In this document: positions 1-64,000 of the stretch, piece by piece
Layout: each line of letters opens with the position of its first letter
Position numbering within the stretch: position 1 is the first letter of the stretch
From: a virus
Lineage: Duplodnaviria > Caudoviricetes
Virus record (IMG/VR): IMGVR_UViG_3300046170_000302
Length of the DNA: 64,000 nt
Reading direction: 5' to 3' (one strand)
Made by a program: the position numbers and the translations under genes
Notes under the pieces: generated by a model
What the model was told of the DNA's origin: nothing
What the model saw: the letters and a program-made list of their open reading frames with translations, nothing else
The model's database searches: none

Positions 1-1
1 A

Positions 2-178
2 GGATTGAAGCCAGTCTATGATGTACCTGCTAAGAACAATCCCTCTCCCTGGACCCAACACTGGATCTCCTCGAAGGGACTGCAAGTGGCACCACAAGAA
101 ACGGAAGTTGAATCTTATGTCGTCGGTGGAATCAAACAGGATGTACAAAAAGACACTTTCTCAGACTTTAAACTCTGA
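2..178 (+). CDS. nrdB: Ribonucleotide reductase class Ia beta subunit, C-terminal fragment (5' truncated by window)
   Basis: Frame from nt 2 reads GLKPVYDVPAKNNPSPWTQHWISSKGLQVAPQETEVESYVVGGIKQD...FKL*; the QVAPQETEVESY motif is the NrdB C-terminus. Not in the ORF track. Confidence 0.9.
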   Translation, partial: GLKPVYDVPAKNNPSPWTQHWISSKGLQVAPQETEVESYVVGGIKQDVQKDTFSDFKL

Positions 179-260
179 GATAGAAGGGAGATATCCCTAT
201 AACAAATCTCTTTTGTCCTATAAGAGGTGGTCTGATAGTCTCAGGCCACCTTTTCGTGGT

Positions 261-446
261 ATGGCACATAAGGTATTGAAGAGATCTTTGGAGTGGTGGT
301 ATGAGAAACCCATCTATCTACATCCTTTACCTGTGAATGAACAGGTTAAGAATGTAAGAAAGGTATATGGTAAGACTCAGTACCCTTCAACAGAAGATAG
401 AGCTACAGAATACATCTGGACTGGCGATGGGGACTGGCACCGATAA
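261..446 (+). CDS. Hypothetical protein (start uncertain)
   Basis: 3' part of track ORF 18..446, first ATG after the nrdB stop. Confidence 0.4.
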   Translation: MAHKVLKRSLEWWYEKPIYLHPLPVNEQVKNVRKVYGKTQYPSTEDRATEYIWTGDGDWHR

Positions 447-469
447 ATACCCCCAGTTGAATACATTAT

Positions 470-898
470 GTGTGTGACTACGAGAACCCCTGGACCTTTC
501 TGGAGAGACCTTTTACTAGTGATGATGTTCACGACTTTTTTGGGTTTGTGTATCTCATTACCAATCTCACAAACCAACGACTCTACATTGGGAGAAAAGT
601 TTTTTGGTTCCACAGAAAACCTCCTGGAAAGAAAAGAAGAGTAAAGAAGGAGTCAGATTGGAAAGTGTACTATGGTTCCTCTGACGAACTGAAGGCGGAT
701 GTTAAACTTCTTGGAACTCATATGTTTCGTAGGGAGATCCTTTCACTGCACAAAACCAAAGGTAAGACAAACTTTGCTGAGACTGAGGCATTATTTAAGA
801 ACAATGTTCTTACAGAATCTATGCCTGATGGTACTCCCAAATACTACAACTCCAACATTATGAATCGTTATTATCGCAAGGATTACTTTGAGATTTGA
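470..898 (+). CDS. GIY-YIG family endonuclease
   Basis: FGFVYLITN...LYIGRK N-terminal motif, YYGSS, downstream Glu; preceded by ATAAATA (443-449). Confidence 0.7.
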   Translation: MCDYENPWTFLERPFTSDDVHDFFGFVYLITNLTNQRLYIGRKVFWFHRKPPGKKRRVKKESDWKVYYGSSDELKADVKLLGTHMFRREILSLHKTKGKTNFAETEALFKNNVLTESMPDGTPKYYNSNIMNRYYRKDYFEI

Positions 899-945
899 TT
901 GAGATACATAATACTACTATAATATTTAAGATTTTTATTTGACTC

Positions 946-1540
946 ATGAAGAAACTATTAACACCTTTACTAGCAACACTGTTGGTAGGATGTCAACAAG
1001 CCTCAACAGGAGCCAACTTATCAGTTGATGTCACTGAAGACAATAACACAGCTGTACCTATTGAAGTTGTTCCACCAATCAAATGGACCTGTCCAACATG
1101 TACAGACAATGAAAAATATGTCCTCAAACAACTACAAGAAAAAACAAGAATCACAGATCGAAATGCCTTGGCAACGATCATGGGTAATATTAAACAAGAA
1201 AGTAAGTTCTATTCCAACATTTGCGAGGGAGGGGACTAGAGTTCCTTACTCTGATTGCCATCGGGGTGGGTACGGACTCATTCAGTGGACCTCTACACAG
1301 CGTCATCTGGGGTTAGGATATTTCGCTAAAAAGTATGGATGTGATCCTAGCACTCTTGAGTGTCAGACACGTTATATGATTAACGAACCTATCTTCCAAC
1401 GGTATCTTCCTGAGTTTGAAGGTAGTGACCAGAGTATTGCTCAGTATATGGTTCCTTCCTACTACTGGTTAGGGTGGGGAATTGAGGGATCAAGAGAGAC
1501 ATATAGTCATCAATACAGATCAAAGCTACTGAAGCCTTGA
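946..1540 (+). CDS. Lipoprotein with phage-tail-lysozyme-like (muramidase) domain; frameshift near 1233
   Basis: Lipobox LLVGC; IMGNIKQES and GGYGLIQWT motifs split over track ORFs 946..1239 and 1025..1540. Confidence 0.7.
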
Positions 1541-1565
1541 CAAGGGTAGGAGCACCCTCTATAAT
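1537..1565 (+). promoter_or_regulatory. Sigma70-type early promoter for the tRNA cluster
   Basis: TTGACA-17 nt-TATAAT, perfect consensus. Confidence 0.85.
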
Positions 1566-1584
1566 ATAAGGGTTGAGAGATCAA

Positions 1585-1633
1585 CTGCGGTGACCCCCTT
1601 GGTAGTTCAGGGTTAGCGGCGATAGGAACTACC
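1585..1633 (+). ncRNA. Candidate pseudoknotted RNA leader of the tRNA transcript
   Basis: GGTAGTTC(1601-1608)/GAACTACC(1626-1633) stem; its loop GGGTTAGCGG can pair with CTGC-gg-TGACCC(1585-1596). Confidence 0.5.
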
Positions 1634-1637
1634 TCTT

Positions 1638-1710
1638 GGGTCAGTAGCTCAGTGGATAGAGCATCGCACTTCTAATGCGTTGGTCGGGGGTTCAAATCCC
1701 TCCTGACCCG
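1638..1710 (+). tRNA. tRNA-Arg(TCT)
   Basis: Cloverleaf, anticodon loop CTTCTAA, GGTTCAAATCC T-arm. Confidence 0.95.
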
Positions 1711-1712
1711 TT

Positions 1713-1784
1713 GCCTCCGTAGCTCAGTGGTAGAGCAGGGCTTTTGTAAAGCTCAGGTCGCAAGTTCAAATCTTGTCAGAGGCT
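1713..1784 (+). tRNA. tRNA-Thr(TGT)
   Basis: Cloverleaf, anticodon arm GGGCT-TTTGTAA-AGCTC. Confidence 0.93.
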
Positions 1785-1788
1785 CCTC

Positions 1789-1862
1789 GCGGAATTAGTT
1801 TAGAGGCAAAACTAAAGGTTTCCAACCTTTCGTCACCGGTTCGATTCCGGTATTCCGCTCCA
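1789..1862 (+). tRNA. tRNA-Gly(TCC), encoded CCA
   Basis: Anticodon arm AAAGG-TTTCCAA-CCTTT; acceptor GCGGAAT/ATTCCGC followed by TCCA. Confidence 0.93.
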
Positions 1863-1863
1863 A

Positions 1864-1935
1864 TCCTCTGTAGCTCAGCGGTAGAGCCGACGACTGTTAA
1901 TCGTCTGGTCGCAGGTTCGAATCCTGCCGGGGGAG
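1864..1935 (+). tRNA. tRNA-Asn(GTT)
   Basis: Anticodon arm GACGA-CTGTTAA-TCGTC; GGTTCGAATCC T-arm. Confidence 0.95.
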
Positions 1936-1938
1936 TTG

Positions 1939-2010
1939 GCTCGAATAGCTCAGCGGTAGAGCACCTCCTTTACACGGAGATTGTCGGGGGTTCGATCCCC
2001 TCTTCGAGCA
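1939..2010 (+). tRNA. tRNA-Val(TAC)
   Basis: Anticodon loop TTTACAC; acceptor GCTCGAA/TTCGAGC. Confidence 0.95.
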
Positions 2011-2025
2011 TTTGTATTTTCTATC

Positions 2026-2208
2026 ATGCAACGATTGCCAGAGATCAAACCCGAACATTATGTTACTGAGAAACAGTGTCAGGAAATGATCGACAAAGCC
2101 ATCGATAAACATAACAAAACAGCAACACTTATCAGTGCAAGTATCGGTACAGTGTTGTTGTTTTTCTATGCACAAGGGTTGCTAATTGTAATCGGTTTGT
2201 GGAAATAA
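2026..2208 (+). CDS. Small cyanophage membrane protein
   Basis: MQRLPEIKPEHY..., C-terminal hydrophobic helix. Confidence 0.65.
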   Translation: MQRLPEIKPEHYVTEKQCQEMIDKAIDKHNKTATLISASIGTVLLFFYAQGLLIVIGLWK

Positions 2209-2241
2209 TATTGTAATAAATAAACCAACTACAACAGACTG

Positions 2242-2412
2242 ATGGAAGTTTTTTCTGTAGAAGAATTTCAAGAACGATGGGACGAACTAATAACTAGAGT
2301 GGAAAAGGGGGAGACGTTAGGAGTAGTGAATGAGAACGGGAATGCAGCTGTGATGGTTCCAGTTGATGATCCAGTATACAAGATGTATTGTGATCACAAC
2401 GAGGCCAGTTAA
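2242..2412 (+). CDS. 56-aa Phd/YefM antitoxin-like protein
   Basis: MEVFSVEEFQERWDELITRVEKGETLGVVNENGNAAVMVP resembles the Phd/YefM N-terminal pattern; below the track cutoff. Confidence 0.55.
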   Translation: MEVFSVEEFQERWDELITRVEKGETLGVVNENGNAAVMVPVDDPVYKMYCDHNEAS

Positions 2413-2480
2413 GTAACTGACCACTCACTTAACCCCACGGGGTTCGTTCCACTATAATATAAAAGTAATCAAACAGAACA

Positions 2481-2696
2481 ATGACTGTTACTTCGAAGTT
2501 TAAAAAGGATCTTCCTACTCTTCGCTCTGCTGCGAATGGTGAATTCTACCTTGATGTAAAGAATCCGAAACTTTTCAAAAAGGTTCGTAAGTATTACGAG
2601 AACGATGGTGTTGAATTCTCTGGTGATCCACTAGATGACTATGATATTTTGATCGATTGTTTGAATGAAGACCTTGAAGTTGTTGAGGTTGGTTGA
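2481..2696 (+). CDS. Conserved cyanophage hypothetical protein
   Basis: 71-aa ORF downstream of TATAAT at ~2452. Confidence 0.7.
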   Translation: MTVTSKFKKDLPTLRSAANGEFYLDVKNPKLFKKVRKYYENDGVEFSGDPLDDYDILIDCLNEDLEVVEVG

Positions 2697-2932
2697 TGAA
2701 AGTTCTATTAGAACGTGGACCTTTTAGATTTGTTGAAAAGGGTACTATTGAACTCAATGGTAAACCTGATTATAGATTACAGGAGCAAGACTACTACAAT
2801 CGTAGATGGTTTGATGTTTACCTGTTCGACAACCAGGAACAATGTCTTTTAGCAATGGAAGACGCGGAGTATCCTAAGTGGTTGACAGGTAAACCCTGCT
2901 ATATCAAAGACTCGGTAAGTCGTGTAAACTAG
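2693..2932 (+). CDS. Hypothetical protein
   Basis: 79-aa ORF overlapping the previous stop. Confidence 0.65.
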   Translation: MMKVLLERGPFRFVEKGTIELNGKPDYRLQEQDYYNRRWFDVYLFDNQEQCLLAMEDAEYPKWLTGKPCYIKDSVSRVN

Positions 2933-2995
2933 CCCTGGTCGGGATTTGAGACTTAGTTATTACTCAACAATAAAAATAACTTGGCGCGGCATGTG
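2908..2995 (+). ncRNA. manA-RNA-like structured element (compact variant)
   Basis: GACT-cggta-AGTC hairpin, GCCCTGGTCGGGA, AGTTATT...AATAACT hairpin, TGGCG; matches my recollection of the manA motif and needs a covariance search. Confidence 0.45.
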
Positions 2996-3005
2996 TAACC
3001 CCATC

Positions 3006-3029
3006 AAAGAGACCTTCGGGTCTCTTTTT
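3006..3029 (+). terminator. Intrinsic terminator
   Basis: AAAGAGACC-TTCG-GGTCTCTTT followed by T tract. Confidence 0.85.
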
Positions 3030-3063
3030 AACGCATAAATATCAGCAGTTATTTTTAAACAAT

Positions 3064-3279
3064 ATGTCAGCAGCAGGATCGGCAGCTAAGTCTGCTAGTG
3101 GGGCAGCAATGTCAAAGTATGATGTCGAAGTAGAGGCGAGACTGAAGGCACTTGAAGCCGCAGTAAAGGAACTTAAGAGTCACTCACATGAATCGTCAGG
3201 TGGTGGTGAATGTGATGGTGATCTAGAAGCCAAAGTTGATGACCTCATCGAGAGACTTGGTAGAAAGATGCAGTTCTGA
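3064..3279 (+). CDS. Hypothetical coiled-coil protein
   Basis: 71-aa ORF after late-type ATAAATA (3035-3041). Confidence 0.7.
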   Translation: MSAAGSAAKSASGAAMSKYDVEVEARLKALEAAVKELKSHSHESSGGGECDGDLEAKVDDLIERLGRKMQF

Positions 3280-3305
3280 TATAATAGAAACAACTACACT
3301 ATAAC

Positions 3306-4361
3306 ATGGCACAATATACTAAGAAGGCACTTGTTCTAGGTGCTGGTGGATTCATTGGTTCTCATATGGTCAAGAGACTTAAGTCTGAAGGCTACTGGGT
3401 TCGTGGTGTTGATCTCAAAGCCCCTGAGTTCTCTGCGACTGAAGCGGATGAATTCGTTTATGGTGATTTGAGAGATGCATCTTTTGTAAAACGCGTTCTT
3501 GAATATAAGGGAGATAGGGGAAATTTCTACTACAGTGTTCCCTATCGGTATATTCAATCCTTTGATGAGATTTATCAGTTTGCAGCTGATATGGGTGGAG
3601 CAGGGTTTGTATTCTCAGGTGAGAATGATGCAGATATCATGCACAACTCTGTAAGTATCAACCTCAATGTTCTAGAAGAACAAAGAAAGAGAAACGAAGT
3701 TACTGGTAGAAACTATACCAAGATCTTCTACTCTGGATCTGCTTGCATGTATCCAGAACATAATCAATTAGATCCTGACAACCCAGATTGTAGTGAAGAC
3801 TCAGCATACCCAGCAAACCCAGACTCCGAATACGGATGGGAGAAGCTCTTCTCCGAGCGTCTGTACTTTGCTTATCATCGTAATCACGGCATCCCTGTTC
3901 GGGTTACTCGATATCATAACATCTTCGGACCAGAAGGAACCTGGGATGGTGGTAGAGAGAAAGCCCCAGCAGCCATCTGTAGAAAGGTAGCACAACTACC
4001 TCCTGTTGGTGGTCACATTGAAGTGTGGGGTGATGGTGAACAGACACGTTCATTCCTTTATATTGATGAGTGTATTGAAGCCTCCCGTCGTTTGATGGAT
4101 AGTGAATTCATTGGTCCTGTGAATATTGGTTCAGAGGAAATGGTAACTATCAATCAACTAACTGATATTGCTTCTAGGGTAGCAGGTAAACCTATTAAGA
4201 GAAACCACAAAATGGATGCACCTCTTGGTGTTCGTGGTAGGAATAGTAACAATGATGTGGTCCGTCGTGAGTTAGGATGGGACTACGAACAACCCCTTGA
4301 AGAAGGGATTCGTAAAACTTATGAATGGATTGAGGCAAGAGTCAATGAACAGAATCAATGA
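3306..4361 (+). CDS. NAD-dependent epimerase/dehydratase, GDP-mannose 3,5-epimerase-like
   Basis: GAGGFIG Rossmann motif, QFAADMGGAGF, SSACMYPE-like, YGWEK (YxxxK), GREKAPAA. Confidence 0.9.
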   Translation: MAQYTKKALVLGAGGFIGSHMVKRLKSEGYWVRGVDLKAPEFSATEADEFVYGDLRDASFVKRVLEYKGDRGNFYYSVPYRYIQSFDEIYQFAADMGGAGFVFSGENDADIMHNSVSINLNVLEEQRKRNEVTGRNYTKIFYSGSACMYPEHNQLDPDNPDCSEDSAYPANPDSEYGWEKLFSERLYFAYHRNHGIPVRVTRYHNIFGPEGTWDGGREKAPAAICRKVAQLPPVGGHIEVWGDGEQTRSFLYIDECIEASRRLMDSEFIGPVNIGSEEMVTINQLTDIASRVAGKPIKRNHKMDAPLGVRGRNSNNDVVRRELGWDYEQPLEEGIRKTYEWIEARVNEQNQ

Positions 4362-5092
4362 TTACAATCAACTCAAGGATGATATTTCTTCTTGGTTGAG
4401 TGAATATAAAGATACAAGTTCATCTGAATGTTTTGTAGTTGGTGTGTCTGGTGGTATTGATTCTGCCGTATCATCAACTCTAGCAGCTGAAACTGGATAC
4501 CCTGTGTATGCTATAGGGAATGCCTATTCATCAAAATGAACAACAGAAAGAACTTTCTGAGACACATCTTGATTGGTTGGAAAGGATTTATCCAAATGTG
4601 GTTGTATTGAGATATGATCTCACCAATACATTTGAATCTTTTCGTTATACTATTGGTGTTGACAGTACCAATGTGGACAATCATTCCTTAGCGAATACAC
4701 GTTCACGACTTCGTATGGTTACTCTGTATCAGATTGCGGGAAGACATAAAGGTCTTGTGGTTGGAACTGGTAACAAAGTCGAAGATTATGGTGTAGGATT
4801 CTACACTAAATATGGTGACGGCGGGGTGGATGTTGCACCTATCGCTGATCTTTATAAGACTGAAGTATGGGAACTTGGTAAATTCTTGGGAGTTGACTCA
4901 AGGATTGTTGAAGCTAAACCAACTGACGGATTATGGGATGATGGACGAACAGATGAGGATCAACTTGGTGCCTCCTATGCTGAACTAGAAGAAGCAATGG
5001 AGACTGGCAGTGGTCCTGGTTTGGAAGTTCTACAAAGGTTCAATAAAATGAACCAACACAAGATGCAACCTATTCCTACATTTACACTATGA
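4345..5092 (+). CDS. nadE: NH3-dependent NAD+ synthetase; frameshift near 4516
   Basis: SGGIDSAV PP-loop, ARLRM-like SRLRM, GTGNKVE, GFYTKYGDGG, PIADLYKTEV, split over two track ORFs. Confidence 0.88.
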
Positions 5093-6243
5093 AAATTGGA
5101 GTTATTGGAGCAGGCAGATTAGGTATCTGTTTTGCCCTTCTTTGTGAACAAGCTGGTTATGATGTTCTAGTATCAGATATCCGTGAGGATTATGTAAAAG
5201 ATCTGAACCAGAAGAAGATCACAACTAATGAGCCCGAAGTAGAAGATCTACTTAGAGTATCAAGAAACTTTAGAGCTACGACTAACAACAAAGAAGTAAT
5301 TGATGAGTGTGATCTCATCTATACTCTTGTGCAAACTCCATCTAATGATGATGGATCATATGATGTATCAGCTGTCTGGCAGGTTGTAGAAGAATTTAGT
5401 GATGTAAAGAAGAGAAAGTATCTTGTGATTGGTTGCACTACCAACCCTGGTGATTGTGATCAGTTTACTTCACAACTTCCTAGTAATGTGAAGGTACTCT
5501 ATAATCCTGAGTTTATTGCACAGGGTAGTATTGTGAGTGATCTTAAGAAGGCCGATATGGTTCTTCTTGGTATTGATCAAACTATGGAGAACGATACAAC
5601 CGTAAAGGATATCAATAATCTCTACAAGAAGATTCAAATCAACAGAGCAATTGTTTGTACTATGAGTACAAAGTCTGCAGAGATTACTAAGATTGCAGTC
5701 AATTGTTTCCTTACAACCAAGATCAGTTACGCCAATATGTTAGGTGATGTCCTTCATATGGCAGGATGTGGTGATGAGGTTACCGCAGTCCTAAGTGCTG
5801 TTGGATGTGATAGTCGTATCGGTAAGAAGTATCTTGGTTGGGGTGTAGGTTATGGTGGTCCTTGTCTTCCTAGAGACAACAGAGCCTTCGCACACTTTGC
5901 TAAGGGTGTAGGACTGGAGTATAACCTAGGTTATGTTACAGATGGTTTCAATAACGAACACGCGAAGATCGTATGTGATTATTGGGATACAATGAACTCA
6001 CATAAACTCCCATACTACTTTGAGTATATTACCTACAAGAAGGGAACAGATATTCTTACAGAGAGTCAACAGTATCGTTTGGCTCTAGACCTCCTAGAGA
6101 GAGGACACAAGGTCTATATTCAGAATGACAGAAGGGTCACACCTCAAGTGTCTGAATACCTTGACAAAACCTATGGTGATATGGTAAGATTCGTGGACAA
6201 CAAGTTCAACATCACTGAAGACATCTTTATTGTAAACTTATGA
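5089..6243 (+). CDS. ugd: UDP-glucose/GDP-mannose dehydrogenase family
   Basis: GAGRLG, NPEF, K..N.FL..KIS, GYGGPCLPRD. Confidence 0.9.
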   Translation: MKIGVIGAGRLGICFALLCEQAGYDVLVSDIREDYVKDLNQKKITTNEPEVEDLLRVSRNFRATTNNKEVIDECDLIYTLVQTPSNDDGSYDVSAVWQVVEEFSDVKKRKYLVIGCTTNPGDCDQFTSQLPSNVKVLYNPEFIAQGSIVSDLKKADMVLLGIDQTMENDTTVKDINNLYKKIQINRAIVCTMSTKSAEITKIAVNCFLTTKISYANMLGDVLHMAGCGDEVTAVLSAVGCDSRIGKKYLGWGVGYGGPCLPRDNRAFAHFAKGVGLEYNLGYVTDGFNNEHAKIVCDYWDTMNSHKLPYYFEYITYKKGTDILTESQQYRLALDLLERGHKVYIQNDRRVTPQVSEYLDKTYGDMVRFVDNKFNITEDIFIVNL

Positions 6244-7152
6244 TTGGATATGATCGCCTAGGAACGAATGGTCGTTTCGGTAACCAACTCTTTCAGTATG
6301 CAGCACTGAGAGGTATTGCATCAAAACATGGGTATGAGTGGTGTATTCCTCCTGATAGTCATGACACCTATGCTAACTATGGGATGCATCATCCCTTTGA
6401 GTTGGTTGGACTGAAACCAGATAACATTGGATTTGTGAATGAGAATGTCTCACCACAATCTATGTTTTCTTTCCAGGCTCTTAAGGAAACTAATCCTAAT
6501 ACTAAGAATGTAACTGAGGGTGCTTATTGTTTTGATGAAGAACTCTTCAATAACTTTGAGGACGGAACAAACCTAGATGGATATCTTCAGACTGAAAAGT
6601 ATTTCAAACACATCGAACACGAGATTCGTGCAGACTTCGCATTCAAGCCAGAGATTCTAGAACCCTTGTAATGACTTTATCAGTAATTTTGAGAACATTA
6701 ATTTTCTCCATGTTCGTCGCGGAGATAATGTGGGTCGTGAAGATTATTATCGGATGATGACGTTTGACTATTACACAAGAGCTTTGGAACTATTTCCTGA
6801 AGACTCTCATGTATTGGTATGTTCTGATGATCCTCAGTGGTGTTCTGAACAAGAGTTCTTTGATGATGAAAGGTTCTTGATTAATACTGATGTTCCTGAG
6901 TATGACCATATGTGCCTAGAAGGTGATGGTGGTCGTCGTCGTTCTAAGGTTCCTTATACTGACCTGTGTCTAATGTCTCTATGTAATGGAGCTATTCTCT
7001 CCTCCTCCTCTCTGGGTTGGTGGGGAGCCTGGTTGCAGAAGGGTAGGACTAACCCTGTAGTGGCTCCTGAACACTGGTATGGACCTGTCCTAGAGGCTGT
7101 CAATGATTGTAAAGACCTCTACCCTGACGAGTGGACCGTTATCCCTAACTAA
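6240..7152 (+). CDS. Glycosyltransferase family 11 (alpha-1,2-fucosyltransferase-like); frameshift near 6663
   Basis: GRFGNQLFQYA, GYLQTEKYF, HVRRGD, SSLGWWGAWL. Confidence 0.85.
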
Positions 7153-7153
7153 T

Positions 7154-7975
7154 ATGAGACACGATCTTAAAGACACCACTTTCATCATTCCTATTTGTAT
7201 CGAATCAGAAGATCGAATGAGGAATGTAATCACTACATTGTGTTATCTCCTTGAGAACTTTGATACAAAGGTTATTCTCAAGGAGGTTGACACTGAATCA
7301 GTATTTCAACAACAGTGTCTCCCTCAGATCTCGGAGTATGTGGAGGATGGGATTGAGAACTTAACTCATATCTTTGAGAAGAGTGATCCTGCTGACAATA
7401 TGTTCTATCGTATGAGATATCTCAATGAGATGTTGAGTATGTGTGAAACAGAGGTAGTTGCTAACTATGATTGCGATGTTTTACTGCCTGTTAATACATA
7501 CCTAGAAGCACAAAAGTTTATTACTGAAGGAGGTTATGATGTCATCTACCCCTATGGTCAAGGTCCATGGCAAAAGAAAGTATATGCTACCGATGAAATG
7601 GTATCTAAGTTTCTATCTAACGACTGTAAGTTCTCACATCTAGAGAAAAAGGTAGAGATTGATAATGCAGAGAGTGGCCACGCACAGTTCATTCGTAGGT
7701 CAACATACATTGAAGCTGGTATGGAGAATGAAAACTTCATCTCATACTCACCAGAAGATAAGGAGAGACTTCATAGGTTCAATATCCTTGGATACAATGT
7801 AGGTAGGATTGAGAACTGGGTGTATCACCTAGAACATATGAGAACTCATAACTCATGGTTAAATAATCCACACATGCAAAACAACTTTGCCTTGTGGGAG
7901 TTTCTCAAACCTTTGAGTGAAGAAGAACTTAGGCAATACTACAAAGAACAGAAGTATCTCAAGAAGTATACATGA
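7154..7975 (+). CDS. GT-A fold glycosyltransferase (GT2/GT7C-like)
   Basis: TFIIP, DCD (DxD), GMENENF..EDKE, YHLEH. Confidence 0.75.
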   Translation: MRHDLKDTTFIIPICIESEDRMRNVITTLCYLLENFDTKVILKEVDTESVFQQQCLPQISEYVEDGIENLTHIFEKSDPADNMFYRMRYLNEMLSMCETEVVANYDCDVLLPVNTYLEAQKFITEGGYDVIYPYGQGPWQKKVYATDEMVSKFLSNDCKFSHLEKKVEIDNAESGHAQFIRRSTYIEAGMENENFISYSPEDKERLHRFNILGYNVGRIENWVYHLEHMRTHNSWLNNPHMQNNFALWEFLKPLSEEELRQYYKEQKYLKKYT

Positions 7976-8778
7976 TTGGTTTTAACTACCTAGGAAAACT
8001 AGGACAACTTGGTAATCAGATGTTCCAGTATGCATCACTCATTGGTGTTGCAGATAAGATTGGAACATCTTTTTGTATCCCACATCATCATGAAGTGATG
8101 GTTGACAACCTGGGAAATAGACTTAGGATAGAGTTGTTTGATGCATTTGATATCAAACCAGATAGGGTTGGATTTATTCCTACTGATAAGAACTATCAAG
8201 AAGGAGAGTTCACTTTCGAAGAGGGAGCATTCCAGATTGACACTGAACATGACACATGTCTGATTGGTTTCTTTCAAACCGACAGATACTTTAGACACAT
8301 TCAAGATCGTATCAGATCAGAGTTTACATTCAAGAATGAAATTAAAGAGGAGTGTCAGGATATCGTGGATTGTTTTGACAATCCTGTTGCTTTGCATATT
8401 CGTAGAGGTGATTATCTCATCAATAGTGGTAATCATCACAACCTTTCTGATGATTATTATGAACATGCATTGAAAGAGTTTGACGAAGATCGACAAGTGG
8501 TTATCTTTACTGATGACCCTGAGTGGGCATTGAACAACCCTCTCTTTGGAAGTGATAGATTCATCGTATCAGAAGGTAATGGTCCTTATCATGACCTGTA
8601 TATGATGACACAGTGTAGTGATTTTATTATCTCTAACTCTACATTCTCATGGTGGGGAGCTTGGTTGGCTGACAAAGGTAAGGTGATAGCACCTGAGGCT
8701 TGGTTTGGTCCTAACAACTCAGATAAATCTACAAGGGATTTGTATCCCGAACATTGGACAATTATTCCTCAATCATAA
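7972..8778 (+). CDS. Glycosyltransferase family 11, second paralog
   Basis: GQLGNQMFQYA, HIRRGDY, NSTFSWWGAWL. Confidence 0.88.
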   Translation: MIGFNYLGKLGQLGNQMFQYASLIGVADKIGTSFCIPHHHEVMVDNLGNRLRIELFDAFDIKPDRVGFIPTDKNYQEGEFTFEEGAFQIDTEHDTCLIGFFQTDRYFRHIQDRIRSEFTFKNEIKEECQDIVDCFDNPVALHIRRGDYLINSGNHHNLSDDYYEHALKEFDEDRQVVIFTDDPEWALNNPLFGSDRFIVSEGNGPYHDLYMMTQCSDFIISNSTFSWWGAWLADKGKVIAPEAWFGPNNSDKSTRDLYPEHWTIIPQS

Positions 8779-10360
8779 TGACTTGGAACTTACTTACAGT
8801 ATCATTTGGTAATAATAAGTATAGGAGAGGACAATCTTTTCTAAACAAACTATCAAAACAGTTAGGTGTAAATCACTTTGCTGTTGATGAGGAATCACTT
8901 TTTAACTCCGAGATCTACAAAGAGAATGAGGAGTGGTTCTCGAAGATAATAACTATGGTCACTTTGCTTGGAAACCATACTTTCTCCTACAGACTATGGA
9001 GAAGTTGGAAGAGGGTGATAAGATTCTAGCACTGGATGCTCTTGATATCTTTCACCCTGAAATCTTTAAAGCTGTCGATGATATCTGGGAGGGTGACCCA
9101 TGTCTCCTTCCCTTAGGTAATTCAGTCCAAGGTGAATACACCAAGAGAGATTGTTTTCATTACATGGATTGTGATGAAGAGGATTACTGGGAGTCTAAAC
9201 AACTCGAAGCTGGTTTTACATTCTGGAAAGTGTGTGATGAGTCAAAGAAGATTCTGAAAGACTGGTTAAAGTGGTGTCTAGATGAAAGAACTAATGGTGA
9301 GGTTACTACATTCTCTGGTAAGGGAGAGTTGGATGGATTCGAAGAGGTTCGTCATGATCAAAGTATCCTTACTAACATTGCTATTCGTGATGGACTCCCA
9401 GTAGTTGGTAGTGACATTCGTAACTTTATTGAGTGTAATGCTGACTACTGGTATGAGAGATACAACAAAGGAATTGTTTCTCTCTATCGTCCTATTGATC
9501 AGTTCCTTGTAAGTATCAAAGACCAGGTTGATTACCTAAAACCAGAACCAGTCGATAGTTTGATCCTTACAGTCCACAACCAAGAAGATATTATTGAGGA
9601 TGTATTGAAAGGTATTGAGGATAATACTGATGGTAACTATGAGTTGATTGTAGTTGTGGATGGTTGCACTGATAAATCAGAAAAAGTCATCACAGACTAT
9701 TTGAAAAACTCTGAGATTACTAATTCTGTAATCAATACACCAGATGTATTTGAGACAAAGGCAAACAACGCTGGTCTCAAATTGGCTCAAGGTAAATATG
9801 TAACTATCATCCAAGATGATATGGTCATTCGTGAGAAGGGTTGGAATACTCGTATGAGGAAACCCTTTGAAGCGTTTGATGATGTGTTTGCTGTGACTGC
9901 TAGAACTGCACACAACTACAAGTTCAATCCAAACTCCACACATCTTGGAATGGAGGAAGACTTGGATAACTGTTGGTGTGATATTGTAGATCCATGTGAT
10001 GAAGCAAATCAATCAAACATTGATAGAAACACATTTGCTGTAAGAGGCACAGTAAATCGTGGTCCTCTGATGATCAATAGTGAAGATCTTAGAAAGATGA
10101 ATTACTTTGATGAGGAGTTCTCACCACAGGATATGGATGATCACGATCTCATGTTCCGTATGAGAAAGAAACTCAATAAGGTTGTGGGTTGTTATTGGAT
10201 TGATTTTGTATCAGATCCAAGTTGGGGTGGAACTCGTAAGGAGACTGGAGAACCAGCACCATGGTTGTATAAATCACAACACAAAAACAGTAAAATATTC
10301 TACAATAGAAACAAAGACAATCTTGAGAGAATTATTATTAACAGGGAGTTACCAGAATGA
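8778..10360 (+). CDS. Two-domain glycosyltransferase with C-terminal GT2 domain; frameshift near 8945
   Basis: WKP..L, RHDQSIL N-terminal domain; VVVDGCTD, IQDD, DDHD GT2 domain. Confidence 0.78.
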
Positions 10361-10998
10361 CATACAGTAAAAGGTTTAGTAGTAAGTTCTTTGCTAAGAT
10401 GCTACAACCAGCAGGACCAAATAATCCTGTAAGAGATAGGGCAACTTCCCTCTCTATGGTGTTTGAGATCTTAGATGAGAAGAAGAATAAAGACTTCTTC
10501 ATTGTAGAGACAGGATGTATGAGAGCAGACCATGGTCAACTTGCTCTTGGTGATGATGGAGCTAGTACCTACATCTTTGATGACTTCATTAACTACTATG
10601 ATGGTGAAGTAGCTTCAGTGGATATCAATCCAGATAATGTGGCACACGCTCAGAAGATGGTATCTGACAAGACACAGGTGTATTGTAGTGATTCAGTAGA
10701 GTTTCTATGGAACATTCCTTCGAAGAGAAAGATTGATCTATTGTATCTGGACTCATTTGATTTTGAACCAGAAGATCCTATTCCTTCACAGAAACATCAT
10801 CTTAAGGAACTCACAGCAGTTATGAAAAACTTGAGAAAAGGTAGTATAATTATGGTTGATGACAACCTTAATACCCCTGAGTTTGAATGGTTCACCAAGA
10901 TTGCACAAGGTGGTAAGGCAGGATTCGTAAAAGAGTTCATGAAAGACATTGGAGCAGAGCTCCTCCTAGACGAGTATCAAATTATTTGGAGGTTATGA
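10357..10998 (+). CDS. Class I SAM-dependent methyltransferase
   Basis: IVETG, SVDI, DSVEFL, LLYLDS, MVDD. Confidence 0.75.
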   Translation: MTYSKRFSSKFFAKMLQPAGPNNPVRDRATSLSMVFEILDEKKNKDFFIVETGCMRADHGQLALGDDGASTYIFDDFINYYDGEVASVDINPDNVAHAQKMVSDKTQVYCSDSVEFLWNIPSKRKIDLLYLDSFDFEPEDPIPSQKHHLKELTAVMKNLRKGSIIMVDDNLNTPEFEWFTKIAQGGKAGFVKEFMKDIGAELLLDEYQIIWRL

Positions 10999-11291
10999 TG
11001 AACGTAAAACTGTTTCGTATTGTCACTGGCGAAGAAGTAATTGCAGAGGTAGTTGAAGAAAACGCATCTACTGTAACTGTAAGAAATGGACTGGTTGTGA
11101 TTCCACAGGCACAGAACATTGGGTTTGCACCTTGGGCTACTGTGGTTAGTAGAGAGAAACCAGAACTCGAAGTTTCTCGCACACACATTGTATATGTTGG
11201 TGAGGTAGAACACTCTATTAGAGAGAAGTATGATTCTATCTACGGTAGTAAACTGGTAACACCTGAACCCAAGAGTTTGATTCTCCAATGA
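10995..11291 (+). CDS. Conserved T4-like hypothetical protein (possible Sm-like beta fold)
   Basis: VKLFRIVTGEEVIAEV pattern. Confidence 0.65.
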   Translation: MMNVKLFRIVTGEEVIAEVVEENASTVTVRNGLVVIPQAQNIGFAPWATVVSREKPELEVSRTHIVYVGEVEHSIREKYDSIYGSKLVTPEPKSLILQ

Positions 11292-11938
11292 GCTATTTTC
11301 AATTTGCTAAGAACTACTATTCTGCCAATGGTGAGGATGGTATCACAGAACAACTATTCAAAGATCTCAATATCAATGATGGTGTAGTATGTGAGTTTGG
11401 TGCATGGGATGGATTTGACAATAGTAATACTGCATACTTCTGGTTCACCAAAGACTTCTCAGCTATTTTAATTGAAGGTCTAGAGAGTAGATTTAATCAA
11501 CTTGTAGGTAACACAAAGGGGTTTGATGTAACCTGTATCAAGAACATGATACAAGAATCTGGTGATGATAGTATTGATAACATTCTTGATCGGTCTATGG
11601 TGAAGTTGAACGATGATAACTTTGCTTTGATGTCTATTGACATTGATTCATTTGACTATTATGTGTTTGGTAGTATCAAGAAGTATCGTCCTAAGGTTTG
11701 TATTGTAGAAACCAGTAGTGGATACACACCAGACCAAGACTTTGTTTCTCGTAACGCTGGTTGTTCTCTAAAGTCTGTAGCAGAACTAGGAGAGACTATT
11801 GGATATAAGTGTGTGATCCATACAGGTAATGCATATTTTGTTCGTGATGATTTGGTTCATCTTTTACCAGACTATGATTATAGTTTAGATGCAATCTATA
11901 GCTCTCCATCAGACATTGAGTCTAGACAAGTTGTATGA
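11288..11938 (+). CDS. FkbM-like methyltransferase
   Basis: SANGEDGI, CEFGAWDG, IEG, SIDID, RPKV.IVE. Confidence 0.75.
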   Translation: MSYFQFAKNYYSANGEDGITEQLFKDLNINDGVVCEFGAWDGFDNSNTAYFWFTKDFSAILIEGLESRFNQLVGNTKGFDVTCIKNMIQESGDDSIDNILDRSMVKLNDDNFALMSIDIDSFDYYVFGSIKKYRPKVCIVETSSGYTPDQDFVSRNAGCSLKSVAELGETIGYKCVIHTGNAYFVRDDLVHLLPDYDYSLDAIYSSPSDIESRQVV

Positions 11939-12369
11939 TTTTAGACATCCTACATGATGGTGATGAGATACTGAAAAAGATATCTTGTTCTGTCATTTTA
12001 GATGATGAAGTTAGAGAGTTCATTGGATCTATGAAAGAAACAATGATCGATGCTAATGGTATAGGTTTAGCTGCACCTCAAGTTGGTAGAAATATCAGAG
12101 TCATTGTAGTTAAACTTCAGTATGGTGACATACAAGAGATGATTAATCCGGCTATCAAATGGTATTCGGATCACACTGTCAATATTGAGGAAGGATGTTT
12201 GAGTATTCCTGGTAAACATATTGAACTTATCAGACCCAGTAAAATCTCAATATCATTTCAAGATTTGAGTGGTAAATATAAAAGGTGGAAACTAAAATCA
12301 CTTGAAGCTCGTATAGTTCAACATGAGATCGATCACTTAGATGGAGTATTGATGACGGATTATGAGTGA
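11935..12369 (+). CDS. def: Peptide deformylase
   Basis: All three motifs present: GIGLAAPQVG, EGCLS, QHEIDHLDG. Confidence 0.95.
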   Translation: MILDILHDGDEILKKISCSVILDDEVREFIGSMKETMIDANGIGLAAPQVGRNIRVIVVKLQYGDIQEMINPAIKWYSDHTVNIEEGCLSIPGKHIELIRPSKISISFQDLSGKYKRWKLKSLEARIVQHEIDHLDGVLMTDYE

Positions 12370-12392
12370 TAAAATTATTCTGAGGAAGAGAA

Positions 12393-13406
12393 ATGAAAGC
12401 TGTTGTTCTTGAAGAACTAAATCAACCTCTTGCACTTAGAGAAGTAGGATTAACTGAACTTAAGTTCGGTCAGGTATTAGTAAAAGTATTGGTAAGTGGA
12501 TTATGTGGAGCACAACTTCGTCAGATTAAAGGTCATGAAGGTAACGAAAAGTTTCTACCACACTTGATAGGTCATGAGGGTTGTGGTATCGTTGAGGGTG
12601 TGGGTATTGGTGTCACTACCGTAAGACCTGGAGACAAAGTTGTTATGCATTGTCACCTTGGTTCTGGTATAGAATCATCTTCCCCTTCATATACTTTGGA
12701 TGGTAAGACTATCTCTAGTGGAAAGATTACTACCCTAAGTGAGTTCTCTATCGTATCTGAAAATCGTGTTACTAAGATTGATCTCAAAACCCCTTCGGTT
12801 CTCGCTGCTATGCTTGGTTGTAGTCTCACCACTGCTCTGGGTATTGTTGACAATGAATGTGAACTGAAGTTCGGTGAGTCTGTTGCTATTCTTGGTTGTG
12901 GTGGTGTAGGGTTGAACCTTATCCAAGCAGCCAAGATGAAGAATGCATCACCCATTTATGGTGTGGATATAAACCAAAGCATGTTTGATCTAGCTTCACA
13001 ACTAGGAGCAGACTGTTTTGTGTATGATATTCAATATCTTCCAAATAAATGTGATATTATTATCGACACAACTGGTATTCCTGATGTTATCTCTGCAGCT
13101 TTTGAAAGATTGAAACCTGGTGGAAGATTGATCCTAACTGGACAACCTGCACCAGACCGTCTTGTATGTCTTCCTAATGTTGTATCCATGTTTGATGGTG
13201 ATGGTAAGTCTATTCGTGCCATAAGAGGTGGTGGGACTGATCCTGAGAAGGATATCCCTCGTTATATTAAACTTGCCCTCAAAGGTTTATTGGATTATGA
13301 GACCATACATACTCATACATTTACACTCGATGAAATCAATGAAGCTTTTGATTTGTTGAGGAGTGGAAGTGCTGGTAAAATTATGATAAAGATTAGCGAA
13401 TCATGA
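12393..13406 (+). CDS. Zinc-binding (MDR) alcohol/polyol dehydrogenase
   Basis: GLCG, GHEG, GCGGVG Rossmann motif. Confidence 0.9.
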   Translation: MKAVVLEELNQPLALREVGLTELKFGQVLVKVLVSGLCGAQLRQIKGHEGNEKFLPHLIGHEGCGIVEGVGIGVTTVRPGDKVVMHCHLGSGIESSSPSYTLDGKTISSGKITTLSEFSIVSENRVTKIDLKTPSVLAAMLGCSLTTALGIVDNECELKFGESVAILGCGGVGLNLIQAAKMKNASPIYGVDINQSMFDLASQLGADCFVYDIQYLPNKCDIIIDTTGIPDVISAAFERLKPGGRLILTGQPAPDRLVCLPNVVSMFDGDGKSIRAIRGGGTDPEKDIPRYIKLALKGLLDYETIHTHTFTLDEINEAFDLLRSGSAGKIMIKISES

Positions 13407-13558
13407 AACGACTAGACAAAGAAACAGGTAAACTCATGACACAATTGAACATCAGTAATCTGGTTCAATCTCTTGAGGCTGAAGTAACTTATCTTACCTG
13501 TTGGGATTACAACGGTAAGAAAACTAAGAAAATTGTATTTGAGTACACTGATGAGTGA
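13403..13558 (+). CDS. 51-aa hypothetical protein
   Basis: MKRLDKETGKLM...KKIVFEYTDE*, fills the gap with overlaps at both ends. Confidence 0.55.
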   Translation: MKRLDKETGKLMTQLNISNLVQSLEAEVTYLTCWDYNGKKTKKIVFEYTDE

Positions 13559-14285
13559 TGTAATCCTAGCAGCATGGCATGGAGGGTTGGGTGATAATAT
13601 TCAATTCTCCACATTACCTGAAGAGTTCTACAAACAACAGGGTAGAGAAACATATCTGAAGGATGGTTCATCTTTCAGAAACGAAGGTATCTATGAATTG
13701 ATTTGGAAATACAATCCTTATATCAAAGGTATCAAAGAGGGTGAATGGAATGCAGGTGATATCCCAGAGATTGAATATTCCAATGTAGCTGGAACCTGTA
13801 TTGCAAACTGGGAAAAACTTCATGGGTTAGAACCAACTAATAAGTATCCAAAGATATACTACAAACCCAAAGTATCTTCAAAATATAGTGGTGTTTATCT
13901 GGTTGACTTCACATGTATAAGTATTGATTATGATATGGGGAAGTTAATCAATAAACTGAAACAACTTCAGAGTGAATATTCTGACATGAAGTTTGTTGAG
14001 GTAACATTCTCTGAAGACCTGAGTGGTGATGATGGGAAGTATAATCAGTATGACATGAACTTGGAGAAACTGGTTATCAATAATATCTTTGACTACTATG
14101 ACATCATTTGTAGTTGCTCTGGTCTGGTTGCTCTCAGTAGTGGAGCCAGTCACATGTCCTCTGCAGCAAAGGAACATAACAAATCTCTAAACAGTATTTG
14201 CATTATGGAGGAATCGTGGTATAATTACCATGTGAATAAAGGAAACCTCTTCATCTTTGACAACATTGACTATCAAGTAATATGA
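13551..14285 (+). CDS. GT-B glycosyltransferase-like protein (GT9/heptosyltransferase-like N-terminus)
   Basis: N-terminal WHGGLGDNIQFSTLP and late SSGASH motifs. Confidence 0.5.
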   Translation: MSDVILAAWHGGLGDNIQFSTLPEEFYKQQGRETYLKDGSSFRNEGIYELIWKYNPYIKGIKEGEWNAGDIPEIEYSNVAGTCIANWEKLHGLEPTNKYPKIYYKPKVSSKYSGVYLVDFTCISIDYDMGKLINKLKQLQSEYSDMKFVEVTFSEDLSGDDGKYNQYDMNLEKLVINNIFDYYDIICSCSGLVALSSGASHMSSAAKEHNKSLNSICIMEESWYNYHVNKGNLFIFDNIDYQVI

Positions 14286-15259
14286 AATTTTTAATCACAG
14301 GTATCACTGGGTTTGCTGGTCCACACCTAGCAAACCTTCTTCATGCACGAGGTCATGAGGTTTATGGTCTTATTCGTAGGACCAATGGAATGGAGAGTGA
14401 CATTCGTGATGTTGTTCCTGATGATGTGTATGAAGATATCACATTTGTATATGGAGAACTGACAAACTATCGTTCACTCGTTACTATCTTTAAAGATACT
14501 CAGTTCGATGGTGTCTTCCACCTTGCAGCTCAATCACACCCACCTACAAGTTTCCGTGATCCTATCGGAACTATGGATACTAATGTGATGGGTAGTGCTA
14601 ACCTGTTCCAAGTCATTCAAGACTTCCAGGATAACTGTAAGGTGATGTTCTGTTCTACATCTGAAGTTTATGGGAACGTTGGATCCGATGGTCGTAAGAT
14701 TCGTTGGGATGATACTATCCTTCCTTCTAATCCTTATGGTGCTTCTAAGGCAGCGACTGATGTTTATCTCCAAGAGAGATTTGCAAATGGATTCATGAAA
14801 GGTTTCATCACTCGTGCGTTCTCACACACTGGTCCACGTCGTGGTCGTATCTTCTCTATCTCCTCTGATGCTTATCAGATTGCAAGGATGATGAGAGGGT
14901 ATCAAGAACCAACTCTATTGATTGGAAACCTCTCTACAACCCGTGTGGTGATGGATGTGAGGGATACAGTAAGAGCATACTACTTGGCTATGATTAATCC
15001 TGAAGTGAAGGATCAAATCTTTAATGTGTGTGGTGATACTCCTCGACAGATGCAGTATTTTACTGATAAGTTGATTGAACTATCTGGTCTAAAGGATGTG
15101 AAACAGAAGATCCATCAACCATTCTGGAGACCACATGAGATTCACTATCAACATGGCGACTCTACTAACCTTGTAGAGATGACAGGATTTGAAGAGGAGT
15201 ATAATATTGACACAACTCTGATGGATCTGTTACGATACTGGTATGACAAACTATCATGA
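14282..15259 (+). CDS. gmd: GDP-sugar 4,6-dehydratase (Gmd/DmhA-like)
   Basis: GITGFAG, HLAAQS, STSEVYG, PYGASK, HTGPRR. Confidence 0.85.
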   Translation: MKFLITGITGFAGPHLANLLHARGHEVYGLIRRTNGMESDIRDVVPDDVYEDITFVYGELTNYRSLVTIFKDTQFDGVFHLAAQSHPPTSFRDPIGTMDTNVMGSANLFQVIQDFQDNCKVMFCSTSEVYGNVGSDGRKIRWDDTILPSNPYGASKAATDVYLQERFANGFMKGFITRAFSHTGPRRGRIFSISSDAYQIARMMRGYQEPTLLIGNLSTTRVVMDVRDTVRAYYLAMINPEVKDQIFNVCGDTPRQMQYFTDKLIELSGLKDVKQKIHQPFWRPHEIHYQHGDSTNLVEMTGFEEEYNIDTTLMDLLRYWYDKLS

Positions 15260-15996
15260 AGAAGATTTTAATCATTGGTGATAGTTGTAAAGACATCTAC
15301 ACCTATTGTGATGTTAAAAGATTGTCACCTGAAAAACCTGTCCCTGTTCTTGAGGTAGATCATGTAGAAGAGATGCCCGGTATGGCTATGAATGTCTACC
15401 GGAATGTATGTCACATGATGCCAAGAAAGAAAGTAGACATTGTTACCAATAATAATTGGAAGAGTGTCACAAAGAATAGATTTGTGGACCAGAAAAGTAA
15501 TCACATGTTTAGTCGTGTTGATACCCCGCAGTTTATTGATAGGGTTGATGTATTTGAATTAAAGTTAGAGGACTATGAGTATGTCATCATTTCAGATTAT
15601 GATAAGGGATTTATTTACTGGGATGATATTGAGTGGATTTGTTCTCGCCATAGTTCCGTTTTTCTTGACACGAAAAAGGAGTTGGACACTTGGGCATTTG
15701 ATGCTAAGTATATCAAGATCAATAACTTCGAAGCTGAAAGAAGTTGTATTATGGTTGAACACTTGGGCGAAAAGGTGATTCAAACCTGTGGTAGTGATGG
15801 TGTATTTTGGAATGGTGATCTGTTCCCTGTGAAAGATAAGGTAGAAACACTAGACGTTAGTGGTGCTGGAGATACCTTCTTAGCAGCACTTGTGGTAAGA
15901 TACTCACAGGATAAGAAGATTGTAAGTTCTATCAAGTATGCCAATAGACAGGCAAGTAAGGTAGTATCTAAAAGAGGAACTAGTGTCCCAGACTAA
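15256..15996 (+). CDS. PfkB-family sugar kinase, HldE/RfaE domain I-like
   Basis: IGD..D, RLSPEKPVPV, SDYDKG, DVSGAGDT. Confidence 0.85.
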   Translation: MKKILIIGDSCKDIYTYCDVKRLSPEKPVPVLEVDHVEEMPGMAMNVYRNVCHMMPRKKVDIVTNNNWKSVTKNRFVDQKSNHMFSRVDTPQFIDRVDVFELKLEDYEYVIISDYDKGFIYWDDIEWICSRHSSVFLDTKKELDTWAFDAKYIKINNFEAERSCIMVEHLGEKVIQTCGSDGVFWNGDLFPVKDKVETLDVSGAGDTFLAALVVRYSQDKKIVSSIKYANRQASKVVSKRGTSVPD

Positions 15997-16402
15997 AACT
16001 ATTTGGTTAAATGGATGTTATGACATTCTTACTCCTGCTCACATTGAGTTATTCTCAGTAGCCAGATCCCTTGGTGGGACTGAAGGGAGAGTTATTGTTG
16101 GTCTCGATTCTGATGATAAAGTCAAGAGAAGTAAAGGAGATCTGAGACCTATCAATACATTCTCAGATCGTAAAATCATGTTAGAGTCTATTAGATACAT
16201 AGACTTAGTAATAGGGTTTGACAATCGTCAGGGATTAGAAAACTTGATTGAGATGTTCAAACCCGATATCATGTTACTAGGCGGAGATTGGAGAAATGGG
16301 GATGTCGTCGGACGACAACATTGTGAAGATGTCAGATTTCTTGACAGGAGGGAAGGGTATTCCTCAACAGATATCATCGAAAGGTGCAAACGATCTAATT
16401 AA
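15983..16402 (+). CDS. Cytidylyltransferase-like nucleotidyltransferase, HldE/RfaE domain II-like
   Basis: NGCYDIL..AH, VGLDSD, KG..RPIN, GGDW, EGYSST. Confidence 0.85.
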   Translation: MSQTKTIWLNGCYDILTPAHIELFSVARSLGGTEGRVIVGLDSDDKVKRSKGDLRPINTFSDRKIMLESIRYIDLVIGFDNRQGLENLIEMFKPDIMLLGGDWRNGDVVGRQHCEDVRFLDRREGYSSTDIIERCKRSN

Positions 16403-16739
16403 GTTTGTACCAAAAGGATGGGGATATGAGAAGTGGATTGTCAATTGTCCACTATATTGTGGTAAGATACTATTCATCGCTCAGGGTAAGAAGTGTTCCT
16501 GGCACTATCATAAGGTAAAGGATGAGGTATTCTATGTCCAGAGTGGTGCAATAGAAGTTATCTTTTCTTATAAAGATAACCCAGAGGTTGCTGATAAAAT
16601 CCTTCTAATAGAAGGAGATAAGTTTCATGTTCCTACAGGTATGAGACATCAAATGTATGCATTAAAAGATACAGAGTTGTTTGAGTTCTCGACACAACAC
16701 TTTGACTATGATAGTATTCGTTTACAGAAAGGAGACTGA
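16296..16739 (+). CDS. Cupin-fold sugar isomerase-like protein (start uncertain)
   Basis: KGWGYE, CSWHYH...KDEVFYV, HVPTGMRH. Confidence 0.75.
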   Translation: MGMSSDDNIVKMSDFLTGGKGIPQQISSKGANDLIKFVPKGWGYEKWIVNCPLYCGKILFIAQGKKCSWHYHKVKDEVFYVQSGAIEVIFSYKDNPEVADKILLIEGDKFHVPTGMRHQMYALKDTELFEFSTQHFDYDSIRLQKGD

Positions 16740-17083
16740 TGAGGTATTGTTTTGATATTGACGGTACAATCTGTACCCCAACTATAGGAAGGGCATACGA
16801 TCAGGCAATACCTTATACCTCAAGGATAGATCGTATCAATGGATTATATGATGAGGGACACTACATCATCTACTTTACAGCAAGAGCTATGGGTAGGTTT
16901 GCTGGTGACCCTGATGATAGACAGAAGGCCAAAGAAGCAATGGAAGATATTACTGCCGAGCAACTCAAGAAGTGGGGGTGTAAATATCATGAACTCCTGT
17001 TCGGTAAACCACACGCTGATGTGTTTATTGATGACAAGGGTGTAAGTGATTTGAATTGGTTTGATCAGGAAGGACTTCAGTAA
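16739..17083 (+). CDS. HAD-superfamily phosphatase (capsule-biosynthesis type)
   Basis: FDIDGT, FTAR, GKP..D.FIDDK. Confidence 0.82.
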   Translation: MRYCFDIDGTICTPTIGRAYDQAIPYTSRIDRINGLYDEGHYIIYFTARAMGRFAGDPDDRQKAKEAMEDITAEQLKKWGCKYHELLFGKPHADVFIDDKGVSDLNWFDQEGLQ

Positions 17084-17877
17084 TGGACAAGAACAAAGCA
17101 GTATTCAAGACTAAAAACATTGGTCCTATCTACTACATCAATCTGGATGATCAACCAGAGAGGCGTGAGTTTATGGAGAACCAGTTTAAGTACTGGGAGA
17201 TAGAGAACTACACCAGAGTATCTGCCTATGATGGTAGAGAAGATGATCTGAGTGATATTATCAAGGGTAGATACCCTGAGCTGATGTCATCCGGTGAGAT
17301 TGGTTGCACTACATCACATCTCAAAGCTATCAAACAGTTCTATGATAGTGGAGAACCATATGCAATCATGATGGAAGATGATTGTAGTTTAGATCTAATC
17401 AAGTATTGGAACTTTACTTGGAGAGATTTCTACTGTAAGCTTCCTTATGACTGGGATGTGTGTCAGATTGCAATCATCTGTACAGGAGATGTGCATATTA
17501 AGATTCATAAGAGATTTGTAAATGAGTTCTCTACTGCTTGTTATCTAATCACAAGACATCATGCAGAGAAGATGATTCGTCTTCATTGTCGTGGTGAGAA
17601 ATACAAACTGGACAATGGTGTAAGACCACGACCAGTTGCAGATGACCTTCTGTATAACTCAGGTAATACTTACGCTCTCCCTCTCCTTCTATATCACATC
17701 CCATTGGGGTCTAGTATCCATCCAGAACACGTTGATGCCTTCCATAAGGGTAACTTTGACGCTCAGTTTAACTTCTGGTCACAGAAGGGTGCACAGATGA
17801 GTATTGATGAACTGATGGATTATGATCCATATCTTGGTAGAGTGTCAGCGTCTTCACACCAACCGAACCAAGCTTGA
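17083..17877 (+). CDS. Glycosyltransferase family 25
   Basis: YYINLD...ERR, GEIGC..SH, MEDD. Confidence 0.85.
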   Translation: MDKNKAVFKTKNIGPIYYINLDDQPERREFMENQFKYWEIENYTRVSAYDGREDDLSDIIKGRYPELMSSGEIGCTTSHLKAIKQFYDSGEPYAIMMEDDCSLDLIKYWNFTWRDFYCKLPYDWDVCQIAIICTGDVHIKIHKRFVNEFSTACYLITRHHAEKMIRLHCRGEKYKLDNGVRPRPVADDLLYNSGNTYALPLLLYHIPLGSSIHPEHVDAFHKGNFDAQFNFWSQKGAQMSIDELMDYDPYLGRVSASSHQPNQA

Positions 17878-17907
17878 CGGTTTAGTAATTTATTACTATA
17901 ATAAATA
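17874..17907 (+). promoter_or_regulatory. Overlapping early (TTGACG-17-TATAAT) and late (ATAAATA) promoters
   Basis: TTGACG 17874-79, TATAAT 17897-902, ATAAATA 17901-907. Confidence 0.75.
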
Positions 17908-17909
17908 AA

Positions 17910-18060
17910 CTTGTGAGACGGTAATTCCTCACAAGATTTTTTTCAACAGTGCCCTACCCTCGCAAACTTAGGTTAGGGGCATGTAGTTCAAACAAACAGA
18001 GACGAGTCGAGTCTCTTTCCATCCGTAGGTTAAACTCTACGAGACAAAAAGGTAAAACAA
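17910..18060 (+). ncRNA. Structured 5' leader of the outer-membrane-protein gene
   Basis: Four hairpins: CTTGTGAG/CTCACAAG, TGCCC..GGGCA, AGAGAC/GTCTCT, CGTAG/CTACG. Confidence 0.45.
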
Positions 18061-18427
18061 ATGTTTAAATCTGTATTCGCAGCAACCGCTGCTCTGTCCA
18101 TGTCCGCTGGCGCTGCCCTTGCAGGTCCCTACGTCAACATCGAAACCAATGCTGGTTGGGTTGGCGATGACTACACCTTCTGCAACGACAGACCTCCACG
18201 TAGGTTTTGAAGGAGAAGCCGGTGCTGCTTCCTACTACATCCAGGCTGGTCCTGCAATCGTCGCTGTTGACGGCGAAGAGACTGACACCCAGTTCTCTGG
18301 TAAGGCAGGTATTGGCGTCCCCGTTTCCGACGCACTTGGCGTCTATGGTGAGATGTCCTTCCTGACCGCTGAAGACGAAGACGACTTCGGTGTTGGTGGC
18401 AAATTGGGTGTTAAGTACAACTTCTGA
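18061..18427 (+). CDS. Small outer-membrane beta-barrel protein; frameshift near 18178
   Basis: Signal peptide MFKSVFAATAALSMSAGAALA, alternating beta strands, C-terminal VKYNF. Confidence 0.75.
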
Positions 18428-18465
18428 TTGTTCATATAGACATATAAACATCTAGATGTTATACT

Positions 18466-18492
18466 GGGGGTGCTACAGCATCCCCTTTTTTT
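18466..18492 (+). terminator. Intrinsic terminator
   Basis: GGGGTGCT-aca-AGCATCCCC followed by T tract. Confidence 0.75.
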
Positions 18493-18702
18493 ATGAAAAA
18501 ATACCTTATAAACTTCATAACAAATCCAGGAACACTAACCTCCCTTCTGTTGTTTGGAATGATAGCACTGATAGGGGCACTGCATAACCATGCTCACTAT
18601 GAAATGACTATGGATGCAGATAGTTATGTGAGGCAATGGTGTAGAGCATCAGCAGAAAACAAAAAGACCTGCATCCGTTATGGCGGAGACATGGAATATT
18701 GA
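18493..18702 (+). CDS. Small membrane protein
   Basis: N-terminal TM helix; C-terminal Cys pair. Confidence 0.6.
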   Translation: MKKYLINFITNPGTLTSLLLFGMIALIGALHNHAHYEMTMDADSYVRQWCRASAENKKTCIRYGGDMEY

Positions 18703-18745
18703 CAAATGTTAAGAAAACATATATAATATAACATAACTTAACATA
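18699..18745 (+). promoter_or_regulatory. hli promoter with HLR1-like direct repeat
   Basis: TTGACA-17-TATAAT; ATAACATA-AC-TTAACATA at 18728-18745. Confidence 0.6.
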
Positions 18746-18754
18746 AAAGAATTT

Positions 18755-18966
18755 ATGACTGTAACTACTAATGAAAGAGGACAACAGAATTTGTTCGCCA
18801 AGGAACCTACAATGTATGTTTCTCAGACTGATGCTGAAAGATACGGTTATGAATCCTATGCAGAAAAGGCAGAGAAAGCTCAATGGTCGTGCCGCGATGG
18901 TTGGTTTCTTCTTTGCTATCTTTCTCATACTCATTGACCGGTAACATTTTCTTCGGTCTTATCTGA
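18755..18966 (+). CDS. hli: High-light-inducible protein, long form; two indels near 18876 and 18920
   Basis: MTVTTNERGQQNLFAKEP N-terminus; restored AEKLNGRAAMVGF chlorophyll-binding motif. Confidence 0.85.
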
Positions 18967-19049
18967 TGACATTACTGGCATTATCTGGTATACTATTTGC
19001 GTCCTTTGTGGGCGCATCACTAATCACACAAACAGGAGAGGAATCATGA
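18966..19049 (+). CDS. 27-aa hydrophobic peptide
   Basis: MTLLALSGILFASFVGASLITQTGEES*, coupled to both neighbours. Confidence 0.5.
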   Translation: MTLLALSGILFASFVGASLITQTGEES

Positions 19050-19153
19050 ACGAAAACGCAGAACGCATCAACGGTTGGGCAGCAATGCTCGGAATCATGG
19101 CAGCCATCGGCGCCTATGCTACAACTGGTCAAATCATTCCAGGCTTATGGTAA
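19046..19153 (+). CDS. hli: High-light-inducible protein, 35 aa
   Basis: MNENAERINGWAAMLGIMAAIGAYATTGQIIPGLW; GGAG SD. Confidence 0.92.
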   Translation: MNENAERINGWAAMLGIMAAIGAYATTGQIIPGLW

Positions 19154-19278
19154 TCGAACAAACAATATTATTTTGTTTGGTTCCTCTAATCTTCATGTTA
19201 TTGTTGGTAGAAGAGGAAGATGATGATAACGATATGGACGGGGGCATGATGGTTCCCGCATACCAAGGATCCCAATAA
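19147..19278 (+). CDS. Small membrane protein with acidic tail
   Basis: TM helix followed by EEEDDDNDMDGGMMVP. Confidence 0.6.
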   Translation: MVIEQTILFCLVPLIFMLLLVEEEDDDNDMDGGMMVPAYQGSQ

Positions 19279-19322
19279 GGGGTCCTTTTTTTCTAAATAC
19301 TGGTGCCACACCAGAACCAATA

Positions 19323-19775
19323 ATGGAAAATAATCCAGAAGAAATTAAGAAGGAAGATCCAAAAAAGAAAGGTATCCTCGGTAAACTAAAAGAGGCAGCA
19401 GATGACAAAGAAGAACAACTTGCTATTCTGTCTACTTTTGTTAGGCTTGGGATCCTTGTTTGGAGTGGCGGAATACTCACGTTGGCTTATATACAACTCC
19501 CCCCAGCTCTTGGTATTCCCGAACAAAAACTAGATCCAACTTTTATTGCATCTGTATTCACTGGAGTGCTTGCAACCTTTGGTGTTCAGGCAGCAAAGAA
19601 AAATGGAGATGGAACCTACAAAGCACAAGCAGTTACAGCTGGTGGTATCACCAAAGCTGATTTGAAAGAACTCATTGATGCTGCCAAAGAGACAGCACCA
19701 GCACAGGTGATTAGAGTAGAACAAGCTCCACTAGTTATTTCTGCAATTGATCCTAAAAAAGACTTGAAATCCTAA
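19323..19775 (+). CDS. Conserved cyanophage two-TM membrane protein
   Basis: LGILVWSGGILTLAY and PTFIASVFTGVLATFGV helices; CTAAATA upstream. Confidence 0.75.
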   Translation: MENNPEEIKKEDPKKKGILGKLKEAADDKEEQLAILSTFVRLGILVWSGGILTLAYIQLPPALGIPEQKLDPTFIASVFTGVLATFGVQAAKKNGDGTYKAQAVTAGGITKADLKELIDAAKETAPAQVIRVEQAPLVISAIDPKKDLKS

Positions 19776-19835
19776 CAAATAGTTGTCTTAAACACACTCC
19801 ATATCTAATATAGATTATAGAGTTTTAAGAGAAAA

Positions 19836-19976
19836 ATGATCTCTTCACTAATGAACAATGGCCTCTTCTTAGGAGGTCTTTGTTATGCTTTAATAGTTGT
19901 GCCAGTAATAGGAATGCAACTAATCCATGAACATGGATGGCAACACTGGCAACCCTTTGATAAGGGGCACAAGTGA
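19836..19976 (+). CDS. 46-aa membrane peptide
   Basis: MISSLMNNGLFLGGLCYALIVVPVIGMQLIHEHGWQHWQPFDKGHK. Confidence 0.55.
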   Translation: MISSLMNNGLFLGGLCYALIVVPVIGMQLIHEHGWQHWQPFDKGHK

Positions 19977-20182
19977 ATCTAATACTAAGAACACATGAGA
20001 ACTTCAACGATCCAGTATGGAGTGTGATATGGTGTATTGTTATACTTTTGTTAGGAATTGGTTACTACATCTTATACATAATGAGAACTGCATTTTACGA
20101 GTTAGAACATGGGAGCCATGACACCACCCAGCAGAAAAAGCTGCTACAACTTTCGAGTCACGGAGATCAACCGTGTTCTTGA
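19973..20182 (+). CDS. Small membrane protein
   Basis: GTG start overlapping previous stop; single TM helix. Confidence 0.5.
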   Translation: MNLILRTHENFNDPVWSVIWCIVILLLGIGYYILYIMRTAFYELEHGSHDTTQQKKLLQLSSHGDQPCS

Positions 20183-20569
20183 TGGCGATACTATCGATGT
20201 CACCATTGATCTGGGGTTTGATCTATACAAGAAAGAAAGAGTTAGAGTTGCAGGAGTTGATACGCCAGAAAAGAGGACGAAGAACTTAGAGGAGAAGGCT
20301 CTTGGAATCGAAGCAACCAACTGGCTCAAAGAGAAACTGGAGAGTACTATCGCTGGTGATGATGAGTTGTCTGTTAGGACTGAACTTGTTGGTGGCGTCG
20401 GTAAATATGGGCCGTCTTCTTGGTTGGCTTTACATTGGGGACAGCAGACGTGTCCCTCAACGAACAAATGATTGAGGAAGGTTATGCTCACGCATACGAC
20501 GGAGGAACAAAAGACATGGATCTCGAAGCACTCAGAGAGATCAGAAGGGCGCACGGCACGTTGGTGTAG
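20109..20569 (+). CDS. Thermonuclease (SNase-like) endonuclease; indels near 20410-20445
   Basis: VLDGDTID, RVAGVDTPE, restored GKYGRLLG and LNEQMIEEGYA. Confidence 0.82.
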
Positions 20570-20696
20570 AAGTGTTGTCTGTGGATCTACACCTTTTATC
20601 CCAGACTCCGAATTTGGAGGGGAAAACTGCGAACTAACTTGTAGTATTGCTAAAGATTAATTCTAAACTATATACTTTTAATTAGGAAAAGTAAAA

Positions 20697-20942
20697 ATGC
20701 AAAAAGTAATTAATGTTTTAGCAGTCCTGTCGTTTGTGGGAACTGCGGGTATCATTGGAGGTGGTACTGCGGTCTATCTCAATAAAGATTCTATTATTGA
20801 GAATGCAAAGAACCAAATTGCAGCAGCTGCTGGTGAAGCAATTGCAGGACAACTTCCTGGAATGATGGATGCTGGTATGCCAGAACTTCCTAGTGCTACT
20901 GGTGGAGCTGTTCCTATGGGTGGAAGTGCACTTCCTTTCTGA
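20697..20942 (+). CDS. Membrane-anchored cyanophage hypothetical protein
   Basis: MQKVINVLAVLSFVG TM helix; Pro/Gly-rich tail. Confidence 0.7.
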   Translation: MQKVINVLAVLSFVGTAGIIGGGTAVYLNKDSIIENAKNQIAAAAGEAIAGQLPGMMDAGMPELPSATGGAVPMGGSALPF

Positions 20943-21749
20943 TGGATATCCCTGAGATCGTTGTCCCTAATACGAGTGTCAATATTAGTGACATTCGTAA
21001 TTTGAATATCGATGTAATGCCTGATTGGATGAGAGATCCTCCTCAGGCATTACCAATTTACCCACCCGTGTCTACACAGGTGGGTGTTCCTATTGTTAAT
21101 ATACCTGGATGTGTTGAGTCTCATAGAGATAGTAGTGAGAATCAAACACTGAAAGAAGAGGACAGGGATGGTGTTAGAGTTTTCTGTGATGCAGGGACAC
21201 CTAGTTATAGTCCATTAGATTATGACCCACGTAGATTAGAAGTAACTACAACATCTCCACCTCCACCACCATATAAAGCACCAGAATCAAAACCACCACC
21301 AACTCCTGATGCACCACCAACTCCTAAAACTGATGCTGCAATCGCAGAGTGTCCGAGTAGAGCACAAGAATTAAAAAACCCTGTAGGAAAAATCCTAGAG
21401 GGTAATAAAAAGATTACTGGGTATGAGACCGTAGGAAAAGAATGTCTCCCCGTATTTGAAAATTTAAATATACCAGATCAGATTGTCCAGAACATACCAT
21501 CAGCAGGTATGATAACTGTCACTGCATCTATCGCCTGTGGTGGCAACGACCTCGGCACTGCTCGCAAAACCTCTTGCTGACCTTTTGTTAAAAGTGGTGA
21601 AACCTGTGACGAAGAAGGTTGTGAAGAAGATTGCTGCCTTACGGGGTAAGAAACCCCCGGTATTGTCTGCGACTGAGAGGAAGGCGGAGCAACGGGACCG
21701 GAACCGGGCGATAAAGGTCTTACGTTCGGCACTGAAACCGAAGGGATAG
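20942..21749 (+). CDS. Pro-rich cyanophage protein with C-terminal TM and basic tail; frameshift near 21533
   Basis: Track ORFs 20942..21580 and 21537..21749 join into one protein. Confidence 0.65.
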
Positions 21750-22520
21750 AATGACGATGTTGCTTGACGGTAGTTACATTTTGTACTACAACGTCAGCAC
21801 ATATTTTATAGTAAGGGCTACGTGGGTGGAAACTGATTCCCCTCTGCATCAATTCGCCACAATTCTTAAGTCTCGCAATCTCAAAGTCTAATCTTTTATT
21901 GGCAAGCATTTGACCCTGTAAAGCAATTTGTGTCTCTGCTGCTTGTTTACAACGTTCTTGTAGTCCACCATCAAGTGGAAAAGAAATTGTTGCAGATAAT
22001 CCAAGACTGGTGCTGTAGTTTTTAGTGTCACCAGTTCTTACTGGTTTCTCCCAGAGTTCTGCTCCTGGATTATCGGGCACACCATCTCCCATCATTTCCA
22101 TAACTGTGATGGGCATGTCTGCACCATCTTCATAGGCACGAACAGTTTCACCTTCTGAGTTTGTATATGTCCTATCATCATAATGTTCAGACCAAGGCCA
22201 GTTCTTCACATTCTTCTGAACTTCTACTAACTGACCTTCAAAATCTCTTCCATCATATTGAGGTTCCATATAGTGTGTCTCAAATGGATCCTTCTCATTA
22301 CGAGCATGAGTAATGAATGGTGTGATGTTAGCAGTCGGTCCTTGACATGCGATACCACCACCGTATTGATTAGTGATATATGGACCTTGTAAGACCTGAA
22401 TAGCTTGGTTGGTCACTGAGCCTGAACTGTTTGCGATTGGGTTTGCAGTCGCAGAAACACCTCCCACATCAGCAGCACTGACGGGGGAGGCGATAAGAAG
22501 TGATATTACTGGGTAAAGAT
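21478..22520 (-). CDS. Secreted/outer-membrane protein C (start and end uncertain)
   Basis: Signal-like ISLLIASPVSA, then ADVGGVSATANPIANSSGSVTNQA, beta-hairpin, coiled coil with Cys pair. Confidence 0.6.
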
Positions 22521-22977
22521 ACTTGTGGTATCTGTGATGCTTGTAACCTCTGTTGTTCTTTGAATCACAGTTTGATTCGTTACACCCGGTCCCATGTAGG
22601 TCTGAGAGAACTGAAATGCTGCTCCTGGTTCTGCGATTGTGAAACTCTGTCCACTTTAATTCGAGACCAGAGTTGGCGCTTGTTACTTGCCCCTCTGTTC
22701 CTCCTAATGGATTCACTATCACTGAGTTTGTCGTTGGGTTCGGACTGAGGGATTGTCCCCCGTTCGTCACGTTTGTTCCCGATACTGAATATTGCCATCC
22801 TGTTGCATAATCTATAGAGTTAATAGTTTCAGTCACCTTCGATGTTGTCTCTGTGTGACTCGTCATGCTTCCCTGAGTGAAGTTTGGCACTACAGGGACC
22901 GCCAGGGCAGCGGCAGGAATAAGACTTACTCCCACCGCAGACATCACAATATATATGATTGTCTTTCCAGAAGTCAT
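22506..22977 (-). CDS. Secreted beta-rich protein B; frameshift near 22660
   Basis: Signal peptide ..AAALA-VPVVPNF; restored C-terminus PGAAFQFSQTYMGPG...TTSIFTQ*. Confidence 0.65.
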
Positions 22978-22997
22978 GTTTTCTGACCTCCATTTAT

Positions 22998-23492
22998 TTA
23001 GTGTAGAATCGTGAGCTCACTGACGAATTGACCAGTAGCATTTGTACCAGCTCCACCAGCCGTCAAAGTAATAGCACCAGCAGTACTAAGAGTACCAGCT
23101 AGAGAACCAGCAGCTCCTGCAGTTGTAGATGTAATATTGCCAAAGTTTGCTACATCACCAACAGTGACTGCACTGGTTGGGATTGCATCTGCCTGTGTAT
23201 AAGACTGAGAGAAACTAAAGGAACTACCAGGATTATCCTGAGTAGCAGCAATTGTGCCTGGGGCATAAATTCCACTGGAAATTGCACCAGTAGAAATTGT
23301 ATTAACTGTTGTTCCGTCAGTAGTATCTACACCGCTGCCTGAAATTGAGAAGTTACTACCAAGTCTTGTGACATTAGTAGCAGCTGCATCAACGGTTAAT
23401 TGAACACTAGAAGATAACTTATGAGTAAGAGCACCTGCATTTGCTGCTGGTGCGGTCATCAATAACATTATGAAAGGTAAAAACCGTTTCAT
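22998..23492 (-). CDS. Secreted beta-rich Ser/Thr/Gly/Ala protein A
   Basis: Signal peptide MKRFLPFIMLLMTAPAANA; late-type CTAAATA on the minus strand at 23518-23524. Confidence 0.75.
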   Translation of the reverse strand: MKRFLPFIMLLMTAPAANAGALTHKLSSSVQLTVDAAATNVTRLGSNFSISGSGVDTTDGTTVNTISTGAISSGIYAPGTIAATQDNPGSSFSFSQSYTQADAIPTSAVTVGDVANFGNITSTTAGAAGSLAGTLSTAGAITLTAGGAGTNATGQFVSELTILH

Positions 23493-23625
23493 AGTAAACC
23501 GAGAAGGGTATGTGTGCTATTTAGAAACTAAATTATTTGATACAATGTTAAAGTATCACTACAAACATTTCACATAATCAATTAAATAGATTAAATAGTT
23601 ATTCACCAAAAACAAATTAAATAAA

Positions 23626-23892
23626 ATGTATTCCAAGGAAACATCTGACTTATTTGTCAGTCGAAAGGAATGTCCAAAATGTGGAGCAGTGTGGTTAAAT
23701 GGTCAACACATATGGAGCACTGGTCGTAAAGGTGATGAAGAAACTCTAAGTAACCTTGTGTGTAGTATCAAAAATGATCCACAATGTATTAACTCAAAAC
23801 ATAAGGTAGGTCATGTCTACGGTGATAAAGACACTTGGGAAAAGAGAAGTAAATTCGTTAAACAAAAATTGAAGGAGATTGACGATGCCTAA
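23626..23892 (+). CDS. Hypothetical protein with CxxC
   Basis: ECPKCGAVWLNGQH. Confidence 0.65.
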   Translation: MYSKETSDLFVSRKECPKCGAVWLNGQHIWSTGRKGDEETLSNLVCSIKNDPQCINSKHKVGHVYGDKDTWEKRSKFVKQKLKEIDDA

Positions 23893-24040
23893 AGGTAAAA
23901 TGTTGAAGTATGAAATGGAATCTCATCTTTATAGGTTAAAGAATGAACTACACAGTAGGTCAGGAGTGTGTGAATCTAAAGGTCTAGCTGATGAGTATCT
24001 CAATAGGGTCTTAGATAAACTTCAAGAGTTTAGATACTAA
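23885..24040 (+). CDS. 51-aa hypothetical protein
   Basis: MPKGKMLKYEM...LNRVLDKLQEFRY*. Confidence 0.55.
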   Translation: MPKGKMLKYEMESHLYRLKNELHSRSGVCESKGLADEYLNRVLDKLQEFRY

Positions 24041-24164
24041 GCTAAGCCCAACCTTTATCGGTAACAAACCTATTGTAGTCAAAACCAATACCCTTGTTAA
24101 GTACCAGTTCTCTAAGTGGAACACCAACTTAACAGGGGTATTTCTTTGTGGTATGATAACAGGG

Positions 24165-24186
24165 TAAACAAAACTTTACATAAATA
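24165..24186 (+). promoter_or_regulatory. HLR1-like direct repeat abutting the psbA late-type promoter
   Basis: TAAACAAA-AC-TTTACATA overlapping ATAAATA (24180-24186). Confidence 0.5.
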
Positions 24187-24229
24187 AACCAGTTACTTGT
24201 GTTGGTTTCAACATAAGTGTTTATACTTA

Positions 24230-24349
24230 CTCCCCCTAAACCAAGACCTATAGGGAGTTTAAAAACGTCTTTAATACCTGTATCTAAGGGTGATACAGGA
24301 ATAGTAAAACCATCATTTCCCTGATGATCTTACTTTTAAGTACATTACA
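24230..24349 (+). ncRNA. PhotoRC-II-like RNA motif in the psbA 5' UTR
   Basis: CTCCC/GGGAG, CCTGTATC/GATACAGG and ATCAT/ATGAT hairpins upstream of the ATG, as recalled for cyanophage psbA leaders. Confidence 0.65.
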
Positions 24350-25429
24350 ATGGCTTCAACACTTTCAAGGCAACAATCACAATCCACATGGAATGACTTC
24401 TGTGACTGGGTTACCTCTACCAACAACCGTCTGTATGTCGGTTGGTTCGGTGTACTGATGATCCCAACTCTGTTGGCGGCTACCATCTGTTTCATTATTG
24501 CATTCGTAGGTGCTCCTCCTGTGGACATCGACGGTATCCGTGAACCCGTTGCTGGTTCACTCATGTATGGCAACAACATCATCTCTGGTGCTGTCGTTCC
24601 TTCCTCCAATGCAATCGGTCTACATTTCTACCCCATCTGGGAAGCAGCCTCACTCGATGAGTGGCTTTACAATGGCGGTCCTTTCCAACTGGTAGTCTTC
24701 CACTTCCTTATCGGCATCTACGCTTATATGGGACGTGAGTGGGAACTTTCTTATCGTTTGGGTATGAGACCCTGGATCTGTGTGGCATATTCCGCACCTG
24801 TAGCTGCAGCGAGTGCAGTATTCCTGGTCTATCCTTTCGGTCAAGGTTCTTTCTCCGACGCGATGCCCCTGGGTATCTCTGGTACATTCAACTACATGTT
24901 GGTCTTCCAAGCAGAACATAACATCCTGATGCACCCCTTCCACATGTTGGGAGTTGCTGGTGTCTTCGGTGGTTCACTCTTCTCGGCAATGCATGGTTCA
25001 CTGGTTACTTCTTCTTTGGTTCGTGAAACGACCGAGCAAGAGTCACAGAACTATGGTTATAAGTTCGGACAAGAGGAAGAGACCTATAACATCGTCGCAG
25101 CTCATGGCTACTTCGGTCGTCTCATCTTCCAATACGCTTCTTTCAACAACTCTAGAAGTCTTCACTTCTTCTTGGCAGCCTGGCCTGTTGTAGGTATCTG
25201 GTTCACCGCACTTGGTGTTTCCACGATGGCCTTCAACCTGAACGGTTTCAACTTCAACCAGTCCATCGTTGATGGTCAGTCCCGTGTTATCAACACCTGG
25301 GCCGACGTTCTCAACAGAGCTGGACTTGGTATGGAAGTTATGCATGAGAGAAACGCTCACAACTTCCCACTCGACCTGGCAGCAGCTGAGTCTACTCCTG
25401 TAGCACTCACCGCTCCTTCCATCGGTTGA
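24350..25429 (+). CDS. psbA: Photosystem II D1 protein, intact, no intron
   Basis: 359 aa; [35 protein letters not shown]. Confidence 0.99.
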
Positions 25430-25454
25430 TATAACACCTGATACGTGTTACAAT

Positions 25455-25479
25455 AAGAGGGACTTCGGTCCCTCTTTTT
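25455..25479 (+). terminator. Intrinsic terminator after psbA
   Basis: AAGAGGGAC-TTCG-GTCCCTCTT followed by T tract. Confidence 0.9.
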
Positions 25480-25506
25480 CTTTATTCTTTAATGTGAAGT
25501 TTTATT

Positions 25507-25713
25507 ATGATTGAACTTTTAACTTACTATGTTATTGGTGGAGCACTACTAGTTGGAGCTCCTGCTGTGTTCTTCCTTATCGCTTTTATGCCAGCCCTTC
25601 AAAATACGAAAGGTCGTATGGTTGGATATAAGGATCGGAAAGCATATGGTGACATCTCTTCTTACGAGAACTCACCCACAGATCAAACTAAATTCTTTTT
25701 AGAACTGAACTAA
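25507..25713 (+). CDS. Small membrane protein
   Basis: N-terminal TM helix, 68 aa. Confidence 0.65.
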   Translation: MIELLTYYVIGGALLVGAPAVFFLIAFMPALQNTKGRMVGYKDRKAYGDISSYENSPTDQTKFFLELN

Positions 25714-25715
25714 TC

Positions 25716-25949
25716 ATGTCCTGTAAAACTTTAAGAACAGATATTCTCTCTGCACTTAGAAGTGCAGCAGAAGGAAATATTCAAAAGGCAAGGATCAACA
25801 TTGAGGTTTACTTGCACAACCCTGTTGGTATCGGTGAACACCCAGATGTGTTAGCTGCCATTCAGGATCAACTCGATGTTATTGCACACGAAGAGGAACG
25901 TATTCAAGTAATTGAAAAGCACTTCTCTTCACATACTCACTCAGAATAA
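25716..25949 (+). CDS. Conserved hypothetical protein
   Basis: YLHNPVGIGEHPD motif. Confidence 0.7.
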   Translation: MSCKTLRTDILSALRSAAEGNIQKARINIEVYLHNPVGIGEHPDVLAAIQDQLDVIAHEEERIQVIEKHFSSHTHSE

Positions 25950-27004
25950 ATGGCAACATCTACACTTGCACCCCCTACTAGGGGGTGGTTCGATCTTTTA
26001 GACGACTGGTTAAAAAGAGACAGATTTGTATTCATAGGATGGTCCGGTGTTCTTCTTCTACCTACTGCTTACCTTGCAATTGGGGGCTGGCTTACTGGCA
26101 CAACTTTCGTTACGAGCTGGTATACCCATGGTCTCGCTAGTTCCTATCTTGAGGGTTCTAACTTTCTTACGGCAGCTGTTAGTACTCCAGCTGATGCTAT
26201 GGGTCATTCTCTTCTTCTCCTCTGGGGTCCAGAGGCTCAGGGGGATTTCGTCCGATGGTGTCAACTTGGGGGACTCTGGAATTTTGTGGCACTCCACGGA
26301 GCCTTTGCTCTCATTGGTTTCATGCTTCGACAGTTTGAAATCTCTCGTCTCGTAGGAATTAGACCGTACAATGCTATTGCGTTCTCTGGGCCTATCGCTG
26401 TTTTTGTCAGTGTGTTTCTCATCTATCCACTCGGACAGTCCAGTTGGTTCTTTGCACCGTCGTTTGGTGTTGCAGCGATATTTAGGTTCCTGTTGTTCCT
26501 TCAGGGTTTCCACAACTGGACGCTCAACCCATTCCATATGATGGGAGTTGCAGGTATCCTAGGTGGAGCACTACTCAGTGCTATCCACGGTGTCACAGTA
26601 GAGAATACATTGTATGAAGATGGTGAACAGGCAAACACATTCAAAGCATTTGACTCAACCCAAGAGGAAGAGACTTACTCTATGGTTACAGCCAACAGAT
26701 TCTGGTCTCAAATTTTTGGTATCGCTTTTAGTAACAAGCGCTGGCTTCATTTCTTTATGTTATTTGTTCCAGTTATGGGGCTCTGGACTAGTAGTATTGG
26801 GATTATTGGGCTTGCTCTTAATCTTCGTGCTTACGACTTTGTGAGTCAAGAGATCAGAGCAGCAGAAGATCCAGAGTTTGAAACCTTCTACACAAAAACA
26901 TTCTCTTGAATGAAGGACTACGTGCATGGTTGGCACCAGTTGATCAACCACATGAGTCATTCGTATTCCCAGAAGAAGTATTACCTAGAGGTAACGCACT
27001 ATGA
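25950..27004 (+). CDS. psbD: Photosystem II D2 protein; one-base deletion in the A run near 26894
   Basis: [13 protein letters not shown]; restored end [15 protein letters not shown]...EVLPRGNAL*. Confidence 0.97.
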
Positions 27005-27246
27005 TTAAATCTCTATTCAGTTTGGTATTTGCAGCTCTAATGTGGGTTCAAGTACCTCAGTGGAAAGATGATTGGTCTAAGTGTGCTGTTGATGTACCTG
27101 ACACAGCATGTCACTGGTACATCGTGGCACCAGATAGCACCATGGGAGAGGGGTTCGATTGGGCCACCGCTCCCTGGTTCTCAGTCGAAGGATTGAGAGA
27201 CATTGGTGAACTCAAAAACACAGTCCAGTCTCTACAGGAGGCATAA
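27001..27246 (+). CDS. Cyanophage hypothetical protein
   Basis: WVQVPQW..DWSKC motif. Confidence 0.7.
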
Positions 27247-27452
27247 TGAATAACTTCGAAGTCATTTTATACTTCGTCTGCTTCGCTGCTATTGGTGGCG
27301 GTGCCTTTGCTATGATGTGGTCTAACATCCAATCTATTAACATAGAGATGGCAAAACCTAAACCACGTCACCCTGAAGCACCACAAGCAGGTGAAGAACT
27401 GATGTATGTGGATTTAAGTAGAGAAAAACTAGAGGATTTGTATAATGATTAA
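27246..27452 (+). CDS. DUF2973-like small membrane protein
   Basis: TM helix followed by RHPE...GEEL. Confidence 0.6.
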   Translation: MNNFEVILYFVCFAAIGGGAFAMMWSNIQSINIEMAKPKPRHPEAPQAGEELMYVDLSREKLEDLYND

Positions 27453-27843
27453 GTCATTAGGATTCTTACTACTCCGTCTATCGATAGGCATCATGCTTAT
27501 CCATCACGGATACGAGAAACTAGATAACATTGAAAACTTTGCGGATGCATTTGTAAGACCATTACATCTTCCGTTTCCAATCTTCTTCTCATACGTTGCA
27601 GCTTTCTCTGAGATTGTAGGAAGTTGGTTGGTCATCTTTGGACTTGTTACTAGGTTGGGTGCCTTAGCAATCTTAGGCACTGTATCATTTGGAATCTATC
27701 ACGCTTTAGTTACAGCTGGATTCAACATCTATCTGTTAGAACTCTTAGTTCTTTACTGGGGAGGTGCAGCTTGTATCGTTCTCGGTGGTGGTGGTAACTT
27801 CTCAATAGATCATTTGATACTAAGAAGACTTAAAGGAGTATAA
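27445..27843 (+). CDS. DoxX family membrane protein
   Basis: LLLRL.IG..LI.HG..K; E.VG...V.FGL.TR. Confidence 0.85.
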   Translation: MIKSLGFLLLRLSIGIMLIHHGYEKLDNIENFADAFVRPLHLPFPIFFSYVAAFSEIVGSWLVIFGLVTRLGALAILGTVSFGIYHALVTAGFNIYLLELLVLYWGGAACIVLGGGGNFSIDHLILRRLKGV

Positions 27844-27873
27844 ATTTATACCCTAATAACAGGAAATACACAC

Positions 27874-27896
27874 GGAGGGTTGACCCTCCTTTTTTT
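27874..27896 (+). terminator. Intrinsic terminator
   Basis: GGAGGG-TTGA-CCCTCC followed by T7. Confidence 0.8.
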
Positions 27897-27931
27897 GTGT
27901 GTATAATTAGTGTATGTAATTTTGTTTTTAC

Positions 27932-28225
27932 ATGGATCATTCAGTAACACTACAATATCCTGACGGTCGTGAGGAGAAGTTCACTTGTCCAGAGGACGAG
28001 TACATCTTAGATGTGGCAGAAGAAAAAGGATTTGATCTTCCTTATTCATGTAGGGCAGGTGCTTGTTCCTCATGTTGTGGAAAGATTGTTTCTGGAACTC
28101 TGGATCAAAGCGATCAATCCTTCCTAGATGATGAACAAGTGGAAGCAGGGTTCGCTATGTTGTGCGTATCCTATCCAAGTTCTGATCTGGTAATTAAAGC
28201 AGAAGCAGAAGAGGAACTATACTAA
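27932..28225 (+). CDS. petF: Plant-type 2Fe-2S ferredoxin
   Basis: [13 protein letters not shown]...LC. Confidence 0.95.
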
Positions 28226-28227
28226 AA

Positions 28228-28521
28228 GTGAAAACTCTTTATATTCATCCCTTAGGTGACACAGGTTGTCTAACACATGATGGATACATTCAAATAGGAG
28301 TATTCAATCATTCACTAGAGAAACACCTTGAACTTAATCCGACTATAAACTGGGTTGAAACCTATTGGTATCCTGATGTATTTTCAAACAGATACAAGAG
28401 AGCAAATTTTCAACAAACAGAAAAAGCTAATGAAGGAAGTCCTAGGACTGACAATGCATTAGATAGTCGCCCAAGAGACTTTCCTGATCAAGCACAAACT
28501 AGATTAGACAGAACATTATGA
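28228..28521 (+). CDS. Hypothetical protein
   Basis: 97-aa ORF in operon context. Confidence 0.6.
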   Translation: MKTLYIHPLGDTGCLTHDGYIQIGVFNHSLEKHLELNPTINWVETYWYPDVFSNRYKRANFQQTEKANEGSPRTDNALDSRPRDFPDQAQTRLDRTL

Positions 28522-28994
28522 GTTTTTGTATTGGAGCCCAAACTGTTATGGGCACCCTAGCAACAATTGGTGTTGGGATGGCCACACCAGACAAAGTTAG
28601 AACTTATGTCGGAGTTTATGTTACACCGGTTGAGAGTACTGAAGTATCTTTGGAACAACCATCAGGAACATTCGGTATTGAGTATGATGTAATCAATCAT
28701 ATTAGATTGTTTGCAGAACATCACTCATCACCAATGTCTTGTCAAGATGATCCGGGATTGAATATGGCAGGTGTTAAGTTCTTTATACCTCTTTCATCTG
28801 TCGCAAAACTATACACTGGTTTGGCTGTTCATGATGAATCATTTGATAGTAATAATGAACTAAGGAACCCTATTATCATCTCAGGTATTGAGGTTGGTAC
28901 AGAGGGTGTCAAATTATACACAGAATATATGACTGATACCTATAACTTTGATGGTGGTAGAGTTCAGTCAGGAATTAAATTTTTCTTTAGATAA
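28518..28994 (+). CDS. Putative 8-stranded beta-barrel with internal duplication
   Basis: Two repeats of Y.G...L..P....GIE....L..E...G....G.KFF; aromatic C-terminus. Confidence 0.55.
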   Translation: MSFCIGAQTVMGTLATIGVGMATPDKVRTYVGVYVTPVESTEVSLEQPSGTFGIEYDVINHIRLFAEHHSSPMSCQDDPGLNMAGVKFFIPLSSVAKLYTGLAVHDESFDSNNELRNPIIISGIEVGTEGVKLYTEYMTDTYNFDGGRVQSGIKFFFR

Positions 28995-28996
28995 CA

Positions 28997-29320
28997 ATGA
29001 AATTTCTATTCACACTAATCGCAACACTATTCTTAGCTCTCCCAGCATGGGCAGTTGATGTAACTATGGGTTCAAATGGTAACCTAGTATTTGCACCCAA
29101 TGACATCACTATCTCAGCAGGAGATACTGTTCACTTTATTAACGAAGCACTACCTCCTCACAATATCATTGTAGAAGGTCGTGCAGACCTTTCCAGAGAA
29201 GCACTATTGTTTGCTCCTGGCGAATCACAAGACGTTGTATTTGCTGACGCAGGGGACTATAATTTCTTCTGTGGACCCCATCAAGGTGCTGGCATGACTG
29301 GAGTCATTCACGTTCAATGA
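28997..29320 (+). CDS. petE: Plastocyanin
   Basis: Signal peptide; PPHN, FFCGPHQGAGM copper ligands. Confidence 0.95.
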   Translation: MKFLFTLIATLFLALPAWAVDVTMGSNGNLVFAPNDITISAGDTVHFINEALPPHNIIVEGRADLSREALLFAPGESQDVVFADAGDYNFFCGPHQGAGMTGVIHVQ

Positions 29321-29493
29321 TCGATTCTCCAGAAGCACCTATCGAAGGTGAAGTTGATAAGTGGGGGTTTACAATTAAACCCTCTATTACTGACGATGAG
29401 TTGATCCTCATGTGTCTTAAGAATGCTCCTTGTGGGGCAGATCGTAAACAAGCAATTGCTCTTATTAAAAAGTACGAAGACAAAGTAAAATGA
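29317..29493 (+). CDS. 58-aa hypothetical protein
   Basis: MIDSPEAPIEGEVDKWGFTIKP..., overlaps both neighbours. Confidence 0.55.
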   Translation: MIDSPEAPIEGEVDKWGFTIKPSITDDELILMCLKNAPCGADRKQAIALIKKYEDKVK

Positions 29494-30137
29494 AAATCTT
29501 CCTAGACACCGCGGACACATACGCTATTAAAGATTACTTTGATACAGGTCTCATCGATGGTGTCACAACTAATCCCACTCTGATTATGAAGAGTGGTCGT
29601 AACCCTGATGATGTGTATCAGAAGATCAAAGATATTGGTGTCAAGGATATCAGTATGGAAGTGATGGGTAACTTCGTTGAGATGTATACAGAGGCATCAC
29701 GACTCTCTCAGAAGTTTGGTGATGTGGCAACTATCAAAGTTCCTATGACCCGTGAAGGTTTGAGAGTATGTCATCAACTTTCTCAGGTTGATAAAGTGAG
29801 AGTGAATGTAACTCTTATCTTCTCAGCATCTCAAGCAGTTCTAGCAGCTAAAGCTGGTGCCACCTATGTGTCACCCTTTGTTGGTCGTCTTGATGACCAG
29901 TCTGTAGCCGGTCTAGAGGTGGTTCGTTCTATCTCTGAACTGTATCGTATTCATCGTATCCCTACACAGGTACTATCAGCCTCCATTCGTTCGGTACAGA
30001 GGGCTGTACGGTCCTGGTATAACGGAGCAGAGGTGGTTACGATGCCTCCTAGTATCTTTGAACAGATGTATGATCACATCTTGACTGATAAGGGTCTGGA
30101 GATCTTTGAGAAAGATGCAGCTAATATCAAACAATGA
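29490..30137 (+). CDS. talC: Transaldolase (TalC/FSA type)
   Basis: FLDTA, GVTTNP, IKVP, NVTL, YVSPFVGR. Confidence 0.95.
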   Translation: MKIFLDTADTYAIKDYFDTGLIDGVTTNPTLIMKSGRNPDDVYQKIKDIGVKDISMEVMGNFVEMYTEASRLSQKFGDVATIKVPMTREGLRVCHQLSQVDKVRVNVTLIFSASQAVLAAKAGATYVSPFVGRLDDQSVAGLEVVRSISELYRIHRIPTQVLSASIRSVQRAVRSWYNGAEVVTMPPSIFEQMYDHILTDKGLEIFEKDAANIKQ

Positions 30138-30310
30138 AAAGATATTACTACCGAGTTTATTCTGGTAGACCAGAAGAACTTGAGGCCGGGTATTATCCAC
30201 ATCTTGAAGCAGTCTTTAAAACCAAAGAAGAGAGCATTGAGTTTGTAAATACTTGGTTGGACTTATATCCAAAAGGTGATGTGACCTTTTGGTATGAAAA
30301 TCCAGATTAA
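30134..30310 (+). CDS. 58-aa hypothetical protein
   Basis: MKRYYYRVYSGRPEE..., ATGA overlap with talC. Confidence 0.5.
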   Translation: MKRYYYRVYSGRPEELEAGYYPHLEAVFKTKEESIEFVNTWLDLYPKGDVTFWYENPD

Positions 30311-30376
30311 AAATTGTCATAACCCTGTTGATCTCATAGGTCAATGGGGTTATACTATGTGTATCGGAAAACAACT

Positions 30377-30718
30377 ATGAACGGATCACTGGACCCAGAA
30401 GAAAGAGTTATGGAATCACCTACTGTAAACGAACAGGTTGCCTTTATCGCTCAAAAATATGGGTGGGAAGAAGGTGACGAAATTGTAGTTGAGGTTGGTG
30501 GTACCGTTGTATCTGGTATTCATCAAGGTGAAGACTATAACAAGAAGTGGGCAACACCCTTTGGTGTTCGTAAGTACAATAAGGATGCTTTCATCATTAT
30601 CAGTAATCAATCTCGTAGGGATCTGAGTAAATCTCAACCTATGGATAGGGAACATAAACCCCAACACCCATACACTCCCCCATCTCTAAATATTTCTGAA
30701 GAAAAGAAAACAAAATGA
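30377..30718 (+). CDS. Cyanophage hypothetical protein
   Basis: Track ORF 30344..30718. Confidence 0.65.
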   Translation: MNGSLDPEERVMESPTVNEQVAFIAQKYGWEEGDEIVVEVGGTVVSGIHQGEDYNKKWATPFGVRKYNKDAFIIISNQSRRDLSKSQPMDREHKPQHPYTPPSLNISEEKKTK

Positions 30719-30909
30719 GTTTCCCATTCAATCATGTTGTTCTTGAGGATCGTAAAGAAGTTTGGATCAAAGGTGGGTATCCTGGGTGTATGGCAGTACC
30801 AAGGTTGATGGAAAAGTTTTATCCTGGATATGAAGCCAAGTTGGCTAAGAATGAATTTATTGAGAAACTCAAAAAAGATTACACATTGAGGGCTACATTA
30901 GATGCCTGA
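30715..30909 (+). CDS. Hypothetical protein
   Basis: 64-aa ORF followed by a CCCCTAC/GTAGGGG hairpin. Confidence 0.6.
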   Translation: MSFPFNHVVLEDRKEVWIKGGYPGCMAVPRLMEKFYPGYEAKLAKNEFIEKLKKDYTLRATLDA

Positions 30910-30999
30910 TCACAGTATTCGCCCCCTACTTGAACAGGTAGGGGGTTTTACTATTACAATATTGATGTTTCTAGTTCCTATTTTAATTTTAATTTTACT

Positions 31000-31253
31000 A
31001 TGACTTTTCCTTGTATTCTCTAAAGACGGTTGCCCTTACTGCACTAAAGTTGCACAGGCACTTAAGCTCGCTGAAATGAAGCATGTCATATATAAACTTA
31101 ACCAAGGACTACACTCGACAAGAATTTTACAAAACATTTGGAGATGGCTCTACCTTCCCACAGGTTAGAGTATTCACTGAAGAAGAAGGTGAAAGAACTA
31201 TTGGTGGTTGTAGTGAAACGGTTAAGTATCTACGAGAAAACAAATTGATCTAA
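31000..31253 (+). CDS. Glutaredoxin (NrdC/Grx); two indels near 31008 and 31102
   Basis: SKDGCPYC, TFPQV, IGG motifs; missed by the ORF track. Confidence 0.85.
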
Positions 31254-31609
31254 TGGACAACACCTGGGAACTTCTAAACATTGTTGAGAGGACAATTGAT
31301 AGTGCATTCCAAGGCAAACAGATGCTCAACATGTATGAGTATTTGAAGTCTATCAAAGCAACTAAGAGAGATGCTACTGAATTTATTGATAGTTCTGTAG
31401 CCAGAGAGATTCAACTTCTTGTTATGGATCTTGAAGATTATCTTGAAGGTGGTAATGATGAACAACATAAACAACTGAGAGAAGGTTATGGTCATCTGGG
31501 TAAGCCCGAAGCCAGAAAGATAAAGGACTATCTCTATTCTATATTAGAGGATGCATGGAAGTATGAGCAAGAAAAAAGACCAGGAAGAAGGAGGAAAGCT
31601 TCTAAATAA
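31253..31609 (+). CDS. Conserved T4-like cyanophage hypothetical protein
   Basis: QLREGYGHLGKP.ARKI. Confidence 0.75.
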   Translation: MDNTWELLNIVERTIDSAFQGKQMLNMYEYLKSIKATKRDATEFIDSSVAREIQLLVMDLEDYLEGGNDEQHKQLREGYGHLGKPEARKIKDYLYSILEDAWKYEQEKRPGRRRKASK

Positions 31610-31796
31610 CAAAATAAGTAACCTGCCATCAGAGATAGATAGAGGTGTCGAGTTACTATTAAGAAATAAAAAAGGGAGGGTTGGATCAAAAACTTTTCAG
31701 ATCAAATTTGATAAGATGATTTCTCTCTTCAAAAGAGAGTTCCACTTGAATATCGATTTTAGTTTCGATATAAAGAAGAAACCCCTAGGAGGTTAA
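31551..31796 (+). CDS. Hypothetical protein (start uncertain)
   Basis: RGVELLLRN motif. Confidence 0.55.
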   Translation: MHGSMSKKKDQEEGGKLLNNKISNLPSEIDRGVELLLRNKKGRVGSKTFQIKFDKMISLFKREFHLNIDFSFDIKKKPLGG

Positions 31797-31797
31797 G

Positions 31798-32022
31798 ATG
31801 TTAGCAGTTACTCTCACGTTCTCAGCATTGTTTTCAGTCATGTTCCTTGTGTTAGGAACAGTACTTGGTTGGTTGGCTAAAGACTATGTACTACAAAGAG
31901 ACTCTAAGTACATTCCACTTCACCCTGAGATGTTCGATGAGAATGGACAAGTTATCCCTGATGAAGTACTAGCAGTAAGATTTGAGAATGATATGCTTGA
32001 CCCCGATGATCCTTTGAACTAA
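31798..32022 (+). CDS. Membrane-anchored hypothetical protein
   Basis: TM helix followed by HPEMFDENG. Confidence 0.7.
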   Translation: MLAVTLTFSALFSVMFLVLGTVLGWLAKDYVLQRDSKYIPLHPEMFDENGQVIPDEVLAVRFENDMLDPDDPLN

Positions 32023-32063
32023 CTCAATAAATACGATATACTGAAACGAGAAAGAAAATTACT

Positions 32064-32523
32064 ATGGCTACATCAACAAAACTCCCACCTAATGCTTTTG
32101 TGCATGAGATTCTTGCACATGTATCTAAACAAAAAAGTGTTGCAAAGAAAGTAGAAGCACTGCAAGAGTACCGTAATGATGCTCTTACTGCAGTTTTGAT
32201 TTGGAACTTTGACGATACTGTTTATAGTCTTCTCCCCGAAGGTGAGGTTCCCTTTAACAAGAATGAAGTACCTGTAGGGACCTGACCACACCTCCCTGAG
32301 AAGGGAGTGGAAGAACCTCTACCACTTTATCAAGGGTGGTAACGACAAACTCTCCAAGACCCGTAGAGAGTCCATGTTCATTCAAATGTTGGAAGGTCTC
32401 CACCCAGAAGAGGCAGGTGTCATCTGTCTGGTGAAGGATAAGAACCTAGGGACAAAATACAAACTGACCAAAGACCACGTAGCTAAAGCCTTTCCTGATA
32501 TAGTATGGGGAGGTAGATCGTAA
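32064..32523 (+). CDS. Conserved T4-like hypothetical protein; frameshift near 32280
   Basis: LPEGEVP; restored RRE.MFIQMLEGLHPEEA. Confidence 0.75.
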
Positions 32524-32528
32524 ATCCT

Positions 32529-32780
32529 ATGAAAATCGTTCACGAAAACTGTGACCTTGAAAAGTGTAACAACATCAAGTTACCAAACACTGCTTATGTT
32601 GTGACTTACAAGGTCGATGGTAAAGAGTGTAATGACATTACCATCTCACAGAAACAGGTTGAGATCTTTGACCAGTATTATGACAAGTATAAGAAAGATC
32701 TAATTAAGATTGTTCAATCAAAAGGAACAGCAAATCCAAAACTATGGAAAGGAGTGGAGAAAGATGTCAAAGGGGTTTGA
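32529..32780 (+). CDS. Hypothetical protein
   Basis: 83-aa ORF. Confidence 0.65.
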   Translation: MKIVHENCDLEKCNNIKLPNTAYVVTYKVDGKECNDITISQKQVEIFDQYYDKYKKDLIKIVQSKGTANPKLWKGVEKDVKGV

Positions 32781-32952
32781 TATAAACTTCGAAGGTCTTG
32801 ATATGAGCCAAGAAGGTGTTCAAGAACTTGTCAAGAAATATAAGAAGATCAAGAAGTATCAGAAGTCTTCACTGTTTGCGGTGAAGACTATGGATGGTAC
32901 AGAAGAGATCGTATCTAAGATGGTAGAGGAAGCCCGTGAAGGAGGGTTCTAA
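32764..32952 (+). CDS. Hypothetical protein
   Basis: MSKGF...AVKTMDG. Confidence 0.6.
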   Translation: MSKGFDINFEGLDMSQEGVQELVKKYKKIKKYQKSSLFAVKTMDGTEEIVSKMVEEAREGGF

Positions 32953-33023
32953 TCCTGTTGATGTCCTCAGGTTGATATCAGAACTTGAGGGTAGTTCACA
33001 AATGCTCAATCTATTGGAATGTT

Positions 33024-33233
33024 ATGATGACAAAGAAACGATCGACGAAATCAAAAAGAGGTTTTACAGAATTTACTTCGACCTCAAACGATCCCTACGA
33101 CAGACATAAGTATAGGATGAGGTTTGGTGATACGGATAAAGCCATTATCTTTGATGACTATGAAACTATGAGAGTATTTTGGTTTCAACACGCAGGGATG
33201 AAAAGACCTTGTGTTATTGATGTAATCGATTAA
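33024..33233 (+). CDS. Hypothetical protein
   Basis: PYDRHKY motif. Confidence 0.55.
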   Translation: MMTKKRSTKSKRGFTEFTSTSNDPYDRHKYRMRFGDTDKAIIFDDYETMRVFWFQHAGMKRPCVIDVID

Positions 33234-33269
33234 ACTTTGTTAAATAAATATTCGAAAGGTTAGTAGAAT

Positions 33270-33584
33270 ATGCTATCGACCAAGTATCGGCTACGGCTTG
33301 AATTTATCTGTAAGTGTATTGCTAGTGGTGAGGAAGTAAAACTAGATGATATGGTCTGGGCACAGAAACTTGCTAAAGCAAATACATCTGCTAATGAGAT
33401 GTTAAAGAAAGCAAGACGACAATCTTCTCAAGATATTGAGGAAGGTAGTACCGACGATTTTCTGAATAGGATGGGTTTAGGAGACCCCGATCCATCCAAT
33501 CACAAAACGGGGTTTAGTAGTGCTGATGATATCAAGGACTGGTTTAAACAAGACAAACCTAAGGATTGGAGACAGAGGGACTAA
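33270..33584 (+). CDS. Conserved cyanophage hypothetical protein
   Basis: MLSTKYRLRLEFIC...DWRQRD. Confidence 0.75.
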   Translation: MLSTKYRLRLEFICKCIASGEEVKLDDMVWAQKLAKANTSANEMLKKARRQSSQDIEEGSTDDFLNRMGLGDPDPSNHKTGFSSADDIKDWFKQDKPKDWRQRD

Positions 33585-33817
33585 TGCAATCAGTAATCTA
33601 TTCGAATAAAAGTCAAGAGTGTGAGAGAGCTATCATGCTTCTCTCAAATGTCCATGAGGATTTTCATGAGTATATCCTAGATGAAGACTTTACTGACAAA
33701 CAATTTCATGCAGAGTTCGGTGATACAGCAGAGTATCCACAGATTTCTATTGGGCTGAAACACAGAGGTGGATTGAAAGAAACCCTTCAGTTCATGAAAG
33801 ATAACAATATGTTCTAA
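33584..33817 (+). CDS. Glutaredoxin-like protein lacking CxxC
   Basis: SQEC in place of CPYC; YPQI and GG retained. Confidence 0.65.
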   Translation: MQSVIYSNKSQECERAIMLLSNVHEDFHEYILDEDFTDKQFHAEFGDTAEYPQISIGLKHRGGLKETLQFMKDNNMF

Positions 33818-33819
33818 CC

Positions 33820-33849
33820 TTGACATAAATAGTGTAGAAGTGTTATAAT
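33820..33849 (+). promoter_or_regulatory. Dual early/late promoter of the riboswitch operon
   Basis: TTGACA-18-TG.TATAAT with embedded ATAAATA (33825-33831). Confidence 0.75.
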
Positions 33850-33855
33850 AACACT

Positions 33856-33902
33856 GTCGTTCATCAGAGGTAACTCTGACGCAAGTAAGTTGACTCGGAA
33901 CG
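33856..33902 (+). ncRNA. Glutamine-riboswitch-like aptamer 1 (glnA/Downstream-peptide class)
   Basis: CGTTCA-[TCAGAG gtaa CTCTGA]-CGCAAGTA...GGAACG; P1 CGTTC/GAACG. Confidence 0.75.
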
Positions 33903-33905
33903 GAG

Positions 33906-34088
33906 CGTTCATCCTATGGTTGATTTCTTTTTATATACAACACTCAGTTGTTCTGATGCCGATAGCATTATGCTACGGATGAGGAGTAATGATGATCTTA
34001 ACGCATCAAGTTAGGATTGAATTGGTGGAGGTTCTAAAAGAATCTACACCAGAGTGTCCATGGGACGCAAAAGGCAACTGAAGGAACG
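33906..34088 (+). ncRNA. Glutamine-riboswitch-like aptamer 2 with ~138-nt ORF-containing P2 loop
   Basis: CGTTCA-[TCCTATGG...CCATGGGA]-CGCAA...GAAGGAACG. Confidence 0.6.
33916..34081 (+). CDS. ~54-aa protein nested in aptamer 2; apparent +1 indel near 34000 (as written stops at 34014)
   Basis: MVDFFLYTTLSCSDADSIMLRMRS...IELVEVLKESTPECPWDAKGN*; GGAG SD at 33902-33905. Confidence 0.55.
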
Positions 34089-34122
34089 GGGCCTAAAAAT
34101 CCAACTACTTCAGGAGTATCAA

Positions 34123-34257
34123 ATGAAAGTCACGTATCGTGGTGTGTCGTATGACACAGTTGAGTATCAGAACAGACCCCAAGTTACCAAAAAAGTAACT
34201 GAAGTCTATCGTGGTATCAATCACACCGAAACTGTAAAAGTGGAGGTATCAAAATGA
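34123..34257 (+). CDS. DUF4278 family protein (IF17/GifB N-terminal-like)
   Basis: MKVTYRGVSY...EVYRGI, two YRG motifs; SD CAGGAG. Confidence 0.8.
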   Translation: MKVTYRGVSYDTVEYQNRPQVTKKVTEVYRGINHTETVKVEVSK

Positions 34258-34361
34258 ATATACTTGCCATCGAGCAAAGAAAGATTCTCAAGAAAAAAGC
34301 TATCAAGGTAGCTCAACTTGAGTTGACTAAGAAAACACTTGTTTGTTCTAACAACAAGTGA
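34254..34361 (+). CDS. 35-aa basic peptide
   Basis: MNILAIEQRKILKKKAIKVAQLELTKKTLVCSNNK*; ATGA overlap, SD GGAGG. Confidence 0.6.
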   Translation: MNILAIEQRKILKKKAIKVAQLELTKKTLVCSNNK

Positions 34362-34368
34362 TATAATT

Positions 34369-34393
34369 AAGGGAGGTAATACTCCCTTTTTTT
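34369..34393 (+). terminator. Intrinsic terminator closing the riboswitch operon
   Basis: GGGAG-gtaata-CTCCC followed by T7. Confidence 0.8.
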
Positions 34394-34394
34394 A

Positions 34395-34556
34395 ATGGAA
34401 AAAGATAAACTCAAACTAATAACCAGAAACCTAAGACTGTTGGTAGATGCGCTGGAGTCTGAAGTTTATTCTGATGTAAAGGCTTATACTGAACGAATGG
34501 AAGAGACACTCCCTCCTCTCCCAGATTATGACGAGGTATTTGAAGATGATGAATGA
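34395..34556 (+). CDS. 53-aa hypothetical protein
   Basis: MEKDKLKLITRNLRLLVDALESEVYSD...[10 protein letters not shown]. Confidence 0.65.
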   Translation: MEKDKLKLITRNLRLLVDALESEVYSDVKAYTERMEETLPPLPDYDEVFEDDE

Positions 34557-34941
34557 TTGGAGATACACGGATGAAAGAATGGAACTAAGGGGTGTTTGCT
34601 TAAGCATTCTTCTAAATAAGTATGGTGGAGCAAGGATTGAAGAAGCCTCCTACTCAACTAAAGATATTTACGAATGCGTCGATACCTGGGTCAGTCAAGG
34701 GAATAAAATTTCTCATGGTATCGAATCTTACTTTAAGACTTATTTTTCTAACACCTACTTAATGTACGTTACACATAACAATTACGAAAGAGCTTTAAGA
34801 CAATTTAGTATTCAAGTTGAATACATATGTGCAGCGGAGATGGCTGGTAAGATTGATTCTGAGGAAGCATACCAACGAATCAAGACCCAACTTAAGACAG
34901 TCAAGAAAGTTAGAAAGTCTGTTAGAACAGGCGTACAATAA
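34546..34941 (+). CDS. Hypothetical protein (may be two fused small ORFs)
   Basis: Track ORF 34528..34941. Confidence 0.55.
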
Positions 34942-35021
34942 GAGTCATTCTGAATATCCAAACTCGATATTCTTTGTTCAATAATGTGAGTGGAAGAAAC
35001 CCAATGGACCAATCAGAAAAG

Positions 35022-35658
35022 ATGAAACCCGGAGCTAAGTTAGTATCGGTTACGCCCGATGCTGAAAAACATATAGCATTCTGTGCTAGGGTGAGTAATC
35101 CAAACAACCAGGACAACGAAAAGTTTTCTGGTCTACTAAAGTATTGCATCAAGAATCAACACTGGAGTATCTTTGAACAGGCGTTCATGACTCTAGAGAT
35201 AACTACCAACAGGGGTATCGCAGCTCAAATCCTGCGGCACCGTTCGTTCACTTTCCAGGAATTCTCACAGAGGTATGCCTCTACAGATTTCCTAGGTGAG
35301 ATTGAACTGCCTGAACTTCGTCGTCAGGATGATAAGAATAGACAGAACTAGTATTGATGATCTTGATCCTGAACTCATTGATAAACTTGAGAGACAGATG
35401 GTAACTCTCTTTAGTTCTGCCAACTCTCTGTATCAACAGATGTTGTCAGCAGGTGTTGCTAAGGAGTGTGCACGCTTTGTGTTACCTCTTGCAACGCCAA
35501 CTAAAATCTACATGACAGGCTCAATTCGCAGTTGGTTACATTATATTGATCTGAGATCTTCCAATGGAACTCAGAAAGAACATATGGATATTGCCAACAA
35601 CTGTAAAGAGATCTTTGTAGAACAGTTCCCATCTATTGCAGAAGCTATGGAATGGTGA
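35022..35658 (+). CDS. thyX: Flavin-dependent thymidylate synthase; frameshift near 35348
   Basis: [45 protein letters not shown]. Confidence 0.93.
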
Positions 35659-35689
35659 TACATAAATATACACACTGAAAACGGATATT

Positions 35690-35935
35690 ATGGCAAAGTA
35701 TGATGTGGTAAACACAGATACTGGGGAAACTAAGATCATTGACGTTAGTGTTCATGAGATTACCCAGTGGTATGAAGACAACCCTGAGTGGAGAAGGGAT
35801 TGGTCTCAAGGAGCAGCACCATCGATTGGTATGGTTGGAGAAGTTTATGATAAACTTAAGAAGACTCATCCAGGTTGGAATGATGTTCTTCATAAAGCAT
35901 CTAAAGCTCCCAAGTCAATTGTCAAACCTATTTGA
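35690..35935 (+). CDS. Conserved T4-like hypothetical protein
   Basis: Late ATAAATA upstream; GWNDVL..ASK. Confidence 0.7.
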   Translation: MAKYDVVNTDTGETKIIDVSVHEITQWYEDNPEWRRDWSQGAAPSIGMVGEVYDKLKKTHPGWNDVLHKASKAPKSIVKPI

Positions 35936-35940
35936 ATCAC

Positions 35941-36702
35941 ATGCCTAGAAAGAGTAAGTCCGGTATTGGTACGAACCCTGTCCCCTTTGGTACAAGTAAT
36001 AGGGCAATGAAAAGAAAGAAACCAATCAATTTAGATTACATCAAAAAGATTGAACCTCTCACTGAGAACCAACAAAAGTTCTTTGAAGAGTATGGGAAAG
36101 ATCAGAACTTGGTTGCATATGGTGTAGCTGGTACAGGTAAAACCTTTATCACCCTTTACAACGCTCTTCTGGATGTCCTAGATCCTAAGACACCCTATGA
36201 CAAGATCTACATCGTCAGGTCTCTTGTGGCTACCCGAGAGATTGGGTTCCTTCCTGGCGATCATGAAGATAAATCATCTTTGTATCAGATCCCATACAAG
36301 AACATGGTAAAATACATGTTCGAGATGCCAGATGACAACTCCTTTGAAATGTTGTATGCTAACCTCAAGGCACAAGGAACTATTAGTTTCTGGAGTACAT
36401 CATTCATTCGTGGTACCACGTTTGATAATGCCATCTTGATTATTGACGAGTTCCAGAACTTGAATTTTCACGAACTTGACAGTATCATTACTAGGGTAGG
36501 TGAGAGTTCTAAGATCTTCTTCTGTGGAGATGCCACTCAGTCTGACTTGACTAAGACAGCTGAGAAGAATGGTATTGTTGACTTCATGTCTATCATCAAG
36601 AACATGCCTTCGTTTGCTACGATTGAGTTCCAGGCAGAGGACATCTGTAGAAGTGGATTGGTTAAGGAATACATCATTGCAAAACTTGAATTAGGTCTTT
36701 AA
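35941..36702 (+). CDS. phoH: PhoH family ATPase
   Basis: GVAGTGKT, IGFLPG, FIRGTTF, DEFQN, GD..QSDL. Confidence 0.95.
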   Translation: MPRKSKSGIGTNPVPFGTSNRAMKRKKPINLDYIKKIEPLTENQQKFFEEYGKDQNLVAYGVAGTGKTFITLYNALLDVLDPKTPYDKIYIVRSLVATREIGFLPGDHEDKSSLYQIPYKNMVKYMFEMPDDNSFEMLYANLKAQGTISFWSTSFIRGTTFDNAILIIDEFQNLNFHELDSIITRVGESSKIFFCGDATQSDLTKTAEKNGIVDFMSIIKNMPSFATIEFQAEDICRSGLVKEYIIAKLELGL

Positions 36703-37379
36703 TGTTTACACATAGTGATGTACCTTTCGTTCCCATTGAACGAGAGACGATTGATGGAGTTCGTTACTACAAAGTATTCGGAACAGAAGAACTAGTAAAG
36801 ATGCCTTCGATCACTTCTGTGATTAGTTGGAGAAATCGTAACAAGTTTAAAGCCTGGAGAAAGAAAGTTGGTGAGACTGTTGCCAACAACATTACTCGTA
36901 AGGCCACACATCGTGGCACTGATGCTCACACACTGATTGAAGAGTATCTGAATAACTCAGAGACATTCTCTGATGTTCTTCCTCTATCTCAGTTCCTATT
37001 CAAACAGGCTAAACCTGAACTGAATAAGATTGATAACATTCTTTGTCAAGAGACAGCACTTTACAGTACCCAACTTGGTATTGCTGGTAGTGTTGATTGT
37101 ATCGCTGAGTTTGATGGTGAGTTGGCAGTGATTGACTTTAAGACATCAGCTAAACCCAAACCACGGGAGTGGATTGAAGACTACTTTGTTCAGTGTGCAG
37201 CATACGCTTGTATGTTGTATGAGATGAAGGGTATAATGGTTAAGAAGTTTGTCATTATCATGACATGTGAAGACGGTGAATGTGTAGTCTATGAAGAACG
37301 AGACAAGAAAAAGTACATCAACCTTCTCTCCGAGTATATTAGAGAGTTTGTTGAATCTAAATTACAGGAATATGCTTAA
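36702..37379 (+). CDS. PD-(D/E)xK exonuclease (T4-like exonuclease A)
   Basis: PSITSVI, RGT..H, AGSVDC, IDFKTS, Q...YA. Confidence 0.85.
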   Translation: MFTHSDVPFVPIERETIDGVRYYKVFGTEELVKMPSITSVISWRNRNKFKAWRKKVGETVANNITRKATHRGTDAHTLIEEYLNNSETFSDVLPLSQFLFKQAKPELNKIDNILCQETALYSTQLGIAGSVDCIAEFDGELAVIDFKTSAKPKPREWIEDYFVQCAAYACMLYEMKGIMVKKFVIIMTCEDGECVVYEERDKKKYINLLSEYIREFVESKLQEYA

Positions 37380-37641
37380 TCCTGAAGAGAAGAAACTAAA
37401 CGAAATCTTTGAGAGCAAGTTCTATTGTCCTCAGAGATTTGCCGAAGAGATCGAGAAGTTAGTTCACAACTCAAAGGAGATGAAGTATGTTGATGCTATC
37501 ATTCACTTTTGTGAAGAGAACAACTTGGATGTAGAATCAGTTCCCAAACTGATATCCAAACCATTGAAAGAGAAGATCAAGGTGGAAGCCATGGAAAACA
37601 ATCTTCTCAAGCGTACATCACATGCTAAACTCCCATTATGA
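37372..37641 (+). CDS. gp33: Late promoter transcription co-activator gp33
   Basis: YVDAIIHFCEEN.LD.E...KLISKPLKEKI..EA. Confidence 0.85.
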   Translation: MLNPEEKKLNEIFESKFYCPQRFAEEIEKLVHNSKEMKYVDAIIHFCEENNLDVESVPKLISKPLKEKIKVEAMENNLLKRTSHAKLPL

Positions 37642-38243
37642 TTCCTAAAGTGACAGACTACGAAGTTTATAAAACATACCTTGGTATATCAAGACACTTT
37701 ACAAGTGAGTCTTATGACTATCAAAAGTATCAAGGTAAAGTGAGATGTAGTCTGAATAGCTTTTACAAAAACAAACAGAGGTTCTGGTTTGAGAAACTCT
37801 CTAGGAAGTATGATGATCAGGAGATAAAAGAATTATTCATCTCCAACTATGCCTTGTCTGATGATAACTCTAAGATTTGGATTGGTAACTTGGTAAGAGA
37901 AGGTGAGACTCTCTATCAAGAGTGGAAGAAGCAACAACAAAGTATGAGTTATCTTTTCAGAGAGGAGTGTGAAAAGATATTTGATGACAATAAGATTGAT
38001 GATGTATTTGATTGTGCCAAGGGACATCCTATCATCCTGAAGAAACACCTTAGTAAGGAAGTCTCTCTTGAAACTTTGATCATCTGTGATAGAATACTCT
38101 CATATAAGAACAGGTTTGATGGTTCTCTCAAAGATCCTGTATGGGAATCAGTGAGTATGAAGATGAAAAAGTACTCACCATTTATGAATATAGATACATT
38201 TAAGTACAAAAAGATTTTAAAAGAAGTTGTATTAGGAAGATGA
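37638..38243 (+). CDS. gp59: Helicase loader gp59
   Basis: YK.YL....HFT...YDY.KY.GK; position between gp33 and gp32. Confidence 0.85.
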   Translation: MIPKVTDYEVYKTYLGISRHFTSESYDYQKYQGKVRCSLNSFYKNKQRFWFEKLSRKYDDQEIKELFISNYALSDDNSKIWIGNLVREGETLYQEWKKQQQSMSYLFREECEKIFDDNKIDDVFDCAKGHPIILKKHLSKEVSLETLIICDRILSYKNRFDGSLKDPVWESVSMKMKKYSPFMNIDTFKYKKILKEVVLGR

Positions 38244-38573
38244 GTTTTTTCAATTCAGAGTTTGTTCAGGAAGAATTAAAAGAGATCTCTACCCTACAAG
38301 AAGAGATCTATGAGAAGATGTATGCCTTCTCTGATATGAATAAGGAAGATAAACTCTATCATGTTGAAGTATTGGAAAAACTTCTGACTAAACAAAGGAT
38401 CCTATATACTAGGATGAGTTTGTCTGATGATCCTGATGCAAAGAGCATGAAGGAAACTATCATGAGTCAAGCAGTAATGTTGGGGTTTCCCACCTAACAC
38501 AGACATTTCATATGTGTTTGCTAACATGACAGGTATTATTACCAACATGAAGAAGGCAATCGCTGAAAGTTAG
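38240..38573 (+). CDS. DUF1825-like cyanophage protein; frameshift near 38492
   Basis: MSFFNSEFVQEEL..I..LQ...; R.SLSDDP.A. Confidence 0.7.
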
Positions 38574-38647
38574 ACTATAATAATACTGGGCTGGACGATC
38601 CCTAAGCTAAGTCACACAAGCCAAATACAAAACATACGAGGTACAAA

Positions 38648-39595
38648 ATGGGTTTCGGAGACCTGAAGAAGCAGTCTTCTCTTGGTAGTCTTACTGCCAA
38701 ACTTGTTAAAGAAGTAGAGAAGCAAAATGGAGGTGGCCAAGGCGGAGCTGATGAACGCCTATGGAAACCAGTCATGGATAAGAGTGGTAACGGTTATGCC
38801 GTCATTCGATTCCTCCCAGCACCTGATGGAGAAGATCTCCCTTGGGCAAAGATGTTCTCTCATGCCTTCCAAGGAAACGGTGGATGGTATATCGAGAACT
38901 CACTCACCACTATCGGACAGAAAGACCCTCTGGGTGAACTGAACCGTGAACTGTGGAACAGTGGTAATGATTCTGATAAGGACACAGTTCGTAAACAGAA
39001 ACGTAAACTCTCCTTCTACGCCAACATTTATGTTGTCAAAGATCCTGCCAATCCTCAGAATGAGGGTGGAGTATTCCTCTACAAGTTCGGTAAGAAGATC
39101 TTTGATAAGATCATGGAAGCAATGCAACCTGAGTTTGAAGATGAAGAGGCAATCAATCCCTTCGACTTCTGGCAAGGAGCAAACTTCAAACTGAAACTGA
39201 AGAAGGTTGCTGGTTATTGGAACTATGATTCCAGTGAGTTCGCAAACGTTGGTCCACTCTTGGACGACGATGATGCTATGGAAGCCATCTGGAAGAAAGA
39301 GTATTCACTTTCTGCCTTGGTTGCACCAGATCAATTTAAATCCTATGATGATCTGAAGAAGCGTCTTGATAATGTATTAGGTACAACATCAACACGTCAA
39401 GCAGCACAAGAAACACAGTATGATAACTACCAAGCAACAGAACAGAAGCGAGTCACAGAAGAGGAGGTCATGCAGAAGCTTGAAGACTCTTATCAGGCAG
39501 CCAAATCAACACCCACTGCTAGTGTCAGCAATACTAGTGACGGAGATGACGAGGAAGATCCTATGAGTTACTTCTCTAAGTTGGCTGATAGTTAA
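38648..39595 (+). CDS. gp32: Single-stranded DNA-binding protein gp32
   Basis: GNGYAVIRFLP, YIENSLTT, NPFDFW.GANFKLK, acidic tail ending FSKLA. Confidence 0.95.
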   Translation: MGFGDLKKQSSLGSLTAKLVKEVEKQNGGGQGGADERLWKPVMDKSGNGYAVIRFLPAPDGEDLPWAKMFSHAFQGNGGWYIENSLTTIGQKDPLGELNRELWNSGNDSDKDTVRKQKRKLSFYANIYVVKDPANPQNEGGVFLYKFGKKIFDKIMEAMQPEFEDEEAINPFDFWQGANFKLKLKKVAGYWNYDSSEFANVGPLLDDDDAMEAIWKKEYSLSALVAPDQFKSYDDLKKRLDNVLGTTSTRQAAQETQYDNYQATEQKRVTEEEVMQKLEDSYQAAKSTPTASVSNTSDGDDEEDPMSYFSKLADS

Positions 39596-39620
39596 ACCAA
39601 AATCAACTATTGATTTCATT

Positions 39621-39668
39621 TACCTAGGATAAAAAATCCTGGGTATTTTTTTGCCCTATTACTTTTTT
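39621..39668. terminator. Terminator between convergent gp32 and gp53; includes a repeated dyad element
   Basis: TACCTAGGAT-AAAAA-ATCCTGGGTA followed by T7. Confidence 0.7.
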
Positions 39669-40341
39669 ACTGATACAATCTGATGTTGTCACCACGAGTA
39701 AGTGACCTGCCGATGTATTGAGTACTACCTTCCTTATATGGCATCAGTTCTTCAATATCATTAAGAATGACTGTAAGATACTCTGCTTTGAGTAGGAAGA
39801 TATTTGATTTATCTTCTCTGACCTTATCCTCATAGACAAGATTGGATACTTCACCTGTTATGTTATTTGCAATAACTTCCTCACCTATTCCACTATCAAA
39901 GTAAGTGATTGAGAAATCTTGTGGAACTTCTAATCCTTTGGGAACAATTACATTCTTTTTGGTATCAAGAACTTCTATTGTTTCATAGTGATGAACACCA
40001 TACATGTTTTCATAAGAACTATACTTATTCATCAGATAATTGTCATAGGAGACCTGATCCATAGGCCACTCTGTCTGAAGATTGATAATGTTATTGGAAA
40101 GCATTACCAACCAATCAAGATTGGAGTCTTCATACACCTTATAAGCTACAGAGTCAGGTCTCTCTTGACTTTTGATGGTATACTTACTGAACAATGTGAG
40201 ATCACCAAAGATTTCATCAGACAACTTTACTCTCTTGAAGAGGTTCTTTGTCTTAACATAATCATTAATAAGTTTTGAGTTAGGAAGACGACTTACATAG
40301 TCGAAATCTGGTACATGTTTGAAATAAGTTTTGCTAGCCAT
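39667..40341 (-). CDS. gp53: Baseplate wedge subunit gp53
   Basis: YF..VP, ERPD.VA..VY.DS.LDW.V.LSNNI, HHYET. Confidence 0.85.
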   Translation of the reverse strand: MASKTYFKHVPDFDYVSRLPNSKLINDYVKTKNLFKRVKLSDEIFGDLTLFSKYTIKSQERPDSVAYKVYEDSNLDWLVMLSNNIINLQTEWPMDQVSYDNYLMNKYSSYENMYGVHHYETIEVLDTKKNVIVPKGLEVPQDFSITYFDSGIGEEVIANNITGEVSNLVYEDKVREDKSNIFLLKAEYLTVILNDIEELMPYKEGSTQYIGRSLTRGDNIRLYQ

Positions 40342-41696
40342 TAGAATCCAGTGCCTCCTGCATTTTGTTGTTCGTCTGCGTAGATAGGAACGATTTCTTG
40401 GAACGTCATAGTTACGTCGTATCCAGTCATGGCACCATCTTGATATGTCATGTAACTATTATCTGGGGTATAGTTAACATTGAACCCTGATAACATACAA
40501 GGTTTCATCCTATTCATAAATGGGTGATCTTCTCCACCGTTGTGAATGTATTTGATAGTGAAGATGTTTGGAGTTTTTAGGAACATCTCTGTAGCTGACC
40601 TTTGGACAGCCATATTTCTTTTAAAGATTCTAATAATCTCTTTAACTGCTACTGATTCATCTTCAAATCTAGGTCTAAACTGAAAAGCGAAGTTAAAAGT
40701 TCTCAGGTTTGGTCCTTTGAATAATAACTCCATATTTGGATTGAGAACAGAACCTGTGGATCTAGTAAGAAGACCTGGAGCCTGTGCTGCTTGTCCAGCA
40801 AAATAAGCTATAATTTGAGTTCTGATTGCACTGTCTGCTTTTAAAAGATTATCTAATTCTTCTTTACTTTGACTAGCAAATGCACCCAAACCAGCAACCA
40901 TTCCTTCACCACTAGTTACATTAAGAGTCTTCAGTGCAATATTTCCAGCAGCTTGTTGAATCATATTCATACTATCACTACCAAAAGTAACAGAGTTAGA
41001 TTCTTCTCTTCCAGGTAACATTGGGAGACTGATAGTTTCTAATGCATTGCCTAGTCTTTCTGTTCCAGTTGAAGTTGTTAGATTCTCTAATCCACCAGCT
41101 TTATATTCATGAGCTGTGAATGTAACAAAATCATATCCAAGATCTGGAATCTGTCCCAGTGGATATCTTAGATTCTGTCCAGGAACAGAACCAATAGGTT
41201 TTTCTGCTATTGGTTTTAATTCAAAACTATCACTATCTTCTTCTTCTCCTTGATTTTTATCAGGATCCTCTACATTAATGCCCTGACTATTATTCTTAAG
41301 ACCTGTTTCTGGATTAAACACTCCAGGTATTCCATTCTCAGAAAAAGATACTTTATTTCTTACAGCTTGTGATACACCAGTATAGTTTTCATCGTTATTT
41401 AGAACGGCAGCTCTATCATTGTTGAATAACTTTGTTCCTTCTGTAAAAAACTTTTTATTAAAATCTTCTGGTTTAAGATCAGGTTTACCCTGAGTTCTCT
41501 GTTTGTTATTATATCTGCGACGAAATCCTGCTTGATCATTGTAAGACCACTTTCCTTTTCCATCACCAGTCGCTAAAAGATCTCCCTGAGTTCCAAGAAA
41601 GGAACCAGATCTAAGTTCGATAACACCAGTGTCGGTATCAGTGGTTTCTTCTACTGGTAGACCATTCCAAACTCTAGTGGTCTTAACTTTGGCCAT
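40341..41696 (-). CDS. gp48: Baseplate tail-tube cap gp48
   Basis: NPNMELLFKGP.LR.F.F.F.F.PR; C.L....VNYTP. Confidence 0.85.
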   Translation of the reverse strand: MAKVKTTRVWNGLPVEETTDTDTGVIELRSGSFLGTQGDLLATGDGKGKWSYNDQAGFRRRYNNKQRTQGKPDLKPEDFNKKFFTEGTKLFNNDRAAVLNNDENYTGVSQAVRNKVSFSENGIPGVFNPETGLKNNSQGINVEDPDKNQGEEEDSDSFELKPIAEKPIGSVPGQNLRYPLGQIPDLGYDFVTFTAHEYKAGGLENLTTSTGTERLGNALETISLPMLPGREESNSVTFGSDSMNMIQQAAGNIALKTLNVTSGEGMVAGLGAFASQSKEELDNLLKADSAIRTQIIAYFAGQAAQAPGLLTRSTGSVLNPNMELLFKGPNLRTFNFAFQFRPRFEDESVAVKEIIRIFKRNMAVQRSATEMFLKTPNIFTIKYIHNGGEDHPFMNRMKPCMLSGFNVNYTPDNSYMTYQDGAMTGYDVTMTFQEIVPIYADEQQNAGGTGF

Positions 41697-41708
41697 TTGG
41701 ATTATACC

Positions 41709-42104
41709 TTACGAGTTATTTATCTTGTAGTTTTGATATGGAATACTTCTCAGGTCTTCCAACTCTGATGGATACACTAGGTATGGGTTAGTAACTAGCT
41801 CTTCCCAAGTATAATTACGATAGTCTCCCCAGTGATAGTTGATACCTGAGAACCCCCACTGATATACACCAGTACAAGCTATGAGAGGATTTGAATCATA
41901 TTCAATCCTAGGTGTCTTTGGTTTATAGGAGAAGGTGTAGTATGCACCAACCTGTGGTATTGGTGCAGGTGTATCAGTAAGAAGAGTGAGGATAGCTTCC
42001 ATCATTCTGTCAGATTCTCTTAAAATTCTGACATCATCTACGAGGCCGTTTATTCGACTGTCTTCTCCGTTGTACTCCTCCAGATCCAGTGCGTCTACTA
42101 TCAT
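41709..42104 (-). CDS. gp2-like (DNA end protector-related) protein
   Basis: G.YY.F.Y.PK...YD..PLI...GF.G.N.H. Confidence 0.55.
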   Translation of the reverse strand: MIVDALDLEEYNGEDSRINGLVDDVRILRESDRMMEAILTLLTDTPAPIPQVGAYYTFSYKPKTPRIEYDSNPLIACTGVYQWGFSGINYHWGDYRNYTWEELVTNPYLVYPSELEDLRSIPYQNYKINNS

Positions 42105-42549
42105 GTTGTTTGATACCTAACTCATCCTCTGTGATGATTCTAAATTCAATACCATTATCTTTAGCAAACTCTGTAGCTGCTGCCCACTTAGCCATATTCT
42201 TTTCATACATTGAAGCTTCATAAAGAAATGATTTAGTAACACGAACACCTGGTTTGGGTGGTTGTGTTTGTTTCTTTGGTTTAACTTCTATAATTTGTTT
42301 CTTTACCTTACCAGATGAATCACGAAACTCAATCAGATAGTCTGGATAATATCTATGTAATCTTCCATCTACTGGTGAGATGTAAGGGATACTAAACTCT
42401 TCTGAAGCCCACCTAAGTATGTTGGGATTGGTATCACACCACTTACAAAACACCCTTTCCCATGAGGAACGACAGATGATGTTATTGGGATTGCCTTGAT
42501 ACTTCTCAGGGTGAGAAGGTTTATACTTTGACTTTACGAATTGTCCCAA
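42034..42549 (-). CDS. gp4: Head completion nuclease gp4
   Basis: P.KY.G....I..RSSWE..F..WCD.NP....W.SEE, YYPD, IEVKP. Confidence 0.9.
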   Translation of the reverse strand: MGQFVKSKYKPSHPEKYQGNPNNIICRSSWERVFCKWCDTNPNILRWASEEFSIPYISPVDGRLHRYYPDYLIEFRDSSGKVKKQIIEVKPKKQTQPPKPGVRVTKSFLYEASMYEKNMAKWAAATEFAKDNGIEFRIITEDELGIKQHDSRRTGSGGVQRRRQSNKRPRR

Positions 42550-42589
42550 AACTCATATACATAGTAATAGTAATCAAGTATATTTATAG

Positions 42590-43300
42590 ATGGCTATCGG
42601 ACCCATCAAAACATCAGATCTGAAGAGTCGTATACTTCAACTTGCTCAGACATCCGTATATCAAATCAAGTTAGCACCTCCTGATGCTGTTAAGACACAC
42701 CTTAACTTGAATGGATTTAATTATGATAATGATGGTGAGAATATAGAACTATTATGTAATAGTGCTGTTTTACCTGGAACTAGTTTATCAACACATGAAG
42801 TGATCGGTGATTATCAAGGTGTTCGTGAGAGGATGGCCTATCGCCGTCAGTATGATGATACAGTTGATCTAACATTCTATGTTGATCATGACTACAAAGT
42901 TGTAGATTTCTTCAATGGTTGGATTGATTATATTTCTGGGCAAGGGAATGGTCAGAGACTAAGTAATGTTAATGCAAGGAAGTTTGGAGCAAACTACAGG
43001 ATGAATTATCCTGCTAGCTACAAAACTAATATGTATATTGTCAAGTTCGAAAAAGATGTATCGACAGTTCAACGAGTATTTGAATCTGATCCCACATCAT
43101 ATCAACTAACATATACACTAGTCAATTCCTTTCCAATTAACATCATTAGTACTCCTATTTCATATGAGGGAAGTCAGGTTCTCAAGTTTTCAGTATCAAT
43201 GAGTATGCAGAGATATACAATTGATAAATCTCAAATTATCGGTAGAGACGATTCACTTCTATCAGGAACAACCCTAGGAACAAGTGGCAATATTGCCTGA
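42590..43300 (+). CDS. Tail-tube-like baseplate protein (gp54/gp19-like)
   Basis: LLC.S..LPG, YRR.YD...LTFYVD, F..W.DYI. Confidence 0.75.
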   Translation: MAIGPIKTSDLKSRILQLAQTSVYQIKLAPPDAVKTHLNLNGFNYDNDGENIELLCNSAVLPGTSLSTHEVIGDYQGVRERMAYRRQYDDTVDLTFYVDHDYKVVDFFNGWIDYISGQGNGQRLSNVNARKFGANYRMNYPASYKTNMYIVKFEKDVSTVQRVFESDPTSYQLTYTLVNSFPINIISTPISYEGSQVLKFSVSMSMQRYTIDKSQIIGRDDSLLSGTTLGTSGNIA

Positions 43301-43331
43301 TAAATATACACACTGAGGTTTTTAGAATATT

Positions 43332-44052
43332 ATGCCTTTACCAAAAATTGCAACACCCACCTATGAGTTGGTGTTACCTTCCACAAAAAAAACTATTAGC
43401 TATCGTCCTTTCCTTGTGAAGGAAGAGAAACTTCTTGTTCTTGCTTTAGAAAGTGAAGATAGTAAACAGATCACAACCGCAGTTAAGGCTGTAATTAAAA
43501 ATTGTGTGACAACAAGAGGTGTAAAAGTAGATCAACTACCTACATTTGATATTGAGTATCTGTTCCTCAACATTCGTGGCAAATCTGTTGGAGAAGAAGT
43601 AGAAGTCAACATCACTGCCCCTGATGATGGTGAGACACAAATTCCTATCACTATTTCTCTTGATGAGATTAAAGTTGTAGAGAGTGAAGATCACAACAAA
43701 CAGATCAAACTTGATGATGAGTTGATGATGGAGATGAGGTATCCTTCATTGGATCAGTTCATTAAGAACAACTTCTCTGATACCGATGAGTTGAATATTG
43801 AGAAATCATTTGAACTGGTGGCAAGTTGTATTGATAAGATCTACAATGAAGATGAAGTATGGTCTACTTCTGACTGTACTAAGAAAGAAGTTGTCGAATT
43901 CCTTGAGGGTATGAACTCAATTCAATTTAAACAAATTGAGAAATTCTTTGAGACAATGCCTAAACTTTCACATACAGTTGAGGTAGTCAATCCTAAAACT
44001 AAAGAGAAGAGTACTATCGTATTAGAAGGGTCTCTCAAGTTTTTTCGCGTAG
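43332..44052 (+). CDS. gp26: Baseplate hub subunit gp26; extra base near 44026 fuses it to gp51 in the track
   Basis: MPLPKI.TPTYEL, RPFLVKEEK, FD.EY.FL.IR.KS; restored end LEGLSSFFA*. Confidence 0.88.
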
Positions 44053-44054
44053 CC

Positions 44055-44228
44055 ATGATCCACATGGATCTTGAGGCTTATTTTAAACTCAACTTCGCTT
44101 TGATGCAGTACCATAAATACTCATTGACAGAGATTGAAAATATGATGCCTTGGGAGCGTGATGTTTATGTCGCACTTCTCCAACAACACCTTGAGGAAGA
44201 AGAAGAAAAGGCTAAACAGAGGAGTTAA
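44055..44228 (+). CDS. gp51: Baseplate hub assembly catalyst gp51
   Basis: YFKLNFALMQYHKYSLTEIENMMPWERDVY. Confidence 0.88.
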   Translation: MIHMDLEAYFKLNFALMQYHKYSLTEIENMMPWERDVYVALLQQHLEEEEEKAKQRS

Positions 44229-46943
44229 TGGCTTTAACAATCTACGAAGGAATTAAAGATGATCAACAAGTCGATGAGAATATCGATGAGGAGATCCTTC
44301 GCCTTCTTGGATTGGAAGATGTAAGTGACTTAGATTATGATGAATATAAAACTCTTCTGAAGGAGAGGATGGCTGCCGGTAGAATGCCAGGTAATGATAT
44401 CCCTACAGAAGATACAGAAAGACTTACGGAAGAATTCAAAAGAGTAAAGAAAGAGACTGGTAGATTTAAGGTAAAGAATAATAAGATCAAGTTTGATTCC
44501 GTAATTAAAGCAACAGAAAAAACAAGACCAGTATCTAATCCTACCAAGACATTGATGGGTAGTGATGTAGAACCTGAAGAAAAAGAAACTGAAGTTGAAG
44601 GTGAACCACAAGAAATGATGGGGTTTCTCACCGCAGTGGTGGCACCTAGTCTCTCAAAGATTGAAACAAGTCTTTTTAATATTCTTTCAAATCTAAGTAG
44701 TCAGCAACAAGCAGAAGATAAAGCCTCAGAAAAGGGTAGAGTTGCTGGTCAGAAGGCAAAGAAAAGAGATAAGGAAGAGAAACAAGAGTCAGGAAAAGGT
44801 CTCTTAGATGGTTTGGGAAATATAGGCAAGAAAGTTTTATCACCTCTATCTGGTCTTTTTAGTTCCATCTTTAAGTTTCTTTATAATATTGTTCTTGGTA
44901 TGTTGGCACTTGGGGTGCTTGAGTTCCTGAAAGATCCTGGTAAGATATTCAGAGATATTGGTAATTCAATTATTGATTTCTTCAATGGGTTTATAAAAAG
45001 TATATTTGATATTATATTTTTCCCCTATGAATACCTTTATCAACTTATTAAATGGTTCTATCAATGAATTTGAGTTTGCTATAAACAGTACTATAGGTAA
45101 GATACCTGGTATTCCTGATCTCAAACTTCCAGACATTCCAAATATAGAAGCCCCACAGATACCTAGGATTGAACCTCCCCCAGAGAAGACTGAAAAACCA
45201 AAAGATCCTGCTGCAAAAGTACCTATTCCTGCAACTGCCATGGCAGGTGGTGGCGAAGTTACTAATGTCACCAATAATAATACTACCAATAATAATATTA
45301 TTGATGGTAATAGTGGGGCTACTAATAAGTATTACCAACTTATGGAAGGCGGTGGTAAAGTTAGAACTGATAGTGGAGAGAAGGTTACAGGTGCTGGTCC
45401 TGATACACAACTGGTAGCACTCCAACCTGGTGAATCAGTTATGCAGGTAGGTGCAAGAGAAAGACAGATAGAATCTACTGGTATTGATCCATTATCATTT
45501 AATGTTGGACCTAATGCCAATAAACCTAAGATGGCAAAGGTTCAGAGTGCCTCTGGTGGAGGGTTGATTCCTGCTATGTCTGGTGGTGGTTATGTTGGAG
45601 CGAGTAATGTTGTTGACACTGGATATCAAGACTACAAAGGTAGGCCAGTTATGTTGGCACCACCTGCAGCATCTGCATTCAAACAGATGGTTAGTGATGG
45701 AATGCCATACAATCCTGCTGATGTCGCAAATGTTTATAGAGACAAAGCTGAGTACAATAGATTAAAAAGTCAAGGATATAGTCCAGCTTCAAATAGTTTC
45801 CACAACCATGGTGAAGCTGCTGATATTCATGGTGCAATGAACACCTGGATTAGAAAAAATGGTGCTAAGTATGGGTGGAGAGCTAATGATTATAGTGGAT
45901 CACATGGTGGTCACTTTGAATACAAAGGTGGTGGTAAAACTCAAGTAGATCCTCAAGAGACTGTAACAGGTAAACCTAAATCATCTAGTGGTGGAGGAGG
46001 AAGTAACAAAGGAAGATGGGGTCCTATTCTTGACCTAATCGCTGAGGGGGAATCAGATACATCTGGTGGATATGATGCTATGAATCCTGGTAGAAATACA
46101 AAAGCTGAGGGCAAACCAATCACTCAGATGACTATGAAACAGGTCAGAGATATGGCTATGAGTTCTACCAAGGGAACAGGTGCAGCTGGTAGGTATCAAA
46201 TTATGCCAGTATATAATGGTGTGAATGTATTCAAACAACTAGTAGAGTCTGTTGGTCTAAACTATGAGACAGATTTATTCTCACCTGCAAATCAGGACAA
46301 GATGGGAATCTATCGTTTAGCAGTGACCAGAGGAGGAAATGATTGGTTATCTGGTAAGATGTCAGATGAAGCTTTTGGTAAAGGAATATCTTATGAGTGG
46401 GCAGCACTCAAGAGTAAGTCTGGTGGTGCCTATGATGGTGATGGTAGAAATAAATCTACCATTGGATATAATAGAGTACTCAAAGCAATGGGTGATGTAA
46501 AGAGTGGTAAGGGTGTTAGTACAGAAGATTTGAGAACTCCAAATCAGACACCTGGATCTTCTGGACTACCTCAAGTAAGTACAAGTTCTTCAACACCTGC
46601 GCCCGCACTGGACTTTTCACCCATTGCTGAGATGGCAGGAACACCTGGTGTTAATAATCAATCATCAGGACCAAGTACCTCAGACCTGACTGTTCCAAGT
46701 ATGACACCTGGCAGTTCTTCACTACCGATAGTGTCACCTAAAGTAAAACCATCATCAAGATCTAACATACAACCACCCAAGTCTCGAACTGGATCAGGTG
46801 GTATTGTTCCTCTACCTATACCAGGACAAAAACAACCAACTTCTAGTTCTGGTGGAAACCAAACAGATGCACCCATGTTCTCATCAACAGATCAGAATAA
46901 TCCAGAGTTGTTGGTCATCAAATCCATTTATAATATCGTATAA
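44228..46943 (+). CDS. Large tail-associated protein with M15 peptidase and lysozyme-like domains; frameshift near 45025
   Basis: SFHNHGEAADI...GGHFEY; LIAEGES...AAGRYQIMP...FSPANQD. Confidence 0.7.
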
Positions 46944-49900
46944 TGGCTGTAATATCAGGATCTATAGCAGCTCTTACAGCTGCATCTAAAGTCTTGGCCG
47001 GAACGATGACCAAGAAGGCAGTGATGGATGGTGCCAAGAAGTTTATAAAAGGTAAGACTAAGAATGCTGTAAAGAATAGAGTTACTGGTAAGGGTAGAAA
47101 GAAAAAGAAAGGAAAGGGTGGAGAAGGTGGAACTGAAGAACCTGGTGCAATCACAAAGGTTGGTTCATCTGATATCATACCAACATCACCTATGTTTGGT
47201 GGGTTGGCTCTTCCTGATCCTGTAGAACCAAAAGTTCAAACAGTAAAACCAGTAGGTAAGGTTTCATTCACATCCATCACTAATCAGTTGGATAGTATTG
47301 TATCTCTCACTGGATCAATTGAATCTGTTACTGGAAAAGGTATTGCGTCCAAGAAGAAGAGGGCAGCTACTGCAAGAAAGGATAGAGAGAAGGCAAAGAA
47401 GAGAGAGAAGGAGAATAAGAGAGAGGGTATTCTGGCTGGTGTTGGTGGTTTCTTATTGAACCAAGGTAAAAAAGCTGGTGAAGGGTTAGGTATCTTTAAC
47501 TTCTTTACACAGTTATTCTTAGGGTTTGTTGCACTCTCATTACTCAAGTTTGCCAGACCAATCATGTCTGGTATTGAGTTTGCAACCAAAAATCTTCACC
47601 TAACATTCTTAGGATTTAAAGGTCTGAATGAAACATTCAAACTACTTGGACCTAAGGTATCCAAGTTCTTTAAAGATGGTCTTACTAAGTTAAAGAATTT
47701 CAAACCAAATATCTGGGGTAAGATTGGGAATGGTATTAAGGCTACCTTTAAAGCTCTAGGTAAAGTTCTTCCTGGTTTTATTACTAGGGGAGTAGAGAAG
47801 ATTGCTGATATATCCAAGGCAATCGGTAATGCAGCAAAGGCAGCAGGTAGAGCTGCTACATTCAATACAAGAACACAACAACTAGGAAGAACATCAGGAG
47901 CATTAGATAGACTTACTAATAGAGGTGGTGCTGGTGCTGGTCGTAACCTTGGTATTGGTGAGGGTTTTAGAAGACTTCCTGGTGGTTCTGGAAGAATAAC
48001 CAACACTCTGAGTAAGAAAACCTTACAGATACGAGCACAACATGGCGATGAAGCTGCCAGAATGTTCCAAGGCCTGCTTGATAATGGTGTAGATCCTGCA
48101 AGAGCAACTAGAAATGTTAACAAGGCAATAAGTTCTGGCAAACTAACATCTATCCCTATGAAGGGATCCCTTGGTGGTGGTATTAAAGGAAGCCAACTCT
48201 TTAAAGGTGGTGCTAATAGATCTCTGAACAGAGGTTTGATTAAAACCTTTGGAAAGAATAAGATTACGAAGGGAATTGTGAATAGTGGTGGACTACTGGC
48301 AACCAAGTCAGGTATGTCTAGAATACCTATTGTTGGTCCTCTGATTGTTGCTATCACTACTTATTTTGAAGATGCTGATGGTGATGGTAAACCAGATAAG
48401 AACCTTGATAAAACTTTGTTTAAAACCGGTGGTACCTTTTTGGGTGGTTTCTTAGGAACCTTCCTTCCTATTCCTATTCTTGGAACCATTCTTGGTGAGT
48501 TGATTGGTGAGTATGTTGGTGAGTTGTTCTATATTCTACTTAAAGGTGGTGGAGTTAGTGAGGTTGGTAACAAGTTAAAAGAAGATATTGCGGCTGTTCT
48601 TCAAACAGGACAAAAGGTTCTTGGTTGGGCTGGTGATGGTTTCAAGAGAATGTATGAGGGTATTCCTAAGTGGACAATGCCTGATTTTGGAGCCCTTAAT
48701 AATATCGTATATGGGCCAGTCAATTTGCTCCTAAATGCGACAATGGGAAAAGGAATACAAGATGTTGAAATTCCAAATCCTTTTTGGATGTTGAACCCTC
48801 TCAATGTAATGGATAAAGCTGCTATGGTTGGTAAGGCTTTCTTCAGTAGAGATCCAATGATTCCTGGTAATATTAAGAAGGGTCAAGGAGATCTAACCAA
48901 TGCCTCTGGACAGACTGGTGTTATGTCAGAACAGGCTAAAGAGATATCTGAAGGTAAATACTATCTTCAACCGGGAGTTGGATACTTTAGAACTGGTGGA
49001 GATGGTGGTTTCGTAGGTAATACTGAAGAGGAAGCCATCAGTAATACTTCTCCTGATAGTCCACCTGCTTCAACAGATGAATCTGTTGGTGGAATTGGTG
49101 ATGCAAGGACTGAAACAAAATCAACAAACGTCGGGGATTTAATCATCGCTGGTGCAAGAAAAATTATAGGCCTAGGAAAAGGTGTTGTTGATCAATGCGC
49201 TAACACTACTCGTGCTGCGTTAAAAGCAGCAGGGAATCCTAACGCTAAAAAAGTGACACAAAAAGGTGACTTAGATACTCCAAAGGGAACTGCGTATAAT
49301 GCTCCATCCTTCGCAGCATCCTTTGGTGGAACTGACATGGGTAAGATTATTACTCAGAAATCTAAGATTAAAAAAGGAGACATGCTTCTTTGGAAAGCAG
49401 ATGTAGATAAGGGAGGAATCGTCAATAAAGGTGCAATTACTCATGTTGGGATTGCTGCTGATGATGGACTAAAACATCAGTACGATCACAATACAAGTAA
49501 AGGATTTCATTATCGTCCACATTGGGATTCTTATGGAGGAACTTCATGGTTTGCTGGTGTCAGATTGGGCGAAAGTGGTGGTATGACTCCTTCAAAAATG
49601 GGTGAGGATGATCAATCAAGTGGCAATGATCCTATTGAACCAGGAGATCCTAGAACTAGTTTATCATCTGAATCACCTAAAGTAGACACCTCAATACCTT
49701 TAAATTCATTTAAATTCTCATCCATTGATAAGAAGGCAGGAACACCTTACGCAGGTATCTCAACTGCTGCTGATTATGAAAAAGCTCTCAAGAAGTATGA
49801 GGCCAGAAAGGATACTCCTGTAAAGGCAGAAGTTACTCCTACAGAAACTATGACTGGTCAAGATGTAAAACCAGTTGATCCTCCCTGAGACGAAGAAACC

Positions 49901-50283
49901 TGAAAGGTCTGACTACACAGGTAGATCTGGTGCATGCCAGATTATGAAGAGGATATGAAAGAGTATAACTCACAACAGAAGGAAGAACCAAAGATCACTC
50001 CAACTGATACACCAGAAGGCTCCAGGTCAAACACCAGAACCATCAACACCTACGATCACACCACAGAAAGGCACCAACTCAGAATATTGGTAGTGTTGAG
50101 AAACAAGCTTCATATGAAAACCCTGGCGAAGGATCACCAACTATTGTTCCATTACCACCCCCACAACAATCATCAGGAGGTGGTGGAGGTGGCAAATCCT
50201 CTACTGGATCAACAGGTTCTGGAAACCTGTTAAATAGTTATTATGAAGCACAACTCTTAGGGTCCTTGTATAAAGTAGGTTAA
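46943..50283 (+). CDS. Large tail-associated (tape-measure/gp29-like) protein with CHAP/NlpC-like domain; indels after 49880
   Basis: Basic Gly/Ala-rich helical region; QCANTT...KGD.L....THVGI; end restored as LGSLYKVG*. Confidence 0.6.
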
Positions 50284-51570
50284 TGTCAGAAAAAGATCTA
50301 TCACAAGCAGGTAATATTGAATCATTTCAGATCAACTCCAATACTGGAGGTGGATCTGTAGATCTTTCTGCTGGTGTGGTAGAATATAATTACTATGAGA
50401 GTGTTCTTTCAAATACAATATCTGCCAGTGCAACTATTGTTGAAACAGGCAATGAAGCCGATGGTCCTGGTAGAGGATCTTTGGATGGTCTACCCATCAG
50501 AGGTGGTGAGAGAGCACAGATTAAGATAAGTGATAATCAGGGTGGAACACTAGAGGTTCCTTTGTATGTGAACAGAGGCAAGAGATGCTATCCCTGGAAC
50601 ACAACAGGACTTGTATGTTCTTGACTTCGCCTCTCAAGAATACTTTGCTAATACACAGACCAGAGTTACTAAAAGATATGAAGGTAAGATATCTGATCAC
50701 ATCAGTTCTATTCTAGGTGATGTTCTTCCTGTGTCTGGTGAGGTTGATGTAGACGAAACATCACTGGAGTATAACTTTATTGGTAATGATAGAAAACCAT
50801 TTTATGTTTGTACTTGGCTAGCATCAAAGTCTGTTCCTGCACAGGGTGTAGGTGGTGCAGCTGGTTTCTTATTCTTTCAAACCAGAGAAGGGTTTCACTT
50901 TAAATCTATTGATAATTTGTTCAGAGGATCATCAGTAAAGAAGTTTAATTACAATAACACTGGTAATAAAGTTAAAGGTAAAGATAACAACATTCTAAAC
51001 TATACTATCGAAAGTGATACTGAACTACACCAGAACCTCACACTGGGAACTTATAATAACAAATCAATTTTCTTTGACTTCTTAGCTATGAATTACAGAG
51101 AGGTTTCATATAGTATTGAGCAACAATCGAGTGATGTTGAGGTTGCTGGTAGAAAAGGTGATGACTATAGTTTTGTAGCAAAAGAATTCACAAGAACACC
51201 ATCTAGATTTATGACTCACATTCTGGACATTGGTGTGAATCCAAAAGGAACTGGAGACGCACAACTCGATAATCAGAAAGCCAATCCTGGAGAACCAAAT
51301 TTCCAAGCTGAAGATACTGCGGTTCAGAGTATAATGAGATATAATCAGTTGTTCAGTGTAAAGGCACAAATAACTATCGCTGGTGATTTTAGTATTAAAG
51401 CTGGTGATCTAGTTGAATGTAGTTTTCCTGAGTTGTCCGGTGCTGATCTAACTAATACCAATGATCAAAGTGGAGGCATATATATGGTAGCACATGTGTG
51501 TCATAGGATTACTCCACAGTCAACTTTTACCAGTCTTGGTTTGGTAAGAGACTCATATGGCGAGAGGTAA
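50283..51570 (+). CDS. Baseplate hub/tail protein (gp27-like); indels near 50575-50600
   Basis: Y.YYES, LPIRGGE, F.F.QTR.GF.FKSID, I.GD....AGD.V. Confidence 0.65.
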
Positions 51571-51578
51571 AATTTTTA

Positions 51579-54317
51579 ATGATTGACGAAACTTTATTTA
51601 AAAAACATTTCGTAGGTAGAGATGGTTTCCAATGGTGGATCGGACAGATCCCACCTGAGGAATCATGGCGAGAAAATATACCTGGAACACAACAAGATAA
51701 CAATCGGGAAACAAAAGGTTTTGGTGAGAGATACCGTGTTCGTATCATGGGATATCATACTGCCAACGCAGATGATATTCCTGATGATGAACTGCCATGG
51801 GCATATGTGATGTATCCTGTCACCGCAGGTGGTGGTGGTAGAGGTTCATCTCAGAGTGCAAACCTGACACAAGGAACATTTGTGTTCGGTTGGTTCATGG
51901 ATGGTGATGATGCACAAATTCCTATTATCATGGGTATCTTAGGATACAATGATTATAATGCGGTGATGAAGAACATTAGTCCAACTAGGTTTCTTCCTTT
52001 TGATGGATATCCAGCACAAGATCCGGTGTTTGGTTCAAAGAGATCTACACTTCAAGTAAGAGAGAATGGTGGTGATGAAATATTATCACAAGAAAATGCT
52101 ACTGGAAATCTTGTTAATGACCAGATAACAAGTAGTGTCAATGGTAATAATGTTACTAAAGTTAAGTCAGATCCAAAACCAGATCCACCAGTTTCTCTTG
52201 CTTTTCCTGAAGATTGTGAACCAATACCAGCACACAGTATTTCAGTTGAAATTAAGAATGCGTTGAATGAGGTTCAAAAGATTAACCAAATGATATATGA
52301 TGCTAGAGCAGCTTTAACAGCTGGTCTTGCGGATGCTCAAGAGTATATTCAAAAGTTAACTAAGAAATTGACTGATAAGATTTCTGGGTTCATGAAGACA
52401 ATCATTAATAGAATACAAAAAGAATTAATGCATCTAAGGAATTTTGCCGAAAGAGAATTATTTGCGATTTTTCCACCGGACGTGAAAGATTTTTTCAAAG
52501 AAACTGTAACTAAAATAATGGACGTGATGGCTTGCGCTGGTATAACTAGTGCATCACTATTGCCTAGTCAGATTTCTGGATTACTTGGTAATATGTTCGG
52601 AGTACTTTCAGGAGATAGTATTGATCTTTCAATTACAGTTCCAACTAAACTTGTAAATGTTCCTTCTTGTTTTATAGAAGATTTTGTCTCTACAGTCATA
52701 GGAAATGTTGTTGGTAACATTATTAGTGCTGTTGATGGTCTATTATCTGATGTGAGTGGTGTTGTTAGTAGTATTGGAGGGCTTCTTGATGAAGCCGGTG
52801 GTGTTGTAATGGATGTTATTGCATTGCTACAGTGTTTGAAAAGACCCAAATGTGCTACAGTTAAAGAATGGAGTATGAGTTCTGGTGCTAGCAATGGTGG
52901 TTCTTTTGATATTGATCGTATCATCAGTAGGGCTGAAAGTGTAACTAGTTCAGTCACTCAACTTGGAAGTTCATTTGATGATATTGATTTCTCTGGTATA
53001 TTTGATGGTGCTTCATGTGATGTTGGACCAAGGAGTTGTGGTCCTCCGACAATTCAGGTTGTAGGCCCTGGAAGTGGTGCAAAAATCAATCTAATTGTGT
53101 CTGGTGGTGGTGAAATCATGGGCGCAGATATCGTCAGTTCTGGTTATGGTTTTGATAGTGATAGTTCCTCTCTCAATGTATATGATGATTGTGGATTAGG
53201 ACAAGGTGGTGTTATTGAACCAATATTTGGTCCTGTTGTTTCAAACTACAATATTCTTGGTGGTGATCTTCCTGATGATATCATTGTGAGACCTGAATAT
53301 GGCACTGTACCTGTTCCTGAAGGTTTTGATAGTTCATTCTCCGCTAACTTTACTGGTGATCTCGTTGCTGGTTCAAATGTAATTAAGAATGTACAACCTA
53401 AATCTGTTCTTGAAAGTTTAGTACCAGGAATGATTATAAAATTGACTGGTAATGCAGGAAGTGTTGAACTACCTGGCACTGCTACAATTACTGCTTTTGG
53501 ATCTATTATTTTAGATAGAACATTTGCGGGAACTGGTGAAGCTCTTGGTGCTTCCCTTAATGCTAGTGGTACATCGACACAAACTGGTATTATAGGTGTA
53601 ACCGTCATCAATCCTGGTTATGGTTATCTTTCATCACCAAATGGCGCGACAGGGGGCGATGGTCAAGTATGGGCAGAAACGGATGAAACTATTATAATAG
53701 GTGATGGTAGGTTTGTTCCCTCTAATGGTGGAATTATACCTGGTGAAGATGGATTTGGTACTGATTATTATCCACCAATCCCACCAGGAAATACTGTAAA
53801 CATTCCACCAGGATCAACAGTAACCACACCATCTAATTCAAATCTGTCTGAAGGTTTTGATCCTGATGGAAACACAACTGAAATACTACCTGGCACTCCT
53901 ACTCTTTTCCCTAATGGTGGTAGTATGACTTCACCAACAATTATGGAGGGTGTTAAATTTGTTGATAAGTATCCATCAACTTCTTCTTATCCGGTCATAT
54001 TGTATCTTTGTGAGTTGATTGTTGACGAATCTGGTGTGGATTATCAACCAACAGATAAAGTTGTCATCAAACCTGATATGGGAGCCACGGCTGTACCTAA
54101 GTTTGATAGGTTTGGTAGATTACTTTCTATTAAAGTAACTGCTGGTGGTGAAGGTTTCCAAGAAATGCCTCAATGTTACATTGAATCAGATAGTGGATTT
54201 GGTTCATTCATTGTTCCCAAGTTCTGTATAGATAGAGTGGGTGAAAATGATCTCGAAAGAGAACCAGATTTACAGGACAAAGTTATTTCTGTTATCGATT
54301 GTGTAGGTAGTGTCTAA
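51579..54317 (+). CDS. gp5: Baseplate hub/spike protein gp5-like
   Basis: N-terminal OB fold: F.WWIG, RYRVRIMGYH, LPWA, G.FV.G.F.DG...Q.P.I.G. Confidence 0.8.
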   Translation: MIDETLFKKHFVGRDGFQWWIGQIPPEESWRENIPGTQQDNNRETKGFGERYRVRIMGYHTANADDIPDDELPWAYVMYPVTAGGGGRGSSQSANLTQGTFVFGWFMDGDDAQIPIIMGILGYNDYNAVMKNISPTRFLPFDGYPAQDPVFGSKRSTLQVRENGGDEILSQENATGNLVNDQITSSVNGNNVTKVKSDPKPDPPVSLAFPEDCEPIPAHSISVEIKNALNEVQKINQMIYDARAALTAGLADAQEYIQKLTKKLTDKISGFMKTIINRIQKELMHLRNFAERELFAIFPPDVKDFFKETVTKIMDVMACAGITSASLLPSQISGLLGNMFGVLSGDSIDLSITVPTKLVNVPSCFIEDFVSTVIGNVVGNIISAVDGLLSDVSGVVSSIGGLLDEAGGVVMDVIALLQCLKRPKCATVKEWSMSSGASNGGSFDIDRIISRAESVTSSVTQLGSSFDDIDFSGIFDGASCDVGPRSCGPPTIQVVGPGSGAKINLIVSGGGEIMGADIVSSGYGFDSDSSSLNVYDDCGLGQGGVIEPIFGPVVSNYNILGGDLPDDIIVRPEYGTVPVPEGFDSSFSANFTGDLVAGSNVIKNVQPKSVLESLVPGMIIKLTGNAGSVELPGTATITAFGSIILDRTFAGTGEALGASLNASGTSTQTGIIGVTVINPGYGYLSSPNGATGGDGQVWAETDETIIIGDGRFVPSNGGIIPGEDGFGTDYYPPIPPGNTVNIPPGSTVTTPSNSNLSEGFDPDGNTTEILPGTPTLFPNGGSMTSPTIMEGVKFVDKYPSTSSYPVILYLCELIVDESGVDYQPTDKVVIKPDMGATAVPKFDRFGRLLSIKVTAGGEGFQEMPQCYIESDSGFGSFIVPKFCIDRVGENDLEREPDLQDKVISVIDCVGSV

Positions 54318-54994
54318 TGTCGCAAAATGTAAACTATCATAAAATTAGATACGGAACCGCTGAGGGTGAGATCAAGTTTGGACATGTCCATACTGATAAT
54401 GTAAGATCTGCAGTGATGTTAAGGAGTGGATACACTTACGAACATTACATGACCATGGATGGTCCTGGTGGAAAGAAGTTTAGAAAACATAGTACAAATT
54501 TTAGAGGGCCAGGATCCTTTCAAGTTAAACATGGTAAAGGTGTCCCTGATAATGAGCCAGGTATCTTTTTAGATGCAGAGAGTGGTGATGTTGTAATCAG
54601 AGCATCCAATGGTCGTATTAGACTTGAGGCTCTTGATATTGACATTATTGCCACTGGTGGAAATGATGAAAAACTCCCAAGAGGAAACATTCAAATTAGT
54701 GCTACTGATAAAGTTATTACAACTGGTAATATTATTGATTGTAAAGCAGTGGTCGCGGCTAAGTTTTTCTCAAATAAAAGTGTTGAAGTTTGTGGAGAGG
54801 GTGTATTAAACATGTATGGTGGTCTCACTGAGTGGTGTGATGGTTCTACTGCTGTTGTAGGTTCTAAGACAGCTGCAAGTCAAATACCTGTTGTTGGTGC
54901 TTTTTTTGACATAATTGGAACAGGTTGGGAACAAAAAATGAAATTTGGATATGCTACTAATGGTGCTTCGCTCTTTGGATTATTTGGTAAATGA
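54317..54994 (+). CDS. gp5 C-terminal-like beta-helix protein
   Basis: G.I.L.A.NGRI.L.A.DI repeats; adjacent to gp5. Confidence 0.55.
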   Translation: MSQNVNYHKIRYGTAEGEIKFGHVHTDNVRSAVMLRSGYTYEHYMTMDGPGGKKFRKHSTNFRGPGSFQVKHGKGVPDNEPGIFLDAESGDVVIRASNGRIRLEALDIDIIATGGNDEKLPRGNIQISATDKVITTGNIIDCKAVVAAKFFSNKSVEVCGEGVLNMYGGLTEWCDGSTAVVGSKTAASQIPVVGAFFDIIGTGWEQKMKFGYATNGASLFGLFGK

Positions 54995-55317
54995 AAATTA
55001 ATCACCCCGTAGAAGAAGGAAAGAGTTTAGTCTATGGTTCACTAGATGGACCTGAGAACTCTGTATATTGCAGAGGAAGACTGAAAGGTGGTAAGAAGGT
55101 TATCAACCTACCTATTGAGTGGGTTGAACTTGTGAGACCTGGTTCAGTCACAGTTAGTATTACACCTGTTGGTGCCTTTCAAGATATCATTGTGAAGGGT
55201 GTGAGTGACAATCAAGTGAAACTAGAGGCTAGACCTGGTGTTCCTATTGATTGTCATTACTTTATTATTGGCGAAAGACAAGATGTTCCTAGATTGGAGG
55301 TAATACAAGATGCCTAA
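54991..55317 (+). CDS. Tail-associated small domain protein
   Basis: LDGPE..VY.RG.L, I.LP..W..LV...S.TV..TP. Confidence 0.6.
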   Translation: MKINHPVEEGKSLVYGSLDGPENSVYCRGRLKGGKKVINLPIEWVELVRPGSVTVSITPVGAFQDIIVKGVSDNQVKLEARPGVPIDCHYFIIGERQDVPRLEVIQDA

Positions 55318-56289
55318 TGTACCTGATTTTGGTGTAAAAAAACAATTAACAGTTGGTATATCAGTTCCTCAAGCTCTCAATTTAGTTGGGATAAAGGGCA
55401 ATATCAGAGGTAGTGCCTTCATTGAAGGACCCCTAGATGTTGGTACTCCTGTCTTTGCTCCTGGTGAGAGTAATGTGTGTATCAGTAGATGTATCAATCC
55501 TGATGCTACTCCACTACCACTCTCATTGGTCAAAATAAGAAACGCTCCACTAGTTCCAGCACTACCAACTGATGTGATCATTGGTGATCTTGCTGGTCCT
55601 GTTGGTGTGACTGTATTCTGTGGTCCTTCATTCTTTACAGTTCAAGCAACAGCAATAACTTTGTTGAAGTATTGTATTCCAATATTGCTGTTCTTCATGA
55701 TGAAGTTTCTGCAATGTATACAGATATTTCAGCTAAAGTATTTACCGGTTTTAAGAGTGAACTTGGTCTTGATATTAACTTTTCCTTTGCAAAGAAATGC
55801 AGCACCTGTTATAAGTCCTGAAACAGTCGAAACTTTTTCGGACTATGTTTCTCCCTATGGAACGACACTGTTGACTACTTGGGCAACAGCACTTAGTAAG
55901 AAGGGATTTGATATTCCACACCCAACCTAAGGAAAATCATAGACTAAGACACTATTTGTCTTGAAGGTCCAGACGCTGAGGTATTCTATCGTGGTAGAAT
56001 GGAGAATACTACAACCATTAACCTACCAGATTACTGGAGAGAGTTAGTTGATCCTGACAGTATTGGTGTCCATCTTACACCCATGGGTTCTTATCAAGAA
56101 TTGTTTGTTGAGAAGATTGAATGGGGAACTAAAGTGACTGTGAAGAATGCATCAGGTGGTCCTATCAAGTGTAGTTATGTGGTATTTGGTGTGAGAACTG
56201 ATGGTGAAAAGAATATCCCTGAGTATGAAGGCTTAACAACTAATGACTATCCAGGTGATAATAGTGAGTATAGATTGAATGATAATTGA
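55310..56289 (+). CDS. Tail-associated protein ending in a paralog of the previous domain; several indels
   Basis: KGFDIPHP..., LEGPDAEVFYRG, INLPDYW.ELV. Confidence 0.55.
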
Positions 56290-56960
56290 TGAGTAAAGTT
56301 CATGAGATATTTCCTCTGGTTGTTTATCAGGGGAATATTGATTGTCATAGCGAGTTCAAACAATATACTGATGAACTGAAACAATATTGGTTCAATGGTT
56401 ATGAGAATGAAAGTCCTGAATACTCAGGTCGCATCTTCTTACATACAGAAGAAAAGTATGAACCTTTCTTTGATGATCTGAAAAAAAATATTGATGATTA
56501 CATGACTCACTTGAATGTGGATCATGAGAAGTTGAGTTACTTTGTATCCAAATCATGGGTTGGATATCACAATAAAGAAGTGCCTGTTTTGAATGTTCAT
56601 AGTCACAATGAGGCAAATATAAGTTTTGTTTACTACCTCAAGTCATGTGACAATTCAGACAAATTCTGTGTGTCACAATCTAAAAATGTAAATGAGAATA
56701 CTGGTGGATTATTTGAGACTAGTAAACAAAGAAATACAATCAAAGGATTTAACAAATACAACTGTAACAACTATACTATTACACCACATGAAGGCAGTGT
56801 TCTCATCTTTCCAAGTGATGTTCTTCACTCTACTCTGAAGGTGTCAGACCAAGAGAATGAAAGAATTGTAATTGCTGGTGATGTAAGAGTGACTTTGAAA
56901 CCAGAGTATCAAAATTATCATCAAGGGTGCACTCATCCCACAAAGTGGTTAGAACTGTAA
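56286..56960 (+). CDS. 2OG-Fe(II) oxygenase
   Basis: KSW, HSHNE..ISFVYY, LIFPS...H, ERIVIAG. Confidence 0.8.
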   Translation: MMSKVHEIFPLVVYQGNIDCHSEFKQYTDELKQYWFNGYENESPEYSGRIFLHTEEKYEPFFDDLKKNIDDYMTHLNVDHEKLSYFVSKSWVGYHNKEVPVLNVHSHNEANISFVYYLKSCDNSDKFCVSQSKNVNENTGGLFETSKQRNTIKGFNKYNCNNYTITPHEGSVLIFPSDVLHSTLKVSDQENERIVIAGDVRVTLKPEYQNYHQGCTHPTKWLEL

Positions 56961-56981
56961 ATAAATAACTAAAAACTCATA

Positions 56982-58520
56982 ATGGCTGAATTATATACAG
57001 ATCAAATGTCCAGTGGTGTTTCTGGTATCAGTACAACTGCTAGAAATACTGTTGAGCAGGCAAAATTGAAGATTACTTTAAGTGATAATGAAAAGATTCC
57101 ATACGATGAAGCTATCAAGAATGTAGATAGGAACCTGCAAAATATTATTGTTGAAACAAACAATACTCTTGAGAAAGTAAGAGATGAATATCAGAAGAGG
57201 ATTGATGTTCAGAATTGTAGAAGTGATCTCTTCTGGAGAGTAACTGGTATCAATACTGCTGCAGTTACTAGTGGTCCTGGAGCAGGTGGTATCAGAAATG
57301 ATGTTATTTGTACCTGTACTAAACTATCTCCAACTTATCCTAAACTTGAAAATACTGGCACTGGAACTTCCGCTATTGGATTCTCTACAGGGTCAATGAT
57401 GTGGTATACAGGACCAGTTGGTGGTGGAGGTACTGGTCCAGGAATTACTACAGTTGCTATGGGTGGTGATGAAACACTAGTCAGTGCTGGTTCTGCATTT
57501 GATACTTATCTACAACCCGACAACCTCCATGGTCTTCTATTGTATAATGAGCCATATGTTAGAGATATCGGTGATTTATTCGTAGCTACTGGTATTGGAA
57601 CTATTTCTGCAGGGTTTAATACAATCACATTATTAACACCTAATCTTAATCTTGGAATTAAACCTGGCATGGTTGTAACACCAAGCAGATTTGGTATTTT
57701 TGCAGAAGCTGGTAATGTTGTTGTTGGTGTCAGCTCTACTACCATGGATCTTAGTCCTTATAGTGATGTTCTCAATATAGGATCCGCATCAACAGTTTCT
57801 GTTCCATTAATCACACTACAAGATCCGTCTGTTTCTGCTGTAACTGCACCAGGCAGTGATGGTAAGTATACATATTTTGATTTTAGTAAAGATCCAAACT
57901 TAATTAGTGACGAAGTGGCAGTTGAAATAACTGATAATGCTTATGTTCCTCAGGTGATCAGTTTAATTTCTTCTAGTAATAATTTTGGCAAAGGTGTTGA
58001 AATTGAGTATATCAATAATGGAGCAAGTTCATCTCCTCAAGAGTGGAACAAGTTTATGGAGGGTGTAACAGATCCTGATCTATTGCCTGATGAAGATGTA
58101 AAAATTACTAAACCAGTAGTTGGTGCTGATAAGATCTATTATGCAGTTGGATTTGATCAGAAACCAATTCTACTTGGTGGTGGTAATGCATCAGAAGGTG
58201 ATGTAAGAACATTTCAAGGAACAACTGGATTTGCTCAACAAGCATACGCATCTCTATCAGGTTGTAATGATAGTGATCTGAATGCCGCTATTAGTGCTAG
58301 AGATGATGCAGAAGCTGCATTATTAGGTAGTAACTCATTTCCTGAGAAAATATCATTAGTTAATTCCATCAGGTCAAAGAGAAATGACATCTATATTACA
58401 ATCTGGGCATATAGAACACATATTGGTAACTCAGAAAATGAATTCACTGCAAACAATAGTTTTATGAACGAAATTAATAGCTCCCCATATAAAAATTTGA
58501 TAAACACAGGGACCGAATAG
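56982..58520 (+). CDS. Putative virion structural protein
   Basis: 512 aa, Gly/Thr-rich, late ATAAATA upstream. Confidence 0.6.
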   Translation: MAELYTDQMSSGVSGISTTARNTVEQAKLKITLSDNEKIPYDEAIKNVDRNLQNIIVETNNTLEKVRDEYQKRIDVQNCRSDLFWRVTGINTAAVTSGPGAGGIRNDVICTCTKLSPTYPKLENTGTGTSAIGFSTGSMMWYTGPVGGGGTGPGITTVAMGGDETLVSAGSAFDTYLQPDNLHGLLLYNEPYVRDIGDLFVATGIGTISAGFNTITLLTPNLNLGIKPGMVVTPSRFGIFAEAGNVVVGVSSTTMDLSPYSDVLNIGSASTVSVPLITLQDPSVSAVTAPGSDGKYTYFDFSKDPNLISDEVAVEITDNAYVPQVISLISSSNNFGKGVEIEYINNGASSSPQEWNKFMEGVTDPDLLPDEDVKITKPVVGADKIYYAVGFDQKPILLGGGNASEGDVRTFQGTTGFAQQAYASLSGCNDSDLNAAISARDDAEAALLGSNSFPEKISLVNSIRSKRNDIYITIWAYRTHIGNSENEFTANNSFMNEINSSPYKNLINTGTE

Positions 58521-58521
58521 G

Positions 58522-58566
58522 AAACTGTCACAAGACCCTTCCACAGGGGGTCGAGTGTGTTATAAT
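58522..58566 (+). promoter_or_regulatory. Early-type promoter with extended -10
   Basis: AACTGTCAC...TG.TATAAT at 58558-58566. Confidence 0.6.
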
Positions 58567-58588
58567 ATACAGGTATCAAAAGAACTCT

Positions 58589-58840
58589 ATGACGGACTAC
58601 AACCCAGAAGATTTTGAACTCGAAAACGAAGACGATGAGTATCTAACAGATGTCATGGTGAACGTTGGTGCAAGAACCTTTGTCATGTTCTCTAATGAAG
58701 GAACAGAACGTAAGGTAGAGTGTGATACGGTTGATGAGTTTATGGAAGTCCTGGAGATGGTCAGGGCTCTTGTTGATGATGAGATTGTTAGATACATATC
58801 ACCAGTAGTATCAGAACCCACAGGGAAATTCGACTTTTAG
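58589..58840 (+). CDS. Acidic hypothetical protein
   Basis: 83 aa. Confidence 0.65.
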   Translation: MTDYNPEDFELENEDDEYLTDVMVNVGARTFVMFSNEGTERKVECDTVDEFMEVLEMVRALVDDEIVRYISPVVSEPTGKFDF

Positions 58841-58856
58841 TTTCAAAAAAGTCGAA

Positions 58857-58896
58857 TAAAAAATCCCTGGTATTTTTTGACCCCTTTACTTTTTTT
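58857..58896. repeat. Second copy of the ~40-nt dyad element at 39630-39668
   Basis: TAAAAAATCC(CT/TG)GGTATTTTTT(T)G.CCC..TTACTTTTTT. Confidence 0.65.
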
Positions 58897-58898
58897 AA

Positions 58899-59078
58899 AT
58901 GAGAAAAGCAACTAGAGAAGCCATGGAAAATCTTTTCATCGCAAGGTGGAATGTTCCTAAAGCTGCCAAACATTGTGGTTTGACAGTAAAAGAACTTAAG
59001 ATCTGTTTCCATAACTACGTCGAAACTCATGATGTGACATACATAGAGGAAACTAATACCCAGTTACATCTTTTCTAA
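58899..59078 (+). CDS. 59-aa putative helix-turn-helix protein
   Basis: WNVPKAAKHCGLTVKEL resembles a Fis-type HTH; below the track cutoff. Confidence 0.5.
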   Translation: MRKATREAMENLFIARWNVPKAAKHCGLTVKELKICFHNYVETHDVTYIEETNTQLHLF

Positions 59079-59243
59079 TGGTAGTAAATTTATGGTTTTC
59101 GAAAGGACTTAGAAATATGGAGATGGACACTTACCTCTAATGAAGACAGTTATCTTCAGGAGAGTGGTAGTCAGAGAGATTTGAGAGATGCTATGGACGA
59201 TATTGCTAACACAATTGAATACCTTCTAAATAATGAAGTGTGA
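59078..59243 (+). CDS. Small hypothetical protein; frameshift near 59107
   Basis: Restored WRWTLT...QESG...DLRDAMDDIANTIEY. Confidence 0.5.
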
Positions 59244-59336
59244 AGGAAGTGCCACTCTGTGGTAATCAAAACCACCTTATAGGTGGTTTCTTTATGCATA
59301 CTAAATAAGGTTAATAGAAGTAATTGTGCGAGTAAG

Positions 59337-62300
59337 ATGCCACTCAGTCGCTTAGATAATTTCCTAAAGAACGTTCGTGGTAACATTCTTTATGTAAACC
59401 CAAATGACCTGGATGCCACTGATAGTATTGAGAATCAGGGCAACTCGATGGGTCGCCCGTTCCTTACAATTCAGAGAGCACTTGTAGAAGCAGCTAGATT
59501 CTCATATCAGGTTGGATTAGACAATGATCGTTTTGCAAAGACGACGATCATGTTGTATCCTGCAGAACACGTTATTGATAACAGACCAGGATGGATTCCT
59601 GATGGCACAAATAACTATCAGTTGAGGGATGGCACTACCTCTTCTGATTTTTCACCTTTTAACTCCACATCAAACTTTGATCTTACTACCACTGATAATG
59701 CACTTTACAAACTGAACTCTATTCATGGTGGTGTCATTGTTCCCCGTGGTGTTTCGATTGTTGGACAAGATCTGAGAAAGACAAAGATTCGTCCTCTATA
59801 TGTTCCCAACCCTGAGAACGATAGTATTGAAAGAACTTCTCTATTCAGACTGACAGGTGGTTGTTACCTGTGGCAGTTCTCGATGTTTGATGCTGATCCA
59901 AATGGATTAGCATATAAGGACTATACAACTGCTCAGTTTGTTCCTAACTTCTCACACCACAAACTCACTTGTTTTGAGTATGCTGATGGTGCAAATGGTG
60001 TCAATATTGCTGATAACTTTGTAACCTACTCATCTGCCAGAACTGATCTGGATATGTATTATGAGAAGGTTGGTTTGGCCTATGGTTCTGCATCTGGTAG
60101 AGCAATCGAACCTGATTATCCTTCAGGAACACTTGATATTCAAACCAAGGTTGATGAATTCCGTATTGTCGGACCAACTGGTGGTGAAGTTGGTATTACA
60201 AGTATCAAGGCTGGTGATGGTTCTACATCTACTGCTATTGTTACTGCAACAATGTCGTCTGGTGTTGCTGGTTTGGATGTAGATACTACATTCATTGTAA
60301 ATGGTGTTGCAGATAGTGATTATAATGGTAGTTATTCTGTTCAGGAAGTTCTGACTAGTAATTCTGATGGTGAAACACTATCATTTCACTTACCAAATTC
60401 CTGATATTCCTGTCGATGCACTTCCTGCTGTGACTGGTGCGACTGTATCTCTCGATACTGATACAGTTACCTCTGCATCTCCATACATCTTCAATATCTC
60501 ACTGAGATCAGTGTATGGTATGTGTGGTATGCACGCTGATGGATCAAAAGCCACTGGATTTAAATCCATGGTTGTTGCTCAATTCACTGGTGTATCTCTC
60601 CAGAAGGATGACAATGCATTCCTGAAGTTCAACCAAAGCACAGGTGGATTTGATGATTCCACCACTGTAGATAACCTCCATAGTGATCCTAACGCTATCT
60701 ACAAGCCTTCATATTATAACTTCCATATGAAGACATCGAACAACTCTGTAACTCAGCAAGTTTCGATCTTCGCTATTGGTTTTGCACAACAGTTCATCAA
60801 CGAATCTGGTGGTGATACCAGTATTACGAACTCCAACTCTAACTTTGGTCAGAACTCACTGATTTCGAAAGGATTTAGAGAAGAAGCATTTACAAGAGAC
60901 GATGTTGGTTATATTTCACACATTATTCCACCAAGGGAGAGTGTAACACAGAATGTCAATCTAGAATTTAATTCTATTGATGTAGCAAAGACTGTTGGTG
61001 TTGCATCCACTGGTCATCTTTATCTGTATCAGGAGACAAACGAGTCTTCTATTCCTGAAACTGTTATTCAGGGATACAGAGTTGGAGCTAAGGTGAATGA
61101 TAAGTTGAATGTTATCATCTCACAAGGTGGAACTCCAACTAACTACTTTGCTCGTATCGTGATGCCTGATACAGACAAGAGTTCTGTAAAGGCATACAAT
61201 ATTGGTAGAAATGTAGGAACAGGTAATAGTATTGCATCTTCTACTATCACCTTCACTGAGAATCATGGATTTATTAATGGTGAAAGTGTTAGAATTCTGA
61301 GTGATAATGCTAGACTACCTGATGGTCTGGACAACAATAGACTATATTTCGCTATTACTGATGGTGTTGCTGCTAACCAGATTCAACTGGCAACCACACT
61401 CAATGATTCTCTAGATGGTTCAGAAACCAGTTTCAACAACGCTGGTGGTAACCTGGTAATTGAATCGAGAGTTTCTGATAAGATCGCTGGTGATATTGGA
61501 CACCCTGTTCAGTATGACAACACTCAGAATCAGTGGTTTGTTAATGTATCTACTACCACCACAGAGAATACCATCTATGGAACAGTAGCTTCTCTTGGTG
61601 TGGCTGGTCTTGGAGATGCAACACCAAGAACATTCATCACTAGAAAACCTGATACCAGAAAGAATAACGAGAAGATTTATACATTCAGATATGTAGTTCC
61701 TGCTGGTAGTGGTATTACCTCTGCTCGTGCTCCTAGAGTCAATTATGTTCTTCAGGAATCAAACAAAGTAACTGGTGACAGTAATGTTGAGGTTGCACTT
61801 CAGTATAACCCAAGTTTGGTCACCATGACCAACGAAACTGAGATGAGAAACTTCAGTTTCTTGAGAGAGGCTAATTGGTCTGGTGGTACTTCATACTTCA
61901 CTTCTGAACAACCACATGGTTTGATTGAAGGAACACAAATTAGAATCAAGAATGTCCAGTCTGGTAATAATACAACTGGTGTTCGCTAACTCAGCATTCA
62001 ATAATAAATTCACAGTTTCTGGTATCTCAAGTGCTAACACCTTCTTTGTAAGTGGTCCTGTAGCTGATCCTGGTTCATTCCAGAACAATACATCACTGAG
62101 AACCACATCTCTACCTACATTCCAGAGAACACAATCCAAGGATACTTTCTTCATCTATGATGTTAATACTCTAAGAGAGTATGTGACTGGAGAACAAGAT
62201 GGTATCTACTACTTGACTGTTATTGATTCTTCTAACACTCCTGTTGTATCACCATTCAATGATAAGGAACAATTCTCATTCCCATCACCTATCAGAGATC

Positions 62301-64000
62301 TGTATCCACAGTATGATAGAGATAATCCTCAGTTTGATCCAAAGGGTTCTAAGACATATGCCAAACCAACTCCTCTTGGTGAAGTTGTAGTTGATGATCC
62401 TAGAAACAGTATCACTAAAAAGACTATTGATACCTGCTTTACTTGACTTTGGTGTGGGTCTTGGTGTTACTGATATTATCTCCAACCCAACAGGAACAGC
62501 TCATACCATCTTCACTCAACATGATCATGGATTGAACAGAGCTGCTGTTGTTAGTGTTGCTAGTAGTGGTGCTGGATATGGTAATGGTACTGGATCTATT
62601 GAGAACCTTTATAACGCAATCCTTGTTAATACAGGAAGTGCAAGAGGAGTAAGTGCTACAGGCAAGAATCACAGTAGATGGTTCTGGTAGTATCTCAGGT
62701 GTTGAGGTCATGAACAGTGGTTCTGACTATCAAGTTGGAGATGTTCTGAATATAACTGGAACGGCTACAACCACAGGATTCTCACAAGCAACTGTAACTG
62801 TAACACAAATCAGTAGTAATGTTGGTGATACAGTTCGTGTTGCTGGTATTCAATCTACTTCATATGAAGGATATAACTCACTCTATCGTATTACTGGTAT
62901 TACTACCAATAACGCCTTTGAAGCTTCATCCGTTGTAGCTATCAGTGGAGCTAGTGTAACTGGTGTTGGTGTAACACTTTCTACAAACGCGTTCACTCAT
63001 GTAACTGGTAAGACACTGGATGTTTCATCTATTGTTTATGACAATGTAAGTGGATTTGCAACTGTTGTTACATCTCAAAATCATGGTTTGAGACCTAATA
63101 ATAAGATTGTGTTTGGTGGAGCTGATACTGAACTGGCTAATGGAGACTTCTTGGTTACAGAGATTACTAATCTCACAACATTCACAGCAAATATTGGTAT
63201 TAGTACTCTATCACCAACTATTGGTGGAACTATCAAGGCATATCTTCCTGGATTGACTTCACAAGAAGGTCCAGCTGTCCTATATGGTGAGAACTTTGGT
63301 GGTAGAGTTCAGGATATCTACGCTGGTATTACAACTACACTTTCTTCAGCTGTTTCTTCTTCGTCTGATGATGAAGTTGAAATCCTCAATATTGAAAATC
63401 TAGATATCAACATTGGTGATTATCTGAGAATTGATGATGAGGTTCTTAGAGTTAAGAGAACTGTAACTGGAAACCCAGTTCGTGTATTCAGAGGATTGTT
63501 TGGAACAAGAGCTTCTATACATGACGCTGGTTCTGTTGTAAGAAGAATTAAAGTCAATAGTGCTGAGTTTAGAAGACCTTCTATTGTTAGAGCTTCTGGT
63601 CACACCTTTGAGTATCAAGGTTATGGACCTGGTAACTACTCAACTGCACTTCCTGACAGACAGGATACTTCACCTACACTAACAGAACAGACACTATCCC
63701 AGTCCTTCAGGTCTGATGGTGGTCTCAGTGTTTACACTGGTATGAATGATAAGGGTGACTACTTTGTTGGTAACAGAAGACTTTCTTCTACTACTGGTAA
63801 GGCTGACATCTATAATACACCTGTACCAACGGTTACCTGGTGAGGATGTTGCATCTGTAGATAGAGATGTAAGTGTTGATATTGTTGAGACATCAGCAGC
63901 TGACATCACTGGTTCTATCAAGGTTAGTGGTGGTATCAATAATAACTTTGTATCAGAGTTTGATGGTCCTGTTGTACTGAATAAGAAGGTAACTTCTACT
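59337..64000 (+). CDS. Giant virion structural/tail-fibre-like protein, 3' truncated; indels near 60397, 61985, 62440, 62660, 63840
   Basis: MPLSRLDNFLKNVRGNILYVNPNDLDATDSIENQGNS..PF.TIQRAL; continuous beta-rich protein over five track ORFs; CTAAATA upstream. Confidence 0.75.

Follow-up and report, generated by a model that had tools for sequence, protein, structure and literature searches.

Two sets of glutamine-riboswitch motifs stand in one short leader of a tailed virus (Duplodnaviria; Caudoviricetes; IMG/VR record IMGVR_UViG_3300046170_000302). An earlier note on this DNA had read them as two tandem, possibly interlocked aptamers, the second with a whole ORF in its loop, and the locus raises the question of whether it carries a pair of aptamers standing side by side or one RNA fold closed around a gene. 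We think it probable that the transcript is a phage-specific, elaborated form of the type-1 (glnA) glutamine riboswitch, with two junctions nested one in another.

All features lie on the + strand of the window, which is the whole stretch of DNA analysed (64,000 nt). The unit opens with a sigma-70-type promoter at 33820-33849 (TTGACA, an 18-nt spacer with TG, TATAAT), matching at 12 of 12 positions in agreement with the earlier note; a TTGAC..TATAAT pair is also found at the equivalent position in relatives, and from its position the transcript should start at about 33856. The motifs located by the note, CGTTCA at 33858 and 33906, a hairpin at 33864-33879 and GGAACGG at 33897-33903, are all present at these positions. 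S1 (33858-33863), consisting of CGUUC and a bulged A, is the 5′ strand of the outer P1 and is invariant in 151 unique units. It is followed by H1 (33864-33879; UCAGAG GUAA CUCUGA), the P2 hairpin of the outer aptamer, and by J1 (33880-33887; CGCAAGTA), which joins a CGC linking strand to AAGUA, the 5′ half of a type-1 E-loop, and has no variation in A2. The 5′ strand of P3 (33888-33895) has an AGUUG core at 33888-92 and can be extended to AGUUGACU. An inner hairpin, S2:S3 (33897-33911), is built from GGAACG-G (33897-33903) and CGUUCA (33906-33911), pairing GAACG at 33898-33902 with CGUUC at 33906-33910, and the GGAG at 33902-33905, upstream of the nested ATG, falls within it.

The 5′ strand of H2 (33912-33919; UCCUAUGG; TCCTATGG) holds the ATG of the nested gene (33916-33918), and its 3′ strand (34058-34065; CCAUGGGA; CCATGGGA) doubles as codons for a conserved P-W-D. 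The two strands enclose 138 nt and are followed by CGCAA at 34066, as had been described for a second P2 stem, and CGCAA...GAAGGAACGG is present at 34066-34089. J2 (34066-34079) comprises CGC, an A-rich linker and the 3′ strand of P3 (CAACU, 34075-79, extendable from 34072). The segment at 34080-34089 then supplies GAAG (the 3′ half of the E-loop), S4 (GAACG, 34084-88, the 3′ strand of the outer P1) and a closing G at 34089; GAACGG including S4 is invariant across the 151 units and agrees with the Rfam Glutamine consensus GAAGGAACG. A putative expression platform (34078-34116) sets CUGAAG (34078-83) against CUUCAG (34108-13) beside the Shine-Dalgarno sequence (SD) AGGAG (34112-16). The DUF4278 gene, small peptide and terminator of the earlier description were confirmed as well. 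The DUF4278 (IF17-like) gene (34123-34257) encodes 44 aa and matches Pfam PF14105 with 28.7 bits against a cut-off of 25.3; because of this short length its product lacks the C-terminal part of IF17 that contacts glutamine synthetase. The ATG of a 35-aa basic peptide ORF (34254-34361), for which a Pfam search returned zero family matches, overlaps the DUF4278 stop codon (ATGA), and an intrinsic terminator (34369-34388, in the segment 34369-34393) closes the unit.

The gene inside H2 has 54 codons when intact (33916-34081, with the TGA stop at 34079-34081). In the window the distance from ATG to TGA is 166 nt, not a multiple of 3, and two ORF pieces are present, 33916-34014 (32 aa) and 33989-34081 (30 aa), because of a single extra base at 34005. 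This base is missing from metagenome contigs of three independent runs (X1, X12 and X17), and the X1 contig, which could be the origin of this DNA, is identical to the window sequence apart from it; on the basis of these contigs, a programmed frameshift or a pseudogene behind the split was rejected for the natural population. The nested ORF of about 54 aa proposed earlier is therefore absent from the window as such and present in its relatives, with an intact ORF of 53-55 codons in 97/97 other unique loci. Purifying selection is indicated by a median dN/dS of ~0.17 (97 relatives), and the entropies of the three codon positions are 26.6/12.9/43.5. Judged from these substitution patterns, the nested gene is a real, protein-coding gene. 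It belongs to the family of Syn9 gp197 ('T4-like GC 430'), and zero family matches were found for its protein in a Pfam search. AlphaFold2 predicts a two-helix hairpin (pLDDT 76.6), a generic fold of the kind that matches almost anything. The last six codons and stop of the gene supply the 3′ strand of H2, the CGC, the 3′ strand of P3 and the start of the E-loop. The earlier view that an aptamer stem encloses an entire protein-coding ORF is supported; the ORF begins within the 5′ strand, and the 3′ core is built from its final codons and the stop codon.

The fold was derived from an alignment of 98 unique sequences with RNAalifold run without constraints, and pairs were also counted per column. 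The program returned exactly the five helices of the nested fold. The outer P1 (33858-62 with 34084-88; RNAalifold columns 5-9 with 272-276) is paired in 98/98 sequences and invariant, and the alternative partner of S1 at 33898-902 is likewise complementary in the window. H1 covaries, with 4-5 pair types per position (columns 11-14 with 55-58). The core of P3 (33888-92 with 34075-79) is 99.6% paired, with compensatory changes at two of its 5 bp (G-C to A-U in 5 sequences, C-G to U-A in the window); a 'long class' gains three additional bases on both strands jointly, and S-SSM7 shows a swap from U:A to A:U. The AGTTG/CAACT cross-pairing that the earlier note had pointed out is real, covarying as AGTCG/CGACT and AATCG/CGATT in relatives; C.A mismatches of P3 in the S-SSM7 and P-RSM6 types count against the nested fold. 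The note had named covariation as a check of its P2 stem, and the H2 core (UCCYA:UGGGA) is paired in 98/98 sequences, with both-sided compensatory changes in MED4-213 (UCCUU/AAGGA) and S-RIM8.

These helices could also be connected as a true tandem of cross-linked aptamers, with S1:S2 closing around H1 and S3:S4 around the ORF-bearing H2, an arrangement that we consider rather unlikely. The 33888-92/34075-79 helix would then be a shared P2 in the pseudoknot style of type 2 (Downstream-peptide), yielding a pseudo-symmetric interlocked dimer, and the middle hairpin S2:S3 would be merely the ligand-free alternative; in a variant of this proposal, the RNA toggles between tandem and nested pairings within the switch. 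Both units are indeed ordered as CGUUCA, hairpin, CGC, linker and GGAACGG, and the type-2 structure has GGAACGG between its P2 strands (PMC6698751), the same order as J1, S2 ... J2. Nevertheless, the middle strands pair with each other: S2:S3 appears in unconstrained MFE folds, and at columns 77:92 its pair is G-C in 85 and C-G in 13 sequences and broken in none. In 13 unique sequences the middle strands read GCAACGG and CGTTGA, with no change in the outer CGTTCA and GAACGG. These natural variants thus keep S2:S3 and S1:S4 100% paired, whereas S1:S2 and S3:S4 each gain 13 mismatches (C.C and G.G, respectively), so that both P1 helices of the tandem are broken.

The E-loop argues in the same direction, since its halves are divided between the units, AAGUA in unit 1 only and GAAG in unit 2 only, and the composite alone has both. 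As two self-contained tandem aptamers, the units would each be without half of this type-1 element, and a local P2 or P3 is absent from both units. The nearest-neighbour energy of the nested fold is better than that of the plain tandem fold by 2.1-5.8 kcal/mol, consistent with the unconstrained RNAalifold result; the unconstrained MFE retains S2:S3 as well as H2, with the CUGAAG:CUUCAG helix in addition. Several points still speak for the tandem or against the nested fold. S1:S2 is able to form well ahead of the transcription of S4, and the strict, aptamer-like conservation of S2 and S3 exceeds the needs of a plain hairpin. Unit 2 stands by itself, with no S1, H1 or J1, in some loci (L089-L095, L111), where S3:S4 must pair, else nothing pairs. 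A P1 spanning ~220 nt under translation may seldom form in the cell. Natural variation of S1 and S4 was sought in the 151 unique units and none was found, and the outer P1 is without covariation of its own because S1 and S4 never vary; its preference over S1:S2 comes from one kind of double change, which counts against the nested fold. The GCAACGG/CGTTGA change may have arisen once and then spread by recombination; the A/B type of the leader needs 8 changes on the ORF tree, and the histories of leader and ORF are discordant.

Membership in a known class was assessed with the Rfam models, as the earlier note had suggested for the glnA and Downstream-peptide families. At gathering thresholds zero matches occur in the region, and below threshold only unit 1 is recognized: RF01739 (Glutamine) scores 29.4 bits at 33856-33906, where its gathering score is 35, and relatives reach 21.9-27.4 bits, also below 35. 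RF01704 (Glutamine-II) gives zero matches in the window with E values up to 10, and in relatives it stays at 22.7-29.7 bits, short of its gathering score of 33, with P2 containing non-canonical pairs. The weak matches of unit 1 to both families (22-29 and 23-30 bits) could be taken in favour of the tandem, and their position below both gathering thresholds against it. The composite cannot be scored with the Rfam model because of its insert of ~180-200 nt; its core agrees base for base with canonical single phage aptamers, GACGCAAGTA-P3-GAAGGAACG. Several hallmarks of type 1 are found in it, namely a P1 of CGUUC/GAACG (33858-62/34084-88) with closing G34089, a P2 at 33864-79 directly after CGUUC-A and followed by CGC, and a DUF4278 gene downstream at 34123-34257; the E-loop (AAGUA 33883-87, P3, GAAG 34080-83) is formed by the long-range composite only. 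In the window the strand before GGAACGG is without a local P2 partner such as type 2 has, and two complete, separately folding aptamers are absent. The proposal of a glutamine-riboswitch-derived leader ahead of the DUF4278 gene is supported.

Given the discordant leader and ORF histories, it could also be that no long-range RNA operates here, and that the riboswitch-like halves remain from a shuffling of cassettes among repeated riboswitch leaders, which seems to us very improbable. Conservation would then reflect coding constraint on the C-terminus (..P-W-D-A-N-D) plus a conserved translation start region, with regulation by the 3′ part and its CUGAAG/CUUCAG helix only, or by nothing. Both CGTTCATCC and GGAACGG are direct repeats that could promote recombination, and rearranged loci are known, for example L089, in which CGACTRAAGGAA is partly duplicated. 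Since they sit in codons (W-D-A-x-D), the 3′ strands of H2 and P3 owe part of their constancy to the protein. Yet the non-coding partner strands track synonymous or amino-acid-changing substitutions (AATCG/CGATT, AGTTG/CAACT, UCCUU/AAGGA), the ORF-in-stem design recurs independently in H1 with a covarying stop codon (UCUC/UGAGA versus UCUU/UAAGA), and the design is kept in Synechococcus and Prochlorococcus phages of different genera, with ORF identities as low as ~40%.

According to the nested-riboswitch model that we prefer, the outer junction would be a complete canonical aptamer formed through long-range pairing, with P1 made of CGUUC (33858-62) and GAACG (34084-88), P2 of the hairpin at 33864-79, and a junction strand CGCAAGUA leading to P3 (AGUUG(ACU) 33888-95 with (AGG)CAACU 34072-79) and to GAAG after it. 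The far end of P3 would open into a second, reduced aptamer-like junction, formed by a local hairpin (GAACG/CGUUC, 33898-33910) together with the stem 33912-19/34058-65 around the 54-codon gene.

The likely output of this fold is read from the 3′ end of the unit. The helix of CUGAAG (34078-83) with CUUCAG (34108-13) is seen in MFE folds, and CUUCAG overlaps the SD AGGAG. Its middle pair is G-C in 45, A-U in 37 and G-U in 13 sequences, and CUAAAG is paired with CUUUAG in 41/41. Among independent pairs on the tree, ~5 changes run in the same direction and 0 in opposite directions. A covarying alternative helix beside the DUF4278 SD suggests a glutamine ON switch. Glutamine riboswitches switch DUF4278/IF17 genes on, and the Synechocystis gifB riboswitch follows the ON logic proposed here (PMC6212724). 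Without glutamine, CUGAAG would pair with CUUCAG and hinder the DUF4278 SD; glutamine, if bound as predicted, would stabilise P1, P3 and the E-loop and free this SD, so that DUF4278 and the coupled 35-aa peptide would be switched on. Translation of the nested gene would occur mainly from the open fold, perhaps co-transcriptionally or under low glutamine, and the ribosomes on it would have to unfold the aptamer, while translation termination within CUGAAG would likewise open the downstream site. The earlier note had envisaged an AND/NOT gate; opening of the DUF4278 ribosome site by glutamine or by upstream termination would fit the anatomy at least as well. Our results also raise the possibility, which we put forward tentatively and with more doubt than conviction, of a two-site pseudo-symmetric glutamine sensor that would bear translated genes in its helices on purpose, and in which ribosome traffic through the nested gene(s) and the glutamine occupancy of two nested cores jointly set the fold. 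If so, the nested gene (fold open) and DUF4278 (fold locked) would be under opposite control, DUF4278 would be made upon the glutamine lock or upon ribosome termination in CUGAAG, and the leader would be a natural riboswitch that senses, in the course of infection, a metabolite and also the state of translation.

The arrangement is widespread. It is present in 398 GenBank cyanophage records, of which 200 cover at least 80% of the unit, and in 151-153 unique metagenomic units, and the element was found in many seawater metagenomes of independent studies; by these sequence counts, it is far beyond chance. In Syn9-like phages the H1 hairpin also encloses an ORF, of 66 codons. Searching IMG/VR with the S-SSM7 protein yielded a single locus, and a strict pattern of the junction had no match among 401 sampled cyanobacterial genomes. 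A 16-base junction pattern proved too unspecific, with 120 chance matches in unrelated bacteria, of which none was flanked by riboswitch motifs.

Compared with type 1 (RF01739; gifB, PMC6212724; marine phage loci L166-L245), the leader shares CGUUCA, the P2 hairpin, CGCAAGUA, P3 and GAAGGAACG, precedes a small DUF4278/IF17-like gene, and has an inhibitory helix that overlaps the aptamer and touches the ribosome site, for which ON logic is expected. It differs in that P1 and P3 close across ~180-230 nt rather than locally, that the P3 'loop' is a three-way junction from a second aptamer-like strand set, and that a gene lies inside one of the stems (in Syn9-like phages inside two) and provides aptamer nucleotides through its codons. 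With Glutamine-II (RF01704; PMC6698751) it has in common the CGC linking strand, the CGUUC:GAACG helix with its closing G, GGAACGG directly after a helix strand, and a marine picocyanobacterial setting upstream of DUF4278 peptides; unlike there, no local P2 surrounds GGAACGG, the preceding strand has its sole partner ~180 nt downstream, and an E-loop of the AAGUA/GAAG type, absent from type 2, is present. Like tandem riboswitches, including glnA, the leader has two ligand-site-like cores and an inter-unit helix, whereas its units are inseparable, each without half a junction, and pair across units in a nested manner rather than side by side. The glycine riboswitch is a two-aptamer tandem, and homing-endonuclease ORFs sit in the loops of group I/II introns. 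Tandem glnA RNAs were noted by Weinberg et al. 2010 (PMC2864571), and translated uORFs occur in riboswitch leaders (bioRxiv 10.1101/2022.06.01.494293). Coding sequence is tolerated in an RNA fold in intron loops and in such leaders, and translation competes with structure, as is expected here; in contrast to intron-loop ORFs, the start, last codons and stop of the nested gene belong to a predicted ligand-sensing core, and the RNA around it is a small riboswitch instead of a ribozyme.

No description of a gene-enclosing nested glutamine riboswitch turned up in the literature searched. Riboswitch aptamers are usually regarded as compact, non-coding, local folds, and covariance-model searches assume so; here strands ~200 nt apart appear to make up an aptamer of a well-studied class, with a gene inside a stem and codons that serve as ligand-core nucleotides. 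If this is true, phage matches to glutamine riboswitches that are 'tandem' or below threshold would have been misread, searches for structured RNAs must permit gene-sized inserts, and the leader would offer a natural system for competition between translation and ligand over one RNA fold. At least two small phage proteins would then be under glutamine control, the gp197 family and the DUF4278/IF17-like protein, the latter a candidate inhibitor of host glutamine synthetase. The element occurs in many seawater metagenomes and therefore bears on how cyanophages may sense and manipulate the nitrogen status of their hosts.

The self-contained unit occupies window positions 33820-34393 and opens with a perfect sigma-70-type promoter (33820-33849; TTGACA, 18 nt with TG, TATAAT). 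Its glutamine-riboswitch-like leader carries four CGUUC/GAACG-type strands, S1 to S4: S1 (CGTTCA, 33858) is followed by the 6-bp hairpin H1 (33864-79), J1 (CGCAAGTA and then AGTTG(ACT), the latter at 33888-95), S2 (GGAACGG, 33897-33903) and, two bases 3' of it, S3 (the second CGTTCA, 33906). The 5' strand of stem H2, TCCTATGG (33912-19), includes an ATG at 33916 and pairs across 138 nt with CCATGGGA (34058-65), after which come J2 (CGCAAA and then (AGG)CAACT, the latter at 34072-79), GAAG and S4 (GAACGG, 34084-89). Farther 3' lie CTTCAG adjoining AGGAG (34108-16), a DUF4278 gene (34123-34257; Pfam 28.7 bits versus a cut-off of 25.3), a 35-aa lysine-rich ORF without a Pfam match (34254-34361) and a terminator (34369-88). 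The ATG of this ORF overlaps the DUF4278 stop (ATGA), which suggests translational coupling.

CATAAATA at 33824-33831 resembles the T4-type late promoter motif (TATAAATA) and overlaps the -35 box; relatives carry TTGACTAAATA in its place. Transcription of the unit might be late as well as early. In one metatranscriptome (run X17), a single 624-nt contig covered 33785-34411, closely matching promoter to terminator, at a depth differing from the flanks. This hints at a discrete transcript but no more, since contigs cannot show transcript ends. The window also contains a PhotoRC-II RNA (71 bits) and a five-tRNA-gene cluster (24218-24312 and 1638-2010), consistent with a T4-like cyanomyovirus.

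S1 equals S3 and S2 equals S4 in most sequences, so that their pairing partners are ambiguous: they could form two tandem helices (S1:S2 and S3:S4), as the earlier note had proposed, or an outer P1 (S1:S4) enclosing an S2:S3 hairpin. Natural variants appear to resolve this. In 13 of the 98 unique aligned sequences, S2 reads GCAACGG and S3 reads CGTTGA, while S1 is still CGTTCA and S4 still GAACGG, and the change is always joint (both strands in 17 loci, neither in 226, mixed in 0). The S2:S3 pair is thus kept, as G-C in 85 and C-G in 13 sequences, and S1:S4 is paired in 98/98, whereas each tandem helix suffers 13 mismatches (C.C and G.G). Unconstrained RNAalifold on the same alignment returned exactly S1:S4, H1, J1:J2, S2:S3 and H2, and under ViennaRNA constraints the nested fold had an advantage over the plain tandem fold of 2.1 kcal/mol for the window, 2.5 for the S-ShM2 type and 5.8 for the variant type; both results favour nesting. 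As S1 and S4 are themselves invariant, the support for outer P1 comes from the behaviour of the competing helices. The double change may be a single event that recombination has spread; the ORF tree requires 8 changes for it. The main rival, a type-2-like arrangement in which each unit keeps its own CGUUC:GAACG helix and J1:J2 serves as a shared P2 (PMC6698751), is topologically possible and is possibly an alternative conformer.

The second half of the unit (S3 to S4) also occurs alone at L089-95 and L111, which have it behind another gene and show marks of rearrangement. In L089:391-640, L090, L092, L094 and L095 it (CGTTCA, the ORF-bearing stem and CGC..GGAACG) comes immediately after another CDS; 3' of it lie CGACTAAAGGAA/CGACTGAAGGAA as a partial duplication, then a terminator-like hairpin and a further CGTTCATCCCAT. 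These loci look like products of recombination between the repeated riboswitch strands.

The two long-range pairings of the earlier note were borne out by covariation across relatives. The AGTTG/CAACT cross-pairing, the J1:J2 (P3) helix, is equivalent to AGTCG/CGACT elsewhere through a C-G to U-A change in the window; in five sequences a second core pair has gone from G-C to A-U, and the 5-bp core is paired at 99.6%. In a long class (the window, S-SSM7, P-RSM6, P-SSM7, P-SSM2 and MED4-213), J1 and J2 together gain three additional bases each. The helix then has 8 positions, 6-8 of them paired; its last pair turns from U:A to A:U in S-SSM7, and two symmetrically placed positions repeatedly show C.A mismatches. 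The 5-bp core of H2 (UCCYA:UGGGA) is invariant, each of its 22 one-sided changes is a C to U that retains G.U pairing, and replacement of the conserved Trp codon is accompanied by a matching change in the non-coding 5' strand (UCCUU/AAGGA in MED4-213, UCCU/AGGA in S-RIM8).

The whole-window Rfam scan gave nothing at threshold. S1 to S2 alone matched Glutamine (RF01739) weakly, at 29.4 bits (gathering score 35; E = 3.5e-4 on 801 bases), and this first half remained below threshold throughout (Glutamine 21.9-29.4 bits, Glutamine-II 22.7-29.7 bits). In single phage glutamine aptamers the sequence runs ..ACGTTCATCCC..GGGGACGCAAGTA-[P3 hairpin of 3-5 bp]-GAAGGAACGG.., in agreement with the Rfam consensus. 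In the unit, AAGUA occurs solely after H1 and GAAG solely before S4, and the full type-1 junction is found, base for base, only in the composite S1-H1-CGCAAGUA-[J1...J2]-GAAG-S4. At its distal end P3 opens into S2:S3 and H2, and then a second CGC; this inner junction, which might hold a second glutamine, is a reduced version of the type-1 junction, circularly permuted and without the E-loop. The G after GAACG in S2 is invariant in the alignment, though it lies in a hairpin loop.

The ~54-aa ORF proposed within H2 is intact, at 162-168 nt, in all 97 other unique sequences, while the window copy, at 166 nt from ATG 33916 to TGA 34081, is broken by one surplus base into a 32-aa and a 30-aa piece that differ in frame. 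This base, at 34005, is missing from otherwise 99-100% identical contigs of three runs, two from DNA metagenomes and one from an RNA library; it probably reflects either a mistake in sequencing or assembly or a rare variant carried by this record. Variation falls mostly at third codon positions (entropy 26.6/12.9/43.5) and the median pairwise dN/dS is 0.17, which, with its intactness in relatives, shows the nested gene to be real. Its product matched no Pfam family, its homologue names were uninformative (GenBank hypothetical protein; Syn9 gp197, 'T4-like GC 430'), and AlphaFold2 (54 sequences) predicted a two-helix hairpin (pLDDT 76.6).

H1 also encloses a conserved gene, of the gp196 family (66-67 aa), in Syn9 (L016:354-572), MED4-213 (L289:98-322) and at least 70 IMG/VR loci (L294-L373). 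The Syn9-type start consists of the promoter, ~8 nt and CGTTCA-TCTC-ATG, the ATG lying 4-7 nt after CGTTCA; the ORF ends within the 3' strand, its stop codon just 5' of CGCAAGTA, and the 5' strand covaries with that codon (UGA, UAA, UAG) as UCUC/UGAGA, UCUU/UAAGA and UCC./(UAG)GA. As an independent case, it speaks for gene-bearing stems as a selected feature of these leaders rather than an accident of one insertion. Other long H1 variants (L076:519-570, L097, L098, L120) start TCC-ATG and hold a 9-codon mini-ORF (ATG GTG GTA TTC GTT ATG CAC ATA GCA TAG), which may be a remnant of, or substitute for, a nested gene.

By blastn, 33850-34130 matched 398 phage records, with at least 80% of the unit covered in 200, all from phages of Synechococcus or Prochlorococcus or from marine isolates whose label says merely cyanophage or marine phage. 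IMG/VR scans yielded more than 150 unique units, and near word-for-word copies of the stretch occurred in seawater metagenomes of 17 studies. The junction pattern (CGCAAGTA, 5-9 nt, GGAACGG, 2-6 nt, CGTTCA) was not found among 401 sampled cyanobacterial genomes. The downstream gene is DUF4278 (MxxVTYRG..) in the window and another small gene in many relatives; the latter, of the unrelated family MNTLN(I/L)IKKQI.. ('T4-like GC 937'), likewise lies 3' of canonical single glutamine aptamers, and the two alternate (relatives L001:843-1010, L091, L097; canonical aptamers L176, L199, L216). No description of an ORF inside a glutamine aptamer, or of the nested topology, was found in the literature searched, Ames and Breaker 2011 being outside its reach.

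CUGAAG, formed by the last two J2 bases and GAAG, includes the nested gene's stop codon and is complementary to CUUCAG, which overlaps the downstream gene's Shine-Dalgarno AGGAG. The resulting helix, which occurs in all unconstrained MFE folds, is incompatible with P3 and the E-loop. Its middle pair is G-C in 45, A-U in 37 and G-U in 13 sequences, and CUAAAG is matched by CUUUAG in 41/41 cases (153 units). A tree made from the interior of the ORF gives 21 and 17 changes for the two columns; on branches with good support, independent pairs change in the same direction ~5 times and oppositely 0 times (sign test ~0.06). L012, L013, L017, L044, L060, L119, L122, L124, L126 and Syn9 (L016:770-830) have an extra conserved ~45-nt module (GGGAAAACACGGATC..GAAA..GAGAAGGTTAATTTTC) between GGAACGG and the CUUCAG/Shine-Dalgarno segment.

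ON logic has been shown for Synechocystis gifB and a Prochlorococcus DUF4278 leader (PMC6212724), and the simplest reading of the unit is likewise an ON switch, for which we infer both direction and ligand binding: glutamine would lock the aptamer and free the ribosome site. With its AUG sequestered in H2, and S3 taken up by the hairpin, the nested gene should initiate preferentially before the 3' partner strands are transcribed or with the fold open. Ribosomes finishing this gene would have to unwind H2, P3 and the E-loop, and their termination inside CUGAAG would expose the downstream ribosome site too.
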